64,000 bases of DNA, from contig CBDIDO010000003.1 in assembly GCA_965277735.1 (NCBI GenBank), positions 624,250 to 688,249 of the forward strand, given 5' to 3'. Below the pieces are notes generated by a model that was not told the DNA's origin, searched no databases, and saw only the letters and a list, made by a program, of their open reading frames with translations. The DNA is from Beijerinckiaceae bacterium. Its GTDB lineage: Bacteria > Pseudomonadota > Alphaproteobacteria > Rhizobiales > Beijerinckiaceae. The translations under genes and the position numbers were made by a program. This document shows positions 1-64,000 of the stretch, one piece after another (the first letter of the stretch is position 1; each line of letters begins with the position of its first letter).

Positions 1-243
1 CGGTTCCTGGCCGGCTCGTCGGCGACCTATCCGGACTTACCCCGCTATTATTTCCCATCGACGACGGAAGCCGCGCTCCGTGCCTTCGAGGTCGAGGCGA
101 AGCGAGACCCGGCGACCGAGATGGCCTTTCCGCTGAAGGCACGGCCCACCAGCGCGCGCCGCTGGCACCGTTCGTTCGCCGTCGGCCTCCTGCGCAACTG
201 GCTGCGCGAACTGCGCACCGCGCGAGTCGACCGTGTCGCGTAA
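1..243 (+). CDS. C-terminal end of a CDS that starts upstream of the window; function unknown
   Basis: Own translation: frame 1 is open from base 1 to TAA at 241-243, with GC-rich third positions (...YPDLPRYYFPSTTEAALRAFEVEAKRD...LRNWLRELRTARVDRVA*). It is absent from the ORF track because it has no in-window start. Confidence 0.4.
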   Translation, partial: RFLAGSSATYPDLPRYYFPSTTEAALRAFEVEAKRDPATEMAFPLKARPTSARRWHRSFAVGLLRNWLRELRTARVDRVA

Positions 244-244
244 G

Positions 245-1219
245 TCAGCCGAGAACCTCGGCGATGTCGCGGGCGATCGCGTCGAGCGCGACCTGGGCGG
301 CGGGAACGACACCGTTGAGTGCGTAGAAATGGTGCATGAGCGCCGCGTGCTCGCGGTGGCGGACGTCGACCCCGGCGTCGACGAGTCGCCGCGCGTAGGC
401 GGCGCCCTCGTCGACGAGGGGGTCGAAGCTCGCGGTGTGCAGAACCGTCGTCGGCAGCCCGGCGAGATCGCCGGCGCGGAGGGGGGAAATGCGTCGGTCT
501 TCCAGCGGACGCTGCGGCGCATAATGGACGAGATCCGCAGCGAGAGTCGCGGAATCGAGCAGGAAGCCGTCGGCGAAGCGCCGGCGCGAGGGCCTCTCGG
601 CGGCAAAGTCGAGGGCGGGGCAGAGCAGGACCTGCGCGCGCAGGCGCTTCTGCAGGCCTTGGCTCACGATCGCCGCCAGCGTGCCGCCCCCGGAATCGCC
701 GCCGACCGCGACACGCCGCGGGTCGAGCCCGAAGCTCGCGGCGTGGCGCAGGACGAAGCGCGTCGCGACGAGCGCGTCGACGACCGCCGCGGGAAACGGG
801 TGCTCCGGCGCCAGCCGGTAGTCGATCGCGACGACCTGGCACCGCGCGCCATGGGCGAGCGTCCGGCACAAGGCGTCGTGGGTGTCCAAACCGCCGGCGA
901 CGAGGCCGCCGCCGTGAAAGTACACAAGCCCGGCGCTCGGACGATCGAGCCCGCCGGGCGTGTAGCACCGGAGCGGGATCGTTCGCTTTCCGATCGCGAT
1001 GACGCTATCCTCGCTCGCGACGGCAGCGGCAGCGGGCGGCTTCGAAAACTGCATCAGCTTCGCGAATCCGCGACGCCGCTCGTCGATGCCGAGGGCGCTC
1101 CCGCGGCCGCCCAGCGCGACCATGGCGAGAAAGCGCCGCGCCTGCGGGTCCAACGCCGAAAGGTCCGCCTCTCCCAAAGAATCCTCCTGCCAGAGAAGCC
1201 GAGCAAATGACCGACGCAC
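245..1219 (-). CDS. alpha/beta hydrolase, hormone-sensitive-lipase-type esterase/lipase
   Basis: 324-aa ORF with the oxyanion motif VYFHGGGLVAG, the nucleophile elbow GGDSGGG and distal D/H (FDPLVDEG, HHF). The GTG start overlaps the divergent neighbour by 13 nt, so the exact start is uncertain. Confidence 0.85.
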   Translation of the reverse strand: MRRSFARLLWQEDSLGEADLSALDPQARRFLAMVALGGRGSALGIDERRRGFAKLMQFSKPPAAAAVASEDSVIAIGKRTIPLRCYTPGGLDRPSAGLVYFHGGGLVAGGLDTHDALCRTLAHGARCQVVAIDYRLAPEHPFPAAVVDALVATRFVLRHAASFGLDPRRVAVGGDSGGGTLAAIVSQGLQKRLRAQVLLCPALDFAAERPSRRRFADGFLLDSATLAADLVHYAPQRPLEDRRISPLRAGDLAGLPTTVLHTASFDPLVDEGAAYARRLVDAGVDVRHREHAALMHHFYALNGVVPAAQVALDAIARDIAEVLG

Positions 1220-2127
1220 CGGACGCGCTTGGGATCGATACCTGGACCTATTTCGAGGGCCGTTGGCAAGCCGGCAACGCGCCGATCATGGGGCCGCGCA
1301 CGCATGCCGTGTGGCTCGGCTCGACCGTGTTCGACGGCGCCCGCACCTTCGGCGGCACGGCGCCCGACCTCGACCTGCATTGCGCCCGCATCAACACGTC
1401 GGCGGAGGCGTTCCTGCTGACACCGGTCGTGCCGGTCGCCGACTGGATCAAGCTCGCGCACGAGGGCATCGCCCGCTTCGAGCCCGGCGCCGAGCTCTAC
1501 ATCCGCCCGATGTACTGGCCGGAAGATGGCGCGGCCGGCGGCGGTGTGCGCTTCGACCCCGGCTCGACGCGCTGGTGCATGTGCGTCTACCGCGCCCCGA
1601 TGCCGGAGCCCGCGGGCTTTGCGATCACGCTGTCGCCGTTCCGTCGTCCGTCGATCGAATGCGCGCCCGTCGATGCCAAGGCCGGTTGCCTCTATCCGAA
1701 CGGTGCGCGCGCGCTCATCGAGGCGTACCGGCGCGGCTTCGGCAATTGCTTGATGCTCGATCTCCTCGGCAACGTCGCCGAGCTGGCCAACTCGAACATC
1801 TTCATGGCCAGGGGCGGCATCGTCTACACGCCCGTGCCGAACGGCACGTTCCTCGACGGCATCACGCGCCGCCGCGTGATCGGGCTGCTCGAGGCCGACG
1901 GCGTCGAGGTGCGCCAGGCGACGCTGCGCCATGCCGATTTCCTCGGCGCCGACGAGATCTTCGCGACCGGCAATTTCGCGAAAGTGGTGCCGATCACGCG
2001 CATCGAGGCGCGCGAGCTGCCGATCGGTCCGCTCTATCGGCGCGCCCGTGCGCTCTACTGGGACTTCGCGGCGCGCGGTGCCAAGGTCGCGCCCGAGCTC
2101 AGCCGAGTTCCGGCGCCAGCTCTTTGA
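1207..2127 (+). CDS. branched-chain amino acid aminotransferase (PLP fold type IV)
   Basis: 306-aa ORF. The N-terminus TWTYFEGRWQAGNAPIMGPRTHAVWLGSTVFDGARTF is typical of the Rhizobiales class IV aminotransferase family. Third-position GC is high. Confidence 0.85.
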   Translation: MTDAPDALGIDTWTYFEGRWQAGNAPIMGPRTHAVWLGSTVFDGARTFGGTAPDLDLHCARINTSAEAFLLTPVVPVADWIKLAHEGIARFEPGAELYIRPMYWPEDGAAGGGVRFDPGSTRWCMCVYRAPMPEPAGFAITLSPFRRPSIECAPVDAKAGCLYPNGARALIEAYRRGFGNCLMLDLLGNVAELANSNIFMARGGIVYTPVPNGTFLDGITRRRVIGLLEADGVEVRQATLRHADFLGADEIFATGNFAKVVPITRIEARELPIGPLYRRARALYWDFAARGAKVAPELSRVPAPAL

Positions 2128-2329
2128 TCTCTGCGATCGGCGAGCGGCCCCAGAGCGCCTTCATCACCTCGTAGAGCGAGGCGTCGACGGTCAGCTCGTG
2201 GCTGCGGTCGAAGATGATCTTGCAGCCGCCGGACGCCTGCGTCTCGACGGCGCGGACGAGGGCGGGGTTCACCGCGGCCATCTGGTTGCCGTGGCGGGGA
2301 AAGATCGGAACGTGCGGCAGATCGGACAT
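2099..2329 (-). CDS. small hypothetical protein (76 aa)
   Basis: C-terminal part of track ORF 2099..3271. An ATG at 2329 is preceded by GGAAGAGG. Coding-like codon bias. The 3' end overlaps the convergent aminotransferase by 29 nt. No family recognised. Confidence 0.5.
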   Translation of the reverse strand: MSDLPHVPIFPRHGNQMAAVNPALVRAVETQASGGCKIIFDRSHELTVDASLYEVMKALWGRSPIAEIKELAPELG

Positions 2330-2463
2330 CGCCTCTTCCGGGTTTTGGGGGATGGCCTGCTGGTAAAGGCTCAACCTCAAAGGACCCTGAAGACGGTCGA
2401 TCCAATCCGACCGATTGGCCGAAGGCAGATTACCGCCAGACCATTGAGGCTGACGCGCAGGTT

Positions 2464-2599
2464 CTGTCTTTCCGGGGCGAGCGAAGCGAGAGCCCGGAAT
2501 CCATGACCACCATGAGTCCGGATCAAAACGCAGCGGCCTCGTTCGGAGTCGGCATTGTCCTGGATTCCGGGCTCGCCTTTGGCGCCCCGGAAAGACAGG
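2464..2599. repeat. palindromic REP/MITE-like intergenic element, type 2 (arms CTGTCTTTCCGGGGCG...CCCGGAATCCA)
   Basis: About 40-nt inverted arms: CTGTCTTTCCGGGGCGAGCGAAGCGAGAGCCCGGAATCCA ... TGGATTCCGGGCTCGCCTTTGGCGCCCCGGAAAGACAG. A related copy lies at 55023..55142. Confidence 0.7.
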
Positions 2600-2610
2600 C
2601 ATCGGCTTAA

Positions 2611-4284
2611 TCAGCCTCGCGCCGCCAGCGCCTTCGCCCTGATTCCGCTCAAGGTCGCGCCTGGCAAGATCGCATCGGGGTCGATCTTCAGGTGCAGGAT
2701 CGATGGCAGGCCGGAGGCGCGGGCGTCGGCGAAGGCGTCGGCGAACTGCTCCGTTCTCTCCACCGTGACGCCGAACCCGCCGAAGGCGCGGGCATAGGCG
2801 GCGAAGTCGGGATTGCGGAGCTGCGTTGCCGAGATGCGCGTCGGGTATTCGCGCTCCTGGTGCATGCGGATCGTACCGTATTGCCCGTTGTCGGCGACGA
2901 GGACGATGATCGGCAGGTCGTACTGCACGGCCGTGGCGAACTCCTGGCCGTTCATCAGGAAATCGCCGTCGCCGGTGAGGCAGACGACGGGAACGTCGGG
3001 CTCCAAACGCTGCATGGCGACCGCGGCCGGCACGCCGTAGCCCATCGAGCCGGACATCGGCGCGGCATGGCCGGCAAACCGGCGCACCCGGAAGAAACGG
3101 CCGATCCAGGCCGCGAAATTGCCGGCGCCGCTTGTCAGGATCGCCTCGCGCGGCAGATGTTCGCGCAGCCACACCATGATCTCGCCGAGGTTGACGCCGC
3201 CGGGCTGCGGCGTCGCGATATCGGACCAGGCGCGGTACGCGGCGTGCGCGGCTTCGGCGCTGCCGGTCCACGCCGGCAGCGCGGCCGGGCTGAGCGCGTC
3301 CAGCGCGCCGGCGAGGCCGATCGGCGACGCGCAGATCGCGAGGTCGGCGGCATAGACCCGGCCGAGCTCGCCCGGCTCGGGGTAGATGTGGACGAGCTTT
3401 GTCTTCGGCGTGGGGATGTCGAGAAGCGTGTAGCCCTGCGAGGGGATATCGCCGAGCCGGCCGCCCATCGCGATGACGAGATCGGCGGCCTCGATGCGGG
3501 CCAGCAGCTTGGGATTCGAGCCGATGCCGAGGTCGCCGGCATGGTTCTTATGCAAGGGATCGAACAAAGGCAGCCGGCGGAAGCTGGTGACGACGGGCAA
3601 TTCGAAGCGTTCGGCGAAGCGGGTGGCGGCGGCGCAGCTCTCCGGCGTCCAGCGGCCGCCGCCGAGGATCAGGATGGGCGCCTTGGCGGCGGCGAGCAGG
3701 TCGGCGAAACGCGCCATGTCGGCCGGCAGCGGTGCCATTTCCGTCGGCTCGACGCGCGGGGCGTCGGCGACAGCGACGCGCTCGGTCAGCATGTCTTCCG
3801 GCAGCGCAAGGACGACCGGCCCAGGCCTGCCGTTCATCGCGACGTGGAACGCGCGGGACACGACCTCGGGGATGCGCGCGGCCTCGTCGATCTCGTCCGA
3901 ATACTTGGTCAGCGGGCCGAAGACGGCGCGGTAGTCCAGCTCCTGGAAGGCCTCGCGGCCCCGCGCGCCGCGCTCGATCTGGCCGACGAACATGATCACC
4001 GGCGCGGAGCCCTGCTGGGCGATGTGAATGCCGTGCATGGCGTTGGTGGCGCCGGGCCCGCGCGTGACGAAGCAGACGCCGGGCCGCCCCGTCGCCTTGC
4101 CGATCGCCTCGGCCATGATCGCGCAGCCGGCTTCCTGGCGGCACACGGTCACTTTGATCGGCCGGTCGTGCAGCGCGTCGAGGACGGCGAGGTAGGACTC
4201 TCCGGGCACGCAGAAGATGTGCTCGACGCCTTGCGCGACGAGCTGATCGACGAGCACCTCGGCGGCCGTGCGGGAAGCGGTCAT
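2611..4284 (-). CDS. thiamine pyrophosphate-dependent enzyme (acetolactate synthase large-subunit-like)
   Basis: 557-aa ORF. N-terminal TPP-Pyr domain (AAEVLVDQLVAQGVEHIFCVPGESYL) and C-terminal TPP-binding motif (GDGDFLMNGQEFATAV). It starts 42 nt downstream of the ligase gene on the same strand. Confidence 0.85.
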   Translation of the reverse strand: MTASRTAAEVLVDQLVAQGVEHIFCVPGESYLAVLDALHDRPIKVTVCRQEAGCAIMAEAIGKATGRPGVCFVTRGPGATNAMHGIHIAQQGSAPVIMFVGQIERGARGREAFQELDYRAVFGPLTKYSDEIDEAARIPEVVSRAFHVAMNGRPGPVVLALPEDMLTERVAVADAPRVEPTEMAPLPADMARFADLLAAAKAPILILGGGRWTPESCAAATRFAERFELPVVTSFRRLPLFDPLHKNHAGDLGIGSNPKLLARIEAADLVIAMGGRLGDIPSQGYTLLDIPTPKTKLVHIYPEPGELGRVYAADLAICASPIGLAGALDALSPAALPAWTGSAEAAHAAYRAWSDIATPQPGGVNLGEIMVWLREHLPREAILTSGAGNFAAWIGRFFRVRRFAGHAAPMSGSMGYGVPAAVAMQRLEPDVPVVCLTGDGDFLMNGQEFATAVQYDLPIIVLVADNGQYGTIRMHQEREYPTRISATQLRNPDFAAYARAFGGFGVTVERTEQFADAFADARASGLPSILHLKIDPDAILPGATLSGIRAKALAARG

Positions 4285-4326
4285 GGCGCTGTTCCTATCC
4301 CTTCTCTCCCTGCGGGAGAAGGTAGA

Positions 4327-5244
4327 TCAAGCCATCCCCAGCGCATCCCGCGCCGACGCGGGCCAGCGCGCGGTCTCGAGGCCGTGTATCCAGAACAGCG
4401 CGACGGCGAGTCGGTCCATGCCGAAGGCGACGCAGGCGGTGTGCGCCGGCGCGCCGGCCTCGTCGAGGAGGTCCCAGGTCAGGCCGAAATGATCGCGGTG
4501 GTAGTTGAAGCTCATGCAGGCCGTCGGCTTCTCTTCCGAGTGCAGCGGCACGAGCAGCTCGAACTTCAGCGCCTGCTGGATCTGCGCCACCGCCATCATC
4601 TGGCCGACGCGGCCGAAGAACGGATCGGATGCCTGATCGATCTTGCAGGGCAGGGCGAGGGTCTGCGCCATGGCGGTCGCGCGCTCGAGCCAGCGGGCGC
4701 GGAACCCGGCGACATGCGCCTCCGAGCCGATGCAGACGTATTCGCGCATGCGGAAGGACTGTAGCCGGTCGAGGTCTTTCGACGGCTCGCGGCGGAAGCA
4801 GTCGCTGGCGACGTCGAAGAGCAGTCCCGTGTCCGGCACCGGGCCGCGCGCGGCGGCGATCGGGTAGACGGGGTAGCAGGCGGCGGGCGACAGCACGAGC
4901 TCGGTCGCCTTCAGCGAGTCGACCCAGCCGAAGTTGGGACGGGAGGCGGCGGCGTTGATCTCCGATTCCGAGCCGTGCAGCGCGCAGGCGCAGCCGATCA
5001 GGTTCGGAAAGCTCTTCAGATAGCCGTGGCGCTCGAGGTCGCGGCGGCTCATCACGGGCGGAAAGCGGAACACCTCGGTGCCGGTCTCGCGGTGGCTGGT
5101 GATCAGCGCGCCGAGGCGCTCGATCACGTCTTCGTAAAGTGCGGTTCGGGCGTAGACGCCGTCGGCGCCCATCGGGCGGAACAGCGCCTCGCGCAGCGCC
5201 GTCTGGCGATCGCGGGCGGTGGTGGCGAGCATTTCGTGCGTCAA
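4327..5244 (-). CDS. amino acid--[acyl-carrier-protein] ligase (truncated atypical seryl-tRNA synthetase homologue)
   Basis: 305-aa ORF with a class II aaRS core only: motif 2 FRREPS and motif 3 GMDRLAVALF. Cys/Glu/Cys sit at the zinc-site positions (SPAACYPVY, FRREPS, HTACVAFG). There is no tRNA-binding arm. From memory it is near-colinear with Bll0957/Atu2573-type aa:CP ligases. Confidence 0.8.
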   Translation of the reverse strand: MTHEMLATTARDRQTALREALFRPMGADGVYARTALYEDVIERLGALITSHRETGTEVFRFPPVMSRRDLERHGYLKSFPNLIGCACALHGSESEINAAASRPNFGWVDSLKATELVLSPAACYPVYPIAAARGPVPDTGLLFDVASDCFRREPSKDLDRLQSFRMREYVCIGSEAHVAGFRARWLERATAMAQTLALPCKIDQASDPFFGRVGQMMAVAQIQQALKFELLVPLHSEEKPTACMSFNYHRDHFGLTWDLLDEAGAPAHTACVAFGMDRLAVALFWIHGLETARWPASARDALGMA

Positions 5245-5458
5245 GGCGAGCTCCCTGAGGGCGGGACCACGATCGTGCCGCTATGGCCGGCGGCTCTGCG
5301 CCATGTCCTACACCCGGCACGCGAGAGATGCAGTCCGATCGGTCTTTAGGATTAATGCGCGGCGTGTTGCTCACCCGTTTGCGGGGGACGCGCTGGCAAT
5401 CGCGGCGGCTCCGCCTATTTGGTCTGCAATCCCACCTCCGCATCGGATCGGATCGAGC

Positions 5459-6439
5459 ATGCAATATCGTCGGCTGGGCCGCAACGGTCTCGAAGTCTCG
5501 CGCATCTGCCTCGGCTGCATGAGCTACGGCGTCCCGGACCAGGGCACGCACGAATGGACGTTGCCGGAGGCCGAGAGCCGGCCCTTCATCAAGAAGGCGC
5601 TCGAGCTCGGCATCAACTTTTTCGACACCGCCAACGTCTATTCCGCCGGCACCAGCGAGGAGATCGTCGGGCGCGCGTTGAAGGAGTTCGCCAAGCGCGA
5701 CGAGATCGTGCTGGCGACCAAGGTGCATGGCCGCATGCGCCCCGGCGCCAACGGCGGTGGCCTGTCGCGCAAGGCGATCCTCGCCGAGATCGACAATTCG
5801 CTGCGCCGCCTCGGCACCGATTACGTCGATCTCTACCAGATCCATCGGTGGGACTATGACGTCCCGATCGAGGAGACGCTGGAGGCGCTGACCGACGTGG
5901 TTCGGGCCGGCAAGGCCCGCTACATCGGCGCCTCCTCGATGTTCGCATGGCAGTTCGCCAAGGCGCTGCACACGTCCGACACGCACGGTTTCGCGCGCTT
6001 CGTCTCGATGCAGGATTACGTGAACCTGCTCTACCGCGAGGAGGAGCGCGAAATGCTGCCGCTCTGCCGCGACCAGGGCATCGGCGTGATCCCGTGGAGC
6101 CCGCTCGCGCGTGGCCGCCTGACGCGCGACTGGAGCGAGGAGACGTCTCGTTTGTCGACCGACGAGTTCGGCAAGACGCTCTATGCCAAGACCGCCGAGG
6201 CCGACAAGCGCATCGTCGACAAGGTCGGCGAGATCGCCAAGGCGCGCGGCATCCCGCGTGCGCAGGTTGCGCTGGCGTGGGTGCTGGGCAAGTCCGAGGT
6301 GACGGCGCCGATCGTCGGCGCCACCAAGGCGCACCATCTCGACGATGCGGTGGCCGCGATCGAGGTGAAGCTCGATCCGGCCGAGGTCGAGGCGCTCGAG
6401 TCGCTCTACGTCCCCCACGCGACGACCGGCTTCAACTGA
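5459..6439 (+). CDS. aldo/keto reductase
   Basis: The start MQYRRLGRNGLEVSRICLGCMSYG is the typical AKR N-terminus; 326 aa from the ATG at 5459, inside track ORF 5219..6439. Confidence 0.9.
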   Translation: MQYRRLGRNGLEVSRICLGCMSYGVPDQGTHEWTLPEAESRPFIKKALELGINFFDTANVYSAGTSEEIVGRALKEFAKRDEIVLATKVHGRMRPGANGGGLSRKAILAEIDNSLRRLGTDYVDLYQIHRWDYDVPIEETLEALTDVVRAGKARYIGASSMFAWQFAKALHTSDTHGFARFVSMQDYVNLLYREEEREMLPLCRDQGIGVIPWSPLARGRLTRDWSEETSRLSTDEFGKTLYAKTAEADKRIVDKVGEIAKARGIPRAQVALAWVLGKSEVTAPIVGATKAHHLDDAVAAIEVKLDPAEVEALESLYVPHATTGFN

Positions 6440-6449
6440 GGAGATCATC

Positions 6450-7133
6450 GTGGCCAAGACCGTCCTGATCGTCGGCGCCTCGCGTGGCCTCGGCCTCGGC
6501 CTCGTGCGCGAATATCTCGACGAGGGCTGGGACGTCATCGCCACCCCCTCGCGCGGGTCGGATGGCGCGCTGCGCGAATTCGCGGCGAGCGCGGGCAGCC
6601 GGCTACGGCTCGAGACGCTCGAGGTCACCGACGCGGCCGGCCTCGCCGCCCTGAAGCGGTCACTCGCCGGCACGACGCTCGACGTGCTCTTTGTCTCCGC
6701 CGGCGTGATGGGCGAGCGCGACGGGCCTGCGGCCGACACCGAGCCGGAAGAGTTCGCACGCGTCCTCGTGACGAACGCGCTCGCACCATTGAAGATCATC
6801 GAGGCGTTGGCCGACCGCGTCCCGCGCAACGGCGTGATCGTCGCGATGACCTCGACGCTCGGCAGCGTCGCCGGCAACACAAGCGGGGGCACCGAGGTCT
6901 ATCGTGCCAGCAAGGCGGCGCTGAACACGCTGCTGCGCAGCTACGCCTCGCGGCATCCGCAGCGCGCCATCGTCGCGATGCATCCGGGTTGGGTGCGCAC
7001 CGACATGGGCGGCGCGAATGCCGCCGTTTCCGTCGAGGACAGCGCGCGGGGCATGGTGGTGGCGATCGCGGCTCGCGCCGGCCAAGCTGGCTGTCTCTTC
7101 ATCGACTATCACGGGCAGACCATCCCCTGGTGA
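6450..7133 (+). CDS. SDR family oxidoreductase
   Basis: 227 aa. Contains VLIVGASRGLGLG (cofactor-binding Gly motif) and YRASKAAL (YxxxK). The GTG start is preceded by GAGGAG. Confidence 0.85.
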   Translation: MAKTVLIVGASRGLGLGLVREYLDEGWDVIATPSRGSDGALREFAASAGSRLRLETLEVTDAAGLAALKRSLAGTTLDVLFVSAGVMGERDGPAADTEPEEFARVLVTNALAPLKIIEALADRVPRNGVIVAMTSTLGSVAGNTSGGTEVYRASKAALNTLLRSYASRHPQRAIVAMHPGWVRTDMGGANAAVSVEDSARGMVVAIAARAGQAGCLFIDYHGQTIPW

Positions 7134-7194
7134 GCGGGCTTTCGGCCGAAGCAGGGATGGCTTAGGTTCCCCGGCAGAGAGACGCGGAGGTCCC

Positions 7195-7773
7195 ATGAGC
7201 CGTTTCACGATGATCGTCGCGCTGACGGGCGCCCTCCTGGCGGGCGCCGCGACCGCAATGGCGCAGACGGCGCCGGCCGGCCAGTTCGGGCAGCGGACCA
7301 GCGGCGGCAGCTACGTGCCGTCGACGAACGATCCGGGCTGTGCCGGCCTCCTATGCAGCCCGCTGCCGTCGTCCAATCCAGGGGGCGGCCCCGCGCGGAA
7401 TCCATCCGAGGTCGCGCCGCCGCCGGCGTGCCAGGGGCTGCTCTGCAGCATGACGCCCTACAGCATGCAGCGGCCCTATACGGCGGCCGAGGCCGCCGAG
7501 GTCGAGCGCCAGCGCGCGGCCGCGCAGGCCCAGATCGCCGCCGCTCCGCCGCCGGAGGCCGCGGCCCCGGTGCGGCACGTGCGCAAACGCCGCAAGGTGG
7601 CGAGAGCCGCCCCCGCGAAGGCGGCGGCCGCGAAAGCCGCCCCAGTGAAAGTCGCCCCAGTGAAAGCCGCGGCTGCGAAAGCTGCCCCGGTCGCCGCGCC
7701 TCGTACCGTTGCGCCAGTCGCGGCCGCGCCTCGTACCGCTGCGCCGGTGGACGACGTCCAATCGCTCAGGTGA
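7195..7773 (+). CDS. secreted Ala/Pro/Lys-rich repeat protein with duplicated C-x-GLLCS motif
   Basis: GGAGG lies 3 nt upstream of the ATG at 7195. Signal peptide MSRFTMIVALTGALLAGAATAMAQ. Motifs CAGLLCS and CQGLLCS. C-terminal KAAP/PRTxAPV tandem repeats. No family recognised. Confidence 0.6.
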   Translation: MSRFTMIVALTGALLAGAATAMAQTAPAGQFGQRTSGGSYVPSTNDPGCAGLLCSPLPSSNPGGGPARNPSEVAPPPACQGLLCSMTPYSMQRPYTAAEAAEVERQRAAAQAQIAAAPPPEAAAPVRHVRKRRKVARAAPAKAAAAKAAPVKVAPVKAAAAKAAPVAAPRTVAPVAAAPRTAAPVDDVQSLR

Positions 7774-8794
7774 GCGCGCTTCGATAGGCGAACAGGCTTG
7801 GCGTGCCGCCGGTCATTATGAAGAGCACCGACGCGCCGTCGGCGTAGGCGCCGGCGCGGATGTCGTGCAGCAGGCCGGCGAAGGCCTTGCCGCTGTATAC
7901 GGGATCGAGCAGCAGGCCTTCGCTCCGCGCCATCAGCTCGAGGGCCGCGCGCATGCCGTCGGTCGGGATGCCGTAGCCCTTGCCGCGGTGCGCGCCGTCC
8001 ATCACGATCATCTCGGGCGAAATCGCGAGCGCGGGGTCGATCAAGGCGGCCGTGGCCTGCGCCTTCTCCAGCACCTCGGCACGCGCCGCCGCGAGCGGCG
8101 CCAGCACCGTGTAGGATTTGACGAGCTTGGGGTCGCTGCCCATCGCCGCGAAGCCGGCGACGAGGCCGGCCTGCGTGCCGTTGCTGCCGCCGGCGACGAC
8201 GATCTGCGCGAACGACACCGCGTGGTGGTCCGATTGCAGCGCGATCTCGGACGCGCAGCCGACGTAGCCGAGGCAGCCGACGGGGCTCGACCCACCCGAA
8301 GGCGCGACATAGGCGCGCCGTCCCTCGGCCCGCAACGCGGCGACGCGCTTTAGCGCCAAGGCCTCGGCGTCGTCGCGGGTTGGCACGTCGTGGATGCGCG
8401 CGCCGAACAGCCTGTCGAGCAGCACGTTGCCGTTCTGATCGTAGTCGGGGTCATCGTTGCGCGGCACGACGCGCGACAGGATCAGCTCGCAGGCGAGCCC
8501 TGCTTTGGCGGCCGCCGCGGCCGTCTGCCGTGCGTGGTTCGACTGGCGGCCGCCGAAGGTGATCATCGTGTCGGCGCCCTGCGAGATCGCGTCGCCGATC
8601 AGGAATTCCAGCTTGCGCAGCTTGTTGCCGCCGCCGCCGAGCGGGATCAGGTCGTCGCGCTTGACGAAGATGCGCACCCGCCGGCCCGCTTCGGCGAGCT
8701 TGCGGTTGATGTTGTCGAGCGGCTGGATCGGCGTCGCCTCGGCATCGAGGAAGGTGAAGCGCGGGAAGCGCGACAGGTCGATCTCGCGGGTCAT
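7766..8794 (-). CDS. D-cysteine desulfhydrase / ACC deaminase family PLP enzyme
   Basis: 342 aa. The motif FVKRDDLIPLGGGGNKLRKLEFLIGDA (PLP lysine motif) is typical of this family. Confidence 0.85.
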   Translation of the reverse strand: MTREIDLSRFPRFTFLDAEATPIQPLDNINRKLAEAGRRVRIFVKRDDLIPLGGGGNKLRKLEFLIGDAISQGADTMITFGGRQSNHARQTAAAAAKAGLACELILSRVVPRNDDPDYDQNGNVLLDRLFGARIHDVPTRDDAEALALKRVAALRAEGRRAYVAPSGGSSPVGCLGYVGCASEIALQSDHHAVSFAQIVVAGGSNGTQAGLVAGFAAMGSDPKLVKSYTVLAPLAAARAEVLEKAQATAALIDPALAISPEMIVMDGAHRGKGYGIPTDGMRAALELMARSEGLLLDPVYSGKAFAGLLHDIRAGAYADGASVLFIMTGGTPSLFAYRSALT

Positions 8795-8903
8795 GTCTCG
8801 CTCCTTGCCGGGTGCACCTCGAGGTGGGGACTGCCTCGTCGCTTGTCACCGCAGGCCCCCTGCGGGATAAGCGGCGCCTTCCGAAAAGGGTCCTTCCCCC
8901 GCA

Positions 8904-9956
8904 ATGACGAGCTTCCCCAACCGCGTCTTCTCCGGCGTCCAGCCGACCGGCAATCTGCACCTCGGCAATTACCTCGGGGCGATCACCAAGTTCGTCGACC
9001 TGCAGGCGACGCACGAGTGCATCTTCTGCGTCGTCGACCTGCATGCGATCACGGTGCCGCAGGACCCGGCCACGCTCACGTCGAGCATCCGCGAGGTCAC
9101 GGCCGCCTTCATCGCCGCCGGCGTCGATGCCAAGAAGCATATCGTCTTCAACCAGAGCCAGGTGTCCGAGCACGCCGAGCTCGCCTGGGTGTTCAACTGC
9201 GTCGCGCGCATCGGCTGGCTGAACCGGATGACGCAATTCAAGGAAAAGGCCGGCAAGGACCGCGAGCAGGCTTCGATCGGGCTCTACGCCTATCCCGCGC
9301 TGATGGCCGCCGACATCCTCGCCTATCGCGCGACGCACGTCCCGGTCGGCGAGGACCAGAAGCAGCACCTCGAGCTCGCCCGCGACATCGCCCAGAAGTT
9401 CAACCTCGACTTCGCGGAGTCGATCGCCGCGCACGGTCTCGGGGTCGGCGAGACGGGTGGCTTCTTCCCGCTGCCGGAGCCGCTGATCCAGGGGCCGGCG
9501 ACGCGCGTGATGAGCCTGCGCGACGGCGCCAAGAAGATGTCGAAGTCTGACCCCTCCGACAATTCGCGCATCAACCTGACCGACGACGCGGACCAGATCG
9601 CGTCGAAGATCCGCAAGGCGAAGACCGACCCGGAGCCGCTGCCGTCCGAGACCGCGGGTCTTTCCGGACGGCCCGAGGCGGACAATCTTGTCGGCATCTA
9701 CGCGGCGCTTGGCCGCTCGACGAAGGCCGAGGTGCTGCAGGAATACGGCAACGCCAACTTCTCGACCTTCAAGGGCGCCCTTGTCGAGCGGGCGGTCGAG
9801 ACCTTGGGGCCGATCGGGGCGGAGATGAAGCGGCTGACGGCCGATCCCGCCGCGATCGACGCGATTCTCGCCGATGGCGCGGACCGGGCGCGCGTGCTGG
9901 CGCGGGCGACGATGGATCACGTCAAGGACATCCTCGGCTTCGTGCGGAAGATGTGA
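8904..9956 (+). CDS. trpS: tryptophan--tRNA ligase
   Basis: 350 aa. Contains [14 protein letters not shown] (HIGH-type motif), KMSKS, and the class Ic TrpRS layout. Confidence 0.95.
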
Positions 9957-10039
9957 GTCGCGGCCTGCCTACCGTTGCCGTTGCTGTGTCAAATCTCTAG
10001 CCTATGGGGGTGCGCGCGTTGCCTTCTCGCGCATTAGTG

Positions 10040-10056
10040 AATAGATAAAATCTATT
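10040..10056. promoter_or_regulatory. perfect 7-3-7 AT-rich palindrome AATAGATAAAATCTATT (operator or -10 region candidate)
   Basis: Read directly. It lies 16 nt upstream of the ATG at 10073 in an unusually AT-rich spacer. Confidence 0.3.
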
Positions 10057-10072
10057 GCTACACGGAGTTGTT

Positions 10073-10282
10073 ATGGCGGAGATCGTCGCATTCCCGACTG
10101 AGACCGCCGCCGCCTTTTCCGGCGAGGAGAACGTCGACCGGGCCGTGGAAGACCGCTTCCTTCTCGAAGAGGGGCTCGAGTTGCTGGCGGACTACCGCGC
10201 CATCGAAGACAAGCAGGTCCGGGCCTCGCTGCGCGGCCTCGTGAAGGCGCTGGTGCGCTCGAGCGGACAGACCCTGAGCTGA
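10073..10282 (+). CDS. small acidic hypothetical protein (69 aa)
   Basis: The ATG at 10073 is preceded by ACGGAG. Translation MAEIVAFPTETAAAFSGEENVDRAVEDRFLLEEGLELLADYRAIEDKQVR... Coding-like GC3. No family recognised. Confidence 0.5.
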   Translation: MAEIVAFPTETAAAFSGEENVDRAVEDRFLLEEGLELLADYRAIEDKQVRASLRGLVKALVRSSGQTLS

Positions 10283-10313
10283 TCGGTCGCCGCCGACGTG
10301 GGCGAGAGCCGTG

Positions 10314-10961
10314 TCACGCCGCGCCGAGCTTCCGGCCCGCGAAATACCGTGTGACGGCGACCACGATCGCGACCGCGGCTGCGTGCGCCACCAGATCGAT
10401 CGCCGCGACATCATAAGGGTGGAAGAAGTTGAGCAGGGTTGCCGCCGCGGCCGCGACGGCAAGGCCCGCACACGCCCCGGTGAGCGACGGCGCCAGGCTG
10501 TATCCGCGCCGCAGCATCACGAGGATCAGCGCGGAGAGCGGCACCGAAAACGCGACGATGAACATGAAGCAATGGGTGGAATGCATCGGTGGCATCGGGG
10601 GGACGCCGGGGATCAAGCCACGCGCGCATCCGAGGCCGCTGGCGCCGATCCACAGCGCCAGCCCCGGCAGCGGCAGCAGCGCCCAGCGCGGCGAGCGGTC
10701 CGGTAGATCGAGCTCGAAGGCGGCGATGGCCGCGAGGATCGCGGTGAGAGTCGAGCCAGTCGCCGCGATCCAAAGGTCGGGCACGGCCATCAGCCGATAA
10801 CGCATCTCGGTGAGATCGGCGAAGCTCGCGAGCGCGAGCGCGATCGCCAGCACCACCGCGAGCCAGCAGACGGCGCGGAAGATCGGCGACGGCAGCGGCT
10901 TCACCGGACGCAGCTCGGCGACGAGCTCCTCGATGAGAGTGCGGTGCGCGAGGTCAGACAT
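10314..10961 (-). CDS. nrsF: NrsF-family (DUF1109) membrane anti-sigma factor
   Basis: 215 aa with six predicted hydrophobic segments. N-terminus MSDLAHRTLIEELVAELRPVKPL. It overlaps the 3' end of the upstream ECF sigma gene by 8 nt, the classic sigF-nrsF arrangement. Confidence 0.8.
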   Translation of the reverse strand: MSDLAHRTLIEELVAELRPVKPLPSPIFRAVCWLAVVLAIALALASFADLTEMRYRLMAVPDLWIAATGSTLTAILAAIAAFELDLPDRSPRWALLPLPGLALWIGASGLGCARGLIPGVPPMPPMHSTHCFMFIVAFSVPLSALILVMLRRGYSLAPSLTGACAGLAVAAAAATLLNFFHPYDVAAIDLVAHAAAVAIVVAVTRYFAGRKLGAA

Positions 10962-11535
10962 GGAACTTGCCCTCCCCGGAGAGACGCCCGCGCAGCGCCT
11001 TCAGCGCGCGATGCATGTTGACCTTAAGCGCGCCCGTCGTCTTGCCGGTGGCGAGCGCGGCCTCGGCGAGCGAGTTCTCCTGAAGCGCCAGCAGCTCGAC
11101 CGCCTCGCGCTGGCCCGGCGTCAGCGTGTCGATGGCGGCTTTCAGCTCGCGTCCCACCTCGGCATCCGACCACGAACGGTCCGGCGCGGCGCCGGGATCG
11201 GCGTGCTGCTCGTAGGCCAGCGGCGCGTGGATCTCGCGGCTCGCGCCGCGGCCGGCGCGCCGCAGCGCGTCGATCCCGCGACGCTGGGCGATGACGGTGA
11301 GCCACGCCGTGAACGAGCGCGACGGATCGTAGGTCTGGCGCGCCTTGTGGAGCGTCAGCAGGGTCTCCTGCACGACGTCCTCGATCGCGGCGCCGCGAAC
11401 GCCGGCGCGGGTTGCGGCACGCCGGATGATCGGCTCGCAGGCGTGCAGAAGCTTCTCGTAGGCGCGCTTGTCGCCGGCTTGGACCGAACGCATCAGCGCT
11501 GCCAAAGAGAGATCGTTCGCATCGGAAGGCCGCAT
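10954..11535 (-). CDS. ECF-type RNA polymerase sigma-70 family factor (SigF-like)
   Basis: Region 2 (DVVQETLLTLHKARQTYDPSRSFTAWL) and region 4 (LTPGQREAVELLALQENSLAEAALATGKTTGALKVNMHRALKAL). I chose the ATG at 11535; a GTG at 11577 is an alternative start. Confidence 0.85.
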   Translation of the reverse strand: MRPSDANDLSLAALMRSVQAGDKRAYEKLLHACEPIIRRAATRAGVRGAAIEDVVQETLLTLHKARQTYDPSRSFTAWLTVIAQRRGIDALRRAGRGASREIHAPLAYEQHADPGAAPDRSWSDAEVGRELKAAIDTLTPGQREAVELLALQENSLAEAALATGKTTGALKVNMHRALKALRGRLSGEGKFHV

Positions 11536-11681
11536 GGTGCCGATGATGTGTCCCTGAGCGAGGGCAAGACCAATCACGGTGTCGTGCGCGTGGCAAGAGG
11601 TGCGTAGGGGCCGTCGTCGGACCGCGTTTGCCTCATACTCAGCGTATGATCTGCCGATGGCGGCGGACAGGGAAGGACATC

Positions 11682-13148
11682 ATGGCCTACGAGGCCAACC
11701 TCGGTCTGCTCGCCTTGACGCGCTTCGGCTGCGGCCCGCGCGGCGACGGCGATACCAAGATCGCCTCCGCCGATCCGCGTGGCTTCCTCGCGGCCGAACT
11801 CGCCGAGCCGGGCATCGCACTGCTCGAAGGCCCCGGGCTGCCAACCACGGCTGACGCGCTGCGCCAGCAGTTCGCCTACAAGGAAGAAAAGCAGGTCGCG
11901 CGAGAGGCGAGCCCGCCCACAATGGCGCCGTCGGCCGCCGCACCAGCCATCATGGCTCCGGCCAAGTCGGCAATTGTCGCCGAGATGCAGCCGCCGTCCG
12001 CGAGCGCTACTCCGGCGCCCGCGCCCAAGCCCCCCGCGCCGGCGCAGGTCGTCTATCGCGACGAGGCGCTGGCGCGCATCCGTCGGGGCATCGAGGTGCG
12101 CGCCGGCTTCGCCGAGCGCCTGGTCGCGTTCTGGTCGAATCATTTCTGCATCTCGGCGACGAAGGGGCCGATCGGCCGAATCACGGCGGGGGCGTTCGAG
12201 CGCGAGGCGATCCGCCCGCACGTGCTCGGCCGCTTCGCCGACCTGCTCGTCGCCGTCGAAAGCCATCCGGCGATGCTGCACTTCCTCGACAACACGCGCT
12301 CGGTCGGGCCGAACTCGCGCGCCGGGCAGCGCGGCCGGCGTGGGCTCAATGAGAATTTCGGCCGCGAGATCATGGAATTACATACGCTGGGCGCCGGCAG
12401 CGGTTACACCCAGGCCGACGTCACCAATCTCGCCCGCATTCTGACCGGCTGGAGCTATGTCGGTGCGGAAGGCAGAGGCGGCGACCCGGGCACCTTCGTC
12501 TTTCGTGAAAACGCGCACGAGCCGGGGCCGCTGCCTTTGCTCGGCCGGACCTATCCCGACGCCGGCGTGGAGCAGGGCCGCGCGGCGCTGCTCGACATCA
12601 CCCGCGACCCGCGGACGGCGCGCTTCATCGCGAGCAAGCTCGCGCGGGCCTTCGTCGCCGACGTGCCGCCGGCGGCGCTCGTCGACCGGCTCGCGACGAC
12701 GTTCACGGCCACCGACGGCGACCTTAAGGCCGTCTCGCTGGCGCTGATCGCCGCGCCCGAGGCCTGGTCGCCGACGCTGGCCAAGATGCGCACGCCCTGG
12801 GACGTCATCATCGCGACCAACCGCCTGCTCGGTCATCTGCCAGAGGACCCGGGACAGGTGCTCGGCCCGCTCAGGGTGCTCGGCATGGAGCTCTGGTCGC
12901 CGCCGGGTCCGAACGGCTTTCCGGTCACCGACGTCGCCTGGGCGACGCCCGAAGGCCTGAAGCTGAGGCTCGATTATTGTGCGCTGGTGGCGAGCAAGCT
13001 CAAGACGCCGCCGAACCCGAGCGACCTCCTCGAGCGCCTCGCCGGAGGGACGCCGTCACCCGAGACGCGGACGGCCATCGCCCGCGCCGAGAGCCGCGAG
13101 CAGGGCCTCGCGCTCCTCCTCATGTCGCCCGAAATGCAGCGGAGCTGA
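11682..13148 (+). CDS. DUF1800 domain-containing protein
   Basis: 488 aa from the ATG at 11682 (GGAAGGA upstream). Contains NHFCIS...HPAMLHFLDN..S....NENFGREIMELHTLG, characteristic of DUF1800. It is paired with DUF1501, as usual for this family. Confidence 0.8.
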   Translation: MAYEANLGLLALTRFGCGPRGDGDTKIASADPRGFLAAELAEPGIALLEGPGLPTTADALRQQFAYKEEKQVAREASPPTMAPSAAAPAIMAPAKSAIVAEMQPPSASATPAPAPKPPAPAQVVYRDEALARIRRGIEVRAGFAERLVAFWSNHFCISATKGPIGRITAGAFEREAIRPHVLGRFADLLVAVESHPAMLHFLDNTRSVGPNSRAGQRGRRGLNENFGREIMELHTLGAGSGYTQADVTNLARILTGWSYVGAEGRGGDPGTFVFRENAHEPGPLPLLGRTYPDAGVEQGRAALLDITRDPRTARFIASKLARAFVADVPPAALVDRLATTFTATDGDLKAVSLALIAAPEAWSPTLAKMRTPWDVIIATNRLLGHLPEDPGQVLGPLRVLGMELWSPPGPNGFPVTDVAWATPEGLKLRLDYCALVASKLKTPPNPSDLLERLAGGTPSPETRTAIARAESREQGLALLLMSPEMQRS

Positions 13149-13152
13149 GCCG

Positions 13153-14394
13153 ATGACCCTGTTCGCGCATCCCTCCCGTCGCACCCTTCTCTCCGGTGGC
13201 GGCGCGCTGTTCGGCGCGGCGATGATCCCGAGGATCGCCTCGGCCGCCGGCGCGCGCGATCCGCGCCTCGTCGTCCTCGTCCTCCGCGGCGCGCTCGACG
13301 GCCTCGCCGCCGTCGGGCCGATCGGCGATCCCGACTATGTCGCGCTGCACGGCCAGCTCGCGATGCGCCTGGACGGTCCGGCGGCCGCGCTGCCGCTCGA
13401 CGGCTTCTTTGCGCTCAACCCCGGCATGCCGAATTTTTCGCGCATGGTGCGGGATAAGACCGGTGTGGTCGTTCATGCGACCGCCACCGGCTACCGCGAC
13501 CGCTCGCATTTCGACGGCCAGGACGTGCTCGAGAGCGGCATGCCGGCGCCAGGCTATGTCGAATCGGGCTGGCTCAACCGCGCGCTCTCGGCGCTCCCGG
13601 CCGGCGAGCGCGTCGGCCGCGCCGGTGGCCTGGCCGTCGGCGCCTCGACGCCGACGATCCTGCGCGGCCCCGCACCGGTGCTGGGCTGGGAGCCGGAAGC
13701 GATTCCCGGCGCCAGCGAAGAGCTCGCGCGGCGGGTGCTCGACCTCTACACGCACACCGATCCGAAGCTCGCCGAGGCCATGCGCCAGGGCCTCGATGTC
13801 GAGAAGATCGCGCTGACGAGCGACGGCACGATGGCCGGTCCGGCGATGACACCGAAGCAGGGCGCCGCGCGCCGGCCCGCGGGCATGCGCCAGGCGGCCG
13901 AGGGCGCGGCGCGGCTGCTGGCCGCGAACGACGGGCCGCGCGTCGCCGCGCTCGTCTTCGACGGCTGGGACACGCACGCCGGTGAAGGCGGCGCCACGGG
14001 ACGGCTGATGCAGCTGCTGGGCGGCCTCGACGAAGCCTTCGCGGCCTTCGAGTCGGGCCTCGGGTCGGAATGGAAGCGGACGGTTGTCGTCGCCATCACC
14101 GAATTCGGCCGCACCGCGCATATCAACGGGACCGCCGGCACGGACCACGGCACCGGCACGGTCGCGTTCCTCGCCGGCGGCGCGGTGGCGGGCGGCCGGG
14201 TGATCGCCGACTGGCCCGGGCTGAAGCCGGCGCAGCTCTACGAGGCGCGCGACCTGGCGCCGACGACCGACCTGCGCTCGGTGCTCAAGGGCGTGCTGGC
14301 CGACCATCTCGGCCTGTCCCATTCGGTGCTCGCCCAGGCTGTCTTCCCCGGCACGGTTGCGCTGCGGCCGATGAAGGGGCTGATCGCCGCATAA
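13153..14394 (+). CDS. DUF1501 domain-containing protein (sulfatase/alkaline-phosphatase-like, Tat signal)
   Basis: 413 aa. Tat-like signal SRRTLLSGGGALFGAAMIPRIASA. C-terminal TEFGRTAHINGTAGTDHG motif. The start is 4 nt after the DUF1800 stop. Confidence 0.85.
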   Translation: MTLFAHPSRRTLLSGGGALFGAAMIPRIASAAGARDPRLVVLVLRGALDGLAAVGPIGDPDYVALHGQLAMRLDGPAAALPLDGFFALNPGMPNFSRMVRDKTGVVVHATATGYRDRSHFDGQDVLESGMPAPGYVESGWLNRALSALPAGERVGRAGGLAVGASTPTILRGPAPVLGWEPEAIPGASEELARRVLDLYTHTDPKLAEAMRQGLDVEKIALTSDGTMAGPAMTPKQGAARRPAGMRQAAEGAARLLAANDGPRVAALVFDGWDTHAGEGGATGRLMQLLGGLDEAFAAFESGLGSEWKRTVVVAITEFGRTAHINGTAGTDHGTGTVAFLAGGAVAGGRVIADWPGLKPAQLYEARDLAPTTDLRSVLKGVLADHLGLSHSVLAQAVFPGTVALRPMKGLIAA

Positions 14395-14567
14395 GGCGGC
14401 GCGGCCCCTGCCGCTGAAGCGCCACACCTTGGAAACGCTCGAAAAGAACCCGTCGGCGCTTATGGACAGCGCGCCCGGAACACGGCATAGGCACAGACAA
14501 AATCCCGGGCTTTGGCTTAGGTGATAGACCCGCGCGTCGAGCGCCGAGCGAGGATGGCTGAGGGGCG

Positions 14568-15992
14568 ATGGATTCGTTTACATTCAACAAGATCGCCGGC
14601 GCAGTGCTCGGCACCTGCCTCTTCGGCATGGGCCTCGGCCTCGTCGCGCAAGCGATCTACGAGCCCGAGGCCCCCAAGAAGCCCGGCTATGCCCTCCCGA
14701 TGCCGAAGGAAGAAGCCGCTGGCGGCAAGGCGCCGGCCGTCGCGCCGCTGCCCGTGCTACTCGCCAAGGCCGACCCGAAGAAAGGCGAGACCGCCGCGAA
14801 GATCTGCAGCGCCTGCCATAACTTCCAGGAGGGCGCCGGCGCCAAGGTCGGCCCGGATCTCTACAACGTGGTCGACCGCGAGAAGGCGTCCGTCGCGGGC
14901 TTCGACTATTCGTCCGCCCTCAAGTCGAAGGGCGGCAAGTGGACCTTCGCCGACCTGAACGAGTGGCTCACCGCGCCGTCCAAATACGCGCCGGGCACGA
15001 AGATGGGCTACGCCGGCGAGGAGGACCCGCAGAAGCGCGCCGACATCATCCGCTACCTCGTCACGCTGTCGAAGACCCCGGTGGCGCTGCCGAAGCCGAC
15101 GCCCGAGGAGGAGAAGCAGGCGCAGGGCGGTGGCGCAACCACGACTGCGGCTGCCGCGCCGGCTGCTGGCGGCGACGATCTCATCAAGCTGATCGGCGAC
15201 ACGCCGCCGGCGAAGGGCGAGCAGGCCGCCAAGATCTGCGGCGCCTGCCACAACTTCAAGGAAGGCGAAGGCAGCAAGGTCGGCCCCGATCTCTACGGTG
15301 TGGTCGATCGCGAGAAGGGCTCGGTTGCCGGGTTCGACTATTCGTCCGGGGTGAAGGCCAAGGGCGGAAAGTGGACCTACCAGGACCTCAACGAGTGGCT
15401 CACCGCGCCGGCGAAGTACATTCCCGGCACCAAGATGGGCTACGCCGGCGAGGCGGACGAGAAGAAGCGCGCCGCGATCATCTCCTACCTTCGGTCGCTG
15501 GCGAAGACGCCCGAGCCGCTGCCGGCGGCAGGTGAGAAGAAGGCCGATGCCGGTGCGGCGCCGGCCAAGACCGCCGACGCGGGCGATGCCGCCAAGCCTG
15601 ATGCAGCCAAACCGGCCGCGCCGGCCGCCGGCGGCTTCGCCCAGATGGTCGCCGACGCCAAGCCCGAGAAGGGCAAGTCCGCCGCGCAGATCTGCGGCGC
15701 CTGCCACAACTTCAAGGAAGGCGAGGGCAACAAGGTCGGCCCCGACCTCTACGGCGTGATCGATCGCGACAAGGCGTCGGTCGCCGGCTTCGACTATTCC
15801 GCGGCCCTGAAGGCCAAAGGCGGCAAGTGGACCTACGACGACCTCAACACGTGGCTCACCAACCCGCAGGCCTATGCCTCCGGCACGAAGATGGGCTACG
15901 CCGGCGAGGCCGACGAGAAGAAGCGCGCCGCGATCGTCGCCTATCTCAGGACGCTCGCCGCGACGCCGGCACCGCTGCCCGGCGCCAAGTAG
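14568..15992 (+). CDS. membrane-anchored c-type cytochrome with three tandem class I (c2/c550-like) domains
   Basis: N-terminal TM helix (IAGAVLGTCLFGMGLGLVAQAIY). Three CxxCH sites (CSACH 14805-14819, CGACH 15237-15251, CGACH 15693-15707). Each is followed by GPDLYxV...GTKMGYAG (axial Met). Confidence 0.9.
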   Translation: MDSFTFNKIAGAVLGTCLFGMGLGLVAQAIYEPEAPKKPGYALPMPKEEAAGGKAPAVAPLPVLLAKADPKKGETAAKICSACHNFQEGAGAKVGPDLYNVVDREKASVAGFDYSSALKSKGGKWTFADLNEWLTAPSKYAPGTKMGYAGEEDPQKRADIIRYLVTLSKTPVALPKPTPEEEKQAQGGGATTTAAAAPAAGGDDLIKLIGDTPPAKGEQAAKICGACHNFKEGEGSKVGPDLYGVVDREKGSVAGFDYSSGVKAKGGKWTYQDLNEWLTAPAKYIPGTKMGYAGEADEKKRAAIISYLRSLAKTPEPLPAAGEKKADAGAAPAKTADAGDAAKPDAAKPAAPAAGGFAQMVADAKPEKGKSAAQICGACHNFKEGEGNKVGPDLYGVIDRDKASVAGFDYSAALKAKGGKWTYDDLNTWLTNPQAYASGTKMGYAGEADEKKRAAIVAYLRTLAATPAPLPGAK

Positions 15993-16110
15993 GCGGTTAA
16001 GAGGTCCGGCGCCAAGCCTGACCAAGATTTAACGCGCAGCGCGCGCCTGCCGCGGTATCCCTCCGGACGCCGCGGCAAAAGCGACACATTCCGTCGGCAA
16101 GGGCAGACCC

Positions 16111-18012
16111 ATGACCGCCGGATATCCCCTGTCGAAACGCCCGCTTCTCACCCGCCGCGAGTCGCTCGCGCTCGGGGTCGGCGGCCTTGTCCTTCCCGCG
16201 GCTCTGGGCCCGCGCGCGGCCCGCGCTGACGATTACGGGCCTGAGGCGCACGGGCTCTCGATCTTCGGCGATCTCGAGTTGCCGGCGGACTATCCGCATC
16301 TTGCCTATGTCGACCCGAAGGCGCCGGTCGGCGGCGAAATCCGGCTGCAGATCGACTCGTCGCAGGGCAACCAGAACTTCCTCACCTTCAACACGCTGAA
16401 CGTCTTCAACTTCGCCGGTGACGGTGCGGCCGGCGTGCCCGCCGCCTTCGACAGCCTGATGGGCGGCAATTCCGACGAGCCGGATGCGCTCTACGGCCTT
16501 GTCGCGCGGGCCGTGAAGGCCTCCCCCGACAAGAGCCGTTACCGCTTTCTCCTGCGCAAGGAGGCGCGTTTCCATGACGGCTCGCCGCTCACCGCGAAGG
16601 ACGTCGCCTTCTCGCTCAACGTGCTGCGCGACAAGGGCCATCCCGCCTTCCGCCTGCCGCTGCGCGATCTCGATAGGGCGGCGGCGTCAGCCCCCGACGT
16701 GCTCGACGTTTCGCTGAAGCCCGGCCACGCGCGCGACGCGATCCTGTTCATCGCCGGGCTGCCGATCTTTTCGGCCGCCTTCTACGCCAAGGTGCCGTTC
16801 GACGAGGTGAGCCTCGAGCCGCCGCTCGGCTCGGGCTCGTACAAGCTCGGCGCCTTCCAGCAGGGCAAGTTCGTCGAGATGGAGCGCGTCGCCGACTATT
16901 GGGGCAAGGACCTGCCGATCAACCTCGGCACCGGCAATTTCGGCAAGCTGCGCTACGAGTACTACGCCGACCGCAAGATCGCCTTCGAGGGCTTCAAGGC
17001 CGGCGACTTCACTTTCCGCGAGGAGTTCACCGCGTCGGTCTGGGCGAAGGGCTACGACTTTCCTGCCGTGGCCGATGGCCGGGTGAAGAAGGAGTTCATC
17101 AAGGACGATACGCCGAATGGCACGCAAGGCTGGTTCTTCAACACGCGGCGCGACAAGTTCAAGGACCCGCGCGTCCGCCAGGCGATCGCGTTTGCATTCG
17201 ACTTCAAATGGACGAACGCCAACATCATGTACGGCGCCTACACGCGCACGGTGTCGTACTTCCAGAACTCGCCGATGGCCGCCGACGGCACGCCGTCGCC
17301 CGACGAGCTGAAACTGCTGGATCCGTACAAGGCCAAACTGTCGCCGCAGGTCTTCGGTCCCGTCTATATGCCGCCCGAGGGCGACGGCACCGGCACCGAC
17401 CGCACCATGCTGCGCAAGGGCTTCGATCTCCTGAAGGCCGCCGGCTGCGAGCGCGACGGCGAGCGGTTGCTGCTCCCCGATGGCGCGCCGCTCGAGATCG
17501 AGTTCCTCGATTCCGATCCGGCGCTCGATCCGCACACGCTGCCCTTCGTCCGCAATCTCGGGCTGCTCGGCATCAAGGCCAACCTGCGCGTCGTCGATCC
17601 CGCGCAATACAAGCGCCGCACCGACGCCTACGATTTCGACGTCGTCGTCCAGCGCTTCGGCTTCGGGCTCACGCCGGGCGCGGCGATGCGCGACTATTTC
17701 GGCTCCGACGCCGCCAAGACGCCCGGCTCGCGCAACCTCGTCGGCATCAGTGATCCGACGGTCGACGCGCTGATCGAGCAGGCGGTCGCGGCCGACACGC
17801 GCGAGAAGCTGACGGTCGCCTGCAAGTGCATCGATCGCGTGCTGCGCGGGTCGCATTATTGGGTGCCGATGTGGAACAAGGGCGGCCACAACATCGCTTA
17901 TTGGGATCTGTTCGGTCGGCCGCCGCGCCCCGCGAAATACGGGCTCAACGCGGTCTCGACCTGGTGGTACGACGAGGCCAAGGCGGACAAGACCGCACTG
18001 CGGCCGCGCTGA
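16111..18012 (+). CDS. yejA: ABC transporter periplasmic substrate-binding protein, family 5 (YejA-like)
   Basis: 633 aa with a Tat/Sec-like signal (RRESLALGVGGLVLPAALGPRAARA). It is the first gene of a yejABEF-type four-gene operon. Confidence 0.8.
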   Translation: MTAGYPLSKRPLLTRRESLALGVGGLVLPAALGPRAARADDYGPEAHGLSIFGDLELPADYPHLAYVDPKAPVGGEIRLQIDSSQGNQNFLTFNTLNVFNFAGDGAAGVPAAFDSLMGGNSDEPDALYGLVARAVKASPDKSRYRFLLRKEARFHDGSPLTAKDVAFSLNVLRDKGHPAFRLPLRDLDRAAASAPDVLDVSLKPGHARDAILFIAGLPIFSAAFYAKVPFDEVSLEPPLGSGSYKLGAFQQGKFVEMERVADYWGKDLPINLGTGNFGKLRYEYYADRKIAFEGFKAGDFTFREEFTASVWAKGYDFPAVADGRVKKEFIKDDTPNGTQGWFFNTRRDKFKDPRVRQAIAFAFDFKWTNANIMYGAYTRTVSYFQNSPMAADGTPSPDELKLLDPYKAKLSPQVFGPVYMPPEGDGTGTDRTMLRKGFDLLKAAGCERDGERLLLPDGAPLEIEFLDSDPALDPHTLPFVRNLGLLGIKANLRVVDPAQYKRRTDAYDFDVVVQRFGFGLTPGAAMRDYFGSDAAKTPGSRNLVGISDPTVDALIEQAVAADTREKLTVACKCIDRVLRGSHYWVPMWNKGGHNIAYWDLFGRPPRPAKYGLNAVSTWWYDEAKADKTALRPR

Positions 18013-18025
18013 GAAGGCTGCAGCC

Positions 18026-19090
18026 ATGCTCGCGTACGTCGTCCGCCGCCTCGCCTTGATGCTCCCGACGATCCTCGGCATCCTCTTCTTCACGTTCCTG
18101 ATCATGCAGTACGCGCCGGGCGGCCCGGTCGAGCAGATCATCTCCAAGATCCAGGATGCGAGCAGCGGTGGTCCCGGCGGCGAGGCCGGCGGCGCCAGCC
18201 AGTCCGGCTCGCGCTATCGCGGCTCGGAGGGGCTCGATCCGGCCTTCAGGAAGGAGATCGAGAAGCAGTTCGGCTTCGACAAGCCGCCGGCCGCGAGATT
18301 CCTCAAGCTCGTCGAGGACTACGGGCAGTTCGACTTCGGACGGTCCTTCTTTTCGAAGGTGCCGGTCCTGGAGCTCATCAAGCAGAAGATGCCGGTGTCG
18401 ATCTCGCTCGGCCTCTGGATGACGCTGATCTCGTATCTCGTCTCGATCCCGCTCGGCATCCGCAAGGCGGTGTCGGACGGCTCGACCTTCGATGTCGCCT
18501 CGTCCTTCTTCGTCTCGATCGGCTTCGCGATCCCCGCCTTCCTGTGGGGCGTGCTGCTCGCCACGCTGTTCTGCGGCGCATACTTCCCGATCTTCCCTTT
18601 GCGCGGGCTGACGTCGGAGAATTTCGCGCAGCTCTCGATGCTCGGCAAGGTGAAGGACTATCTCTGGCACATCGCGATGCCGGTCACCGCGCTGACGCTC
18701 GGCTCGTTCGCGACGGTGACGGCGCTGACGAAGAATTCCTTCCTCGACGAGATCAACAAGGCCTACGTGCAGACCGCGCGGATGAAAGGCTTGACGCCGA
18801 ACCGCGTGCTCTACGGCCACGTCTTCCGCAATGCGATGATGATCGTGATCGCGGGCTTCCCCGGCGCCTTCGTCGGTGCGTTCTTCACAGGCGCGCTGGT
18901 CATCGAGATCATCTTCTCGCTCGACGGCCTCGGCCGGCTCTCCTACGACGCCGTCATCGCGCGCGACTATCCCATCGTCTTCGCCAACATCTACATCTTC
19001 GCGCTGTTCGGCCTCGTCGTGAACCTGATCTCCGATCTCACCTACACCTGGGTCGACCCGCGTATCGATTTCGAGCGCCGCGATGTCTGA
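18026..19090 (+). CDS. yejB: ABC transporter permease (YejB-like)
   Basis: 354 aa with DppB/OppB-type permease topology and an EAA-like loop (YVQTARMKGLTPNRVLYGHVFRNA). Confidence 0.85.
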   Translation: MLAYVVRRLALMLPTILGILFFTFLIMQYAPGGPVEQIISKIQDASSGGPGGEAGGASQSGSRYRGSEGLDPAFRKEIEKQFGFDKPPAARFLKLVEDYGQFDFGRSFFSKVPVLELIKQKMPVSISLGLWMTLISYLVSIPLGIRKAVSDGSTFDVASSFFVSIGFAIPAFLWGVLLATLFCGAYFPIFPLRGLTSENFAQLSMLGKVKDYLWHIAMPVTALTLGSFATVTALTKNSFLDEINKAYVQTARMKGLTPNRVLYGHVFRNAMMIVIAGFPGAFVGAFFTGALVIEIIFSLDGLGRLSYDAVIARDYPIVFANIYIFALFGLVVNLISDLTYTWVDPRIDFERRDV

Positions 19091-20267
19091 GACGGGCGCC
19101 CCGACAATCCGTGACGAGGTCGATGTCCCGCAGATCTCTCCGCGCGTGCCGGTCTCGCGGTTCCTGCGGCTGTCGCCGATCAACCAGCGCCGGCTCACGA
19201 TCTTCCGCCGGCACAAGCGCGGGTTCTGGTCGCTCTGCCTGTTCCTCGTCGTCTTCGGGATCTCGCTGTTCGCCGAGTTCATCGCCAACGACCGGCCGAT
19301 CCTCGCCTTTTACAAGGGCGAGCTGCTCGTCCCGCTGCTGGTGAATTATCCTGACGAGAAGTTCGGCGGCTTCACCGCCTATGCCGACTATCGGCTCAAG
19401 GACACCGCCGACGAGATCAACGCGCACGGCTGGATGCTTTGGCCGCCGATCCGCTTCTCCTTCGGCACGGTGAACTACGCTTCGGCGACGCCGGCGCCGA
19501 CGCCGCCGACCTGGACCTTGAGCAAGCAGCAATGCGAAACAGCCGGCGCGGCGCAGGCCAACGGCGCCGCGAACCGCGGCTGCGCCGGCATCGAGAAGAA
19601 TTGGCTCGGCACCGACGAGGTCGATCGCGACGTGCTCGCCCGCGTGATCTACGGCACGCGCGCCTCGATCCTTTTTGGCCTCGCGCTCACCTTCTTCTCC
19701 TCTATCGTCGGCGTCGCGGCGGGTGCGATCCAGGGCTATTTCGGCGGCTGGACGGACCTGTCGTTCCAGCGCTTCATCGAGGTCTGGTCATCGCTGCCGC
19801 AGCTCTACATCCTCATCATCATCTCGTCGTTCATCTCGCCCAGCATCCTCTCGCTGCTGGTGATCCTGTCGCTCTTCTCCTGGGTCAATCTCGTCTATGT
19901 CGTGCGCGCGGAATTCCTGCGCGCGCGCAATTTCGAGTACGTGCGGGCGGCCCGCGCGCTGGGGCTCTCGAACGCCACGATCATCGTGCGCCACGTGCTG
20001 CCGAACGCGATGGTCGCGACGCTGACGCTGCTGCCCTTCATCATGTCGGGCTCGGTCACCGCGCTCACCGCGCTCGACTTCCTCGGCCTCGGCCAGCCGC
20101 CCGGCTCCGCCTCGCTCGGCGAGCTTTTGGCGGAAGGCAAGAACCACCTCGAGGCGCCGTGGCTGGCGATCGCCGGTTTCGTCTCGACGGGCCTCATCCT
20201 CTCGCTCCTCGTCTTCATCGGCGAGGGCGTCCGCGACGCCTTCGACCCCCGCAAGACGCTGGCGTGA
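19083..20267 (+). CDS. yejE: ABC transporter permease (YejE-like)
   Basis: 394 aa DppC/OppC-type permease (YVRAARALGLSNATIIVRHVLPNA). Overlaps yejB by 8 nt. Confidence 0.85.
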   Translation: MSETGAPTIRDEVDVPQISPRVPVSRFLRLSPINQRRLTIFRRHKRGFWSLCLFLVVFGISLFAEFIANDRPILAFYKGELLVPLLVNYPDEKFGGFTAYADYRLKDTADEINAHGWMLWPPIRFSFGTVNYASATPAPTPPTWTLSKQQCETAGAAQANGAANRGCAGIEKNWLGTDEVDRDVLARVIYGTRASILFGLALTFFSSIVGVAAGAIQGYFGGWTDLSFQRFIEVWSSLPQLYILIIISSFISPSILSLLVILSLFSWVNLVYVVRAEFLRARNFEYVRAARALGLSNATIIVRHVLPNAMVATLTLLPFIMSGSVTALTALDFLGLGQPPGSASLGELLAEGKNHLEAPWLAIAGFVSTGLILSLLVFIGEGVRDAFDPRKTLA

Positions 20268-20279
20268 GGAGCGCCCAGC

Positions 20280-21902
20280 GTGCCTGACACCCCCCTCCTC
20301 GACATCCGCGATCTCTCGATCGCCTTCCCCGTCGCGCGTGACGCCAGGGCGGTCGACGGCATCTCGCTTCAGCTCGAAAAGGGTCGCACGCTGGCGATCG
20401 TCGGCGAGTCCGGCTCGGGCAAGTCGGTCACCGCGTTGTCGATCCCCGGCCTTCTGCCCGGCGGCACGCGCGTCGAGGGCAAGATCGTTTTCGCCGGCGA
20501 GGACATCACAAACGCCACCGAGCAGCGCCTGCGCGGCCTTCGCGGCCGGGCGATCACGATGGTTTTTCAAGAGCCGATGACCTCGCTCAATCCGCTGCAC
20601 GCGATCGAGCGGCAGATCGGCGAGATCCTCGAGGTGCACGGCATGCGCGGGCAGGCCAAGCGCCGCGCGCGGACGCTCGAGCTGCTGACCGAGGTCGGCC
20701 TGCGCGATCCCGAGAGCCGGCTCAACGCCTATCCTCACCAGCTCTCCGGCGGCCAGCGCCAGCGCGTGATGATCGCGATGGCGCTGGCCAATCGCCCCGA
20801 CCTTCTCATCGCCGACGAGCCGACGACGGCGCTCGACGTCACCGTGCAGGCGCAGATCCTCGCGCTGCTGAAGGACCTGCAGGGCAAGCACGGCATGGCG
20901 ATGCTGTTCATCACGCACGACCTCGGCATCGTGCGCCGCCTCGCCGACGATGTCGCAGTCATGCAGAAGGGCAAGATCGTCGAGCAAGGGCCGGTGTCGC
21001 GGATCTTCGCCTCGCCGCAGCACGCCTACACGAAGATGCTGCTCGCCGCCGAGCCGAAAGGCCTCGCGCCGCCGCTCGACCTCGCCGCGAAGCCGATCGT
21101 CGCGGTCGACGACGTGCGCGTGCATTTCCCGATCCGCAAGGGTGTGATGCGACGTACCGTCGGGGCGGTGAAGGCGGTCGACGGCATCTCGCTAACGGTC
21201 CGCGAGGGCCAGACGGTCGGCGTCGTCGGCGAGTCGGGCTCGGGCAAAACGACCCTTGGCCTGGCCATCCTGCGGCTCATCTCGTCGCGCGGGCGCATCG
21301 CCTATCTCGGCAAGCCGATCGACACGCTGGGCTTCGCCGCCATGCGCCCGCTGCGGCGCGACATGCAGATCGTCTTCCAGGACCCCTACGGGTCGCTGTC
21401 GCCGCGCATGACGATCGCCGACATCATCGGCGAGGGTCTCACCATTCATCGGCGTGACCTGCAGGCGCGGGAGCGGCGTGAGATCGTCGCAGGGGCGCTC
21501 GCCGAGACGGGCCTCGATCCGGCGACGATGGATCGCTACCCGCACGAGTTCTCCGGCGGCCAGCGCCAGCGCATCGCGATCGCCCGCGCGATGGTGCTTG
21601 AGCCGCGCTTTGTCGTGCTCGACGAGCCGACCTCAGCACTTGATATGTCGGTGCAGGCGCAGATCGTCGATCTGCTGCGCGATCTGCAGGCAAAGCGCGG
21701 GCTCGCCTACCTCTTCATCTCGCACGATCTCAAGGTCGTACGGGCGCTGGCGAGCAACATCGTCGTCATGCGCGAGGGCAAGGTCGTCGAGGCCGGACCC
21801 GCGACGGAGGTTTTCGCGGCACCGCGCGACGCCTACACCCAGGCGCTCTTCGCGGCCGCGTTCCGCACCCAGGTGGCCGGCGAGGCTGTGGTCTCGCAGT
21901 AG
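20280..21902 (+). CDS. yejF: ABC transporter ATP-binding protein with duplicated ATPase domains (YejF-like)
   Basis: 540 aa with two Walker A motifs (GESGSGKS, twice) and two signatures ([16 protein letters not shown]). GTG start. Confidence 0.9.
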
Positions 21903-22036
21903 AGGCTTTGGTCTCGCAAGAGCGGCATAAACGCACTTGGACTTATTCCAGTTGCGATGTGCGCCATCCCCCAATCGACGGCATGAACCGTGCGTGCATG
22001 ATCCGAGTTCGAGCGGATGCTGGAGGGATAAAACGC

Positions 22037-22261
22037 ATGGTTGTAACGGAGGCAGATGTCGCGCGGCTCGTCGGGACGGTTGGGCCGCTCCTGATGCACG
22101 AATTCGTGCGAACGGGCGCTTCTGTGGGCGAGCTTCGTCGCGCTCTCTCGATTGCCGGATCCTCGTCCGGCGCACAAAGGAAACTGTCGCCGCGGATGCG
22201 CCGGCTAGTCGACCTGCTCAGCGCAGTCGGGCCGAGCCTCGAAGCCGGGACCGCCGCCTGA
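22037..22261 (+). CDS. hypothetical small protein (74 aa)
   Basis: The ATG at 22037 is preceded by GGAGGGA in a locally low-GC spacer. The stop abuts the convergent OMF gene stop. No family recognised. Confidence 0.35.
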   Translation: MVVTEADVARLVGTVGPLLMHEFVRTGASVGELRRALSIAGSSSGAQRKLSPRMRRLVDLLSAVGPSLEAGTAA

Positions 22262-23908
22262 TCAGTGCGCGTCGGGGATGAGCGTGGGCGCAGCGACGGC
22301 CGGCATTCCCGGCAGCGCGGCGAGCGACGGCACCGGCGCGGCTGACGCAGTGAGCACCGGCGGCGCGATGGCGCGCGCGTCGGGATAGGTTTCCTCCCAA
22401 CCACCACCCAGCGCCTTGAACAGCGCAATCAGGTCGATCGAGACGTTGGTCTGGCTCTGCGCCAGCTGTTGCTCGGCGGAGAGCACGGTCTGCGCGTCGG
22501 TGAGCAGCGTCGTGATGTCAGCCACGCCTTGCTCGTAGCGCGAGCGCGCCAGCACCAGCGCCTGCTTGGCATGCTCGGTTTGCGCCTTCAGGTGCTCGCG
22601 GCGCACCTGCTCGGTCTTGTAGGCGGTCAGCGTGTTGACGATGTCGTGCCAGGCCGAGAGCACGGCCTTGTGGTAGGCGACGGCCGCCTCCTGCTGCGCC
22701 TTCTCCTGCATCACGAGGTTGGCCTTCAGCTTGCCGCCCTCGAAGATCGGCAGCGTCACCGAGGGGCCGACATTCATGTATTGCAGCGACGAGCCCTTGA
22801 AGATGTTGCGTGGCTCGAGCGCCTGCAGCGTCGGGCTGCCGTTGAGCGTGACGGTCGGATAGAACTCGGCGATCGCGACACCGATATTGGCGGTGGCGGC
22901 GTGGAGCTGCGCTTCCGCCATGCGGATGTCGGGGCGGCGTCGCGCCAGCTCGGACGGCAGGCCGACCGGGATGCGCGGCGGGCTCGGCGGGATGGCGCGG
23001 ACGCCGACGAGCTCGCCGGAAAGGCCGAGCGGCGGCTCGTCCAGCAGCAGGCTGATCGCGTTGATGCCTTGCACGACCTGCGTCTGCAGCGTCGGAACCT
23101 GTGCCTTGACCGACTCGACCTGCGCCGCAGCGCTCTCGGTGTCGAGCCCCGTGACGAGGCCCTTCTCCATCCGCGTGCGCGTGACCGCGAGGATCTCCTC
23201 CTCGACCTTGATATTGTCTTGCGCGATCTTGATCTGCGCCTGCGTGCCGCGCAGGTTGACGTAGTCGCGCGCGAGCTCGGCAAGGCTCGAGACCAGCGTG
23301 TCGCGGCGCATCTCGGCGTTTGCCACGAGCTGCGCGTCCGCCGCTTCGACTTGGCGGGCGACATGGCCCCACAGGTCGATCTCCCACGAGGCGTCGAACC
23401 CGACGGTGTAGTTGTTGAAGCCGCTTGTGATGTGGTTCCCGCCTTGGGAAATCCCGCTCAGGGCGCCCTGGTACTGCTGGGGGACCTGTGTCGAGCCGAG
23501 GCCGTTCAGAGGTATCAGCGAGATCAGGCCGTTCTTGCTGAAGGCCTCGTGATAGTCGGAGGCGTTGCCGCCCAGCGTCGGCAGTTCGGCCGCCGCTGTC
23601 GAAGCGCGTTGCGCGCGGCTTTCGGCGAGCCGCAGCGTCGCGGTCTTGACGTCGAGGTTCTGGTCGGCGACGCGCGCCTCGAGCCGTGACAATTCCGCGT
23701 CGTGGAACGTGTGCCACCATTGCACGTCGGTCGGGGCGCCGGTGGCGCCGGAGAGGATCTTTACCGGCGACGCGGTCGACTTGCCCGTGTCGAGGAAATT
23801 GCCGCTTGCCGCCGTGACCGGCACGGGCGGCGCGAAGTTCGGCCCGACGCAGCCAGCGAGCAAGGCCAGCGCGCATGTCGCCAGCGTCACGCGTCTCACT
23901 CGTGTCAT
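22262..23908 (-). CDS. efflux transporter outer membrane factor lipoprotein (NodT family)
   Basis: Lipobox LALLAGC after MTRVRRVTLATCA. Two OEP-type repeats. It is the last gene of the HlyD-MFS-OMF operon. I chose the ATG at 23908. Confidence 0.9.
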   Translation of the reverse strand: MTRVRRVTLATCALALLAGCVGPNFAPPVPVTAASGNFLDTGKSTASPVKILSGATGAPTDVQWWHTFHDAELSRLEARVADQNLDVKTATLRLAESRAQRASTAAAELPTLGGNASDYHEAFSKNGLISLIPLNGLGSTQVPQQYQGALSGISQGGNHITSGFNNYTVGFDASWEIDLWGHVARQVEAADAQLVANAEMRRDTLVSSLAELARDYVNLRGTQAQIKIAQDNIKVEEEILAVTRTRMEKGLVTGLDTESAAAQVESVKAQVPTLQTQVVQGINAISLLLDEPPLGLSGELVGVRAIPPSPPRIPVGLPSELARRRPDIRMAEAQLHAATANIGVAIAEFYPTVTLNGSPTLQALEPRNIFKGSSLQYMNVGPSVTLPIFEGGKLKANLVMQEKAQQEAAVAYHKAVLSAWHDIVNTLTAYKTEQVRREHLKAQTEHAKQALVLARSRYEQGVADITTLLTDAQTVLSAEQQLAQSQTNVSIDLIALFKALGGGWEETYPDARAIAPPVLTASAAPVPSLAALPGMPAVAAPTLIPDAH

Positions 23909-23909
23909 G

Positions 23910-25559
23910 TTAGTGACCGCCACCACCGCCACCAGATGCCGTTTTTTTCGAGATCAGAAAACAGAACGGCACGACCAAAAAAGCAATCACGGAGGCGTAC
24001 ATGAAGACGTTGGCGTACGCTAAAGTCGCCGCCTGTTTCATATATGTCTGATAGAGCTGGCTCGTCGCGACGGTTTCCACCGTCGAAGGCGCACGGCCGA
24101 GCGCCGTGATCGTCGCTTCTGCCTTCTGAAGGTACTCATTGTAGCCCGCATGCAGTGGCGTCATGAACTGCTGCAGGTTGGCCTGGTCGATCTGTGTGCG
24201 CTCGGTGACCATCGCACTCGAAAGCGAGATGCCGATCGAGCCGAAGACGTTACGGAACATCGAGAAGATCGCGGCGCCGTCACTACGATAACGCAACGGC
24301 AGCGTCAGATAGGCGATCTGCGAGATCGGCACGAACAGGAAGCCCAGCGCCGCCGTCTGCGCGCTGCGCATGAACACCAGCGTCTTGAAGTCGATATTGG
24401 GAACGAGGCCGCCGGAGTAGAACAGCGCGCAGCCCATCAGGAAGAAACCGAACATCACGATGTAGCGCGTCTGGATGCGGGTCATCAGTTGGCCGACGAT
24501 CGGGATCAGCACGATGACGACGATGCCGCCAGGTGACAGGATCAGTCCAGAGATCGTGGCCGTATAGCCGAGCTCGGTTTGTGCGTATTGCGGGATGAGG
24601 ACGGAGCTCGCATAGAGGATCGCGCCCATCGCGCCGATGAAGACGCAGCCGAGTGCAAAGTTCTTGTCCTTGAAGATGTCGAGGTTGACGATCGGCTTCT
24701 TGGCTGTGAGCAGCCAGACGATCGCGCCGCCAATGCCGAGGAAGGCGAGGAGCGCGAGCACGCGGATCACCGGCGAGCCGAACCAGTCCCAGTCCTCGCC
24801 CTTGTCGATCATCACCTGCAGGCAGCCGAGCCCGACCGAGATCAGCGACAGGCCGATGTAGTCGATGCCGCGGGTCTTGCGCTTCTGCTTCGCCTTCTCC
24901 CACGGCGGATCCTCGACGAGGATGAAGTTGACGACCACCGCGAAGATGCCGACGGGTACGTTGACGAAGAAGATCCAGCGCCAGGAATAGGTGTCGGTGA
25001 TCCAGCCGCCGAGCGTCGGGCCGAGCACCGGCGCGACGATCGTCGCGATCGCGGTGAGGCCGAAGGCGGCGCCGCGCTTCTCGGGCGGGAACGTGTCGAG
25101 GATGATCGCCTGCTGGTTCGGCTGCAGGCCGCCGCCGAAGAAACCCTGGAAAGCGCGGAAGATGATGAGCTGCGGCAGCGTCGTCGCGACCCCGCACAGG
25201 AACGAGAACACCGTGAACATGCCGAGGCAGATCAGGAAATAACGTTTGCGCCCGATCGTGTCCGACATCCAGCCGGAGACGGTGAGCACGATGCCGTTGG
25301 CGGTGAGATAGGCCGTCAGCGCGTAGGTCGCCTCGTCGTTCGAGGCGGCGAGCGAGCCGGCGATATGCGGCAGCGCGACGTTGACGATCGTCGTGTCGAG
25401 AATCTCCATAAACGCCGCAAGCGTTACGGAGACCGCGATCAGCCAGGGATTGAACGACGGCTTCCAGTTGGAATGCTCGGCGTCCTCGTTGCCGGCAGGC
25501 TTGCCGCCCTTCTTTTGCGGCTTGCCGTTCGACGAGGCCTTGCCGCGAGCGTCGCTCAT
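23910..25559 (-). CDS. MFS drug efflux transporter, DHA2 (EmrB/QacA) family
   Basis: 549 aa from the ATG at 25559 (ATGA overlap with the HlyD stop). Multi-TM protein with MEILDTTIVNVALPHIAGSL, typical of 14-TMS DHA2 pumps. Confidence 0.9.
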   Translation of the reverse strand: MSDARGKASSNGKPQKKGGKPAGNEDAEHSNWKPSFNPWLIAVSVTLAAFMEILDTTIVNVALPHIAGSLAASNDEATYALTAYLTANGIVLTVSGWMSDTIGRKRYFLICLGMFTVFSFLCGVATTLPQLIIFRAFQGFFGGGLQPNQQAIILDTFPPEKRGAAFGLTAIATIVAPVLGPTLGGWITDTYSWRWIFFVNVPVGIFAVVVNFILVEDPPWEKAKQKRKTRGIDYIGLSLISVGLGCLQVMIDKGEDWDWFGSPVIRVLALLAFLGIGGAIVWLLTAKKPIVNLDIFKDKNFALGCVFIGAMGAILYASSVLIPQYAQTELGYTATISGLILSPGGIVVIVLIPIVGQLMTRIQTRYIVMFGFFLMGCALFYSGGLVPNIDFKTLVFMRSAQTAALGFLFVPISQIAYLTLPLRYRSDGAAIFSMFRNVFGSIGISLSSAMVTERTQIDQANLQQFMTPLHAGYNEYLQKAEATITALGRAPSTVETVATSQLYQTYMKQAATLAYANVFMYASVIAFLVVPFCFLISKKTASGGGGGGH

Positions 25560-26782
25560 CTCACCGTGACCGTCGGCTCGACGGAGAGACCGAGCGGCAG
25601 CGGCAGCGTTGGATCGAGGCCGGAATCGATGACGATCTTCACCGGCACGCGCTGCACGATCTTCACGAAGTTGCCGGTCGCGTTCTCGGCCGGGAAGGCG
25701 GAGAACTTCGAGCCGGAGCCGAGCTGGATCGAGTCGACGTGGCCTTGCAGGTCGAGGCTCGGATAGGCGTCGACCGTGATCTTCACCGCCTGGCCCGGCC
25801 GCATCAGGTTGAGCTGCGTCTCCTTGAAGTTCGCGGTGACCCAAACCTCAGGCGAGACGATGTTGAAGATCTGCTGTCCGACCTGGACGTAATTGCCCAT
25901 CTCGACGTTGCGCCGCGTGATCCAGCCGTCCTGCGGCGCGCGCACGACCGTGTAGGCGAGGTTGAGGTTTGCCTGGGCGAGGTTGGCGCGGGCCGTCTCG
26001 ACCGTGCCCGACAGGTTGCGCTGCTGCGCCTCGCTCTGGCCGATGCTCTGCTTGACGGGCTGCGCCTGGACGACGCGCGCCTGGTCGAGCAGCACCTGCG
26101 CCTGCGCCTGCTGCAGATTCGATGTCGCCGCGTCGACCTCCTGCTGCGTCGTCGCCTGGCGCGGCAGGCTCTTCTGGCGCTCGAAATCGGCCTTGCGCTG
26201 GACGAGCGTCGCATTGGCCGCATCGAGATTGGCCTGTGCGACCTGGAGCGCCGCGGGGAAGTTCTTCATCGCAATCTCGACGCCGAGCTTCTGGCCCTCG
26301 AGCTGTGCCACGGCGGTGTCGAGCTGGCCCTGCGACGTGTCGCGCGAGTTCACGAATTGGCGAGGATCGATGTGGATGAGCGCCTGGCCCTTGCGCACGA
26401 ACTGGTTGTCGGTGACGTCGAGGGAGACGACGCGACCGGCGACGCGCGGTGCGATCTGGACCGCGCGGCCGTCGGTGTAGGCGTCGTCGGTATCCTCGGT
26501 GTTGAGGCCCGAGAGCCACCAGTAGATGCCGCCGAGCGCGAGGAGAATGACGACGATGATCGCGACGAAGAAGACCTTCGGCCGGCGCTTCTTGCGGGTT
26601 TCCTGGTCGGCGCGGTCCTGCTCGTCGGCGGCGTCCTCGCCGTCGTGCGATTCCTCGTCCTCGGGCTCATCGTGGCGGGGCTGCTCCTCCTGCGGAGTCT
26701 CGCGTCGCTCGGGCGCGTCGCCCGGAGGGGCATCGTGCCGTTCGGCGAGGCGTGTCTCGAAGTCTGACTCGCTGCGCGTCAT
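25556..26782 (-). CDS. HlyD-family membrane fusion protein (EmrA-like) with a long acidic N-terminal extension
   Basis: 408 aa. A single TM (FFVAIIVVILLALGGIYWWL), a coiled-coil hairpin region and a C-terminal beta-barrel motif (GNFVKIVQRVPVKI). Confidence 0.9.
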   Translation of the reverse strand: MTRSESDFETRLAERHDAPPGDAPERRETPQEEQPRHDEPEDEESHDGEDAADEQDRADQETRKKRRPKVFFVAIIVVILLALGGIYWWLSGLNTEDTDDAYTDGRAVQIAPRVAGRVVSLDVTDNQFVRKGQALIHIDPRQFVNSRDTSQGQLDTAVAQLEGQKLGVEIAMKNFPAALQVAQANLDAANATLVQRKADFERQKSLPRQATTQQEVDAATSNLQQAQAQVLLDQARVVQAQPVKQSIGQSEAQQRNLSGTVETARANLAQANLNLAYTVVRAPQDGWITRRNVEMGNYVQVGQQIFNIVSPEVWVTANFKETQLNLMRPGQAVKITVDAYPSLDLQGHVDSIQLGSGSKFSAFPAENATGNFVKIVQRVPVKIVIDSGLDPTLPLPLGLSVEPTVTVR

Positions 26783-26835
26783 GAATCATCCGGCCTTCGT
26801 CGAAGAGCCCGGGTTTGGTGGTTGCGACACAGCCC

Positions 26836-26877
26836 GACAAATGATTGTCTGCGTATCTAACCGAACCCGTCGGTTCG
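26836..26877. promoter_or_regulatory. two short palindromes in the TetR/efflux divergent promoter region (candidate TetR operators)
   Basis: GACAA-ATGA-TTGTC (26836-26849) and CGAACC-CGTC-GGTTCG (26862-26877), read directly. They lie between the divergent HlyD and TetR starts. Confidence 0.35.
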
Positions 26878-26895
26878 CTTATTAAAGGGTTCTTC

Positions 26896-27570
26896 ATGGT
26901 CGCGTCAACCGCACGGCCGCCCCTCTGTGGCGGCGATCAGCCCGTCCCGCGCGGCGAACGCCGCCGGCTCGAGATCGCCGCCGTGGCCGAGCAGGTGTTC
27001 TTCGAGAACGGGTTCACCGACGCGACCATGCAGTCGATCGCCGTGCGCGCCGGCGCCTCGAAGGAGACGCTGTATCGCCATTTCGGCAGCAAGGAAGAGC
27101 TGTTCGCCGAGATCGTCGACACGCGCGCCCGCAGCTTCCTCGACAGCCTCGACGAGAATTTTTCGGGGCCGGGCTCGGTGGCCCAGATCCTGTCCGGTGT
27201 CGGCAAGCGGGCGATCGAGATGCTGTTCGACCCTCTGGCGATCAAGCTCTGTCGCACCGTCATCTCCGAGAGCCCGCGCAACCCGGCGCTCGGCCGCATC
27301 TTCCTCGAGGAAGGGCCTTATCGCGTTCGCCGCGGCCTGACGGATTTTCTCACCTGCGCGACGGCGCGAGGCGATCTCGATTGTCCCGATCCGGCCTTGG
27401 CGGCGGTTCTGTTCATCGGCCTCGTCATGGCCTCGCTCCACCTCGACCGGCTCGTGCTCATTCCGCCGCCGCGGATGACGGACGAGGAAGCGCGCATCCA
27501 TGTCGACGAGTCGGTCGCGGTCTTCCTGGCGCGCTACGCGCCGCGTCGCGAGGCATCCAGCGCGAGCTGA
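26896..27570 (+). CDS. TetR/AcrR family transcriptional regulator
   Basis: 224 aa. N-terminal HTH (RRRLEIAAVAEQVFFENGFTDATMQSIAVRAGASKETLYRHFGSKEELF). Divergent from the efflux operon. Confidence 0.85.
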   Translation: MVASTARPPLCGGDQPVPRGERRRLEIAAVAEQVFFENGFTDATMQSIAVRAGASKETLYRHFGSKEELFAEIVDTRARSFLDSLDENFSGPGSVAQILSGVGKRAIEMLFDPLAIKLCRTVISESPRNPALGRIFLEEGPYRVRRGLTDFLTCATARGDLDCPDPALAAVLFIGLVMASLHLDRLVLIPPPRMTDEEARIHVDESVAVFLARYAPRREASSAS

Positions 27571-28946
27571 TCGGCGAGCCGTCGCGCGACCGCCCAGGTC
27601 TGGTGGCGGATGTCGGGGACGGCGACGATCTCCCAGAAGGCGCCCCTTGTGATCGGCCCGAGCGCCAGTAGCCAGGGCTGCGCCGACCCGTCGCGATCGA
27701 TCGTCCGCGACAGCTCGTCGACGTCGACGCCGATGCGCAGACGGTCCGGCCGAATCAGCCCACGCGCCACCAGGCCGCGCAGCAGCAGCTCGTCGGTAGC
27801 GAGCAGGTCGCCCTGAGGGCCGGTGCAATTGATGATGCGGCGCACGGCGAGCGCCCGCGTCGCCGTGTCGCCTCGCGGGCGCCAGGTCACCCGAGTGCCC
27901 GTGCTGGCCGCCTCGACCGAGACGAGCTTGCCGGCGGCGATCTCGAGCCGGCCGTCGGCCTGCATCTTCGCGATCTTTTCCGCCACCTGCGGCGCGATGC
28001 GGTGGCGGTGCACGTCCCACCAGGGGCGCAGGTGGCGCAGGAAGCGCCGGCGCTGCGCGAGATCGGCGTCGCGCCACATCGCCTGCGTGAACGGCCGCAG
28101 CTCGTCCACGGCGGCGTGCCAGCCGACGGCGTCGGCGCGCGCCCGGACGGACCGCACGAGATGCGCGCAGGTCGACGCCGGCGCGGCCTTGAGCTTCGAG
28201 GGCGCCATCTGCGCGCCGGCATGGGCGCGTGGTGCCAGGCCGCGGCGCGACAGCGCGACGATCTTGCCGCCGAACCCTTCCGCCTCGAGCATGAGGGCGA
28301 CGTCGATCATCGTCAGGCCGGTGCCGATCGTGAGCACGACGTCGTCGTCGGTGAGCCCGGCGGCGATCGGCTGCGTCCACGGGCATTGCGCATAGGCGTC
28401 GCTCGGCAGCGCCACGTCGTCGAGGCCGGCCGGCGAGTAGGGCATCAGGTTGCCGACGGCGAGCACGACGGCATCGGCGTCGAGCGTGCGGCCGTCGGCG
28501 AGATGGACGCGCGCGGCCTCGCCGTCGCGGGTGACATCGCGCGCCTCGCCCTCGACGATCGTGAGCCGGCCGCCGGACGCGGCCGCAGCCTCCGCGAGCA
28601 GCCCGGCGAGGTAGTCGCCATAGACGAGCCGCGGCGCGAAGCCGCTGGCGAGCTCCGGATGGCGCTCCGACAGCCAGCGGACGAAATGATCGGGATCGTC
28701 CGGGAACGCGCTCATGTTGCCGGCGCGGACGTTGAGGACGTGGTCGCGGTGGGCCGCCGAATAGGCAATGCCGCGGCCGGGATGTGCCCGCCGCTCGACG
28801 ATCGTCGCCGTCGCGGCGCCGTAGCGCAGCAGGTTGATCGCCTGCAGCGCGCCCGCGAAGCCGCCGCCGACGATGACGACATGCGGGGCGGCGCCGACCC
28901 GGGTCGATGCGTTCATCTCTGGCGCGGCTCGCAACGTCGCATTCAT
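27534..28946 (-). CDS. FAD/NAD(P)-binding domain protein (pyridine nucleotide-disulfide/NAD_binding_9-like)
   Basis: 470 aa with the dinucleotide fold HVVIVGGGFAG near the N-terminus. Its 3' end overlaps the convergent TetR gene by 37 nt. Confidence 0.7.
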   Translation of the reverse strand: MNATLRAAPEMNASTRVGAAPHVVIVGGGFAGALQAINLLRYGAATATIVERRAHPGRGIAYSAAHRDHVLNVRAGNMSAFPDDPDHFVRWLSERHPELASGFAPRLVYGDYLAGLLAEAAAASGGRLTIVEGEARDVTRDGEAARVHLADGRTLDADAVVLAVGNLMPYSPAGLDDVALPSDAYAQCPWTQPIAAGLTDDDVVLTIGTGLTMIDVALMLEAEGFGGKIVALSRRGLAPRAHAGAQMAPSKLKAAPASTCAHLVRSVRARADAVGWHAAVDELRPFTQAMWRDADLAQRRRFLRHLRPWWDVHRHRIAPQVAEKIAKMQADGRLEIAAGKLVSVEAASTGTRVTWRPRGDTATRALAVRRIINCTGPQGDLLATDELLLRGLVARGLIRPDRLRIGVDVDELSRTIDRDGSAQPWLLALGPITRGAFWEIVAVPDIRHQTWAVARRLADQLALDASRRGA

Positions 28947-29076
28947 CTCTCGCCGGTTCCCTGCATTGCATGCGCCATGCCGGGCCGCTAAGGCGATTCC
29001 AGGGCAAGTCCGGCCCCGGTTGAACGGCCCAGCTCGATGAGCTAGGCGGAGTGACTTGAAAGCCTCGGAGATCCCT

Positions 29077-30069
29077 ATGCTCGATCCGACGCACGCCCGC
29101 GCTCATGGTCAGCTCCGCCACGATTGGAGCGTCGACGAGATCGTCGCGATTCACGATCAGCCGCTGCTCGACCTCGTCGCCGAGGCGAATGCGGTGCATC
29201 GCGCCAACCACGATCCGTCCGACGTGCAGAAGGCGAGCCTGCTGTCGATCAAGACCGGCGGCTGCCCCGAGGATTGCGCCTATTGCCCGCAATCGGCGCA
29301 CCATAAGGAGGTCAAGCTCGACCGCGTCGACCTGATGGATGCCGACGAGGTGCTCTCGCTGGCGACGCGCGCCCGCGCGGCCGGCGCCGACCGCTTCTGC
29401 ATGGGCGCCGCCTGGCGCAGCGTGCGCGACGGCAAGGAATTCGACGCGGTGCTGAAGATGGTCGAGGGCGTGCGCGCGCTCGGCATGGAAGCTTGCGTGA
29501 CGCTCGGCATGCTGAACGATGCCCAGGCCGGCCGGCTCAAGGAGGCGGGGCTCACCGCCTACAACCACAACCTCGATACCGGCCCCGAATTCTACGACAA
29601 GATCATCTCGACGCGCACCTACGACGACCGCCTGGAGACGCTGCGCGCCGTGCGTGGCGCCGGCATCGAGATGTGCTGCGGCGGCATCATCGGCATGGGC
29701 GAGGCCGTGCGCGATCGCGCGGCGATGCTGCAGGTGCTCGCCTCGTTCGACCCGCATCCCGAGAGCGTGCCGATCAACGCGCTGGTGCCGGTCGCCGGCA
29801 CGCCGCTCGCGAAGAAGGCCAAGGTCGAGCCGCTCGATCTCGTGCGGATGATTGCCACCGCGCGCATCGTGATGCCGGGCGCCCGCGTGCGGCTCTCGGC
29901 CGGGCGCTCGAGCCTGTCGACCGAGGCGCAGGTGCTCTGCATGACAGCGGGCGCGAACTCGATTTTCTACGGCGAGACGCTGCTGACAACGCCGAACGCC
30001 GAGGTCGGCGAGGACGACGTCCTGTTCGCCGCGCTCGCCGCCCGCGCGCCGGCTGCCGCGACGGCTTGA
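29077..30069 (+). CDS. bioB: biotin synthase
   Basis: Radical-SAM motif [11 protein letters not shown], plus YNHNLDT and the rest of the BioB layout. The ATG at 29077 is preceded by GGAG; a TTG at 29056 is an alternative start. Confidence 0.95.
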
Positions 30070-30080
30070 CGGCACGCCCG

Positions 30081-31562
30081 ATGGCCGTGCTCGCCGCGCT
30101 CGCAAGACGCTGGCGGCGCCGCCGCCAGATGAAGCAGATCGCGGCGAGCGGCGCCTTCGACGCGGCCTGGTACCTGCGGCGCTATCCCGATGTCGTCGCG
30201 GCCGACGTGGATCCGCTGCGCCACTTCGTCGAATCCGGCTGCCACGAGGGCCGCTTCCCGAATCCGATCTTCGACACCGACTGGTACGTCTCGGAATATC
30301 TGCCAAGCGACACGCGGACCAACGCGCTGCTCGACTATGTCGGCCGCGGCTGGCGTCGCGGGCGGCGCCCCAACCGATGGCTCGATCCCGCCTGGTATCG
30401 CGACAAGGTCGGCCTCGCCGCGTCGCGCGATCCGATGGCGCATTACCTTGCGGCCGGCCGCGATGCGATGGCACCGGGCCCGACGATCGACCCAGCGGCG
30501 CTCGCGCGCGATCATGCCGATCTCGGGGGCGACGGCACGCCGCTCGGCTTCGTGCTCAACACCTATCGCGTCTGCGGCGATCTCGACGCCTGCACGTCCT
30601 ACTATGTCGCGGCCTGGGTCGCGCGCCGCGCCGGCCCGCAGATCGTCGTCACCGTCGTCGTCAACGGCCAGCCCGTCGGCGAGGTGATTCCGTGGATCGC
30701 GCGGCCCGACGTGAAGCGCACGCTCGGTCTCGACGGCCTCGGCTTTTGCTTCGTCTTTCCGACGCGGCTGGCGCATGGCGACGTCGTCTCGCTGCGCGAC
30801 GAGCTGGGCCAGACCCTGATCGGCTGCGTGACGACCTACGAGGTGCCGGCGCTCGACTCGACCGCGGACTTCTATCCGAACCGCGCGGCGATCGCCGCGA
30901 CGTTCCTGAAAGGGCGAGGAGTCGAGATCGGCGCCTTCTCGCAGCCCAACGACTTGCCGCCCGATCGCGAGATCGCCTTCTACGACCGCTATCCCGCCGC
31001 GACGCTGCGCGAGGTCTACGATGCCGATTGCGGGCGCCCGCTGATGGAGCCGGATTACGTCGGTCAGGCCGAGACGCTCGACGGCCTGCCCGACGCGGCG
31101 TTCGACTTCGTCATCGCCAATCACGTGATCGAGCACCTGCAGGACCCGATCCTGTTTCTGAAAAGCATCGACCGCAAGCTCGCACCGGGCGGTCGCGCGA
31201 TGATCGCCGCGCCGGACAAGCGCTTCTGCATGGACAAGACGCGCTCGCTCACCCCCTTCGATCATCTCGTCGAGGATCACGAGGGGACGCAGAGCGTGTC
31301 GCACCAGCGCGCGCATTTCGTCCGCTATTTCGCCGAGGCGGGCGGACAGGATGCGGCCACCGCGGCGGCGAGCGCGACGGCGGCGGACATGAGCGACATT
31401 CGTTTTCACTACCACGTCTGGGATGCCGAGACGTTCGCCGGCTTCATCGTGGCGACGATCGAGCGGTACCGCTTGCCGCTCGCGCCGATCCACACGCGGG
31501 CGACGGAGGCGGACATCATCGTCGTGCTCGAGAAGACGCCCACCGCCACCGGCGCGGTTTGA
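30081..31562 (+). CDS. three-part protein: N-terminal ~35-aa repeats, middle beta-rich domain, C-terminal class I SAM-methyltransferase-like domain (paralogue 1)
   Basis: 493 aa starting 12 nt after bioB. Methyltransferase-like block GVEIGAF...FDFVIANHVIEHLQDPILFLKSIDRKLAPGGRAMIAAPDKRF...HYHVW. About half of its residues are identical to the next gene by eye. Confidence 0.7.
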   Translation: MAVLAALARRWRRRRQMKQIAASGAFDAAWYLRRYPDVVAADVDPLRHFVESGCHEGRFPNPIFDTDWYVSEYLPSDTRTNALLDYVGRGWRRGRRPNRWLDPAWYRDKVGLAASRDPMAHYLAAGRDAMAPGPTIDPAALARDHADLGGDGTPLGFVLNTYRVCGDLDACTSYYVAAWVARRAGPQIVVTVVVNGQPVGEVIPWIARPDVKRTLGLDGLGFCFVFPTRLAHGDVVSLRDELGQTLIGCVTTYEVPALDSTADFYPNRAAIAATFLKGRGVEIGAFSQPNDLPPDREIAFYDRYPAATLREVYDADCGRPLMEPDYVGQAETLDGLPDAAFDFVIANHVIEHLQDPILFLKSIDRKLAPGGRAMIAAPDKRFCMDKTRSLTPFDHLVEDHEGTQSVSHQRAHFVRYFAEAGGQDAATAAASATAADMSDIRFHYHVWDAETFAGFIVATIERYRLPLAPIHTRATEADIIVVLEKTPTATGAV

Positions 31563-31569
31563 GCGTGCC

Positions 31570-33018
31570 GTGAAATCGCCCGCGCGCGCCTGGCGGCACT
31601 GGCGTCTCCGCCGCCTGATCGCGACGAGCGGCGCGTTCGATCGCGGCTGCTACTTCGCGGCCAACCCCGACGTCGCCGCCGCTGGCGTCAATGCGCTCGA
31701 CCATTATATCGGCGCGGGCGACCGCGAAGGGCGTCGTCCGAACCCGATCTTCGATCCCGATTGGTACCGCACCACCTATCTCGGCGGCGACGCGCGCCGC
31801 AACACGCTCGCCGATTATCTGCGACATGCTCGGTCCGTTGAGGTGCGCAATCCCAACAGATGGTTTGACATTAATCATTATCGATCTGAGACCGGGATCA
31901 GCACACGCGTCGATCCGATGCGGCATTACCTCGTCACGGGCCGCGACGCGACAGACCCGAGCCCCGATTTCGACTTCGACGAGCTGCGCCGCCGCTTTCC
32001 CGATCTCGGCGGCCACGCCACGCCGCTCGCGTTCCTACTCAACGACTATCGCGTCGCCGGCCGCATCGATGCGTGCACTTCCTACTACGTGTCGGGATGG
32101 GCGAGCCGCCGCGCCGGTCCACGCATCGAGATCATCGTGATGGTCAACGGCCGCGAGCAGGGCCGCGTCGTGCCCTGGGTCGCGCGCGACGACATCCGCT
32201 CTGTGCTCGACAACGGCGCGCTCGGCTTCTTCTTCTCCTTCCCGACGCGGCTCGCCAGCGGCGACAAAGTCGACTTGCGCGACGATCTCGGCGAGACGAT
32301 CGTGGGGCGCCGAACGACCTATCGCGTGCGGCCGCTGGGCGATAGCGACGCGCTCTACGAGAACCGCGCGTCCATCGCCGCGGGCTTTCTTTTCGGCAGC
32401 GGTGTCGAGATCGGCGCGTTCACCCAGCCGACCGATCTGCCGCCGGACCGGCACGTCACCTTCTTCGATCGCTTCGGCCCGGCGCGACTGCGCACGATCT
32501 ACAACGAGAGCTGGTGCCGCCCGCTGATCGAGCCCGACGTGGTCGGCGAGGCGGCGACGCTCGAGGGCCTTGCCGACGCTGGCTACGACTTCCTTATCGC
32601 CAATCACGTGCTCGAGCATCTCGAAGATCCGATCGGCTTCCTCGGCCGGGTCGCGGACAAGCTCAAGGCCGGCGGGCGCGCGATGATCGCGGTGCCCGAC
32701 ATGCGCTACGGCGACGACCGCATCCGGGCACTGACCCCCTTCGAGGATCTCGTCGCCGACCACGAGCAGGGACCGGAGCGCAGCCGTTTCGATCATTATC
32801 TCGAGGACGCCGCGATCAAGGGCCTCGCGGGCGATGCGGCCTTGGCGCACGCGCGCAAGATCGCGGCGGACACGACGCTGGTGCACTATCACGTCTGGGA
32901 CGCGCCGCACTTCCTGGCCTTCGTCGGCGCCGCGATCGCGCAGTACGCGCTGCCGCTGAAACGCGTGCACGACTCGGCCTCGGTGCACGAGATCATCGTC
33001 GTGCTGGAGAAAAGCTGA
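31570..33018 (+). CDS. paralogue 2 of the repeat/methyltransferase-like protein
   Basis: 482 aa. The GTG start is 8 nt after the paralogue 1 stop. Same architecture (GVEIGAF...YDFLIANHVLEHLEDPIGFL...GGRAMIAVPDMRY...HYHVW). Confidence 0.7.
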   Translation: MKSPARAWRHWRLRRLIATSGAFDRGCYFAANPDVAAAGVNALDHYIGAGDREGRRPNPIFDPDWYRTTYLGGDARRNTLADYLRHARSVEVRNPNRWFDINHYRSETGISTRVDPMRHYLVTGRDATDPSPDFDFDELRRRFPDLGGHATPLAFLLNDYRVAGRIDACTSYYVSGWASRRAGPRIEIIVMVNGREQGRVVPWVARDDIRSVLDNGALGFFFSFPTRLASGDKVDLRDDLGETIVGRRTTYRVRPLGDSDALYENRASIAAGFLFGSGVEIGAFTQPTDLPPDRHVTFFDRFGPARLRTIYNESWCRPLIEPDVVGEAATLEGLADAGYDFLIANHVLEHLEDPIGFLGRVADKLKAGGRAMIAVPDMRYGDDRIRALTPFEDLVADHEQGPERSRFDHYLEDAAIKGLAGDAALAHARKIAADTTLVHYHVWDAPHFLAFVGAAIAQYALPLKRVHDSASVHEIIVVLEKS

Positions 33019-33025
33019 GCGCATC

Positions 33026-34684
33026 TCAGGCGACCGCGGCCGCCGCTGCGCGCCCCGCCACGCGGCCGGAGAACAGGCAGCCGCCGAGGAACGTGCCTTC
33101 CAGCGCCCGATAGCCGTGCATGCCGCCGCCGCCGAAGCCGGCCGCCTCGCCCGCGGCATAGAGGCCTTGGATCACGTTACCGTCGCGCCCGAGGACGCGG
33201 CCGTCGAGATCGCATTCGAAGCCGCCGAGCGTCTTGCGCGTGAGGATCGACAGACGCACCGCGATGAGCGGGCCGTGCGCGGGATCGAGGATGCGGTGCG
33301 GCTTCGCCGTGCGCACCAGCTTCTCGGGGAGCGCGCGCCGCGCATTCATGATGCCCATCACCTGCGCGTCCTTCGAGAACGGATTGTCGACCTCGCGATC
33401 GCGCGCGACGATCTCGGCCTCAAGCGCGGCGGGATCGATGCGCGCGTTGCCGGCGATCGCGTTCATGCCGGCGACGAGCGCGGCAAGATCGTCGCGCACG
33501 ACGAAGTCGGCGCCATGCTCCTTGAAGGCCTCGACCGGCGCCGCAGCCTTCTTGCCGAAGGCGCGGCTCAGCGTGAGACGCCAGTCCTTGTTGGTGATGT
33601 CGGGGTTCTGCTCAGAGCCCGACAGCGCGAACTCCTTCTTGACGATCGATTGCGTGGTGACAAACCACGTGTAGTCGGCGCCCGACTTGCAGATGTGCTC
33701 GAGCGTGGTGAGCGAATCATAGCCGGGATAGCAGGGCGCCGGCAGCCGCTTGCCGAAGGCGTCGAACCAGAGCGACGACGGGCCAGGAATGATGCGGATG
33801 CCGTGGTTGGCCCAGATCGGGTCCCAGTTCTGCACGCCCTCGGTGTAGTGCCACATGCGGTCGCGGTTGATGAGGTTGCCGCCCGTCGCCTCGGTGATCG
33901 CGATCATGCGACCGTCGACATGCGCTGGCACGCCGGCGACCATGCGCAGCGGCGGCGGCCCGAGCCGCGCCGGCCAGTTCTCGCGCACGAGGTCGTGGTT
34001 GCCGCCGATGCCGCCGGACGCGAGGATCACAACTTGCGCGCGATGCTCGAAGCGGCCCGTCTCCGTTCGGTTGGTGGCAAAACCACGCGCGGCGGTGTCC
34101 GGCGCGAGCACGGCGCCGTGCACGCCCTCGACGTGGCCGTTGGTGACGAGGAAGCCGTCGACGCGGCGGCGGAAGGCGAAGGATATCAGGCCCTTCGTCT
34201 CGGCCTCCCGCGCGCGGCGCACGAACGGCGCCAGCACGCCCGGCCCGGTGCCCCAGGTGACATGGAAGCGCGGCACCGAATTGCCGGGGCCTGTCGCATG
34301 GCCGCCGCCGCGCTCGGCCCAGCCGACGACGGGGAAGACGCGCAGGCCCATCGCGTGCAGCCAGGCGCGCTTCTCGCCCGCGGCGAAGGCGACATAGGCT
34401 TCCGCCCAGCGACGCGGCCAATGGTCCTCGTCGCGGTCGAAGCCGGCGGTGCCGCACCAGTCTTGCCAGGCGAGCGCGTGCGAGTCGCGGATGCGCAGGC
34501 GCCGCTGCTCGGGACTGTCGACGAGGAACAGGCCGCCGAGCGACCAGAAAGCCTGGCCGCCGAGGTTCTGCTCGGGCTCCTGGTCCAGCACGAGGACGCG
34601 CCGGCCGGCATCGGCGAGCTCGGTCGCCGCGACGAGCCCGGCGAGGCCCGCGCCGATGACGATGGCATCCGCGTCTTCGCTCAT
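33026..34684 (-). CDS. FAD-binding dehydrogenase (fumarate reductase/KsdD-like flavoprotein family)
   Basis: Contains DAIVIGAGLAGLVAATELADAGRRVLVLDQE and a C-terminal GLYAAGEAAGFGGGG motif. I prefer the ATG at 34684 (MSEDADA...); an in-frame ATG at 34723 is the alternative. Confidence 0.8.
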   Translation of the reverse strand: MSEDADAIVIGAGLAGLVAATELADAGRRVLVLDQEPEQNLGGQAFWSLGGLFLVDSPEQRRLRIRDSHALAWQDWCGTAGFDRDEDHWPRRWAEAYVAFAAGEKRAWLHAMGLRVFPVVGWAERGGGHATGPGNSVPRFHVTWGTGPGVLAPFVRRAREAETKGLISFAFRRRVDGFLVTNGHVEGVHGAVLAPDTAARGFATNRTETGRFEHRAQVVILASGGIGGNHDLVRENWPARLGPPPLRMVAGVPAHVDGRMIAITEATGGNLINRDRMWHYTEGVQNWDPIWANHGIRIIPGPSSLWFDAFGKRLPAPCYPGYDSLTTLEHICKSGADYTWFVTTQSIVKKEFALSGSEQNPDITNKDWRLTLSRAFGKKAAAPVEAFKEHGADFVVRDDLAALVAGMNAIAGNARIDPAALEAEIVARDREVDNPFSKDAQVMGIMNARRALPEKLVRTAKPHRILDPAHGPLIAVRLSILTRKTLGGFECDLDGRVLGRDGNVIQGLYAAGEAAGFGGGGMHGYRALEGTFLGGCLFSGRVAGRAAAAAVA

Positions 34685-34726
34685 GAGATCGTCCGCTCCC
34701 CAGTGCGTTTCAAAACCCGACATTCA

Positions 34727-34818
34727 GACGTCAGGATGCGTCAGGCGTCAGGCTTGGGCCACGGTCGAAAGCTTCGTGAAGTCCACATTTAGGCGTCACC
34801 ATGCGTCACGCGTCACTG
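34727..34818. repeat. two 27-nt direct repeats, each built from three CGTCA pentamers (candidate operator/leader elements)
   Basis: 34727-34753 is GACGTCAGGATGCGTCAGGCGTCAGGC. 34792-34818 is GGCGTCACCATGCGTCACGCGTCACTG. 20 of the first 24 positions are identical. They lie upstream of the FAD dehydrogenase gene. Confidence 0.5.
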
Positions 34819-34828
34819 CCATGAGGTA

Positions 34829-34857
34829 TTTATACCTTATCGGCGCGGCTGCGACAA
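34829..34857 (-). promoter_or_regulatory. candidate sigma-70 promoter TTGTCG-N17-TATAAA for the FAD dehydrogenase gene
   Basis: Read on the minus strand: -35 TTGTCG (34852-34857), a 17-nt spacer, -10 TATAAA (34829-34834). The -10 lies inside the palindrome AGGTATTTATACCT. Confidence 0.3.
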
Positions 34858-34894
34858 ACGCAGATCGCTCCCGGAACAACGGACCGCGGACGCC

Positions 34895-37837
34895 CTAATG
34901 CCCCAGCCGCTCGAGCAGGTCGCGCACGTGCACCTGGTCGGCTTTGTAATTGCCGGTCAGCGTGTACATCACGAGGTTGATGCCGCCGCGCAGCGCGATC
35001 TCGTGCTGGCGCGGGTCGCCGGGCGAGAGGGCGTAGAGCGGCTCGCCGTAATCGTCGCCGGCCCAGCCGGCGGCGAGGTCGTTCGATGTCAGGATGATCG
35101 GCGAGACGCCGTCGCCGGAGCGGGCCGGGCGCGCCTCCTTGTCGCCAATCGGCGGCGGCAGCGCCTCGATCCAGGTTTCGCCCGAGGCGTAGCGGCCGAT
35201 GAAATTCTCGATGAGATAGAACGTCTTCGTCACGACATGGTCGGACGGGATTGGCTCCAGCTCCGGCACGTCGACGCCGGCGAGCAGCTGACGCAGCCAG
35301 GCCGTCGCCGGCGTCGGCTCGCCGTTCGGATGCACGGAATTGGCGTCGCGCGTGTCGAACACGATGGTGCCGCCGTTGCGCATGTAGGCGGAGATCTTCT
35401 CGATCGCCTTCTGCGAGGGCTGCGGGTTCGTGGCGACGATCGGCCAGTAGAGCAGGGGATAGAAGGCGAGCTCGTCCTTGGCGGGATCGATGCCGATCGG
35501 ATCACCGGGCGTCAGCGAGGTGCGCGCCGCCAGCGTCGTCGAGAGCGTCGCGAGGCCCTGCTTGGAGATCTCGTCGACCTTGCCGTCGCCCGAGGTGACG
35601 TAGGCGAGCCGCACCGACAGCGCCGACGAGAGATCGTTCGGCGAGACCTTCAGCGGCGCCTGGGCGGCCGCCGCGTCGCCGTCATTGCGAGCGAAGCGAA
35701 GCAACCCAGGGTTGGCAGGGGACAATCGGGCAGAAGGGAGCTCTGCACCCCCTGGGTTGCTTCGCCGTTGGCTCGCAACGACGGACGCAGAGGTCTCCGC
35801 ATGCGCCGGCGTCGGCGCCTTGAGCGTTGCCGTCCCGGCGAGAAGCAGCGCGAGCGCCGCGGCGACCGCGCGACGCGGCGCGGGCCGCAGCTTGCCCCCG
35901 AGCCACAGCGCGGCGAGCGCGTCGAGGCAGAACAGCACGAAGGCGCCGGCGATCAGCCACGGCCGGAGGTCGATCGGCTCGGCCGCCTGCAGCGGCGCCG
36001 ATTCGAACGACAGGCCCGAGAGATCGACCGCCGGGATCTTGTCCTCGGGCGCCAGCGCGTTCACGGCGAGCAGCGAGTCGGCCGCGCCGTAGAAGCCCGG
36101 CGGGTGGTCCGGCGAGGCGACGCCGCCGAACGTGGTGGGGACCGGCTTGGCGGAGGCCGGCGGCGCGCCCAGCGTGCCGAACCCGTCGAGCGTGCGCGAC
36201 GGCGCCACGGTCTCGACCGCCCGGCTCGCCTGCGCGGCCTTGGCCTCGGTCTCGGAGACGGCGCGGGCGCTCTCGCCCGACAGCGCGACGATCTTCTTCA
36301 GCATGTCGACGAAGAGACCGGAGATCGGCAGGTTCGACCAGGTCGTGTCGGCCGTCACGTGGAACAGCACGACGCGGCCTTTTCCGTGCGCGGCGGCGGT
36401 CACGAGGGGCGTGCCGTCGGAGAGCTGCGCCCAGGTCTTGGCCGGCAGGCCCGGCTCGGGCTCGGCCAGCACCTGGCGCGTGATCGTGACCTCGTCCGGC
36501 ACTTTCAGGCCGACGAACGGGCTCGGCGGCTCGAAGGCGGCGAGGTGCTTTGGCCGCTCCCAGGAGAGCGTGCCGCCGAGCACGCGGCCGCCGCGGCGCA
36601 GCTTGACCGGCACCAGATCGTCCGTCGCGCCCGAAAGCCGCGTGCCGGCGAAGCGCACGAGCAGGCCGCCGCCGTCGACCCAGTCGGACAGGCGCTGGCG
36701 GATCGGCCCGGTGATCGTGCCGTAGTCGGCGAGGATCAGCACGGTGACGCGCTCGTCGAGTATCGCGCCGATCGGGTCGGGCGTACCGGGCTTGGGCTCG
36801 TGCACGTCGGCGAAGGGGCTGAGCGCCTTGTGCAGGTAGTACGCGGCGGCCAGCAGCGGCTGCGCCGTGTCGGCGGTGTCGCCGGAGATGATGCCGACGC
36901 TGCGCCGCTTCCAGCGCGAGTCGAGCAGGGTGACCGCGCCGGCCGAGCGCGCGCCGGTGACCTCGAGCCGCGCGATCTGGTTGCGCAGCTCGATCGGCTG
37001 GTCGAACGTCGCGTCGACCGCGTCGCCGGTCTTGAAGACGTAGGGCGCCTCGCCGACCGTCAGGCCCTTCATGTCGAGCGCGCGAACGATGCCGTGCGCG
37101 CCCTCGGTGCCGGCAGCCGAGCGCAGCACCCGTACGGCGAGCTTGTCGCCGTCGTTGCGCGGGTCGGTGATCGCGAGGACGGGCTTCGCGTCGGAGATCA
37201 GGATGGTCTTCACCGGCAGCGCGGCGAGCGCCTGCGCGAAGGCGCGACCGGCGCCGCGCTCGAGCCCGTCCGAGAGCCACACGATGGTCGTGTCGGGGTG
37301 CGACTTCACGAAGCGCCCGATTGCGCCGGCGAGCGCCATGCGGTCCGGCGCGTAGGGCACCGGCGCGAGCGCGTGCAGCCGCTCGAGCGCGGTCGTGGAA
37401 TCGGTCGCGATCACGTCCTTGCCGCCGTCCGACGTCGCGGCGACCGCGACCGTGCGCGACTCCTGGCGTGCGGCCTCGATGCGCTGCGTCGCGGCGATCA
37501 CCCGGCGCTCCCACGTCGGCGCCGCCGCCCAGCTGGTGTCGAGCGCGACGAGCAGCGAGCCGCTGCCCTTGGTGCCGACGCTCAGCGGGTTCCAGATCGG
37601 CCCCGCCATCGCCAGGATGACCAGGGTGGCCAGGGCGAGCCGCAGCAGCAAAAGCCACCACGGCGTGTTGGCGGGCGTCTCGTCCTTGGGCCGCAGGTCG
37701 AGGATCAGCTTCAGCGGCGGGAACGGCACCCGCTCCGGGCGCGGCGGCGTCACCTTGAGCAACACGTACAGCACCGGCAGGCCGGCGAGCGCGACCAGCG
37801 CAAAAGGGATCGTGAAGGCGAGCGGCAGGCCGAGCAT
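34895..37837 (-). CDS. large membrane protein: N-terminal double-transmembrane (BatA-type) domain ... C-terminal DUF4159-like domain
   Basis: 980 aa. N-terminus FALVALAGLPVLYVLLKVTPPRPERVPFPPLKLIL...WWLLLLRLALATLVILAMAGP. The C-terminal domain ends ...NLVMYTLTGNYKADQVH. It is the third gene after MoxR and DUF58. Confidence 0.8.
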   Translation of the reverse strand: MLGLPLAFTIPFALVALAGLPVLYVLLKVTPPRPERVPFPPLKLILDLRPKDETPANTPWWLLLLRLALATLVILAMAGPIWNPLSVGTKGSGSLLVALDTSWAAAPTWERRVIAATQRIEAARQESRTVAVAATSDGGKDVIATDSTTALERLHALAPVPYAPDRMALAGAIGRFVKSHPDTTIVWLSDGLERGAGRAFAQALAALPVKTILISDAKPVLAITDPRNDGDKLAVRVLRSAAGTEGAHGIVRALDMKGLTVGEAPYVFKTGDAVDATFDQPIELRNQIARLEVTGARSAGAVTLLDSRWKRRSVGIISGDTADTAQPLLAAAYYLHKALSPFADVHEPKPGTPDPIGAILDERVTVLILADYGTITGPIRQRLSDWVDGGGLLVRFAGTRLSGATDDLVPVKLRRGGRVLGGTLSWERPKHLAAFEPPSPFVGLKVPDEVTITRQVLAEPEPGLPAKTWAQLSDGTPLVTAAAHGKGRVVLFHVTADTTWSNLPISGLFVDMLKKIVALSGESARAVSETEAKAAQASRAVETVAPSRTLDGFGTLGAPPASAKPVPTTFGGVASPDHPPGFYGAADSLLAVNALAPEDKIPAVDLSGLSFESAPLQAAEPIDLRPWLIAGAFVLFCLDALAALWLGGKLRPAPRRAVAAALALLLAGTATLKAPTPAHAETSASVVASQRRSNPGGAELPSARLSPANPGLLRFARNDGDAAAAQAPLKVSPNDLSSALSVRLAYVTSGDGKVDEISKQGLATLSTTLAARTSLTPGDPIGIDPAKDELAFYPLLYWPIVATNPQPSQKAIEKISAYMRNGGTIVFDTRDANSVHPNGEPTPATAWLRQLLAGVDVPELEPIPSDHVVTKTFYLIENFIGRYASGETWIEALPPPIGDKEARPARSGDGVSPIILTSNDLAAGWAGDDYGEPLYALSPGDPRQHEIALRGGINLVMYTLTGNYKADQVHVRDLLERLGH
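35680..35784. repeat. palindromic REP/MITE-like element, type 1 (GCGAAGCAACCCAGGG arms), 105 bp, in frame inside the CDS
   Basis: Arms CGTCATTGCGAGCGAAGCGAAGCAACCCAGGG ... CCCTGGGTTGCTTCGCCGTTGGCTCGCAACGACGG. Translated as ...VVASQRRSNPGG...NPGLLRFARNDG. A related copy lies at 48294..48375. Confidence 0.75.
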
Positions 37838-38770
37838 CTAGCGCGCTCCCGCCGCGAACAGGTCGGCGCCCTGCTCGAGCCGCATGCGCAGCGCGAGCAG
37901 CGCCTCGGAGGCCGGGCGGTCGGTGCGGTGCAGGGCGAGGCTCCAGCCCTTGGCGCGGACGATCGAGGTGATCGCGTCGCGGTGCGCGGCGAGGCGGCGC
38001 ATGTACATGTCGCGGAACCGCTCCGCCTGGCCGATGCGCATCAGCGCCGACGTGTCGACGTCGACGAACTCGGTATGGCCGGCGAAGGGGAAGGTCTCCT
38101 CGACCGGGTCGGCGATCATCAGCAGATGCCCGCGCGCGCCTCGCGCGGAAATGTCCTCGATGCGCGCGCCGATCTCGCCCGGCGGCGTCAGGAAGTCGCT
38201 GATCATCACGATGCGGACGCGCGGCGGCAGCGGGCCGGCGGGCGGCAGCTCATCGTCGCCGGTGCGGCGGTCGTGGGCAAGCGCCTCGGCGAAGCGCTCG
38301 ATGACGTTGCGCGAGGCGACCGGGCGCGTCAGGCCCGCGAGGCCGACGCGCTCGCCGCCGCGCACCAGGAGATCGGCCGCGGCGAGGCCGAGCACGATGG
38401 CGCGGTCGAGCTTCGACTGCATCGCGAGCGACGAGGCGTAGGCCATCGACGGCGAGCGGTCGATCCAGAGCCAGACGGTATGCGCGGATTCCCATTCGCG
38501 CTCGCGCACGTAGATCCGGTCGTCGCGGGCCGAGCGGCGCCAGTCGACGCCCGAGGCCGACTCGCCGGCGACGAAAGGGCGGAACTGCCAGAAATTCTCG
38601 CCGATGCCGGCGCGCCGCCGCCCGTGCACGCCGTGCAGGGCGGAGGACGCGATCTCCTTCGCCGCCACGACCAGCGCGGGAAGGCGCCGCGCGAGATCGA
38701 GCGCGCCCTGCTGCTGCGGGCCGCCGGGACGGCGCTCGGACTGGTCGAGAAGGCGCGCGGAGACGGGCAT
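37838..38770 (-). CDS. DUF58 domain-containing protein
   Basis: 310 aa. Contains the motif FRPFVAGESASGVDWRRSARDDRIYVREREWE and occupies the canonical position immediately downstream of a MoxR ATPase. Confidence 0.85.
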   Translation of the reverse strand: MPVSARLLDQSERRPGGPQQQGALDLARRLPALVVAAKEIASSALHGVHGRRRAGIGENFWQFRPFVAGESASGVDWRRSARDDRIYVREREWESAHTVWLWIDRSPSMAYASSLAMQSKLDRAIVLGLAAADLLVRGGERVGLAGLTRPVASRNVIERFAEALAHDRRTGDDELPPAGPLPPRVRIVMISDFLTPPGEIGARIEDISARGARGHLLMIADPVEETFPFAGHTEFVDVDTSALMRIGQAERFRDMYMRRLAAHRDAITSIVRAKGWSLALHRTDRPASEALLALRMRLEQGADLFAAGAR

Positions 38771-38777
38771 CAGTTGA

Positions 38778-39785
38778 TCACGAAAATTTCGCCGTCAGCT
38801 TCTTCACCACGCCCTCGATCGTCTCGCCGTCGGCGCGGGCGGAGAAGGTGAGCGCCATGCGATGCTTCAGCACCGGCTCGGCAAGCGCGATGACATCGTC
38901 GAGCGACGGCGAGAGGCGGCCGGAGACGAGCGCGCGCGCACGGGAGGCTAGCATCAGCGCCTGCGCCGCGCGCGGGCCGGGGCCCCAGGCGATCGACTTG
39001 GTGATCGCGGCGTCGCCCTCGCCGGGGCGCGCGTTGCGGACGATGTCGAGGATCGCCTCGATGATGGTCTCGCCGACGGGCAGACGGCGCACGAGGCGCT
39101 GCGTCGCCTGAAGGTCCTCGGCGCTCATTGCCGCCTTGGCGACGGCCTGATGCTCGCCGGTCGTCTCGATGAGGATGCGCTTTTCCGCGGCGCGGTCGGG
39201 GTAGGTGACGTCGATCTGCATGAGGAAGCGGTCGAGCTGCGCTTCCGGCAGAGGATAGGTCCCCTCCTGCTCCAGCGGGTTCTGCGTCGCCAGCACATGG
39301 AAGGGGGCCGGCAGGTCGTAGCGCTCGCCGGCGACCGACACATGGTATTCCTGCATCGCCTGCAGCAGCGCCGATTGCGTGCGCGGGCTGGCGCGGTTGA
39401 TCTCGTCGGCCATCAGCAGCTGCGCGAAGATCGGGCCGCGCATGAACTTGAAGCTGCGCTTGCGGTCGACGCTCTCTTCCAGGATCTCGGAGCCGAGGAT
39501 GTCGGCCGGCATCAGGTCCGGCGTGAACTGCACGCGGCGGGCGTCGAGCCCGAGCACGGTGCCGAGCGTCTCGACGAGCTTTGTCTTGGCGAGGCCGGGC
39601 ACGCCGACGAGCAGGCCGTGGCCGCCGGCGAGCAGCGTCACGAGCGTCTCCTCGACCACCGTCTGCTGGCCGAAGATCACGGTGCCGATCGCGGCGCGCG
39701 CGGCCGCGACCCGGTCCAGCGCGACCTCCGCGTTGCGGGCGACCGCGGCTTCGAGCGAGGTGGCGTTGGTCGCGGGCTCGGCCAT
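38778..39785 (-). CDS. MoxR family AAA+ ATPase
   Basis: 335 aa. Walker A GVPGLAKT, Walker B LLMADEINRASPRTQSALLQAMQE, and the MoxR-type C-terminal lid. Confidence 0.95.
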   Translation of the reverse strand: MAEPATNATSLEAAVARNAEVALDRVAAARAAIGTVIFGQQTVVEETLVTLLAGGHGLLVGVPGLAKTKLVETLGTVLGLDARRVQFTPDLMPADILGSEILEESVDRKRSFKFMRGPIFAQLLMADEINRASPRTQSALLQAMQEYHVSVAGERYDLPAPFHVLATQNPLEQEGTYPLPEAQLDRFLMQIDVTYPDRAAEKRILIETTGEHQAVAKAAMSAEDLQATQRLVRRLPVGETIIEAILDIVRNARPGEGDAAITKSIAWGPGPRAAQALMLASRARALVSGRLSPSLDDVIALAEPVLKHRMALTFSARADGETIEGVVKKLTAKFS

Positions 39786-39862
39786 GGACGGGTGGCTCCT
39801 GGGGGAATAGGTGGGATACTATGGCGGGACCGAGCGACTTTGGCGCTCTTTGGGTTCAGATT

Positions 39863-40459
39863 ATGACTGAGAACGCGGCGCGGGAGAAGGCGACGCAAGG
39901 GAGAGCGACAGATGGACCCGCTTCCCGGCTGACCGGCCTCGCGGCGGCGGTCGGTGCTGTCAAGCTGCGCGGTCCGGCTCCCGTGGACAAATGGCATCCG
40001 CCCTATTGCGGCGAGATCGACATGAAGATCGCCGCCGACGGCACCTGGTTCTACGCCGGCACGCCGATCTCGCGACCTGCGATGGTGCAGCTCTTCTCCG
40101 GCATCCTGCGCAAGGACCCCGAGCGCTACGTGCTGGTGACGCCGGTCGAGTGCGTCGGCATCGCCGTCGAGGACGTCCCCTTCATCGCCGTGGCGATGGA
40201 GACGGACGGCGGGACGCTGCGCTTCGTCACCAACCTCGGCGACGAGGTCGAGGCGGGCGACGCGCATCCCATGCGCTTCGGGCTCGCGGCCGACGGCGGC
40301 GTGAAGCCATATGTCCTCATCCGCGGCGGCCTCGAGGCCCGGCTGACCCGGACGCTGGCGATCGAGCTGCTCGATCGTGTCGAAGAGCGCGACGGCAGCG
40401 TCGGCATCGCCTCCGGCGGCGCCTTCTTCGCCATCGGCCCGGCCGAGGCCGAGGCGTGA
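39863..40459 (+). CDS. DUF1285 domain-containing protein
   Basis: 198 aa from the ATG at 39863. Contains WHPPYCGEIDMKIAADGTWFYAGTPISRPAMVQLFSGILRKD...YVLVTPVE, the DUF1285 signature. Confidence 0.85.
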   Translation: MTENAAREKATQGRATDGPASRLTGLAAAVGAVKLRGPAPVDKWHPPYCGEIDMKIAADGTWFYAGTPISRPAMVQLFSGILRKDPERYVLVTPVECVGIAVEDVPFIAVAMETDGGTLRFVTNLGDEVEAGDAHPMRFGLAADGGVKPYVLIRGGLEARLTRTLAIELLDRVEERDGSVGIASGGAFFAIGPAEAEA

Positions 40460-41130
40460 ACATCCGTCCGCGTCCGCCGCTGCCGCCCGAGTCCTTCGAT
40501 GCCGAAGCGGTGTTCGCGCGCATCCGAGAGCGGATCGCCCCGTCGCTCGCCGCCGATGCCTTGGATCGCGCCGCGACCCCGCGCTATGGCGACCACATCC
40601 TCAACGCCTGGGACGTGACGGCCGACTTCCTGGCGACGGTGCGCACCGCCGCGGTGCTGGTCGGCCTCGTCGAGCGGCCGGACGGCCTCACCATGCTGCT
40701 CACGCAGCGCACCGCCGGCCTGCGCGACCACGCCGGCCAGGTCGCGTTTCCCGGCGGCAAGATGGACCCGGACGATGCGAGCGCGGCCGCCACCGCGCTG
40801 CGCGAGGCCAACGAGGAGATCGGCCTGCCGTCGGAACGCGTCGAGGTGCTCGGCTACCTCGATCCCTATCTCACGCGAACCGGCTTCCGCATCGTGCCGG
40901 TCATCGCCCGCGTGACGCCGCCTTTCGACATGGTGCTGAACCCCGGCGAGGTGGTCGACGCGTTCGAGACGCCGTTCGCCTTCCTGATGAGCGAGGCGAA
41001 CCACCAGCTGCACGAGCGCAGCTTCAAGGGCCAGACCTGGCAGTTCTATGCCTTCGAGCACGGCGGCCGCAGGATCTGGGGCATCACGGCGGGCATGATC
41101 CGCGGCCTCTACGAGAGGCTGTATCTGTGA
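40456..41130 (+). CDS. CoA pyrophosphatase (NUDIX hydrolase, NudL-like)
   Basis: GTGA start/stop overlap with DUF1285. Nudix box GGKMDPDDASAAATALREANEEIGL. Upstream LLTQRT motif. Confidence 0.85.
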   Translation: MNIRPRPPLPPESFDAEAVFARIRERIAPSLAADALDRAATPRYGDHILNAWDVTADFLATVRTAAVLVGLVERPDGLTMLLTQRTAGLRDHAGQVAFPGGKMDPDDASAAATALREANEEIGLPSERVEVLGYLDPYLTRTGFRIVPVIARVTPPFDMVLNPGEVVDAFETPFAFLMSEANHQLHERSFKGQTWQFYAFEHGGRRIWGITAGMIRGLYERLYL

Positions 41131-41143
41131 GCTGGCGAGCACC

Positions 41144-41404
41144 ATGATCCGCGCGCTGTCCGAGCCGCTGGCCTTCTTCCTGGTGCCGTTCGCACTCTAT
41201 GCCGGCTTTCTCCTGCTGCAGCTGATCAACCCCTTCCTGATCGACAATTGGACGCGGCGCGTCGTCGTGCCGCTCGCGCTCGCCGGCCTGCTGCTCGCCG
41301 TCGGCAGCCTTGTCGTGGTCGGGCTGCTGGCGCCGCGCTACGAGGGCGGTTACGTCCCCGCGCACGAGGAGAACGGGCGCATTGTGCCTGGACAGACGCA
41401 ATGA
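41144..41404 (+). CDS. small two-TM membrane protein (I recall this family as DUF6111)
   Basis: 86 aa with two hydrophobic segments. It sits between the NUDIX gene and cca. ATGA overlap with the cca start. Confidence 0.65.
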   Translation: MIRALSEPLAFFLVPFALYAGFLLLQLINPFLIDNWTRRVVVPLALAGLLLAVGSLVVVGLLAPRYEGGYVPAHEENGRIVPGQTQ

Positions 41405-42633
41405 AACCGGAGGTGGCGGCCCTGCTGTCGCGCGCGCCGCTCGCCCGCGCGCTCGACCTTCTCGATCGTGACGGCGAGGAGGCGCGGCTCGTCGGCGGCG
41501 CGGTGCGCAACGCGCTGATGGGCCGCCCCGTCGCCGACTACGACATCGCCACCACCGCCTCGCCGCAGACCGTGACGGCGCGCGCCAAGGCCGCGGGCCT
41601 GAAGGTGAGGCCGACGGGGATCGCGCACGGCACGGTCACGCTGCTCATCGACGGGCAGCCGTTCGAGGTGACGACGCTGCGCGAGGACATCGACACGGAT
41701 GGCCGCCACGCCATCGTGCGCTTCGGGCGCGACTTCGCGCAGGACGCCTTGCGGCGCGACTTCACGATCAACGCGCTGTCGCTCTCGCGCGACGGGACGA
41801 TCCACGATTACGCCGGCGGCCTCGACGACCTCGCGCGCTGCCGGGTCCGCTTCATCGGCAACCCTGCGACCCGCATCCGCGAGGATTACCTGCGCATCCT
41901 GCGTTTTTTCCGCTTCACCGCCGAGTACGGCGAGGGGCCGCTCGATGCGGACGGCCTCGCCGCCGCTGTCGCGCTGCGCGAAGGCCTGTCGCGGCTCTCG
42001 CGCGAGCGCGTTCGCGTCGAGCTTTTGAAGCTTCTCGTCGCGCGGCGTGCGCCATCGATCGTCACCGAGATCGCCGAGACAGGGCTCATCGGCCCGCTTC
42101 TCCAGACGGTGCCGCAGCCGCGCCGCCTCGCCGCCGCGCTCGCGATCGTGCCGGAGTCCGATGCGATCCTGCGCCTCGCCGCGCTCGCGGCGATCGTGCC
42201 GGAGGATGCCGCGCGCCTGCAGGATCGACTGAGGCTCTCGAAGGCCGAGACAGCGCGACTCGACGCTGCGACCCGGGTGCTGTCGCGCCTTCATGGCGTG
42301 CACGAGCCGCCCGCCAGCGAAGTGATTCGCGCGCTTTTGTTCAAGTTCGGCCGTCCGGCGGTCGCAGATGGGGTGAGCTTGGCGGCCGCCGAGGCCGGCG
42401 GCGAGGGGGTGGCATGGCAGCAGGTGCTGCGCGCCATCGCGAGCGAGACGATCCCGGTCCTGCCGTTCACGGCGGAGGATCTGATCGCGCGGGGCATGGC
42501 GCCCGGCAAGGCGCTCGGCGATGCCCTTCGGCGCCTGTCCTCCCTCTGGGAAGCGGCCGGTTTTCCGACCGAACGCTTGGCCCTGAATGAATTGCTCGCG
42601 AGCTTTGATGCAGCGCCCGGTGACGATAGGTAA
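41401..42633 (+). CDS. cca: CCA tRNA nucleotidyltransferase / poly(A) polymerase family protein
   Basis: 410 aa. Contains GGAVRNALMGRPVADYDIAT (GGxVRD...DxD nucleotidyltransferase motif) and RRDFTINAL. Confidence 0.85.
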   Translation: MKPEVAALLSRAPLARALDLLDRDGEEARLVGGAVRNALMGRPVADYDIATTASPQTVTARAKAAGLKVRPTGIAHGTVTLLIDGQPFEVTTLREDIDTDGRHAIVRFGRDFAQDALRRDFTINALSLSRDGTIHDYAGGLDDLARCRVRFIGNPATRIREDYLRILRFFRFTAEYGEGPLDADGLAAAVALREGLSRLSRERVRVELLKLLVARRAPSIVTEIAETGLIGPLLQTVPQPRRLAAALAIVPESDAILRLAALAAIVPEDAARLQDRLRLSKAETARLDAATRVLSRLHGVHEPPASEVIRALLFKFGRPAVADGVSLAAAEAGGEGVAWQQVLRAIASETIPVLPFTAEDLIARGMAPGKALGDALRRLSSLWEAAGFPTERLALNELLASFDAAPGDDR

Positions 42634-42774
42634 TGTTATTACTTTTGATAATATTACGGTACGTCACCTAATGTAGCGTAAGCCACGCAACGCAGTGGAT
42701 AGTGAACAAATGACCTGAACTTACTTGACGGAGAGGCATGGCTCGGCTCTGAATCGACCCCTTAGCCGGGAGCT

Positions 42775-43767
42775 GTGACGATGTCGCGCTTGAGCGGGCA
42801 TGCCGAGAAGATCATTTCGACAATCGAGACCTACGCCGGCACGTCGGCCCTGGTAGCGTCATGGCGGCGCTCCCTGCGCGTCCATGGTCTCGATCCCGAC
42901 CTTTCCATCCCGCCGCAGCCGGATCGCGACGCGTGGTGCGAGGCCTGCGAGCGCGAGGACGACCTCCTCGAGGTGAGCCGGCCGGTGCTCGACCAGCTCC
43001 ATGAGATGCTGAACAAGACCGACAGTGCCGTCTTCCTCACCGATCGACGCGGCATGGTCCTCGATCTGCGCACCAACCGCGCGTGCGATTTCTGGCAGCG
43101 CAAACCCGACGAGTGGCTCGGCACGATCTATTCGGAAGATCGGCTCGGCACGACGGGCATCGGCTTGTGCATCGCCGACCAGCGCGGCGTCATCGTGCGC
43201 GGCGACCAGCATTTCCTGGCGCGCTACACCGACCGTGTCGCGATCGCGGCGCCGCTGTTCGGGCCCAACGGCTATCTCGTCGGCTCGCTCTCCTTCAACC
43301 AGGATGCCGCCGCGCATGAAGCGCGGCTCGATGCCTTCATGTCGATGACGGTCGCGAATTTCGCGCGCCGGATCGAGGCCGAGTTGTTCGCGCGCGCCTA
43401 TCCGCACACCCGGCTCGTGCTGGCCTCGATGCAGGGGCGCGCGCCGGAAGCCTTGCTCGCGGTCGACCACGACGATCGCGTCGTCGGGGCGACGCGCGCC
43501 GCCCGCCGCCTGCTCTCGCTCGACGACGACGCGCTCGCCGAGGCGCCCAATGTCGACGATCTCCTCAACGCGACCGCTGCCCAGCGCGGCGACGTGCTGG
43601 CGGAGGCGGAGCGGCGCACGATCGTGCGGGCGCTGTCGCGCGTCGGCGGCAATCTATCGGCGGCCGCGCGGCTTGTCGGCATCAGCCGCTCGACGCTCTA
43701 TCGCAAGCTCGCGTCCTACGAGATCGGCGCGCAGATGGCGGCGACTAAACCTCGCCCATCGGCTTGA
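42775..43767 (+). CDS. GAF domain + Fis-type HTH transcriptional regulator (AcoR-like but lacking the sigma-54 AAA+ module)
   Basis: 330 aa. N-terminal sensory region, then C-terminal AERRTIVRALSRVGGNLSAAARLVGISRSTLYRKL (HTH_8). There are no Walker or GAFTGA motifs. GTG at 42775 or ATG at 42781. Confidence 0.75.
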   Translation: MTMSRLSGHAEKIISTIETYAGTSALVASWRRSLRVHGLDPDLSIPPQPDRDAWCEACEREDDLLEVSRPVLDQLHEMLNKTDSAVFLTDRRGMVLDLRTNRACDFWQRKPDEWLGTIYSEDRLGTTGIGLCIADQRGVIVRGDQHFLARYTDRVAIAAPLFGPNGYLVGSLSFNQDAAAHEARLDAFMSMTVANFARRIEAELFARAYPHTRLVLASMQGRAPEALLAVDHDDRVVGATRAARRLLSLDDDALAEAPNVDDLLNATAAQRGDVLAEAERRTIVRALSRVGGNLSAAARLVGISRSTLYRKLASYEIGAQMAATKPRPSA

Positions 43768-44200
43768 AGTCGAGCAGCGTCTTGATGCGTCGCGAAAGGC
43801 CGTCGCGCACCTCGCGATAGGCCTCGAGCCGCCGCTCGCGCGAGCCCTCGACCGCGGTCGGATCGATGGTCGGCCAGTAGAGCACGTCGCAGGCGAGCGT
43901 GCGGGTGAATTCGAGCGCCTTGTGGTGCGCTTCCGGCGACAGCGTCACGATGAGGTCGAACGAGGCATCCTCGAGATCCTCGAACGTGTGCGGGTGGTGC
44001 CCCGTGATGTCGACGCCGACCTCGTCCATCACGGCGGCGGCGAACCCGTCGGGCTCGCCCGAGCGCACACCGGCCGAGGCGACATACATCTCGCGCCCGA
44101 AGTAGAGCCGCGTCAGCCCCTCGGCCATCGGCGAGCGCACGGCGTTGAACGAGCAGGAGAACAGGATCGCGGACGGCCGCACGAGCAACGGGCCGCTCAT
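43745..44200 (-). CDS. low-molecular-weight phosphotyrosine phosphatase / ArsC-like family protein
   Basis: 151 aa with the CX5R(S) active-site loop CSFNAVRS. The 3' end overlaps the convergent regulator gene by 23 nt. Confidence 0.8.
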   Translation of the reverse strand: MSGPLLVRPSAILFSCSFNAVRSPMAEGLTRLYFGREMYVASAGVRSGEPDGFAAAVMDEVGVDITGHHPHTFEDLEDASFDLIVTLSPEAHHKALEFTRTLACDVLYWPTIDPTAVEGSRERRLEAYREVRDGLSRRIKTLLDFKPMGEV

Positions 44201-44227
44201 GGTGCCAGGCTCTCGGGCCCCGCCACG

Positions 44228-44707
44228 CTAGCCTTTCCAGTGCAGCGCGGTGATCAGCGTGAAGAGGCGTCGCGCCGTGTCGTTGTCGCAATCGATCTTG
44301 CCCGCGAGCCGCTCGTTCAAAAGGTCCGCGCCCTCGTTGTGCAGCCCGCGACGACCCATGTCGATCGCCTCGATCTGCGCCGCGGTCTGCGTGCGGATCG
44401 CATCGTAGTAGCTCTCGCAGATCATGAAATAGTCGCGCAGGATCCGCTTGAACGGCGAGAGCGACAGGATGTGCACGGCCTTCTGCTCGCCGTCGGCGCC
44501 GGCGATGTCGAGCATCAGCTTGGCGTCGTGCAGCGAGATCGTCAGGTCGTAGGGCCCCGCGTCCTTGCCGGGCAGGCCGAAGGCGTTCTCCTCGATGAGG
44601 TCGTAGACCGCGATCTGGCGCTCGTGCTCCTGGTCGGGCGTGCCGATGCCGATCGAATCGCCGTCGAGCACGACGGACTTCAGCCGGTTGGTGTTCTCCT
44701 CACTCAT
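44228..44707 (-). CDS. UPF0262 family protein
   Basis: 159 aa from the ATG at 44707 (ATGA overlap with the hisD stop). Contains [24 protein letters not shown], typical of the alphaproteobacterial UPF0262 family downstream of hisD. Confidence 0.8.
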
Positions 44708-46029
44708 ATCGCGGCCCGCTGGCGCGTGGCGACGGGGCGCTGGCCGAGGCGCATCGCGACCGAGCGCGCGTGCGCGCCGAGGCCCTCGGCCTCGCCGAGC
44801 GTCACCGCGGCCGGCCCGATCTCGTGCAGGCTCGCCTCGCTGCATTTCAGGATCGACGTCTTCTTCATGAAGTCGAGCACGTTGAGGCCGGAGGAAAAGC
44901 GCGCCGAGCGCGCCGTCGGCAGCACGTGGTTGGAGCCACCGACATAATCGCCGACGGCCTCCGGCGTGTGGCCGCCGATGAAAATCGCGCCGGCGTTGCG
45001 GATCTTGGCGGCGATCGCTTCTTCGTCCACGGCGATGATCTCGAGATGCTCCGGCGCCAGGCGGTCCGCCAGCGGCACGGCGCCGGCGAGCGACGGGACG
45101 GTGATCACCGCGCCGAAATCGCGCCAGCTGGCGCCGGCGATCTTGCCACGCGGCAGCGTGCGCATTTGCGCTTCGACTTCCCTTTCGACGGCATCCGCCA
45201 TCCTGGCATCGTCGGTGATGAGGATCGACTGCGCCGCTTCGTCGTGCTCGGCCTGGGCGAGCAGGTCGGCGGCGACCCAGGCAGGGTCGGCGGTGGCGTC
45301 GGCCAGGATCAGCACCTCGGACGGCCCGGCGATCATGTCGATGCCGACGGTGCCGAACACCTGCCGCTTGGCGGCGGCGACATAGGCGTTGCCCGGCCCC
45401 ATAATCTTCATCACGGGCGCGATCGTCTCCGTCCCGTAGGCCAGCGCCGCGATCGCCTGTGCGCCGCCGACGCGATAGACCTCGTCGACGCCGGCGAGCT
45501 CGGCGGCGGCGAGGACGAGCGGGTTGAGCTTGCCGTCGGGGGACGGCACGACCATCACCAGCCGCTCGCAGCCGACCACTTTCGCCGGCACCGCATTCAT
45601 CAGCACGGACGAGGGATAGGCGGCGGTTCCGCCGGGGACGTAGAGCCCCACCGCCTGGATCGCCGTCCAGCGCCAGCCGAGCTCGACGCCGAGAGAATCG
45701 GTGAAGCGCAGGTCCTCGGGCACCTGGCGGGCGTGGAAGCTCGCGATGCGCTCGTGCGCGAGCCGCAGTGCCGCGAGGTCTTCCTTGCGGCAGGCCCCTT
45801 TGGCAGCCTTGATCTCTTCGGCTGTGACCCGCAGGCCAAGCCGGCCGAGGTCGACCCTGTCGAAGCGCTGCGACAGGCGGATCAGCGCCGCGTCGCCGTC
45901 GGCGCGCACCTCGCGGACGATCTCGCGCACGGTCGCATCGACGTCTTCCGACACCTCCCGCTTGGTTGCGAGCAGCGCCTTGAAACGGCTCTCGAAATCC
46001 GGGCTCTCGCTGTCGAGCCGCAACGGCAT
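44704..46029 (-). CDS. hisD: histidinol dehydrogenase
   Basis: 441 aa with [29 protein letters not shown] and the QAEHD motif. Confidence 0.95.
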
Positions 46030-46185
46030 CGAGCTGATCTCCAGGCGGGCAGTGGGGTCGATCCTCCTTAGCCTTCAAGCGAGGTCGAGGGCAATGGCGG
46101 AGGTTTGGGGCGCGGAGGTGCCGCGGATTGCGCGGGTGGCGCGATGGATATACACTGCCTGATGTAGATCATCGGAGGATTGTCT

Positions 46186-46434
46186 ATGCGAGTGAGCAAG
46201 TGGGGCAACAGCCTAGCGGTTCGCCTGCCGGCCGCCGTCGTCGAACTGCTACAGCTCGAGGAAGGCGACGAGATCGCTATCGAAGTGGCGGGCAAGCGCG
46301 CCCTTGGGGTGGAGCGCGATCGAAACCTGGACGAGCTCTTCGCGCGTCTGGATGCCTTGGGCCTGCAATTGCCGCCGGGATACCGTTTCTCGCGCGACGA
46401 GGCGAATGAGCGCGGCTCGTCGGCCGACGAATGA
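46186..46434 (+). CDS. vapB: AbrB/MazE/SpoVT-family antitoxin (VapB-type)
   Basis: MRVSKWGNSLAVRLPAAVVELLQLEEGDEIAIEV (swapped-hairpin fold signature). GGAGG lies 7 nt upstream of the ATG at 46186. Confidence 0.8.
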   Translation: MRVSKWGNSLAVRLPAAVVELLQLEEGDEIAIEVAGKRALGVERDRNLDELFARLDALGLQLPPGYRFSRDEANERGSSADE

Positions 46435-46844
46435 AGGTGTTCTTCGACACCAACATCCTGGTTTACGCGGCCGTCCAAAGCGATGTCCGACATGCTGTCG
46501 CGCGGCGCTTGTTGGCCGGTGGCGGAGCGATCAGCGTGCAGGTGCTCAACGAGTTCGCCAACGTCGCGCACCGCAAGCTGAAGATGAGCTGGGCCGACAT
46601 CCGTTCGGCTTTGCGCTCGATCAGGTCGTCACTGCCCGCGCCGCCGATGACGGTGGCGATCAACGAGTTGGCAACTGCTCTCGCCGAGCAGCACAAGTTC
46701 GCCTTCTACGACGCCCTGATCATCGCCTCTGCTTTGGAGGCGGGTTGCACCACGCTGTACACGGAGGACATGCATCACGGGATGACAATCCGGCAGAGCA
46801 TGCAGATCATCAACCCGTTCATTGGCCCCGGCACCGGCTCATAG
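46431..46844 (+). CDS. vapC: PIN-domain ribonuclease toxin (VapC-type)
   Basis: 137 aa. MKVFFDTNILVYA (first acidic PIN residue) and later YDALIIASA...LYTEDM. ATGA overlap with the antitoxin stop. Confidence 0.85.
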   Translation: MKVFFDTNILVYAAVQSDVRHAVARRLLAGGGAISVQVLNEFANVAHRKLKMSWADIRSALRSIRSSLPAPPMTVAINELATALAEQHKFAFYDALIIASALEAGCTTLYTEDMHHGMTIRQSMQIINPFIGPGTGS

Positions 46845-47057
46845 AAGCCGCGACACCACCACCCCCACTACAACCGGCCCGCACAGCAGGATCGCCAGCG
46901 GCACGCAGCAGCCGAGCATGGCGCCGACCTTGCGCTGGCGCCCCTCGCGAGTGAGCGGGATGCCGATCGCCCGCGAGATGCGGCCCTTGAGCGCGGACAG
47001 GCCGATGGCGCGGCGCCACGAGAACGAAAACCCGTATTTCCTGTCGTCGTCCGACAT
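46839..47057 (-). CDS. small C-terminally membrane-anchored hypothetical protein (72 aa)
   Basis: ATG at 47057. Translation MSDDDRKYGFSFSWRRAIGLSALKGRISRAIGIPLTREGRQRKVG followed by a hydrophobic tail. Overlaps the vapC 3' end by 6 nt. Confidence 0.45.
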   Translation of the reverse strand: MSDDDRKYGFSFSWRRAIGLSALKGRISRAIGIPLTREGRQRKVGAMLGCCVPLAILLCGPVVVGVVVSRLL

Positions 47058-47172
47058 CGCCCCTCGCTTTCCCGCCCAAAATCGGGCCCTCGGTCTCATG
47101 CGCCGCGCGCCACGGGTGTTGCAAACGCGGCGGCGCACCTACCTAGCAGCTGTGCCGCAGCCCTTCGCGGCG

Positions 47173-48285
47173 ATGGAGACCCTCATGAGCCCAGTGCTGC
47201 AGCCCGTCCGCCTCGGCGATCTCGAGCTCAAGAACCGAATCGTCATGGCGCCCCTGACGCGCAGCCGCTCCTCGACAGAGGGCGTGCCGCCGGCCTACGC
47301 CGCCGACTATTACGCGCAGCGCGCCACGGCCGGGCTTATCATCTCGGAGGCGACCAACATATCCCCGCAGGCGGTCGGCTATGCCCTCACGCCGGGCATC
47401 TGGAGCGACGCGCAGGTCGAGAGCTGGCGCCATGTGACCGACAAGGTGCACGCCAACGGCGGCCTCATCTTCCTGCAGCTCTGGCATTGCGGCCGCATCT
47501 CGCATCCCGACCTGCAGCCGGGCCACGGCCTGCCGGTGTCGGCCTCGGCGGTGAAGCCCGAGGGCCAAGCCTTTACGACCGAGGGCATGAAGGCGCACGT
47601 CACCCCGCGCGCGCTCGAGACCGACGAGATCCCCGGCATCGTCGAGGATTATCGCAAGGCGACGGCCAATGCGAAGCGCGCCGGCTTCGACGGCGTCGAG
47701 GTGCATTCGGCCAACAATTACCTGCTCGAGCAATTCGTCCGCGACTCGACCAACCACCGCACCGACCAGTACGGCGGCTCTATCGCAAACCGGCTGCGTT
47801 TCCCGCTCGCCGCGGTCGACGCGGCGGTACAGGCGTGGGGCGACAGCAAGCATGTCGGCATCCGCCTGTCGCCGACCACCACTGCGCCAGGCGAGACGCC
47901 GCTCGACAGCGACACGACCGCGACCTACGGCGCCTACGTCGACGCCTTGCGCGATCGCGAGCTGCTCTACATCCACGTCATCGAGGGCGTGACGCGCGCG
48001 ACGCGCGAGTCGAAGGCGCTCGATTTCGATGCGCTGCGCAAGCGCTGGCCCGGCATCTACATGGGCAACAACCGGATGACGCTCGCTCTCGCCGAGCAGG
48101 AGCTGTCGTCCGGCCACGCCGACCTGTTCGCGTTCGGCCGGCCGTTCATCGGCAATCCGGATCTCGTCGAGCGGCTGCGCACCGGCGCCGACCTCGTCGA
48201 GGCGCCGGAGAAGACCTATTACGGCGGCGATTGGCACGGCTATTCGGATTGGCCGGGCCTGAAGGGGCCGGTCGAGCTGCGGTAA
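47173..48285 (+). CDS. alkene reductase / NADH:flavin oxidoreductase (Old Yellow Enzyme, NemA-like)
   Basis: Contains LELKNRIVMAPLTRSR...GLIISEAT...QLWHCGR...GFDGVEVHSANNYLLEQF...RTDQYGGS, the OYE signature. Confidence 0.9.
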   Translation: METLMSPVLQPVRLGDLELKNRIVMAPLTRSRSSTEGVPPAYAADYYAQRATAGLIISEATNISPQAVGYALTPGIWSDAQVESWRHVTDKVHANGGLIFLQLWHCGRISHPDLQPGHGLPVSASAVKPEGQAFTTEGMKAHVTPRALETDEIPGIVEDYRKATANAKRAGFDGVEVHSANNYLLEQFVRDSTNHRTDQYGGSIANRLRFPLAAVDAAVQAWGDSKHVGIRLSPTTTAPGETPLDSDTTATYGAYVDALRDRELLYIHVIEGVTRATRESKALDFDALRKRWPGIYMGNNRMTLALAEQELSSGHADLFAFGRPFIGNPDLVERLRTGADLVEAPEKTYYGGDWHGYSDWPGLKGPVELR

Positions 48286-48293
48286 GCTTCCCT

Positions 48294-48375
48294 CCGTCCT
48301 TGCGAGCCGAAGGCGAAGCAACCCAGGGACCACGCGTTGGCCCTGGGTTGCTTCGCTGCGCTCGCAATCACGACG
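48294..48375. repeat. palindromic REP/MITE-like element, type 1, between convergent genes
   Basis: CCGTCCTTGCGAGCCGAAGGCGAAGCAACCCAGGG-12 nt-CCCTGGGTTGCTTCGCTGCGCTCGCAATCACGACG. It fills the gap between the OYE stop (48285) and the fliP stop (48385). Confidence 0.75.
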
Positions 48376-48384
48376 CCTACGGCG

Positions 48385-49155
48385 TCAGGAGTACGACCGG
48401 ATCAGATTGCCGACGAGCAGGTTCCAGCCGTCGATCAGCACGAAGAACAAGAGCTTCATCGGCAGCGAGATGATTGAGGGCGACAGCATCATCATGCCCA
48501 TCGACATCGTCACCGTCGCGACGATCATGTCGATGACGAGGAACGGCAGCACGATCAGAAAGCCGATCTCGAAGCCGCGGCGGATCTCCGAGATCATGAA
48601 GGCCGGGATCAGGATGCGCAGGTCGACGGCGCCCTTGTCGGTCGTCTTGATGCTCGCCTGCGCGAGGTCGTCGAACATCTTGAGGTCCTTGTCGCGGACC
48701 TGCGCGAGCATGAACTTGCGGAACGGATCGACGATCTTGGGATAGGCGTCGCTCTCGGACATCTTGTTGTCGATCAGCGGCTTCAGGCCGTTCTGCCAGG
48801 ACGAATCGAAGGTCGGCGCCATCACGTAGAACGTCATGAACAAGGCGAGCGAAACGAGGATCAGGTTGGCCGGCGTCGTCTGCAGGCCGAGGCCCGAGCG
48901 CAGGAACGAGAAGGCGATGGCAAAGCGCGTGAAGCTCGTCACCATCACGAGCAGGCCCGGCGCGATCGACAGGATGGTGAGGAGCCCCACGACCTGGACG
49001 ATGCGGCCCGTCGCCGTGCCGCCGGCCTGGGGCACCAGCGAGTTGAGGTCCGGCACCTGCGCCAGCGCCGCGTGGAGCGGGACGAGCGAGAGCAACGTGG
49101 CGCCCGCGGCGACGCCGAGGAGCGAGGTGAGCTTGCGGGCGACCGAGCGTTTCAT
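48385..49155 (-). CDS. fliP: flagellar type III export apparatus protein FliP
   Basis: 256 aa with the conserved FliP core (TSFTRFAIAFSFLRSGLGLQTTPAN...ISEIRRGFEIGFLIVLPFLVIDMIV). Confidence 0.95.
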   Translation of the reverse strand: MKRSVARKLTSLLGVAAGATLLSLVPLHAALAQVPDLNSLVPQAGGTATGRIVQVVGLLTILSIAPGLLVMVTSFTRFAIAFSFLRSGLGLQTTPANLILVSLALFMTFYVMAPTFDSSWQNGLKPLIDNKMSESDAYPKIVDPFRKFMLAQVRDKDLKMFDDLAQASIKTTDKGAVDLRILIPAFMISEIRRGFEIGFLIVLPFLVIDMIVATVTMSMGMMMLSPSIISLPMKLLFFVLIDGWNLLVGNLIRSYS

Positions 49156-49625
49156 TCCACCACCAAAGTCTCGATCACGACCTCGCGCACCTTGCCCTGC
49201 GTGCGGACGGCGGCGCGGTCGTTCAAATCCTCACGCAGGTTCTGCAGGCCGCTCGCGCCCTGCAGCTTCACCAGCGTCAGTGTGTTGAGGAAGGCGACGA
49301 TGTCGTCGGTGATCTGCGCCGCGGCGAGGCCCGGCTCCTCGATCGCGCCTTTCGTGAAGACGATCGCGACCTGCAGCCGGACATGCGAGCTGGTCGGCGG
49401 CGCGAGGTTGGTGATCACCGCCGGCAGCTCGCGGATTTCGACCGTGTTCGGATAGGGCAGCGACGGCGCCGCGGTCGCGGTGGCATGCGGCTCGATCGCG
49501 CCCTTGAGTCGCGCGACGATCAGCTTGCCGACGAGGCCGCCGCCGATGAGGGCGAGCACCGTGAGTGCCGCCGCCGACACGATCAGGTTGGACTTGCCAC
49601 CAGTTTTCTCTGCCACGGCTGCCAT
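49152..49625 (-). CDS. fliL: flagellar basal body-associated protein FliL
   Basis: 157 aa with a single N-terminal TM and the FliL C-terminal domain. Positioned between flgH and fliP as in Rhizobiales flagellar operons. Confidence 0.85.
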   Translation of the reverse strand: MAAVAEKTGGKSNLIVSAAALTVLALIGGGLVGKLIVARLKGAIEPHATATAAPSLPYPNTVEIRELPAVITNLAPPTSSHVRLQVAIVFTKGAIEEPGLAAAQITDDIVAFLNTLTLVKLQGASGLQNLREDLNDRAAVRTQGKVREVVIETLVVE

Positions 49626-49634
49626 CGTCGGGCC

Positions 49635-50336
49635 TCAGAACGGCTTGACGGCGTTGTAGATCTGCTGGCCCCAGCTCGGCTGCTGCACCTCGCTGAGCCG
49701 TCCGCGGCCGCCATACGAGATGCGGGCCTCGGCGACCTTGTCGTAGGGGATCGTGTTGTCCTTCGAGATGTCCTGCGGCCGCACGATGCCGGCGACGTAG
49801 ATCTGGCGGATCTCGAAGTTGACGCGGATTTCCTGCGAGCCCGATACGACGATGTTGCCGTTGGGCAGCACCTCGCTGACGACGGCGCCGACGGAGACCT
49901 TGATCTTCTCGCTGCGGTCGATCTGGCCCTGGCCGGTGGCGCCCGTCGTCGAGGACGAGTTGAAGTCGCCGGCGATCTTGCCCTTGCCGAGCCCGAGGTC
50001 GAACTTGTTGGCCACCTCGTCGTCGAGCGAGGCCTGCGTGTTGTTGCCCAGCGAGGCCTTGTCGTTCATCGAGATCAGGATCGTGATGACGTCGCCGCCC
50101 TTCATCGCGCGCGGGTCGCGATAGAGGCTGGAGCCATCCTGGTAGAGCGAGTTGAAGGCCGGGCGCTGCTCGTCGCCCGCGTAATGGTGCGGCAGGATGG
50201 CGGGCTCGACACCGGCGCCTACGGGGGTGAGCACCGGCTCGCGGCCGATCTCGGTCGGGCGCGCCGCGCAGCCGGAGAGGGTCACGGCTGCGACCGCGAT
50301 GCTCGCGAGCGCGGCGAAGGTCGGGCGCTGGCTCAC
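49635..50336 (-). CDS. flgH: flagellar L-ring lipoprotein FlgH
   Basis: GTG start at 50336 (GTGA overlap with the motE stop). Lipobox VTLSGC. Conserved C-terminal ISYGGRG...QQP.WG motif. Confidence 0.9.
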   Translation of the reverse strand: MSQRPTFAALASIAVAAVTLSGCAARPTEIGREPVLTPVGAGVEPAILPHHYAGDEQRPAFNSLYQDGSSLYRDPRAMKGGDVITILISMNDKASLGNNTQASLDDEVANKFDLGLGKGKIAGDFNSSSTTGATGQGQIDRSEKIKVSVGAVVSEVLPNGNIVVSGSQEIRVNFEIRQIYVAGIVRPQDISKDNTIPYDKVAEARISYGGRGRLSEVQQPSWGQQIYNAVKPF

Positions 50337-50830
50337 AGCTTCTTCTCGTTCGATGCTTGGGCGCCAAGCGGCGTGGCGGCGATGAGCGCGGCGAGCTTGC
50401 CGGCGCGCTCGGGCACGATCTCGTTGAAGATCGCACTCGCCTGGCGCGGGTTGAGCTGGCCGAGCACGGCTGCGGCCATGTCGTCGTCGAGCTGGGAAAT
50501 CTGCGTCGCCGCCGTCTCCGGCCGCATCTTCGCGTAGATGCCGACGAGCTTCTCGGCCGCTTTCTTTTCCAGCGCCTCGCGCTTGCCGATCCAGTCGCGC
50601 AGCTCGGCCGTCTTGGCATCGAGCTCGGCGACGCGCGCCTTGAGGCGCGTCTCCAGCGCGTTGAGCTGCTGCGTCTGCCAGGCGAAGCGCGCGTCGCTCG
50701 CCGCCTTGGCGATGTTCGTGCAATAGCGCTTGACGTCCGCCTCGGTGCTCTGCGCGCGCGCCGGGGACGACAGCGTGAGCGCCAACAGCGCGATCGACGC
50801 CAGGCGGATATCGATGCGCGGCAATGCCAT
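50333..50830 (-). CDS. motE: MotE-family / MgtE-N-like flagellar protein
   Basis: 165 aa from the ATG at 50830. Signal peptide (ALLALTLSSPARAQ), a coiled-coil region and IYAKMRPETAATQISQLDDDMAAAVL. It occupies the motE position between flgI and flgH. Confidence 0.7.
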   Translation of the reverse strand: MALPRIDIRLASIALLALTLSSPARAQSTEADVKRYCTNIAKAASDARFAWQTQQLNALETRLKARVAELDAKTAELRDWIGKREALEKKAAEKLVGIYAKMRPETAATQISQLDDDMAAAVLGQLNPRQASAIFNEIVPERAGKLAALIAATPLGAQASNEKKL

Positions 50831-50915
50831 GTGGCCGGTGATCATGCCGCCGAAGCTAAGGCCACAAACTTGTGTCGGGCTGGCTGACCGCGTCCTGTTC
50901 GACGATTGCTGTGAC

Positions 50916-50955
50916 GGGCTCGCAAGATCCGGCGATCGCCGGACCCAGCGAGCCC
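50916..50955 (-). other. nested GC-rich stem-loop immediately downstream of the Cys-rich peptide gene
   Basis: GGGCTCGC-AAGA-TCCGGCGATCGCCGGA-CCCA-GCGAGCCC: an 8-bp outer stem plus a 16-nt perfect inner palindrome. No U-tract follows on the transcribed strand. Confidence 0.45.
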
Positions 50956-50963
50956 ATTTCACA

Positions 50964-51215
50964 TCACATGCTCTCGAACTTGTGGCCCGACTTCTTGCAT
51001 GGCGCGGCGGCCGTCATCGCGAAGCCCTGGCCCTTGCAGGCGTTCAGCCCCGGTCGGCCGCCCTTGCAGGCGCTCAGGCCCTTGCAGGAATTGGCGGCCA
51101 TGCAATGGCCCATCTTGGGGGCGGCGTCCGCCGTCGTGGTCGTCGCCACGCCGGCAGCGAACAGGCTGGCGGCGGCCGCCGCCATCGCGGCGCCGGATAG
51201 AATCGTCGTCTTCAT
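50964..51215 (-). CDS. small secreted Cys-rich peptide (83-aa precursor, three [SA]CKG motifs)
   Basis: GGGAGGA lies 5 nt upstream of the ATG. Signal peptide MKTTILSGAAMAAAAASLFAAGVATTTTADA. Mature part APKMGHCMAANSCKGLSACKGGRPGLNACKGQGFAMTAAAPCKKSGHKFESM. Very high GC3. Confidence 0.7.
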   Translation of the reverse strand: MKTTILSGAAMAAAAASLFAAGVATTTTADAAPKMGHCMAANSCKGLSACKGGRPGLNACKGQGFAMTAAAPCKKSGHKFESM

Positions 51216-51359
51216 TGCGGTCCTCCCTGGACGATACGACCGGGTTTTTTTCTCCCGTGTCGGCGTCCAAGGTTGCAGATCGCGCGGCGCCCGTAAGTGA
51301 CTCGGGTCACCGCCCTGTCGACGTCTCGCTGGAAATTCCCGCCCAGGCGAAAGCGGCGC

Positions 51360-52469
51360 CTACTGCGTGACGAGGTCCGCCTGCAGCGCGCCGGCCGACT
51401 TGATCGCCTGCAGGATCGCGATAATGCCCGAGGGTTTGAGGCCGATCTGGTTCAGGCCGCCGACGAGCTTGCGGAGCGTCGTGCCGCCGAGCACGCGCAA
51501 CTGGCCGCCGTTCTCGTTGATGTCGACGTCGGTGCGCGGCAGCACCACGGTCTTGCCGCGCGAGAACGGCGCGGGCTGCGAGGCGATCGGCGTCTCGGTG
51601 ACGCGCACCGTCAGCGTGCCGTGGGTGACGGCGACGGTCGAGATCTGCACGTCCTGGCCGATGACGATCGTGCCGGTGCGTGCGTCGATGATCACGCGGG
51701 CCTCGGTGTCGGGCTCGACGAGCAGCGAGCCGATCTCGGCGATGTAGCGCGTCGTGCCCATGTGCGGCGGCAGGGTGAGCGCGACGGAGCGGAAGTCGCG
51801 CTCGCGCGCGGTGCGCATGCCCCAGCGGCGCAGCGAATAGCCGTTGATCGCGTCGACGATGCGGATCGCGGTCGCGAAATCCGGGTTCTTTAGATCGAGC
51901 GCCATCGGCCCGACGTCGCCGGGGCGGTTGGCATTGGGAAGTTCGACCGTCGCGCCGTTGGGGATGCGGCCGACCGTCGGCACACCTTGGTTGACGGTTT
52001 CGGCCTGGCCGACGGCGGCGGTGCCGGAGACGGCGACCTCGCCCTGCGCCACCGCGTGCACCTTGCCGTCGGCACCCGACATCGGGGTCAGCACCAGCGT
52101 GCCGCCCATCAGCGACGTCGCGTCGCCCATGGAGGAGACGGTGATGTCGATGCGCTGGCCGCGGTTCATGAAGGGCGGCAGGTCGGCCGTCACCATCACG
52201 GCGGCGACGTTGCGGCTGCGCAGCGCCTGATTGCGCACGTTGATGCCGAGCCGGTCGAGCATCGACTGCATCGTCTGCTCGGTGAAGGGTGCGTTGCGCA
52301 ACGTGTCGCCGGTGCCCTCGAGCCCGAAGACGAGGCCGTAGCCGACGAGCTGGTTGTCGCGGATGCCCTCGATCGTCGCGATGTCCTTGATGCGCACCGC
52401 GGCGGTGGCGGGCAGGATCGCGGCGGCGGTCGTTACTGCGGCGAGGAAAAGGGTGACGAGCTTTCGCAT
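51360..52469 (-). CDS. flgI: flagellar P-ring protein FlgI
   Basis: 369 aa from the ATG at 52469. Signal peptide, then RIKDIATIEGIRDNQLVGYGLVFGLEGTGD, the FlgI signature. Confidence 0.95.
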   Translation of the reverse strand: MRKLVTLFLAAVTTAAAILPATAAVRIKDIATIEGIRDNQLVGYGLVFGLEGTGDTLRNAPFTEQTMQSMLDRLGINVRNQALRSRNVAAVMVTADLPPFMNRGQRIDITVSSMGDATSLMGGTLVLTPMSGADGKVHAVAQGEVAVSGTAAVGQAETVNQGVPTVGRIPNGATVELPNANRPGDVGPMALDLKNPDFATAIRIVDAINGYSLRRWGMRTARERDFRSVALTLPPHMGTTRYIAEIGSLLVEPDTEARVIIDARTGTIVIGQDVQISTVAVTHGTLTVRVTETPIASQPAPFSRGKTVVLPRTDVDINENGGQLRVLGGTTLRKLVGGLNQIGLKPSGIIAILQAIKSAGALQADLVTQ

Positions 52470-52470
52470 C

Positions 52471-52932
52471 CTAGCCGCCGACATGGACGGAGCCGTCCGC
52501 ATCGACGACGCCCGAGATCGTAACGCCGCTCTCGTTGTTGCGCACGGAGACGACGTCGCCGGCGGCGCCGTTCTGTAGCGCGGCCGCGTAGGTCTGGATG
52601 ACGAGGCCGTCGTCCTTGTAGACGACGCGCACCAGCGAGCCGACGCGCACGAGCCGCGGCTCGCCGATCGCATTGATCGCGATCGCCTGGCCCGGCAGCA
52701 GCGTGCGCCGCGCGACCTTGCCGACGAGCATGGTCCGGTTGGTGGCAAACGACGAGCTCGCCACCGCGTCGGGGAAGTCCTGGTCGGCGAGCATGTCGTC
52801 GCGGATCACGTCGCCGGGATAGATCGTGACCGCCGCCACCGGGCGGCGCTCGGCGGCCATCGCCGGTGCAAATTGGCTGGAGATGAGCGCGTACAAGAGC
52901 AAGGCGAGGGTTAGGAAGGGCCGTGCCGGCAT
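52471..52932 (-). CDS. flgA: flagellar basal-body P-ring formation chaperone FlgA
   Basis: 153 aa with a signal peptide and a SAF-type C-terminal domain. Positioned between flgG and flgI. Confidence 0.8.
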   Translation of the reverse strand: MPARPFLTLALLLYALISSQFAPAMAAERRPVAAVTIYPGDVIRDDMLADQDFPDAVASSSFATNRTMLVGKVARRTLLPGQAIAINAIGEPRLVRVGSLVRVVYKDDGLVIQTYAAALQNGAAGDVVSVRNNESGVTISGVVDADGSVHVGG

Positions 52933-52960
52933 GGTTCGTCTCGTCCTTTGCGCGGCGCGA

Positions 52961-53746
52961 TCAGCGCATCTGGGTGAGCGTCTGGCCCATCTGGTCGGCC
53001 GCCTGGATCACCTTCGAGTTCATCTCGTAGGCGCGCTGCGCCGAGATGAGGTTGGTGATCTCGGCGACGGGATCGACGTTCGAGGATTCAAGGTAGCCCT
53101 GCGTGATCGTCGCGTAGCCGGGATCGCCCGGCGTGCCGACGACGGGCGTGCCCGAGGCCACCGTCTCCTGGAACAGATTGTTGCCGATCGGCTGCAGGCC
53201 GACCTCGTTGGCGAAGTTGGCGAGCGTCAGCTGGCCGAGCTGCACCGGCGCCGTCGTGCCGGCGACCGTCGCGTTGACGATGCCCGTCGAGCTCACCGTC
53301 ACCGTCGTCGTGTTTTGCGGGATGACGATGTTCGGCGTGATCAGGTTGCCGTCGAGCGTGACGAGCTGGCCCTGCGCATTCGTGTTGAAGGCGCCGGCGC
53401 GGGTGTATTCGATGTCGCCGTTGGCATCCTGGATCTGGAAGAAGCCGCGGCCGGTCAGCGCCATGTCGAACTGGTTGCCCGTCTGCGTCAGCGCGCCCTG
53501 GATGTGCAGGTTGCGGATCGCCGCGGTCTTCACGCCCAGGCCGAGCTGCGCGCCTTCCGGCACGGCGCCCTGGGTGCCGCGCTGGGCGACGCCCGGCAGG
53601 CGCTGGGTCTCGTAGAGCAGGTCGGTGAACTCGGCGCGAGCGCGCTTGAAGCCGGTCGTGTTGATGTTGGCGATGTTGTTGGCGATCACCTCGACGTTGG
53701 TCGTCTGGGCGTTCATGCCGGTGGCGGCAATCGTCATGGCACGCAT
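52961..53746 (-). CDS. flgG: flagellar distal rod protein FlgG
   Basis: 261 aa. N-terminal [34 protein letters not shown] and C-terminal [29 protein letters not shown]. Confidence 0.95.
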
Positions 53747-53756
53747 GTGTCAGGCC

Positions 53757-54074
53757 TCAGATCGGCATGCGGGTGACGTCCTGAAAGGCGGTGACCGCCT
53801 TGTCACGGACGGCGAGGGCGGTCTGCAGCTGCTCCTGCGCGTTCATCACGGCCTCGACGACCGACTGCGTCGTCGCCTTGCCCTGGATGCCGGAGATCGA
53901 CGCGGCTTCGGCGCCCTTCAGCTTGTCGGCCGTGTCCTGCGAGAAGGAGGCGAGCAGCGAGGTGAAGCTGTCCGACGCGCCGGCGATGCTCGACGAGCTC
54001 GTGGCGGCGGACGACGCGGTCTGCGCCGGCCCTAGGACGGACGAAAGGGCGCCGACGGCGAGAGGAGCGATCAT
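53757..54074 (-). CDS. fliE: flagellar hook-basal body complex protein FliE
   Basis: 105 aa with the conserved C-terminal [34 protein letters not shown]. Confidence 0.85.
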
Positions 54075-54496
54075 GAGGAGCCCTTGAGGAGATCGATGGT
54101 CATCGAGATGAGGTCGCGCGATTCCTTCACGACCTGGAGGTTGGCCTCGTAGGCGCGATTGGCTTCGCGCATATCGGCCATCTCCATGATAAGGTTAATA
54201 TTAGGAAGCTTTACAAACCCTTTCGCATCGGCCGCCGGGTTGCCCGGATCGTGCTCGACGGTGAAGGGTGCGTCATCCGTGCCGACGTTGGCGACCTGCA
54301 CGAGGTCGGCGCCCGTCGCCTGATCCATCGCGGCTTCGAAGGTGATCGTCTTGCGCCGATAAGGGTCGGCGCCGGCCACCGATCCGGTCGACTGCGCGTT
54401 GGCGATGTTCTCGCTGGTCACGCGCATGCGCGCCGAGTTCGCGGTCATCCCGGAATCGGCGATCTTGAGCGAGGCCTGGAGCGGGTCGACGATCAT
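54071..54496 (-). CDS. flgC: flagellar proximal rod protein FlgC
   Basis: 141 aa from the ATG at 54496. Contains [12 protein letters not shown] and C-terminal [24 protein letters not shown]. Confidence 0.95.
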
Positions 54497-54528
54497 CTTT
54501 CCTCTCTTGCTGGCGCAAGGTCTTGATG

Positions 54529-54556
54529 GCGCACGTCGGCAACAGCCGACGTGCGC
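54529..54556 (-). other. perfect 12-bp GC-rich stem-loop between flgB and flgC
   Basis: GCGCACGTCGGC-AACA-GCCGACGTGCGC, read directly. It abuts the flgB stop codon. No U-tract follows. The flgC RBS GAGAGGAAAG lies downstream. Confidence 0.5.
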
Positions 54557-54939
54557 TAGCTTTTCAGGCTCGCCATCAGCATGCTGTGGAAGGAGCGCAC
54601 GATATTGGTCGTCAGCGCGTAGTCGCGCGCGACCTCGCCGGCCTTGCCCATCTGCGTCTCGATGCCGACGGTGTTGCCGCTCTCGGTGACCTCGAAGCCG
54701 CCGTCCTCGTCGGCCGTGGTGCCGTCGACGCCGGCGGTGTCGGTGACCGGCAAGTGAGCGGGGTCGGTCGAGGCCATCTGCAGGTGCGTCTGCGAGAGCA
54801 CGTCTGCGAAGGGCACGACGTCCTTCTGCTGGTAGCCCGGCGCGTTCATGTTGGCGACGTTCTGCGCCACCGTCGACTGGCGCAGGGCGAGCCAGGCGCT
54901 TTTGCGCGACGCGAGACCCAGGAGGTAGATCGGTTCCAT
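54556..54939 (-). CDS. flgB: flagellar proximal rod protein FlgB
   Basis: 127 aa from the ATG at 54939. Contains [22 protein letters not shown] (the rod-protein N-terminal motif). First gene of the flgBC-fliE-flgG... operon. Confidence 0.9.
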
Positions 54940-55022
54940 GCATCCAAGCCTGGCCGACCGAGCTTGCCCGAGGCTGATCGGGCTGCCGCAATGCGGCAAC
55001 GGATTGGACGTGCCGGACTAGC

Positions 55023-55142
55023 CTCGTCTTTCCGGGGCGAGCAAAGCGAGGGCCCGGAACCCAGGACCGCGATCCTCCCGGACGATCCGGCGTCCGCGTC
55101 GTCCTGGGTCGCGAGCCCGCCTGCGGCGTCCCGCGATGACGG
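55023..55142. repeat. palindromic REP/MITE-like element, type 2 left arm with a diverged, type-1-like right arm
   Basis: The left arm CTCGTCTTTCCGGGGCGAGCAAAGCGAGGGCCCGGAACCCAGGA matches 2464..2503. The right arm is TCCTGGGTCGCGAGCCCGCCTGCGGCGTCCCGCGATGACGG. It lies upstream of flgB. Confidence 0.6.
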
Positions 55143-55165
55143 CTCCAACCGGCGGATCTACAGCG

Positions 55166-55588
55166 TCAGTTGACCCACGGCCCGATCGCGTCGAGCAGCT
55201 CGTCGCGCTTGAAGGGCTTGCGGAGGTGGCCGTTCATGCCGGCTTCCAGCAGGCCCTGGATGCGGTCCGGCGCCTGCTCGCCCGTCAGCGCGACGATCGG
55301 GACTTCGCCGTGCGGCGCGGCGAGGCCGCGGATCATGCAGGTCGCGCTCACGCCGTCGATCTTCGGCATGTAGACGTCCATCAGGATCAGCGCGTAGCGA
55401 TGGCTGGCCGCCAGGCGGAAGGCCTCTTCGCCGTCCTCGGCGATGTCGACGATGAAGCCGGCCCGCGTGAGCATCGCGCGCGCCATGTCGCGGATGATCG
55501 AGAGGTCGTCGACCAGCAGGATGCGCTGCGGCTCCCTCGCCTCCGCGTGGTCCCTCGCAGGGGCGGATGAGACCAAACCCTGGTCCAT
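55166..55588 (-). CDS. single-domain response regulator (CheY-like receiver)
   Basis: 140 aa from the ATG at 55588. Contains ILLVDD, ALILMDVYMPKIDG (phospho-acceptor Asp), ALTG and LRKPF. Confidence 0.85.
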   Translation of the reverse strand: MDQGLVSSAPARDHAEAREPQRILLVDDLSIIRDMARAMLTRAGFIVDIAEDGEEAFRLAASHRYALILMDVYMPKIDGVSATCMIRGLAAPHGEVPIVALTGEQAPDRIQGLLEAGMNGHLRKPFKRDELLDAIGPWVN

Positions 55589-55857
55589 CTTGAAATCCCA
55601 GCCACGCGCGACGCCCGCACCGAAGTCTCGGCGCGCGGCTTTACGGTACAAGAAGATCCCTTCGAGCCCGTAAACGGGTTTGGCGGGATTTCGCGCTCTG
55701 CGGAAGGATCGAGGGTTCAGGGCGGCCGCTGGTTTGCCGGGCGGCCGACCGCGAAAGATGCCTGGCGCTTCTGGCGATTGCCGCACCGGGCGTTCCGATC
55801 GACGCGCGCACGATTGAGCATTTCAAAGCTGCGGCCCGGTACTCGGACCGCGGCGAC

Positions 55858-56468
55858 TTGGCTCTCGCCAACCTGCGTCTTGTCTTCGCAGACCTGCCTC
55901 GGCTTCGCGACGCCGGCGACGCGGCGCGCCTGCGGGCGGCCGAGTACCTGCTCGATCACGGCATGACGCCCGGCGAGCTTCTGCACAAACTCGAGATGGA
56001 TGCCGCCGCGCTCGGTCTCGAAAAATACGACCCCGACCAGCCGCGGTGCCCGCCGGTCGGGGGAAGGATGGTGGACGCTGGACCAACGCCATCTGGGATC
56101 GGGTCAGTCACTGGCTGGATGAGGAAGTGCCGGTCTACGACACCGACACCGGCGACGAGGTCGGCACGCAGTCGCGCGGACGCGCGATGGCCACGAACCC
56201 GCTGACGATCGCCGCGGCCGGCACGGCGGCTTTCTTTGCCGCCGAAGCCGCTGCGGCTGCAGCCGCAGCTGCCGCAGCAAAGTTGCCGGACGCGGTCGAG
56301 GACGATCTCGACTTGCTCGGACGTGTGGACCGCCCGGCAGGATCACGGTCGTCGCCAGGTCGATCGAGGCGCCGTCCGTTGTGGCCCGACGCTCCAGGCT
56401 GTCGTTTCGGCAGCCGCACGCCGCTCGACACGTTTGGTTGGCGCGAAAAACGACAGGGCAGACACTAA
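55858..56468 (+). pseudogene. frameshifted/decayed gene remnant (contains a DPDQPR|VPAGRGKDGGRWT-type motif split across two frames, then an Ala tract)
   Basis: Track ORFs 55858..56205 and 56046..56468 are each protein-like on only one side of about 56045. By my own translation, the first frame also stays open upstream of 55858 without a canonical start. Confidence 0.3.
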
Positions 56469-56475
56469 AGTGATT

Positions 56476-56515
56476 GCCTAAGTGTCGAGGCGGGGATAGT
56501 TAGGCGTGTGCCTAA
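56476..56515. promoter_or_regulatory. candidate ArsR operator: GCCTAA / TTAGGC / GCCTAA half-sites, the last pair forming TTAGGC-GTGT-GCCTAA over the arsR start
   Basis: Read directly: GCCTAA at 56476-56481, TTAGGC at 56500-56505, GCCTAA at 56510-56515. The GTG start at 56508 lies inside the 6-4-6 palindrome. Confidence 0.4.
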
Positions 56516-56858
56516 CCAATCGACCGACCTCGACCGGCTCTTCAACGCCCTGGCCGATCCCGCGCGTCGCGTCATCGTGGAGCGACTGAGCCGCGGCCCG
56601 GCACCCGTGAGTGAACTGGCCAAGCCGCTGCCGATGTCGCTGCCATCGGTCATGCAGCATCTTGGTGTGCTCGAGGCCGCAGGGCTCGTGCGGTCGGAGA
56701 AGGTCGGGAGGGTGCGGACATGCTTGATCGAGCCCGGCGCGCTCAGTCTGGCCGAGCAATGGATCGACGCCCGGCGAACGGAATGGGAGCATCGCCTCGA
56801 TCGCTTGGGCACCTATCTCGCAAACCTGCCGATGGAGGAACCAGACGGTGCCGAATGA
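56508..56858 (+). CDS. ArsR/SmtB family transcriptional regulator
   Basis: 116 aa. Contains LFNALADPARRVIVERLSRGPAPVSELAKPLPMSLPSVMQHLGVLEAAGLV (winged HTH). No obvious metal-site Cys pair. Confidence 0.85.
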   Translation: MPNQSTDLDRLFNALADPARRVIVERLSRGPAPVSELAKPLPMSLPSVMQHLGVLEAAGLVRSEKVGRVRTCLIEPGALSLAEQWIDARRTEWEHRLDRLGTYLANLPMEEPDGAE

Positions 56859-57543
56859 CGAACCTGTCCTGACCCTGCACATGCACCCTTTGGCATCCTA
56901 CTGCTGGAAGGTGCTGGTCGCGCTCCATGAGTCCGAGATACCATTCTGTTCCGTACGGATCGACGGTGTTGCAAAGCATAACAAGGGGTACGCGGACCTA
57001 TGGCCGCTCGCCAAGATGCCGCTGTTGCAGGATGGCGAGCATGTCGTGCCTGAGACCTCGATCATCATCGAGTATCTTCAGGCTCACCATAAAGGCGCAG
57101 CTATCCTGATCCCGGCTGATGGCGATGCGGCCCGCGAGGTGAGGTTGTGGGATCGCGTCTTCGATCTCTATGTCCACACGCCTTTGCAGAAATTCGTGTC
57201 GGATCGGCTGCGTCCAGAGGGTGGCAAGGACGCCCTGGGCGTCGAGGAAGCGCGCGCGACCCTCGATGGCGCCTACGCCATGCTGGATCGCCGAATGGCC
57301 GGGCGGGAATGGGTTGCCGGCGATGCGTTCTCGATGGCCGACTGCGCCGCCATGCCGCCGCTCTTCTATGTCGACGCGGTCTATCCCTATCGCGCCGCCT
57401 ATCCGGCCCTGGCCGCCTATTTCGAGCGACTTTTACTTCGGACGTCCGTTCAGCGGGTGATCCGCGAGGCCCAGCCTTGGTTGCCGTACTTCCCGTTCGC
57501 AGATTCGCTCGAACCACCCTTCCTCGCCGCGACAGCCGAGTGA
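56848..57543 (+). CDS. glutathione S-transferase family protein
   Basis: 231 aa. The GTG start is preceded by GGAGGA. N-terminal thioredoxin-like fold (LASYCWKVLVALHE...PLAKMPLLQDG...ETSIIIEYL) and a C-terminal helical domain. Confidence 0.8.
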   Translation: MPNDEPVLTLHMHPLASYCWKVLVALHESEIPFCSVRIDGVAKHNKGYADLWPLAKMPLLQDGEHVVPETSIIIEYLQAHHKGAAILIPADGDAAREVRLWDRVFDLYVHTPLQKFVSDRLRPEGGKDALGVEEARATLDGAYAMLDRRMAGREWVAGDAFSMADCAAMPPLFYVDAVYPYRAAYPALAAYFERLLLRTSVQRVIREAQPWLPYFPFADSLEPPFLAATAE

Positions 57544-57564
57544 GATCAATCGGAGGAAGTTGTC

Positions 57565-58098
57565 ATGCCCCGGAAGCCATTTGACGCCGGCGACGCCATC
57601 GAAGCCCATGCTGCTGCCAAGGCGCGCATCGCAGATGAGCCTACGCGCTCTGTCGTGCACGCCACCTTCCACCTGGAGCGAACCTACGACGCCTCTCCGT
57701 CGCGCGTGTGGAAGGCGCTGACAAGCCCGAGTGCGAAAGCCCAGTGGTTCGCCGCGCCGTCCGAAACGGTCGAAATCATCGAACGTGCGATGGATGTGCG
57801 ACCCGGCGGGCGCGAGCGGCTCAAGGGGCGCTGGGGCGGACGCGTGGTCTCGACCTATGACGCAACCTATTACGACGTGATCGCGAACGAACGGCTGGTG
57901 TATTGCTACGAGATGCATTTGGACGATCGGAAGATCTCTGTTTCCGTTGCGACCATGCTGTTGAAGGCAGATGGAAAACGGACCCAGCTCCAGCTTACGG
58001 AGCAAGGTGCATTTCTCGATGGCTACGACGACGCCGGTTCGCGCGAGCGCGGCACAAATGAACTCTTGAGTCTGCTGGGTCAGGCGCTGACGGTATAA
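57565..58098 (+). CDS. SRPBCC family protein (AHSA1/START-like)
   Basis: 177 aa. Contains FHLERTYDASPSRVWKALTSP...W. and the usual ArsR-SRPBCC gene pairing. GGAGGAAG lies upstream of the ATG. Confidence 0.8.
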   Translation: MPRKPFDAGDAIEAHAAAKARIADEPTRSVVHATFHLERTYDASPSRVWKALTSPSAKAQWFAAPSETVEIIERAMDVRPGGRERLKGRWGGRVVSTYDATYYDVIANERLVYCYEMHLDDRKISVSVATMLLKADGKRTQLQLTEQGAFLDGYDDAGSRERGTNELLSLLGQALTV

Positions 58099-58270
58099 GC
58101 GCCGAAAAATTCAGGGCCGGCTGATACCGCCCTGTCGAGTCGCGATCCTTGGTGTCACGCGACCTCGCCGCAAGTTTCTGCACCGCCTGCCCTCGATCCG
58201 CCCCCTCGACGCCCCGACTTGGCGTGTGACATGCTAGCTGCCAGGGGACACACCCGCGGGGCCGGCACAG

Positions 58271-61765
<3,495 letters not shown>

Positions 61766-61822
61766 ATGCGGACCCGATGAACGGCTAGCGCGCTCGGTAC
61801 CTCGCGATGAGGAAGGGTCTCT

Positions 61823-62179
61823 TCAGACGGCCGGTACCGGTAACGGACGCAAGCCGGACAGGATGTCGACAGCCTCCGCTGCGATCTGCCTGATGTCGCG
61901 CCGATCAGGAAGCTTGCCGTCGTCGTGCAATCGCGTCTGAGCGACCAGCGCCACGACTTTCGCCAGTGCGATCCGGATCTCGGCCGCCGCGAGGCACACT
62001 TCGTCGATGGTCGCGATCGCCAGATGATAGGCCTCGCTGATGGCGGACGCCAAGCTGGGAGCAAGTGTCGACACCTCGACGAACGGTAGCGCAAACACCT
62101 GCTGCAATCTGATCGCGCTGATGAGAGGCGTCGACGCGGGTGCATTCGCGTCGATAGCAGACGTCGCCGTAGGGCTCAT
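61823..62179 (-). CDS. hypothetical protein (118 aa)
   Basis: The ATG at 62179 is preceded by GGAGAA. Codon bias is weaker than its neighbours (more TTG/CTT/GCT/AAT codons). No family recognised. Confidence 0.4.
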   Translation of the reverse strand: MSPTATSAIDANAPASTPLISAIRLQQVFALPFVEVSTLAPSLASAISEAYHLAIATIDEVCLAAAEIRIALAKVVALVAQTRLHDDGKLPDRRDIRQIAAEAVDILSGLRPLPVPAV

Positions 62180-62274
62180 GCGATTCTCCACGCCAGATAC
62201 AACTGCTCAGCTTAGCGACGGTTGCATTGCGAAAGAGATGCCAAGTGCGTCCCGGCGGCCATGAGGCCGCCCCG

Positions 62275-63570
62275 CTATTGGTTGCTGGCCCGGTCCGCCG
62301 CGAGCAGCGCCAGTCCCGAGGCGACGGATTGGAAGGCGTCGCCCTGGTGCAGGCGCTCCGGCGGGAAGCGCCGCGCGAACAGCTCGCGCACGGCGGGCAC
62401 GAACGATGTGCCGCCGGTCAGGAAGACCGCATCGACGTCGCTGTCGTGGATGCCGGCGCGTTCGAGCGCGATGTCGACGGTCGCCTCGATGGCCGCGAGA
62501 TCGTCGGCAATCCAACGCTCGAAGTCGCCCCGCGTCACCTCGGCCTCGATGGCGATGTCCCAGCCGGAGAAGCGCAGCGTCGCTGTCTCAGCGCGCGAAA
62601 GGGCCGCCTTGGTGTCGCCGACGGCGCGGTAGAGCGCGAGCCCCATGTCCATCTCGACGATCGTGGCGAGCGCCTCGAGCTCGTCGCCGCGATCGCTCGC
62701 CGCGGCGAGCTTGCGGAGATCCGCGAGGATGGTGCCGGACTTCAGCCACGATAGCTGATGCCATTGCGCGAAGGACGCGTGGACATACGCGGGGATTGGC
62801 AGGGCCTTGTCGAAGGAGCGGTAGGTGGCGCCCTTGCCGAGACGCGGCGCCACGACATGATCGAGGATGCGATAATCGAACGTGTCGCCGGCGATGCCGA
62901 CGCCGGCATGCGACAGCGGCTCGGCCTTGATCTTTTCGGCGCCGCGCGCGCCTTTGCCGCGCTCTCCCTGGCCGCGCGAGAAGCGCATGATGGAAAAATC
63001 GCTGGTGCCGCCGCCGAAATCGGCGACGAGCACCGTCTCGTCGCGCTTCAGCTCCCGCGCGTACCAATAGGCCGCCCCGAGCGGCTCGTAGGCCAGCATG
63101 ACGTCCGCCATGCCGGCCTCGGCATAGGCGGCCGTCAGGCGGGTGACCGCGAGATCCTCGTCCACGACGTGGCCCGCGAACGTGACCGGCCGCCCCGCGA
63201 CGATGCGGCCGTCGGGGATCTCGCCCGCCGTAAGATCCGCAAGAAAGGTGGCAATCAAAGTCTCGATCGTGAAGCGTTGGCCGTAGAGCCGCGTTTCCGA
63301 AAAGGCGCGGCTCGCCAGATGCGTTTTCAGCGATTGCACGAAGCGCTGCTCGCCCACGGGCGACTCGGCGCGGGCGATCGCCTCGGGCCCGGCGACGTGA
63401 TTCACGCTGCGCCCCTCGCGCCAGAACGTCAGCGCCGTGCGAAACGTCGAGGTCGGGCCTTCCGGCGTCGGCCACGCCCGGCTTTCGACACGGCCGTCGC
63501 CGTAAACCAGGGCCACGACGCTGTTGGTCGTGCCGAAATCGATGCCGACACCGGTGATCGGAGAGGTCAA
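62275..63570 (-). CDS. Hsp70-family (actin-like ATPase) protein, YegD-like
   Basis: 431 aa. Phosphate-1 GIDFGTTNSVVA, phosphate-2 VADFGGGTSDFSI and adenosine motif VFLTGGTSFVPAV. There is no substrate-binding domain. Confidence 0.85.
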   Translation of the reverse strand: MTSPITGVGIDFGTTNSVVALVYGDGRVESRAWPTPEGPTSTFRTALTFWREGRSVNHVAGPEAIARAESPVGEQRFVQSLKTHLASRAFSETRLYGQRFTIETLIATFLADLTAGEIPDGRIVAGRPVTFAGHVVDEDLAVTRLTAAYAEAGMADVMLAYEPLGAAYWYARELKRDETVLVADFGGGTSDFSIMRFSRGQGERGKGARGAEKIKAEPLSHAGVGIAGDTFDYRILDHVVAPRLGKGATYRSFDKALPIPAYVHASFAQWHQLSWLKSGTILADLRKLAAASDRGDELEALATIVEMDMGLALYRAVGDTKAALSRAETATLRFSGWDIAIEAEVTRGDFERWIADDLAAIEATVDIALERAGIHDSDVDAVFLTGGTSFVPAVRELFARRFPPERLHQGDAFQSVASGLALLAADRASNQ

Positions 63571-63689
63571 GTTCCAACGCTACGAATGAGGGAGGGGCGC
63601 GCGGCTCTTACACGCGTAGCCTCGTCGATGCTATGGCGACGGCCCTTCGCGGTCCCGGCGCGGACGAGCCCAGATTTTGGGAAACACGC

Positions 63690-64000
63690 ATGCGGTTCGA
63701 TCGCGACTACGATCTCTATGCCTTTCTCGGCCTTCCTGGCGCGACGCTCCCCTGGATCGCAGGATCCTGGAAGACGATCGCCGCGGCGCTCAATCCGCTC
63801 GTCCTTGCGGCGCGGGACCGAGCGGCGGTGCGAACGCTCCAGCTCGATCCAGGTCCCAAAGGGCGTCCGTTGTCGTTCGGGCGCATCGGCTGGAATAAGC
63901 GGGGTGCCGCGAAATGGGTTCATGCGACCGAGGGCGCGTTGCTCTCCGGATTCCCGGCACGGTTCAACCATTGCGAAGCCTGGGCGCCGAGCTGGTCGGC
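63690..64000 (+). CDS. 5' part of a CDS running off the window end; function unknown
   Basis: Own translation from the ATG at 63690 (MRFDRDYDLYAFLGLPGATLPWIAGSWKTIAAALNPLVL...) is open to base 64000 with GC-rich third positions. I prefer it over the Arg-rich antisense track ORF 63567..63971. Confidence 0.45.
   Translation, partial: MRFDRDYDLYAFLGLPGATLPWIAGSWKTIAAALNPLVLAARDRAAVRTLQLDPGPKGRPLSFGRIGWNKRGAAKWVHATEGALLSGFPARFNHCEAWAPSWS

Follow-up and report, generated by a model that had tools for sequence, protein, structure and literature searches.

The Beijerinckiaceae genome studied here encodes a ligase of the amino acid:[carrier protein] type (aa:CP ligase) that stands apart from several of its partner genes. 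We consider it fairly probable that this split ligase, an adjoining ThDP-dependent (TPP) enzyme from a clade tied to such clusters, and a distant carrier protein, ACAD-like flavoenzyme and tandem-GNAT protein work in one pathway. Comparison of gene content shows that the Bll0957-type system to which the ligase is assigned has an apparently fixed core, made up of these last three proteins and the ligase itself. Two modules appear optional, one being the ThDP-enzyme clade and the other a set of carrier, AMP-ligase and reductase genes. The genes of the system seem to keep their working partners even though they are scattered over 60 kb. Since 2010 no cellular role has been known for aa:CP ligases, as a 2022 review (PMC9437257) still states. 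A link to ThDP enzymes was not found in the accessible literature, and it provides a modest new lead on the ligase pathway that narrows the chemistry to be considered. The case also carries a warning for genome mining, as 'orphan' calls made from a single window can be artefacts of rearrangement. The window is the whole 64,000-nucleotide stretch of DNA that was analysed.

Table 1. Features of the ligase locus and of the carrier genes outside the window. Positions are those of the window unless preceded by C3.
Feature	Position	Strand	Basis or remarks
Class IV aminotransferase, PRK13356 type	1207..2127	(+)	NF009896, 449.7 bits vs cut-off 262
76-aa ORF	2099..2329	(-)	No Pfam or NCBIfam match; split subclade only
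Long palindromic element, ~136 nt, 3' of TPP stop	2464..2599	(-)	Fold -82.1 kcal/mol, z = -7.3
ThDP-dependent enzyme, 557 aa, PRK08199 subfamily, ligase-cluster clade	2611..4284	(-)	NF006052; PF02776, PF00205, PF02775
Ligase-TPP spacer, 42 nt	4285..4326	(-)	Decayed REP-like palindrome, ~4300..4322; TPP Shine-Dalgarno AGGAA
aa:CP ligase, type-A (Bll0957-type), 305 aa	4327..5244	(-)	TTG start; NF005479, PDB 3mey match
Divergent intergenic region, ligase/aldo-keto reductase, 214 nt	5245..5458	.	Rearrangement breakpoint
Aldo-keto reductase	5459..6439	(+)	Gene upstream of ligase, divergent
CP1 (Bsr0959-type carrier)	C3:567242-567463		PDB 4h2s_C, tblastn
CP2, 81 aa, GLDSL site	C3:619716-619961		Second carrier, ~9 kb from ligase

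The ligase ORF carries the motifs DCFRREPS and AFGMDRLAVALF, with an AGGGAG Shine-Dalgarno sequence placed 6 nt 5' of its TTG codon. In a profile search the ligase reaches 439.5 bits with the NF005479 equivalog (cut-off 357), whereas seryl-tRNA synthetase (SerRS) models reach only 46-54 bits over residues 111-302. Residues 15-304 match PDB 3mey, the structure of Bll0957 (E = 7e-138), with ~70% identity over the whole core. SerRS proteins of 518-527 aa align with the ligase only at positions 305-505, so that the C-terminal core of the methanogen-type enzyme alone is matched. The N-terminal tRNA-binding domain is missing, as is characteristic of the aa:CP ligase family. The zinc site is retained: PAACYP supplies the Cys, MREY the Glu and TACVAFG the second Cys that align with the zinc ligands of Bll0957. 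We take these ligands to be Cys131, Glu176 and Cys279, which fits the numbering of the chain. The helix that recognises the carrier is conserved and belongs to type A rather than type B. The sequence-only reading had described a Bll0957-type aa:CP ligase instead of a SerRS, with Cys/Glu/Cys zinc positions and no tRNA arm, and it was right on each point. These alignments show 4327..5244(-) to be a genuine type-A aa:CP ligase and, as far as sequence can tell, the orthologue of Bll0957.

The same reading called the ligase an orphan. It is true that no carrier gene is visible near the ligase within the window, and the genome scan placed the nearest PF00550 matches outside it. The genome as a whole nevertheless holds both carriers and two PPTases, and the orphan label does not survive. 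An intact locus 61 kb to the left of the ligase encodes CP1, an ACAD-like flavoenzyme and a tandem-GNAT-fold protein of ~290 aa, and a second carrier module lies just outside the window. In tblastn searches with the neighbours of the Bradyrhizobium diazoefficiens ligase, the locus at C3:565.7-568.4 kb yielded open frames matching the ACAD-like enzyme (55% identity), CP1 (50%) and a 318-aa protein (42%). Among PDB entries, CP1 best matches 4h2s_C, 'aminoacyl carrier protein 1' of the Bll0957 complex (E = 2e-16), and it is ~50% identical to the carrier partner solved with Bll0957. Its carrier site reads G(M/L)TSM rather than DSL, and therefore a screen based on DSL would miss it. The AlphaFold model of the GNAT protein (pLDDT 76), which is of moderate quality, matches Eis-type tandem GNATs in Foldseek (E = 3e-8, TM about 0.4).

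The split arrangement is common to a four-genome subclade, with the same split locus in G017 and G004 at 69-84% identity. Six other genomes of the genus (G009, G018, G002, G001, G020 and G012) retain CP1 and the ACAD-like gene immediately ahead of the ligase and TPP genes. Gene order in these relatives shows that a rearrangement in the subclade cut the ancestral carrier, ACAD-like, ligase and TPP series just 5' of the ligase. The 214-nt intergenic region is assigned as the breakpoint because the ACAD-like gene occupies that place in the unsplit relatives. This region has no credible ORF, as had been claimed, and no match to a sigma-70 consensus. The aldo-keto reductase gene beyond it is on the plus strand and therefore divergent, such that the ligase heads its own unit.

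The second module comprises CP2, an AMP-ligase whose gene overlaps that of CP2 by ~14 nt, and an SDR (FabG-like reductase). In the genus, CP2 has a Wzx-like flippase gene as its neighbour. The best PDB matches of the AMP-ligase are remote acyl-CoA synthetases (E about 1e-14), which are uninformative as a clue to substrate. The module directly adjoins the ligase in Bauldia, Rhodopseudomonas, G132 and G266, and it lies directly 3' of the ligase and TPP genes in G001. Such placements would be expected if, after the split, the ligase loaded the nearer CP2 instead of, or besides, CP1. In the split subclade the recognition helix also carries a Met at the position of a Bll0957 Lys, but the same change is found in the unsplit G020, G012 and Bauldia loci. 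Moreover, CP2 has its own loading enzyme encoded by the overlapping gene, and the split subclade has kept CP1, ACAD and GNAT intact and conserved. A switch of partners is thus quite improbable, and CP1 is the more likely carrier for the ligase.

The ThDP enzyme matches the three domains expected of its fold (PF02776, PF00205 and PF02775) and shows the catalytic Glu in RQEAG together with the GDG...DN ThDP motif. It belongs to the PRK08199 subfamily, with an NF006052 score of 841.6 bits over positions 3-554 against a cut-off of 539. All acetolactate synthase (ALS) equivalogs fall below their cut-offs (TIGR00118, 324/538; NF006187, 319/509; TIGR02418, 260/551), and a biosynthetic or catabolic ALS identity was rejected on this basis. 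The observation that a 557-aa TPP enzyme starts 42 nt downstream of the ligase on the same strand holds in both ORF and spacing.

Ligase and TPP genes are adjacent in all 12 genomes of the genus where both are visible, with spacers as short as 5 nt. Outside the genus, only 7 of 79 ligase loci have this TPP gene within 10 kb. The expected conservation of adjacency is therefore genus-wide but infrequent elsewhere, and this distribution implies that the TPP gene is an optional accessory, apparently dispensable for the core ligase system. The TPPs linked to clusters come from at least five families and nonetheless form one clade (100/100), apart from the stand-alone TPPs of the same family, and the clade keeps an SH value of 100 with added genomes. 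In a search of 301 evenly sampled genomes of the order, the four best TPP candidates per genome were scored. Type-A ligases are present in 10 of these genomes, and all five clade members (G000, G053, G119, G132 and G161) lie no more than 7 kb from one. Co-occurrence of TPP and ligase gave a Fisher p of 7e-8 at a 63%-identity threshold, applied before clade assignment. In Bradyrhizobium G077 the sole copy belongs to the stand-alone clade and lies 2.2 Mb away from the ligase.

Every clade TPP with enough flanking sequence adjoins genes of the ligase, the GNAT or the CP2 module; their order varies, and at least five families are represented. The usual position is directly 3' of the GNAT gene, often beside the CP2, AMP-ligase and FabG-like genes. 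The closest tie of the clade TPP may be to the GNAT and CP2 genes, because in G006 and G034 it is found beside these without an adjacent ligase. Some Nitrobacteraceae have a minimal five-gene set of carrier, ACAD, ligase, GNAT and TPP, this set being present at four loci. These neighbourhoods show the cluster clade of PRK08199-type ThDP enzymes, which was partly defined from loci picked for having the ligase, to be seemingly confined to type-A ligase clusters.

A different account of the same synteny is that a general metabolic ThDP enzyme marks one end of a conserved block and that the ligase cluster was inserted beside it, leaving two separate pathways. PRK08199-type relatives with 53-63% identity do occur in many ligase-free genomes in unrelated contexts, and the TPP gene is missing at most ligase loci. 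However, these stand-alone relatives form the separate clade described above, and one genome (G034) carries one copy of each kind. Clade members also keep ligase, GNAT or CP2 genes as neighbours wherever flanks permit a decision. The TPP unit is usually convergent with a class IV aminotransferase, and MetY and MetA are in the same block. The ThDP enzyme could, for example, work with this neighbouring aminotransferase on 2-oxo acids. Across many families, however, the aminotransferase is the constant right-hand neighbour of type-A clusters, with or without a TPP gene. MetY and MetA were judged unlikely pathway members, since MetA is single-copy and their presence probably reflects housekeeping synteny. 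On balance coincidental synteny appears unlikely. The earlier idea that ligase and TPP enzyme act in one pathway gains from genus-wide adjacency, the cluster-only clade and co-occurrence, and is retained without its orphan framing.

Ligase and TPP probably form a two-gene transcription unit, possibly of three genes with the 76-aa ORF, a proposal that follows from spacing alone. The four candidate RNA runs contained only divergent relatives and fragmentary contigs, and none contained the organism. The 76-aa ORF is 84-92% identical in G010, G017 and G004 and is absent from all other loci searched. It was discarded as a carrier candidate because it has no PP-binding match, in agreement with the initial description, whose coordinates and features are all upheld. 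The imperfect hairpin reported for the spacer, CCUUCUCCC-GCA-GGGAGAGAAGG, does fold (-22.7 kcal/mol in its 56-nt context, z = -3.6), but it belongs to a repeat dispersed through the genome rather than being a locus-specific signal. The genome contains 90 perfect copies of the palindrome family CTTCTCCCGC-N(1-6)-GCGGGAGAAG, and a looser form occurs 158 times where ~0.1 would be expected. Within the genus the spacer palindrome is present in G000, G010 and G017 only, and G020 and G012 have the 5-nt spacers. A role as attenuator or terminator was rejected because the hairpin has no U-tract, is missing from most genus spacers and belongs to a family of at least 90 copies. It is a decayed member of this family and not a dedicated regulator. 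A search of 1900..5600 turned up no canonical intrinsic terminator. The ~136-nt palindrome probably serves as the 3' boundary, or as a processing or stabilising structure, of the ligase-TPP transcript.

In the pathway favoured here, the ligase would adenylate glycine, or less likely alanine, and transfer it in trans to holo-CP1 as a thioester. The ACAD-like enzyme would oxidise the tethered aminoacyl group. From its modelled fold and by analogy, the tandem GNAT may acylate an amine acceptor from the carrier-bound thioester, which would replace acyl-CoA. The ThDP enzyme would act as an optional tailoring accessory, decarboxylating or carboligating a 2-oxo acid and so making or modifying the partner of the carrier-bound unit. 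The ligase could instead bypass carriers by aminoacylating a free thiol, with the ThDP enzyme using the resulting aminoacyl thioester. Coenzyme A and cysteine are reportedly aminoacylated by aa:CP ligases in vitro (review PMC5370406). Oxalyl-CoA decarboxylase and 2-hydroxyacyl-CoA lyase, which are ThDP enzymes acting on CoA thioesters, are remote relatives of the TPP enzyme. For Bll0957, however, the carrier is reportedly preferred over CoA by orders of magnitude. CP1 is also retained here, it lies with ACAD directly 5' of the ligase-TPP pair in the six unsplit genomes, and the carrier-recognition helix is conserved, which makes a carrier-independent activity very improbable.

The carrier-bound pathway can be extended to a more specific product logic, which must be considered a long shot. 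Here the glycine-derived, flavin-oxidised CP1 thioester would be the electrophile or acyl donor for C-C bond formation by the ThDP enzyme. The 3-oxo group formed in this way would be reduced by the FabG-like reductase, and the GNAT would hand the product on to an amine, which might belong to a surface glycan or lipid; the Wzx-like flippase gene lies beside CP2. If true, aa:CP ligases would gain their first product logic, and this would also be the first case of an ALS-like ThDP enzyme acting on a carrier-protein-bound substrate.

The closest known system is that of Bradyrhizobium japonicum/diazoefficiens, where Bll0957 (aa:CP ligase 1) was reportedly described with its carrier Bsr0959 and Bll0958 by Mocibob et al. 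in 2010 and 2013 (PDB 3mey, 4h2s). The window ligase resembles Bll0957 in overall identity, zinc triad, motifs and recognition-helix type, and the genome has orthologues of Bsr0959, Bll0958 and the downstream 318-aa gene. In contrast to the Bll0957 locus, the carrier, flavoenzyme and 318-aa genes are distant here, an aldo-keto reductase gene lies upstream and the ThDP enzyme gene directly downstream. At loci of the B. japonicum group no TPP gene of this kind occurs within 10 kb. Literature searches with the neighbours' locus tags returned only a Biol Direct note. The type-B cassette of Agrobacterium (Atu2573/Atu2571/Atu2574), treated in a note added in proof (PMC2922099), comprises genes for a carrier, an ACAD-like enzyme, the ligase, DUF1839 and a GH2-like protein. 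It shares the ligase family and the logic of carrier plus flavoenzyme, and one such cassette is present in this genome too (C3:2201900-2207694). The window ligase is only ~51% identical to this type-B paralogue, is paired with a tandem GNAT instead of DUF1839, and has no glycosidase neighbour. Comparison of the 318-aa GNAT-like protein with the type-B DUF1839 protein detected no homology (hhalign probability 0.2%). ALS and other ThDP carboligases (PDB 4rjj, 1ozf; BbmA) share the three-domain fold, the RQEAG Glu and the GDG...DN motif with the TPP enzyme, which differs in its PRK08199 subfamily, its place in the ligase-cluster sub-clade and its scores far under the ALS cut-offs. Finally, SbzI of altemicidin biosynthesis (PMC11685415) is a GNAT-fold enzyme that draws its acyl group from a carrier protein and not from CoA. 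Substrate and pathway differ, and the likeness is one of mechanism, which offers a precedent for the role proposed for the 318-aa protein.

By profile search and alignment, the ligase encoded in the window is an amino acid:[carrier protein] ligase rather than a seryl-tRNA synthetase (SerRS), as the sequence-only reading of this locus had proposed. It scores 439.5 bits against the NCBIfam equivalog for amino acid--[acyl-carrier-protein] ligases (NF005479, cut-off 357), versus approximately 50 bits, confined to the C-terminal core, against models of methanogen-type SerRS. The solved Bll0957 structure (3mey) aligns with residues 15-304 at about 70% identity, and its zinc ligands are matched by Cys (PAACYP), Glu (MREY) and Cys (TACVAFG) residues. 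Both proteins have Ala at the second residue past the final Cys. Specificity for glycine should be read as a lead rather than a result. At the helix exchanged in the 4h2w carrier-recognition mutant, the window ligase follows the Bll0957 type and not the Atu2573 type, and the relatives searched form two groups, type A (Bll0957-type, 60-88% identical to the window ligase) and type B (Atu2573-type, 45-54%). The protein is a typical representative of an established family, the cellular role of which is still open (PMC9437257).

The ligase had also been described as an orphan, which it is not. Searching its genome (G000) with the neighbors of the Bradyrhizobium diazoefficiens orthologue (a carrier, a 413-aa ACAD-like flavoenzyme and a 318-aa protein) recovers all three genes intact, 61 kb to the left on the same contig (C3). 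The carrier, CP1, has the attachment site GMTSM, and the solved structure that matches it best is 4h2s_C ('aminoacyl carrier protein 1', from the complex with Bll0957; E = 2e-16). Genome-wide, there are nine PP-binding matches, two ligases and two PPTases. A second carrier protein, CP2, forms a module with AMP-ligase and SDR genes. On these sequence matches, the partners of the ligase are present and conserved. A lone gene for a Wzx/HfsF-like polysaccharide flippase (L012:5810-7246; C3:618056-619639, just left of the window) is divergent from CP2. The two genes are paired in this way in G010, G017 and G006 as well, a hint that the product is envelope-linked or exported.

Features of the ligase-TPP locus and of related loci on contig C3
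Feature	Position	Strand	Remarks
Ligase ORF, 305 aa	4327..5244	-	TTG start, preceded by AGGGAG
ThDP (TPP) enzyme ORF, 557 aa	2611..4284	-	42 nt between ligase ORF and TPP ORF
Aldo-keto reductase gene	5459..6439	+	Upstream of ligase
76-aa ORF	2099..2329	-	No match to any family in family profile searches
Long palindromic element, ~136 nt	2464-2599		Between TPP stop and 76-aa ORF; -82 kcal/mol, z = -7.3
Displaced partner locus	C3:565.7-568.4 kb		ACAD(-) / CP1(+) -> 318-aa(+); match to B. diazoefficiens neighbors
CP2, 81 aa	4.3 kb before window start		Site GLDSL; overlapped by AMP-dependent ligase gene, then FabG-like SDR
Type-B ligase cassette	G000:C3:2201900-2207694 (outside window)	-	Carrier protein, ACAD-like, ligase, DUF1839, GH2-like

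Among 79 ligase loci outside the genus, the ACAD-like gene is directly upstream of the ligase in 78, CP1 is divergent from it in 74 (the exceptions are cut contigs), and the 318-aa gene is downstream of the ligase in 61. Within the genus, CP1 / ACAD -> ligase -> TPP is kept in G009, G018, G002, G001, G020 and G012, and four genomes (G000, G010, G017 and G004) have ligase -> TPP without the upstream CP1 and ACAD genes. A separate ACAD / CP1 -> 318-aa locus is also found in G017 and G004 (69-84% identity). Because the order is unsplit elsewhere and the separate locus is shared, the split is a derived rearrangement of one subclade. That all genes were retained after it speaks for a system that still functions in trans.

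The 76-aa ORF is conserved solely in the four split genomes (84-92% identity), and its 3' end overlaps that of a convergent aminotransferase gene by 29 nt (2099-2127). Exactly the same gene order, at 82-95% protein identity, appears in contig CAZZZM010000003.1 (L044 / L124), from a MAG labeled 'uncultured Nakamurella sp.', an actinobacterium. This is the same contig as G010:C3, and G010 is assigned to the same alphaproteobacterial genus as the window, so the public label or binning looks wrong. In another genus of the family (L135 in G021, L154 in G247), MetY- and MetA-like genes directly follow a type-A ligase (ACAD -> ligase -> metY -> metA), with no CP1 match nearby. The MetY/MetA pair also borders the cluster in most other families.

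The TPP enzyme matches three ThDP-enzyme domains and the uncharacterized PRK08199 subfamily (841.6 bits, cut-off 539), and falls below the cut-off of every acetolactate-synthase equivalog. Its relatives of known structure, catabolic ALS and enzymes like it, have low identity to it. The adjacency to the ligase is conserved in related genomes: TPP directly follows the ligase in all 12 genus genomes with the region available, with spacers as short as 5 nt. In other families, TPP follows the 318-aa gene, as ligase -> 318 -> TPP or as 318 -> TPP beside the CP2 module (Bauldia, Rhodopseudomonas, some Bradyrhizobium and related MAGs, G026, G034, G119, G132, G161).

TPP relatives at 53-63% identity are common in ligase-free genomes, away from cluster genes. 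In a maximum-likelihood tree, enzymes linked to the clusters group together across several families in one clade (100/100), to which stand-alone enzymes, even some from the same family as the window, do not belong. The clade is kept when genomes from an unbiased sample are added (SH 100). Both kinds are present once each in G034, which indicates two paralogous lineages. Of 301 genomes sampled evenly across the order, 10 have type-A ligases and five have a clade TPP enzyme (G000, G053, G119, G132, G161), in every case within 7 kb of the ligase on the same strand; a cruder 63%-identity threshold gives Fisher p = 7e-8 for the association. These comparisons establish the genus-wide adjacency and the cluster-specific clade at the sequence level. 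Two findings count against a tight functional bond. TPP is present in just 7 of the 79 loci outside the genus, and in G006 and G034 it accompanies 318-aa and CP2-module genes apart from any ligase.

The ORFs, strand, 42-nt gap and motifs described from sequence were all correct. The aldo-keto reductase gene upstream has the opposite (plus) orientation, which makes the ligase gene the first of its own transcription unit, probably co-transcribed with TPP. The hairpin reported in their spacer (~4300-4322) is real (z = -3.6) and has no U-tract. It is a decayed copy of a REP-like palindrome, CTTCTCCCGC-N(1-6)-GCGGGAGAAG, with 90 perfect copies genome-wide and 158 in a looser form (~0.1 expected by composition), and is limited to the G000, G010 and G017 spacers. 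It is best seen as a REP-like element inserted within the operon. The 136-nt palindrome, probably from another dispersed repeat family, is the likelier 3' transcript boundary.

The 318-aa protein has no Pfam or NCBIfam match. An AlphaFold model (22 homologues, pLDDT 76) resembles Eis-type tandem-GNAT acyltransferases (Foldseek E = 3e-8, TM ~0.4), which fits a transferase that takes an acyl group from a carrier protein. SbzI (PMC11685415) is a precedent for a carrier-dependent GNAT. The whole system is most simply read as a core of CP1, ACAD, ligase and 318-aa genes to which two optional modules, TPP and CP2/AMP-ligase/SDR, may be added; each of the four possible combinations is seen. The ligase would load Gly onto CP1 in trans, the ACAD-like enzyme would oxidize the tethered aminoacyl group, and the GNAT would transfer it. 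The ThDP enzyme may decarboxylate or carboligate a 2-oxo acid and in this way make or tailor the partner. Two elements are new here, a split confined to one lineage and a dedicated clade of ThDP enzymes with modular partners; we found no published description of either. Together they provide a useful lead on the old question of the family's role, not a surprise.

The genome's type-B cassette encodes a ligase 51% identical to that of the window, a DUF1839 protein (385 bits) with no detectable relation to the 318-aa protein, and an 817-aa GH2-like protein. It corresponds to the Atu2573-type set discussed in PMC2922099, where Aravind and colleagues predicted that the DUF1839 protein is the enzyme that forms an amide with the amine of a surface sugar.

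Follow-up and report, generated by a model that had tools for sequence, protein, structure and literature searches.

The bufA2-like gene and its place in the flagellar cluster

The window, meaning the whole 64,000-nt stretch of Beijerinckiaceae DNA analysed here, carries a small gene for a Cys-rich peptide between flgI and a motE-like gene, on the same strand as both (Table 1). Its product reads MKTTILSGAAMAAAAASLFAAGVATTTTADAAPKMGHCMAANSCKGLSACKGGRPGLNACKGQGFAMTAAAPCKKSGHKFESM. The earlier note on this DNA had described an 83-aa ORF with a GGGAGGA ribosome-binding site (RBS) and very high GC3, a Sec-type signal peptide ending in ADA, a mature part of about 52 aa with 5 Cys, 2 His and 4 Met, a DNA unit repeated three times, a 144-nt spacer upstream and a nested hairpin downstream, and all of these were recovered when the sequence was re-read. 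GC3 amounts to 0.90. The signal peptide, composed of MKTT, a hydrophobic Ala-rich stretch and TTTTADA followed by A, has a predicted A-x-A-type Sec cleavage site judged from its n, h and c regions, and it lines up in the alignment with the signal peptides of all relatives. The 11-nt unit GCCCTTGCAGG, which is the reverse complement of the TGCAAGGGC unit, occurs at 51030, 51060 and 51078. The hairpin folds with -47.3 kcal/mol (z = -4.34) and is terminator-like but without a U tract. Scans around the gene for the intrinsic-terminator and sigma-70 promoter consensus returned no site, and an Rfam scan of the whole window returned no match.

Table 1. Features of the bufA2-like locus and of the candidate regulator genes (positions in the window)
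Feature	Position	Strand	Remarks
bufA2-like gene	50964..51215	(-)	ORF of 83 codons plus stop; 83 aa
Signal peptide	51123-51215	(-)	codons 1-31; read from sequence
Mature peptide, 52 aa	50967-51122	(-)	Cys38, 44, 50, 60 and 73
Shine-Dalgarno GGGAGGA	51221..51227	(-)	5 nt 5' of the bufA2-like ATG
Nested GC-rich hairpin	50916..50955	(-)	starts 8 nt past the bufA2-like stop codon
Insertion, ~475 nt	50885..51359	(-)	lineage-specific; upstream spacer, gene and hairpin
flgI (P-ring protein)	51360..52469	(-)	same-strand upstream neighbour
motE-like gene	50333..50845	(-)	same-strand downstream neighbour; weak FliG_M/MgtE_N matches; start at M40 (50845) or M45 (50830) of a long ORF
Spacer, 144 nt	51216-51359		between the flgI stop and the bufA2-like gene
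Loose ECF/SigF-like motif GCAACC-N17-AGAA	51250..51276	(-)	possibly a degenerate promoter
ECF sigma gene	10954..11577	(-)	PF04542/PF08281
NrsF anti-sigma gene	10314..10961	(-)	PF06532, 62 bits

The proposal that the gene had been inserted between flgI and motE is borne out by the comparison of this spacer across relatives. Around 25 related loci from Beijerinckiaceae and other Rhizobiales have motE and flgH after flgI and lack the peptide gene between flgI and motE, even where FlgI is 97% (L009) or 91% (L010) identical to that of the window; across Beijerinckiaceae and related Hyphomicrobiales, FlgI identity to the window ranges from 62 to 99.7%, and by FlgI the window falls into Beijerinckiaceae, near Lichenihabitans MAGs. 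Only the window and L002, whose flgI orthologue (PF02119) encodes a 99.7% identical protein, carry the peptide gene at this junction, so that it is no ordinary flagellar gene. L010 and L011 have CCAGCCCGACACAAG no more than 3-4 nt after the flgI stop codon TAG, whereas the window has it at about 50884, some 475 nt past the flgI stop. The segment of about 475 nt is a lineage-specific insertion, and its GC content (67%) equals that of the host. At its borders, no convincing direct or inverted repeats, target duplication or terminal repeats were found, nor conserved flanks beyond about 50 nt. L009, the species-representative contig nearest to the window, bears the label of a Nakamurella MAG, probably through a binning error; its flgI-motE spacer is masked as exactly 100 N (L009:1144-1243), a length that excludes a 252-nt gene.

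L002 has the same insertion together with an extra 630 nt, within which a ParDE-like pair (74 aa and a 97-aa PF05016 protein; L002:10350-10864, corresponding to about 50884-50955 of the window) lies just after the peptide gene. On the right, this insert stops exactly where the insertion of the window does, at CCAGCCCGACACAAG. Because the ParDE-like pair occupies the same junction, the flgI-motE spacer seems to have received insertions repeatedly in this lineage; for flagellar biology, the junction tolerates insertions, which comprise the peptide gene and, in the sister strain, also the ParDE-like pair. Elsewhere in the window, a PIN-domain (toxin-like) gene just upstream of the flagellar cluster (46431-46844) and, farther off, a BatA/DUF4159-DUF58-MoxR AAA operon (34895-39785) look ordinary and unrelated to the peptide gene.

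A flagellar accessory gene or a spurious ORF might be suspected here, given that the ORF shares its strand with the surrounding flgA-flgI-motE-flgH-fliL-fliP genes and that high-GC DNA contains many false ORFs. This explanation is extremely improbable and is effectively refuted by the junctions that lack the gene, by homology to BufA2 proteins, thousands of which occur outside flagellar settings, and by dN/dS values far below 1.

Family membership and the lost cysteine

The sole family match of the 83-aa peptide is NCBIfam NF050166 (BufA2 family periplasmic bufferin-type metallophore), with E = 3.3e-15 over profile positions 1-77 of 79. Together with relatives of about 47-55% identity that sit in precursor-MNIO-DUF2063 operons, this match upholds the earlier view of a bufferin-like precursor. 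Of the BufA and DUF2282 models, the BufA2 model is matched with a score of 56.0 bits, below its curated equivalog cut-off of 60 bits, while PF10048 (DUF2282, BufA1), carried by some distant matches of the peptide, gives no match to the peptide itself even at E <= 10. On NF050166 the short subclade described below scores 54-60 bits, the five-Cys KSPGPG variants 70 bits and the six-Cys members 77-83 bits. A Pfam scan of the peptide yielded nothing significant and one sub-threshold DUF7895 match, and a PDB sequence-profile search yielded no relative of solved structure.

In an alignment of 141 sequences, C38, C44, G46, C50, G56, C60, K61, G62, G64 and C73 are invariant, while N42, K45, Q63 and F65 are at least 90% conserved and are invariant in a 28-sequence alignment. 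The invariant C, N, K and G positions are common to the window peptide and its six-Cys relatives, and the N-x-C-K-G repeats and the NACKGQGF block are present as in BufA2. The peptide is thus very probably a member of the BufA2 bufferin-precursor family, in a fringe position. An AlphaFold2 model from the 141-sequence alignment has low confidence (pLDDT 55.6); it places Cys38 in a strand (35-39) and Cys73 in a helix (70-75), which agrees with the published bufferin topology and is no proof of it, and it lends no structural support to the geometry of a disulfide or a metal site.

The closest relatives, searched in a database of 5.8 billion proteins, form about ten clusters (P0001-P0009 and P0083), which are 64-98% identical to the window peptide and all metagenomic. 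Against a subclade profile, members score 140-152 bits and the next matches 96 bits, a sharp separation; a degenerate DNA pattern of the subclade motif found 0 matches in 185,579 species-representative genomes. What sets the subclade apart is a loop shorter by three residues: GGANSCKGLNACKG of the six-Cys family becomes GG.P---G[LM]NACKG, and GGRP---GLNACKG in the window peptide. CysIV, the fourth of the six cysteines of the family, is lost with this deletion, and the earlier idea that one cysteine had been replaced at R54 has to be corrected on this alignment. For genome annotation, the curated BufA2 cut-off of NCBIfam leaves a genuine subclade annotated as 'hypothetical'.

All five cysteines and their flanking motifs are invariant among the stand-alone copies. 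Among the nine aligned subclade sequences, His37 is invariant (9/9), His78 is found in six and the terminal Met in eight. Core dN/dS between divergent homologue pairs is 0.07-0.24, by which the ORF is more than a chance reading frame, and the stand-alone copies are under purifying selection. Between the window and the near-identical copy of L002, the core differences are few; two are non-synonymous, one change being K51T within a CKG motif, and the dN/dS of 0.58 derives from very few changes. Every stand-alone copy examined comes with an RBS and, just after the stop, a strong GC-rich hairpin of its own; the hairpins are unrelated in sequence. Outside the CDS, homology to the other stand-alone copies extends for about 50 nt on the upstream side and about 45 nt on the downstream side; apart from the RBS region, no upstream stretch is conserved in most of them.

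Genomic contexts, operon links and origin

The operons of the six-Cys relatives comprise two tandem precursors, an MNIO gene (PF05114), a DUF2063/HvfC_N gene (PF09836), a creatininase-family gene and a gene for 329 aa. The earlier statement that no DUF692 or DUF2063 gene lies within the 64 kb stands: tblastn of the window with MNIO and DUF2063 proteins (two of each), DoxX, creatininase and further operon proteins gave no match, and PF05114, PF09836 and PF07681 were absent from 38 of its longer ORFs in a Pfam scan, which are ordinary chromosomal genes. Such an orphan precursor is less unusual than the earlier note implied, because stand-alone precursors unlinked to MNIO genes make up a 'sizeable proportion' in the literature (PMC12452194) and a subclade member, P0002, is operon-linked.

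The gene is stand-alone, without a nearby MNIO gene, in seven of the eight subclade contexts. It occupies the flgI-motE junction in the window and L002, adjoins an IS5-type transposase gene and GapR in L001, lies between genes for an ABC ATPase and Fpg in L003, adjoins a resolvase gene, with DsbD, thioredoxin and Sox genes, in L004, and follows an MFS transporter gene in L102 and UbiB in L103. The contigs are metagenomic and mostly Lichenihabitans/Beijerinckiaceae-like in composition, and the locus differs in almost every genome. P0002, which is 72% identical to the window peptide and has the same short loop, is instead encoded in an operon of L104 in the order DoxX, thioredoxin, an 87-aa six-Cys precursor, P0002, MNIO and DUF2063. 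L105 contains the same operon minus the second precursor, with an MNIO 84% identical to that of L104, and the P0002 gene shares 70% DNA identity with the gene of the first precursor (pre87). The two operons (L104:6366-8710 and L105:9571-11697) differ only by the second, five-Cys precursor, like a snapshot of a duplication. The missing second gene in L105 and the DNA identity of P0002 and pre87 point to a tandem duplication, and the simplest history would be duplication within the operon, loss of CysIV and dispersal as single-gene units. L104 stems from the same sample as L002, the tetranucleotide correlation of L104 with the window (0.88) being non-discriminating, and the closest named matches of its MNIO are from Methylobacterium, Chelatococcus and Bradyrhizobium (77-80%).

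Five core cysteines are found in 57 of the best 186 relatives, most of which carry CKGGKSPGPGANACKGQGF; in these variants CysIV is substituted while the loop length is unchanged, and at 70 bits they pass as BufA2. A KSPGPG-type pattern scan of metagenome contigs returned 22 loci. In seven of them (L080, L089, L092, L096, L097, L098 and L101) the five-Cys gene lies directly upstream of MNIO-DUF2063, which indicates that CysIV is dispensable in genuine MNIO-linked precursors, and about nine others are stand-alone with sufficient flank to rule out an adjacent MNIO gene. The notion that five-Cys peptides are always orphans is ruled out by these seven loci and by P0002 in L104.

In two more of the 22 loci, L087 and L090, the five-Cys gene lies in a copper island, as it does, from a separate look-up, in the case of P0085 (L075-L078). 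In L075 (1087-12616) the order is SCO1, PCuAC, Cox11, ScsC, DsbD, a trypsin-like protease, NrsF, the peptide, a methyltransferase, YtkA, OEP and CusB, so that P0085 is placed between NrsF and the YtkA-OEP-CusB block; no MNIO gene was found within this copper-homeostasis locus of a stand-alone five-Cys variant. The island context of P0085 may be counted in favour of a copper role of the stand-alone relatives.

A plasmid search gave three distant matches of 50-59% identity, the best being a six-Cys stand-alone copy on a conjugative plasmid of Bradyrhizobium sp. Ash2021 (NZ_CP100605.1; L106:7896-8156), which indicates that unlinked precursor copies are also plasmid-borne. This BufA2-like gene, annotated 'hypothetical protein', adjoins a DUF255/thioredoxin gene between IS701 and IS3 transposases.

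Alternatively, the gene might be a hitch-hiking passenger that arrived recently by transfer at a permissive intergenic site, is poorly expressed and almost or entirely functionless at flgI-motE, and is heading for decay. The insertion is very recent, being confined to the window and its twin with 99.7% FlgI identity and absent already at 97%; the junction in L002 also took up a toxin-antitoxin-like pair, two homologues adjoin a transposase or resolvase gene, the promoter match discussed below is degenerate, and the two non-synonymous core differences, with K51T and the dN/dS of 0.58 (very few changes), would fit decay. The ORF is nevertheless intact, with a strong RBS and a host-like GC3, the subclade as a whole is under strong purifying selection, and read-through from the actively needed flagellar operon on the same strand is likely. 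A mere passenger is therefore improbable.

Regulation, maturation and comparison with known bufferins

The SigF site of Caulobacter is GTAACC-N16-CGAA (PMC3511200), and both buf operons of Caulobacter are under SigF control (PMC11626156). In the loci compared here, almost every operon-linked precursor gene has the strict motif GTAACC(AAA)-N15-16-CGTA at a distance of 95-263 nt upstream, and so do several KSPGPG-type genes that stand alone; loci with the motif include L005, L007, L080, L089, L091, L093, L099 and L104. Set against a background rate of about 0.03 per kb, this makes the family-level link to a SigF-type promoter real. In tandem precursor pairs, the strict ECF-type motif often stands ahead of each copy.

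Upstream of the stand-alone short-subclade genes, the strict motif GTAACC-N15-16-CGTA was found in 0 of 7. The window, L001 and L002 share only GC[AG][AG]C[CG]-N17-[CA]GAA at -61 to -67, which lies in a conserved GACACGGG.GAAA stretch; L001 and L002 have GCAGCC/GCGACG-N17-CGAA at this position. With up to two mismatches, the Caulobacter consensus is matched 73 times across the window (0.57 per kb per strand), and the degenerate GCAACC-N17-AGAA motif alone is no evidence of a promoter. Of the SigF link drawn by the earlier note, the presence of the motif and of a SigF/NrsF pair and the link at family level survive, while the match in the window is weak and of a kind that is common by chance. 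The SigF/NrsF-type pair at 10314-11577 is a candidate regulator. Transcripts could just as plausibly come from the flagellar operon by read-through, given the same-strand position of the gene between flgI and motE.

The SigF/NrsF pair is divergent from a DUF1800/DUF1501 gene pair (10314-14394 in all). The window has a single strict GTAACC-N15-CGTA match, at 12383-12407 on the minus strand; it falls within the DUF1800 gene, is oriented towards sigF and is possibly a chance occurrence, since 8 of 100 shuffles also yielded one match. The only other match to the broader SigF-type pattern, GCAACC-N16-CGAA at 57862-57887 (plus strand), lies about 400 nt upstream of a pyruvate carboxylase gene (58271-61765) and is probably accidental.

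In Buf2, CysI and CysVI are kept for a disulfide and the central cysteines bear -4 Da thiooxazole modifications, for which BufB and BufC are necessary and sufficient; the precursor is recognised via its core peptide and not its signal peptide, and copper binding requires the heterocycles (PMC11626156). None of 864 complete genomes with Buf2 precursors is without an MNIO gene, and for unlinked precursors the authors propose modification in trans while explicitly leaving 'not modified' open (PMC12452194). Recognition through the core peptide and the 0/864 count make trans-modification plausible for the window peptide, and the lost cysteine is compatible with maturation, as judged from the MNIO-linked five-Cys KSPGPG variants and the operon-linked P0002.

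On these grounds, the peptide would be a divergent stand-alone BufA2 paralogue that is exported by Sec, matured in trans and active in periplasmic copper buffering, a chain that taken as a whole is rather likely, if far from assured. It would have begun when a tandem duplicate of bufA2 in a DoxX-thioredoxin-bufA2-MNIO-DUF2063 operon lost its fourth cysteine and its copies dispersed as single-gene units, one of which landed between flgI and motE in a Lichenihabitans-like Beijerinckiaceae lineage. Transcription would start from a degenerate SigF-type promoter in the insert, arise by flagellar-operon read-through, or both. A BufB (MNIO)/BufC (DUF2063) pair encoded elsewhere in the genome would convert Cys44, Cys50 and Cys60, each in a conserved N/S-x-C-K-G motif, into 5-thiooxazoles in trans and before export. 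The Sec system would then export the 83-aa precursor, with cleavage after ADA31, Cys38 and Cys73 would form the family disulfide, and the mature 52-aa peptide with three thiooxazoles and one disulfide would chelate excess periplasmic copper. Unmodified, the mature peptide has a calculated monoisotopic mass of 5225.43 Da, which the disulfide alone would lower by 2.0 Da and the disulfide together with three thiooxazoles by about 14.1 Da.

Possible, yet rather doubtful, is an unmodified periplasmic Cys/Met/His-rich peptide, the stand-alone subclade having escaped MNIO maturation, with free thiols, Met and His (GHCM, GHKFESM) serving as a Cu(I)/thiol buffer or in some other new role. The predominance of contexts without a nearby MNIO gene, the missing strict promoter, the lowest scores on the BufA2 model, the invariant His37 and the frequent His78 and terminal Met, the DsbD, thioredoxin and Sox genes near the L004 copy and the option left open for unlinked precursors (PMC12452194) would all suit such a peptide. 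It fits less well with the invariance of N/S-x-C-K-G and NACKGQGF, better explained by enzyme recognition than by simple thiolate ligation, with an operon-linked subclade member, with the need of bufferin metal binding for thiooxazoles and with the occurrence of GHCM also in the six-Cys precursor of the L104 operon. A more specific form, in which the short five-Cys subclade is an MNIO-independent, unmodified and mobile periplasmic Cys/Met/His metal or redox buffer that is here coupled to flagellar-operon read-through, is distinctly unlikely.

What favours the trans-matured copper-buffering peptide is the conservation of the core motifs together with the operon-linked subclade member. Against it count the maturases not seen within 64 kb, the 56 bits against a cut-off of 60, the strict promoter missing at seven stand-alone loci, K51T in L002, the low pLDDT and a tie of L104 to the organism of the window that the correlation of 0.88 does not establish.

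The gene is a rare divergent variant of an already known bufferin family and no separate system, and neither it nor its setting overturns current understanding. A natural experiment is offered by precursors in which one of the four modified cysteines is missing and which are present both within MNIO operons and as dispersed single genes. They are ready substrates for asking how many thiooxazoles copper binding needs and whether BufB/BufC act in trans on unlinked paralogues, and the bufferin copies bear on how RiPP precursor genes duplicate and spread.

Among known systems, BufA2/Buf2 (NF050166, 'Buf_6/12Cys' with six or twelve core cysteines, Caulobacter vibrioides CCNA_03001; PMC11626156, PMC12452194) shares with the window peptide a length of about 85 aa, a Sec signal peptide, the positions of the first and last Cys, the repeated N-x-C-K-G motifs and the NACKGQGF block, its six-Cys members of canonical operons being 47-55% identical. 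The window peptide differs in having five instead of six Cys, CysIV having gone with the three-residue deletion, in scoring under the 60-bit cut-off, and in being encoded without an MNIO or DUF2063 gene within 64 kb and without a strict SigF-type promoter, and its subclade is known from metagenomes only. BufA1/DUF2282 (PF10048) proteins are, like BufA2, Sec-exported, MNIO-modified, Cys-containing periplasmic copper metallophores, but they have four Cys and another motif pattern, unlike the window peptide. Its closest large group, at 55-62% identity, is that of the KSPGPG-loop BufA2 variants (for example P0085 and P0115; BufA2 by score), which likewise lack CysIV and are both stand-alone and operon-linked, whereas their loop is full-length (CKGGKSPGPGANACKG against CKGGRPGLNACKG), their 70 bits exceed the cut-off and many retain the GTAACC-N15-16-CGTA promoter.
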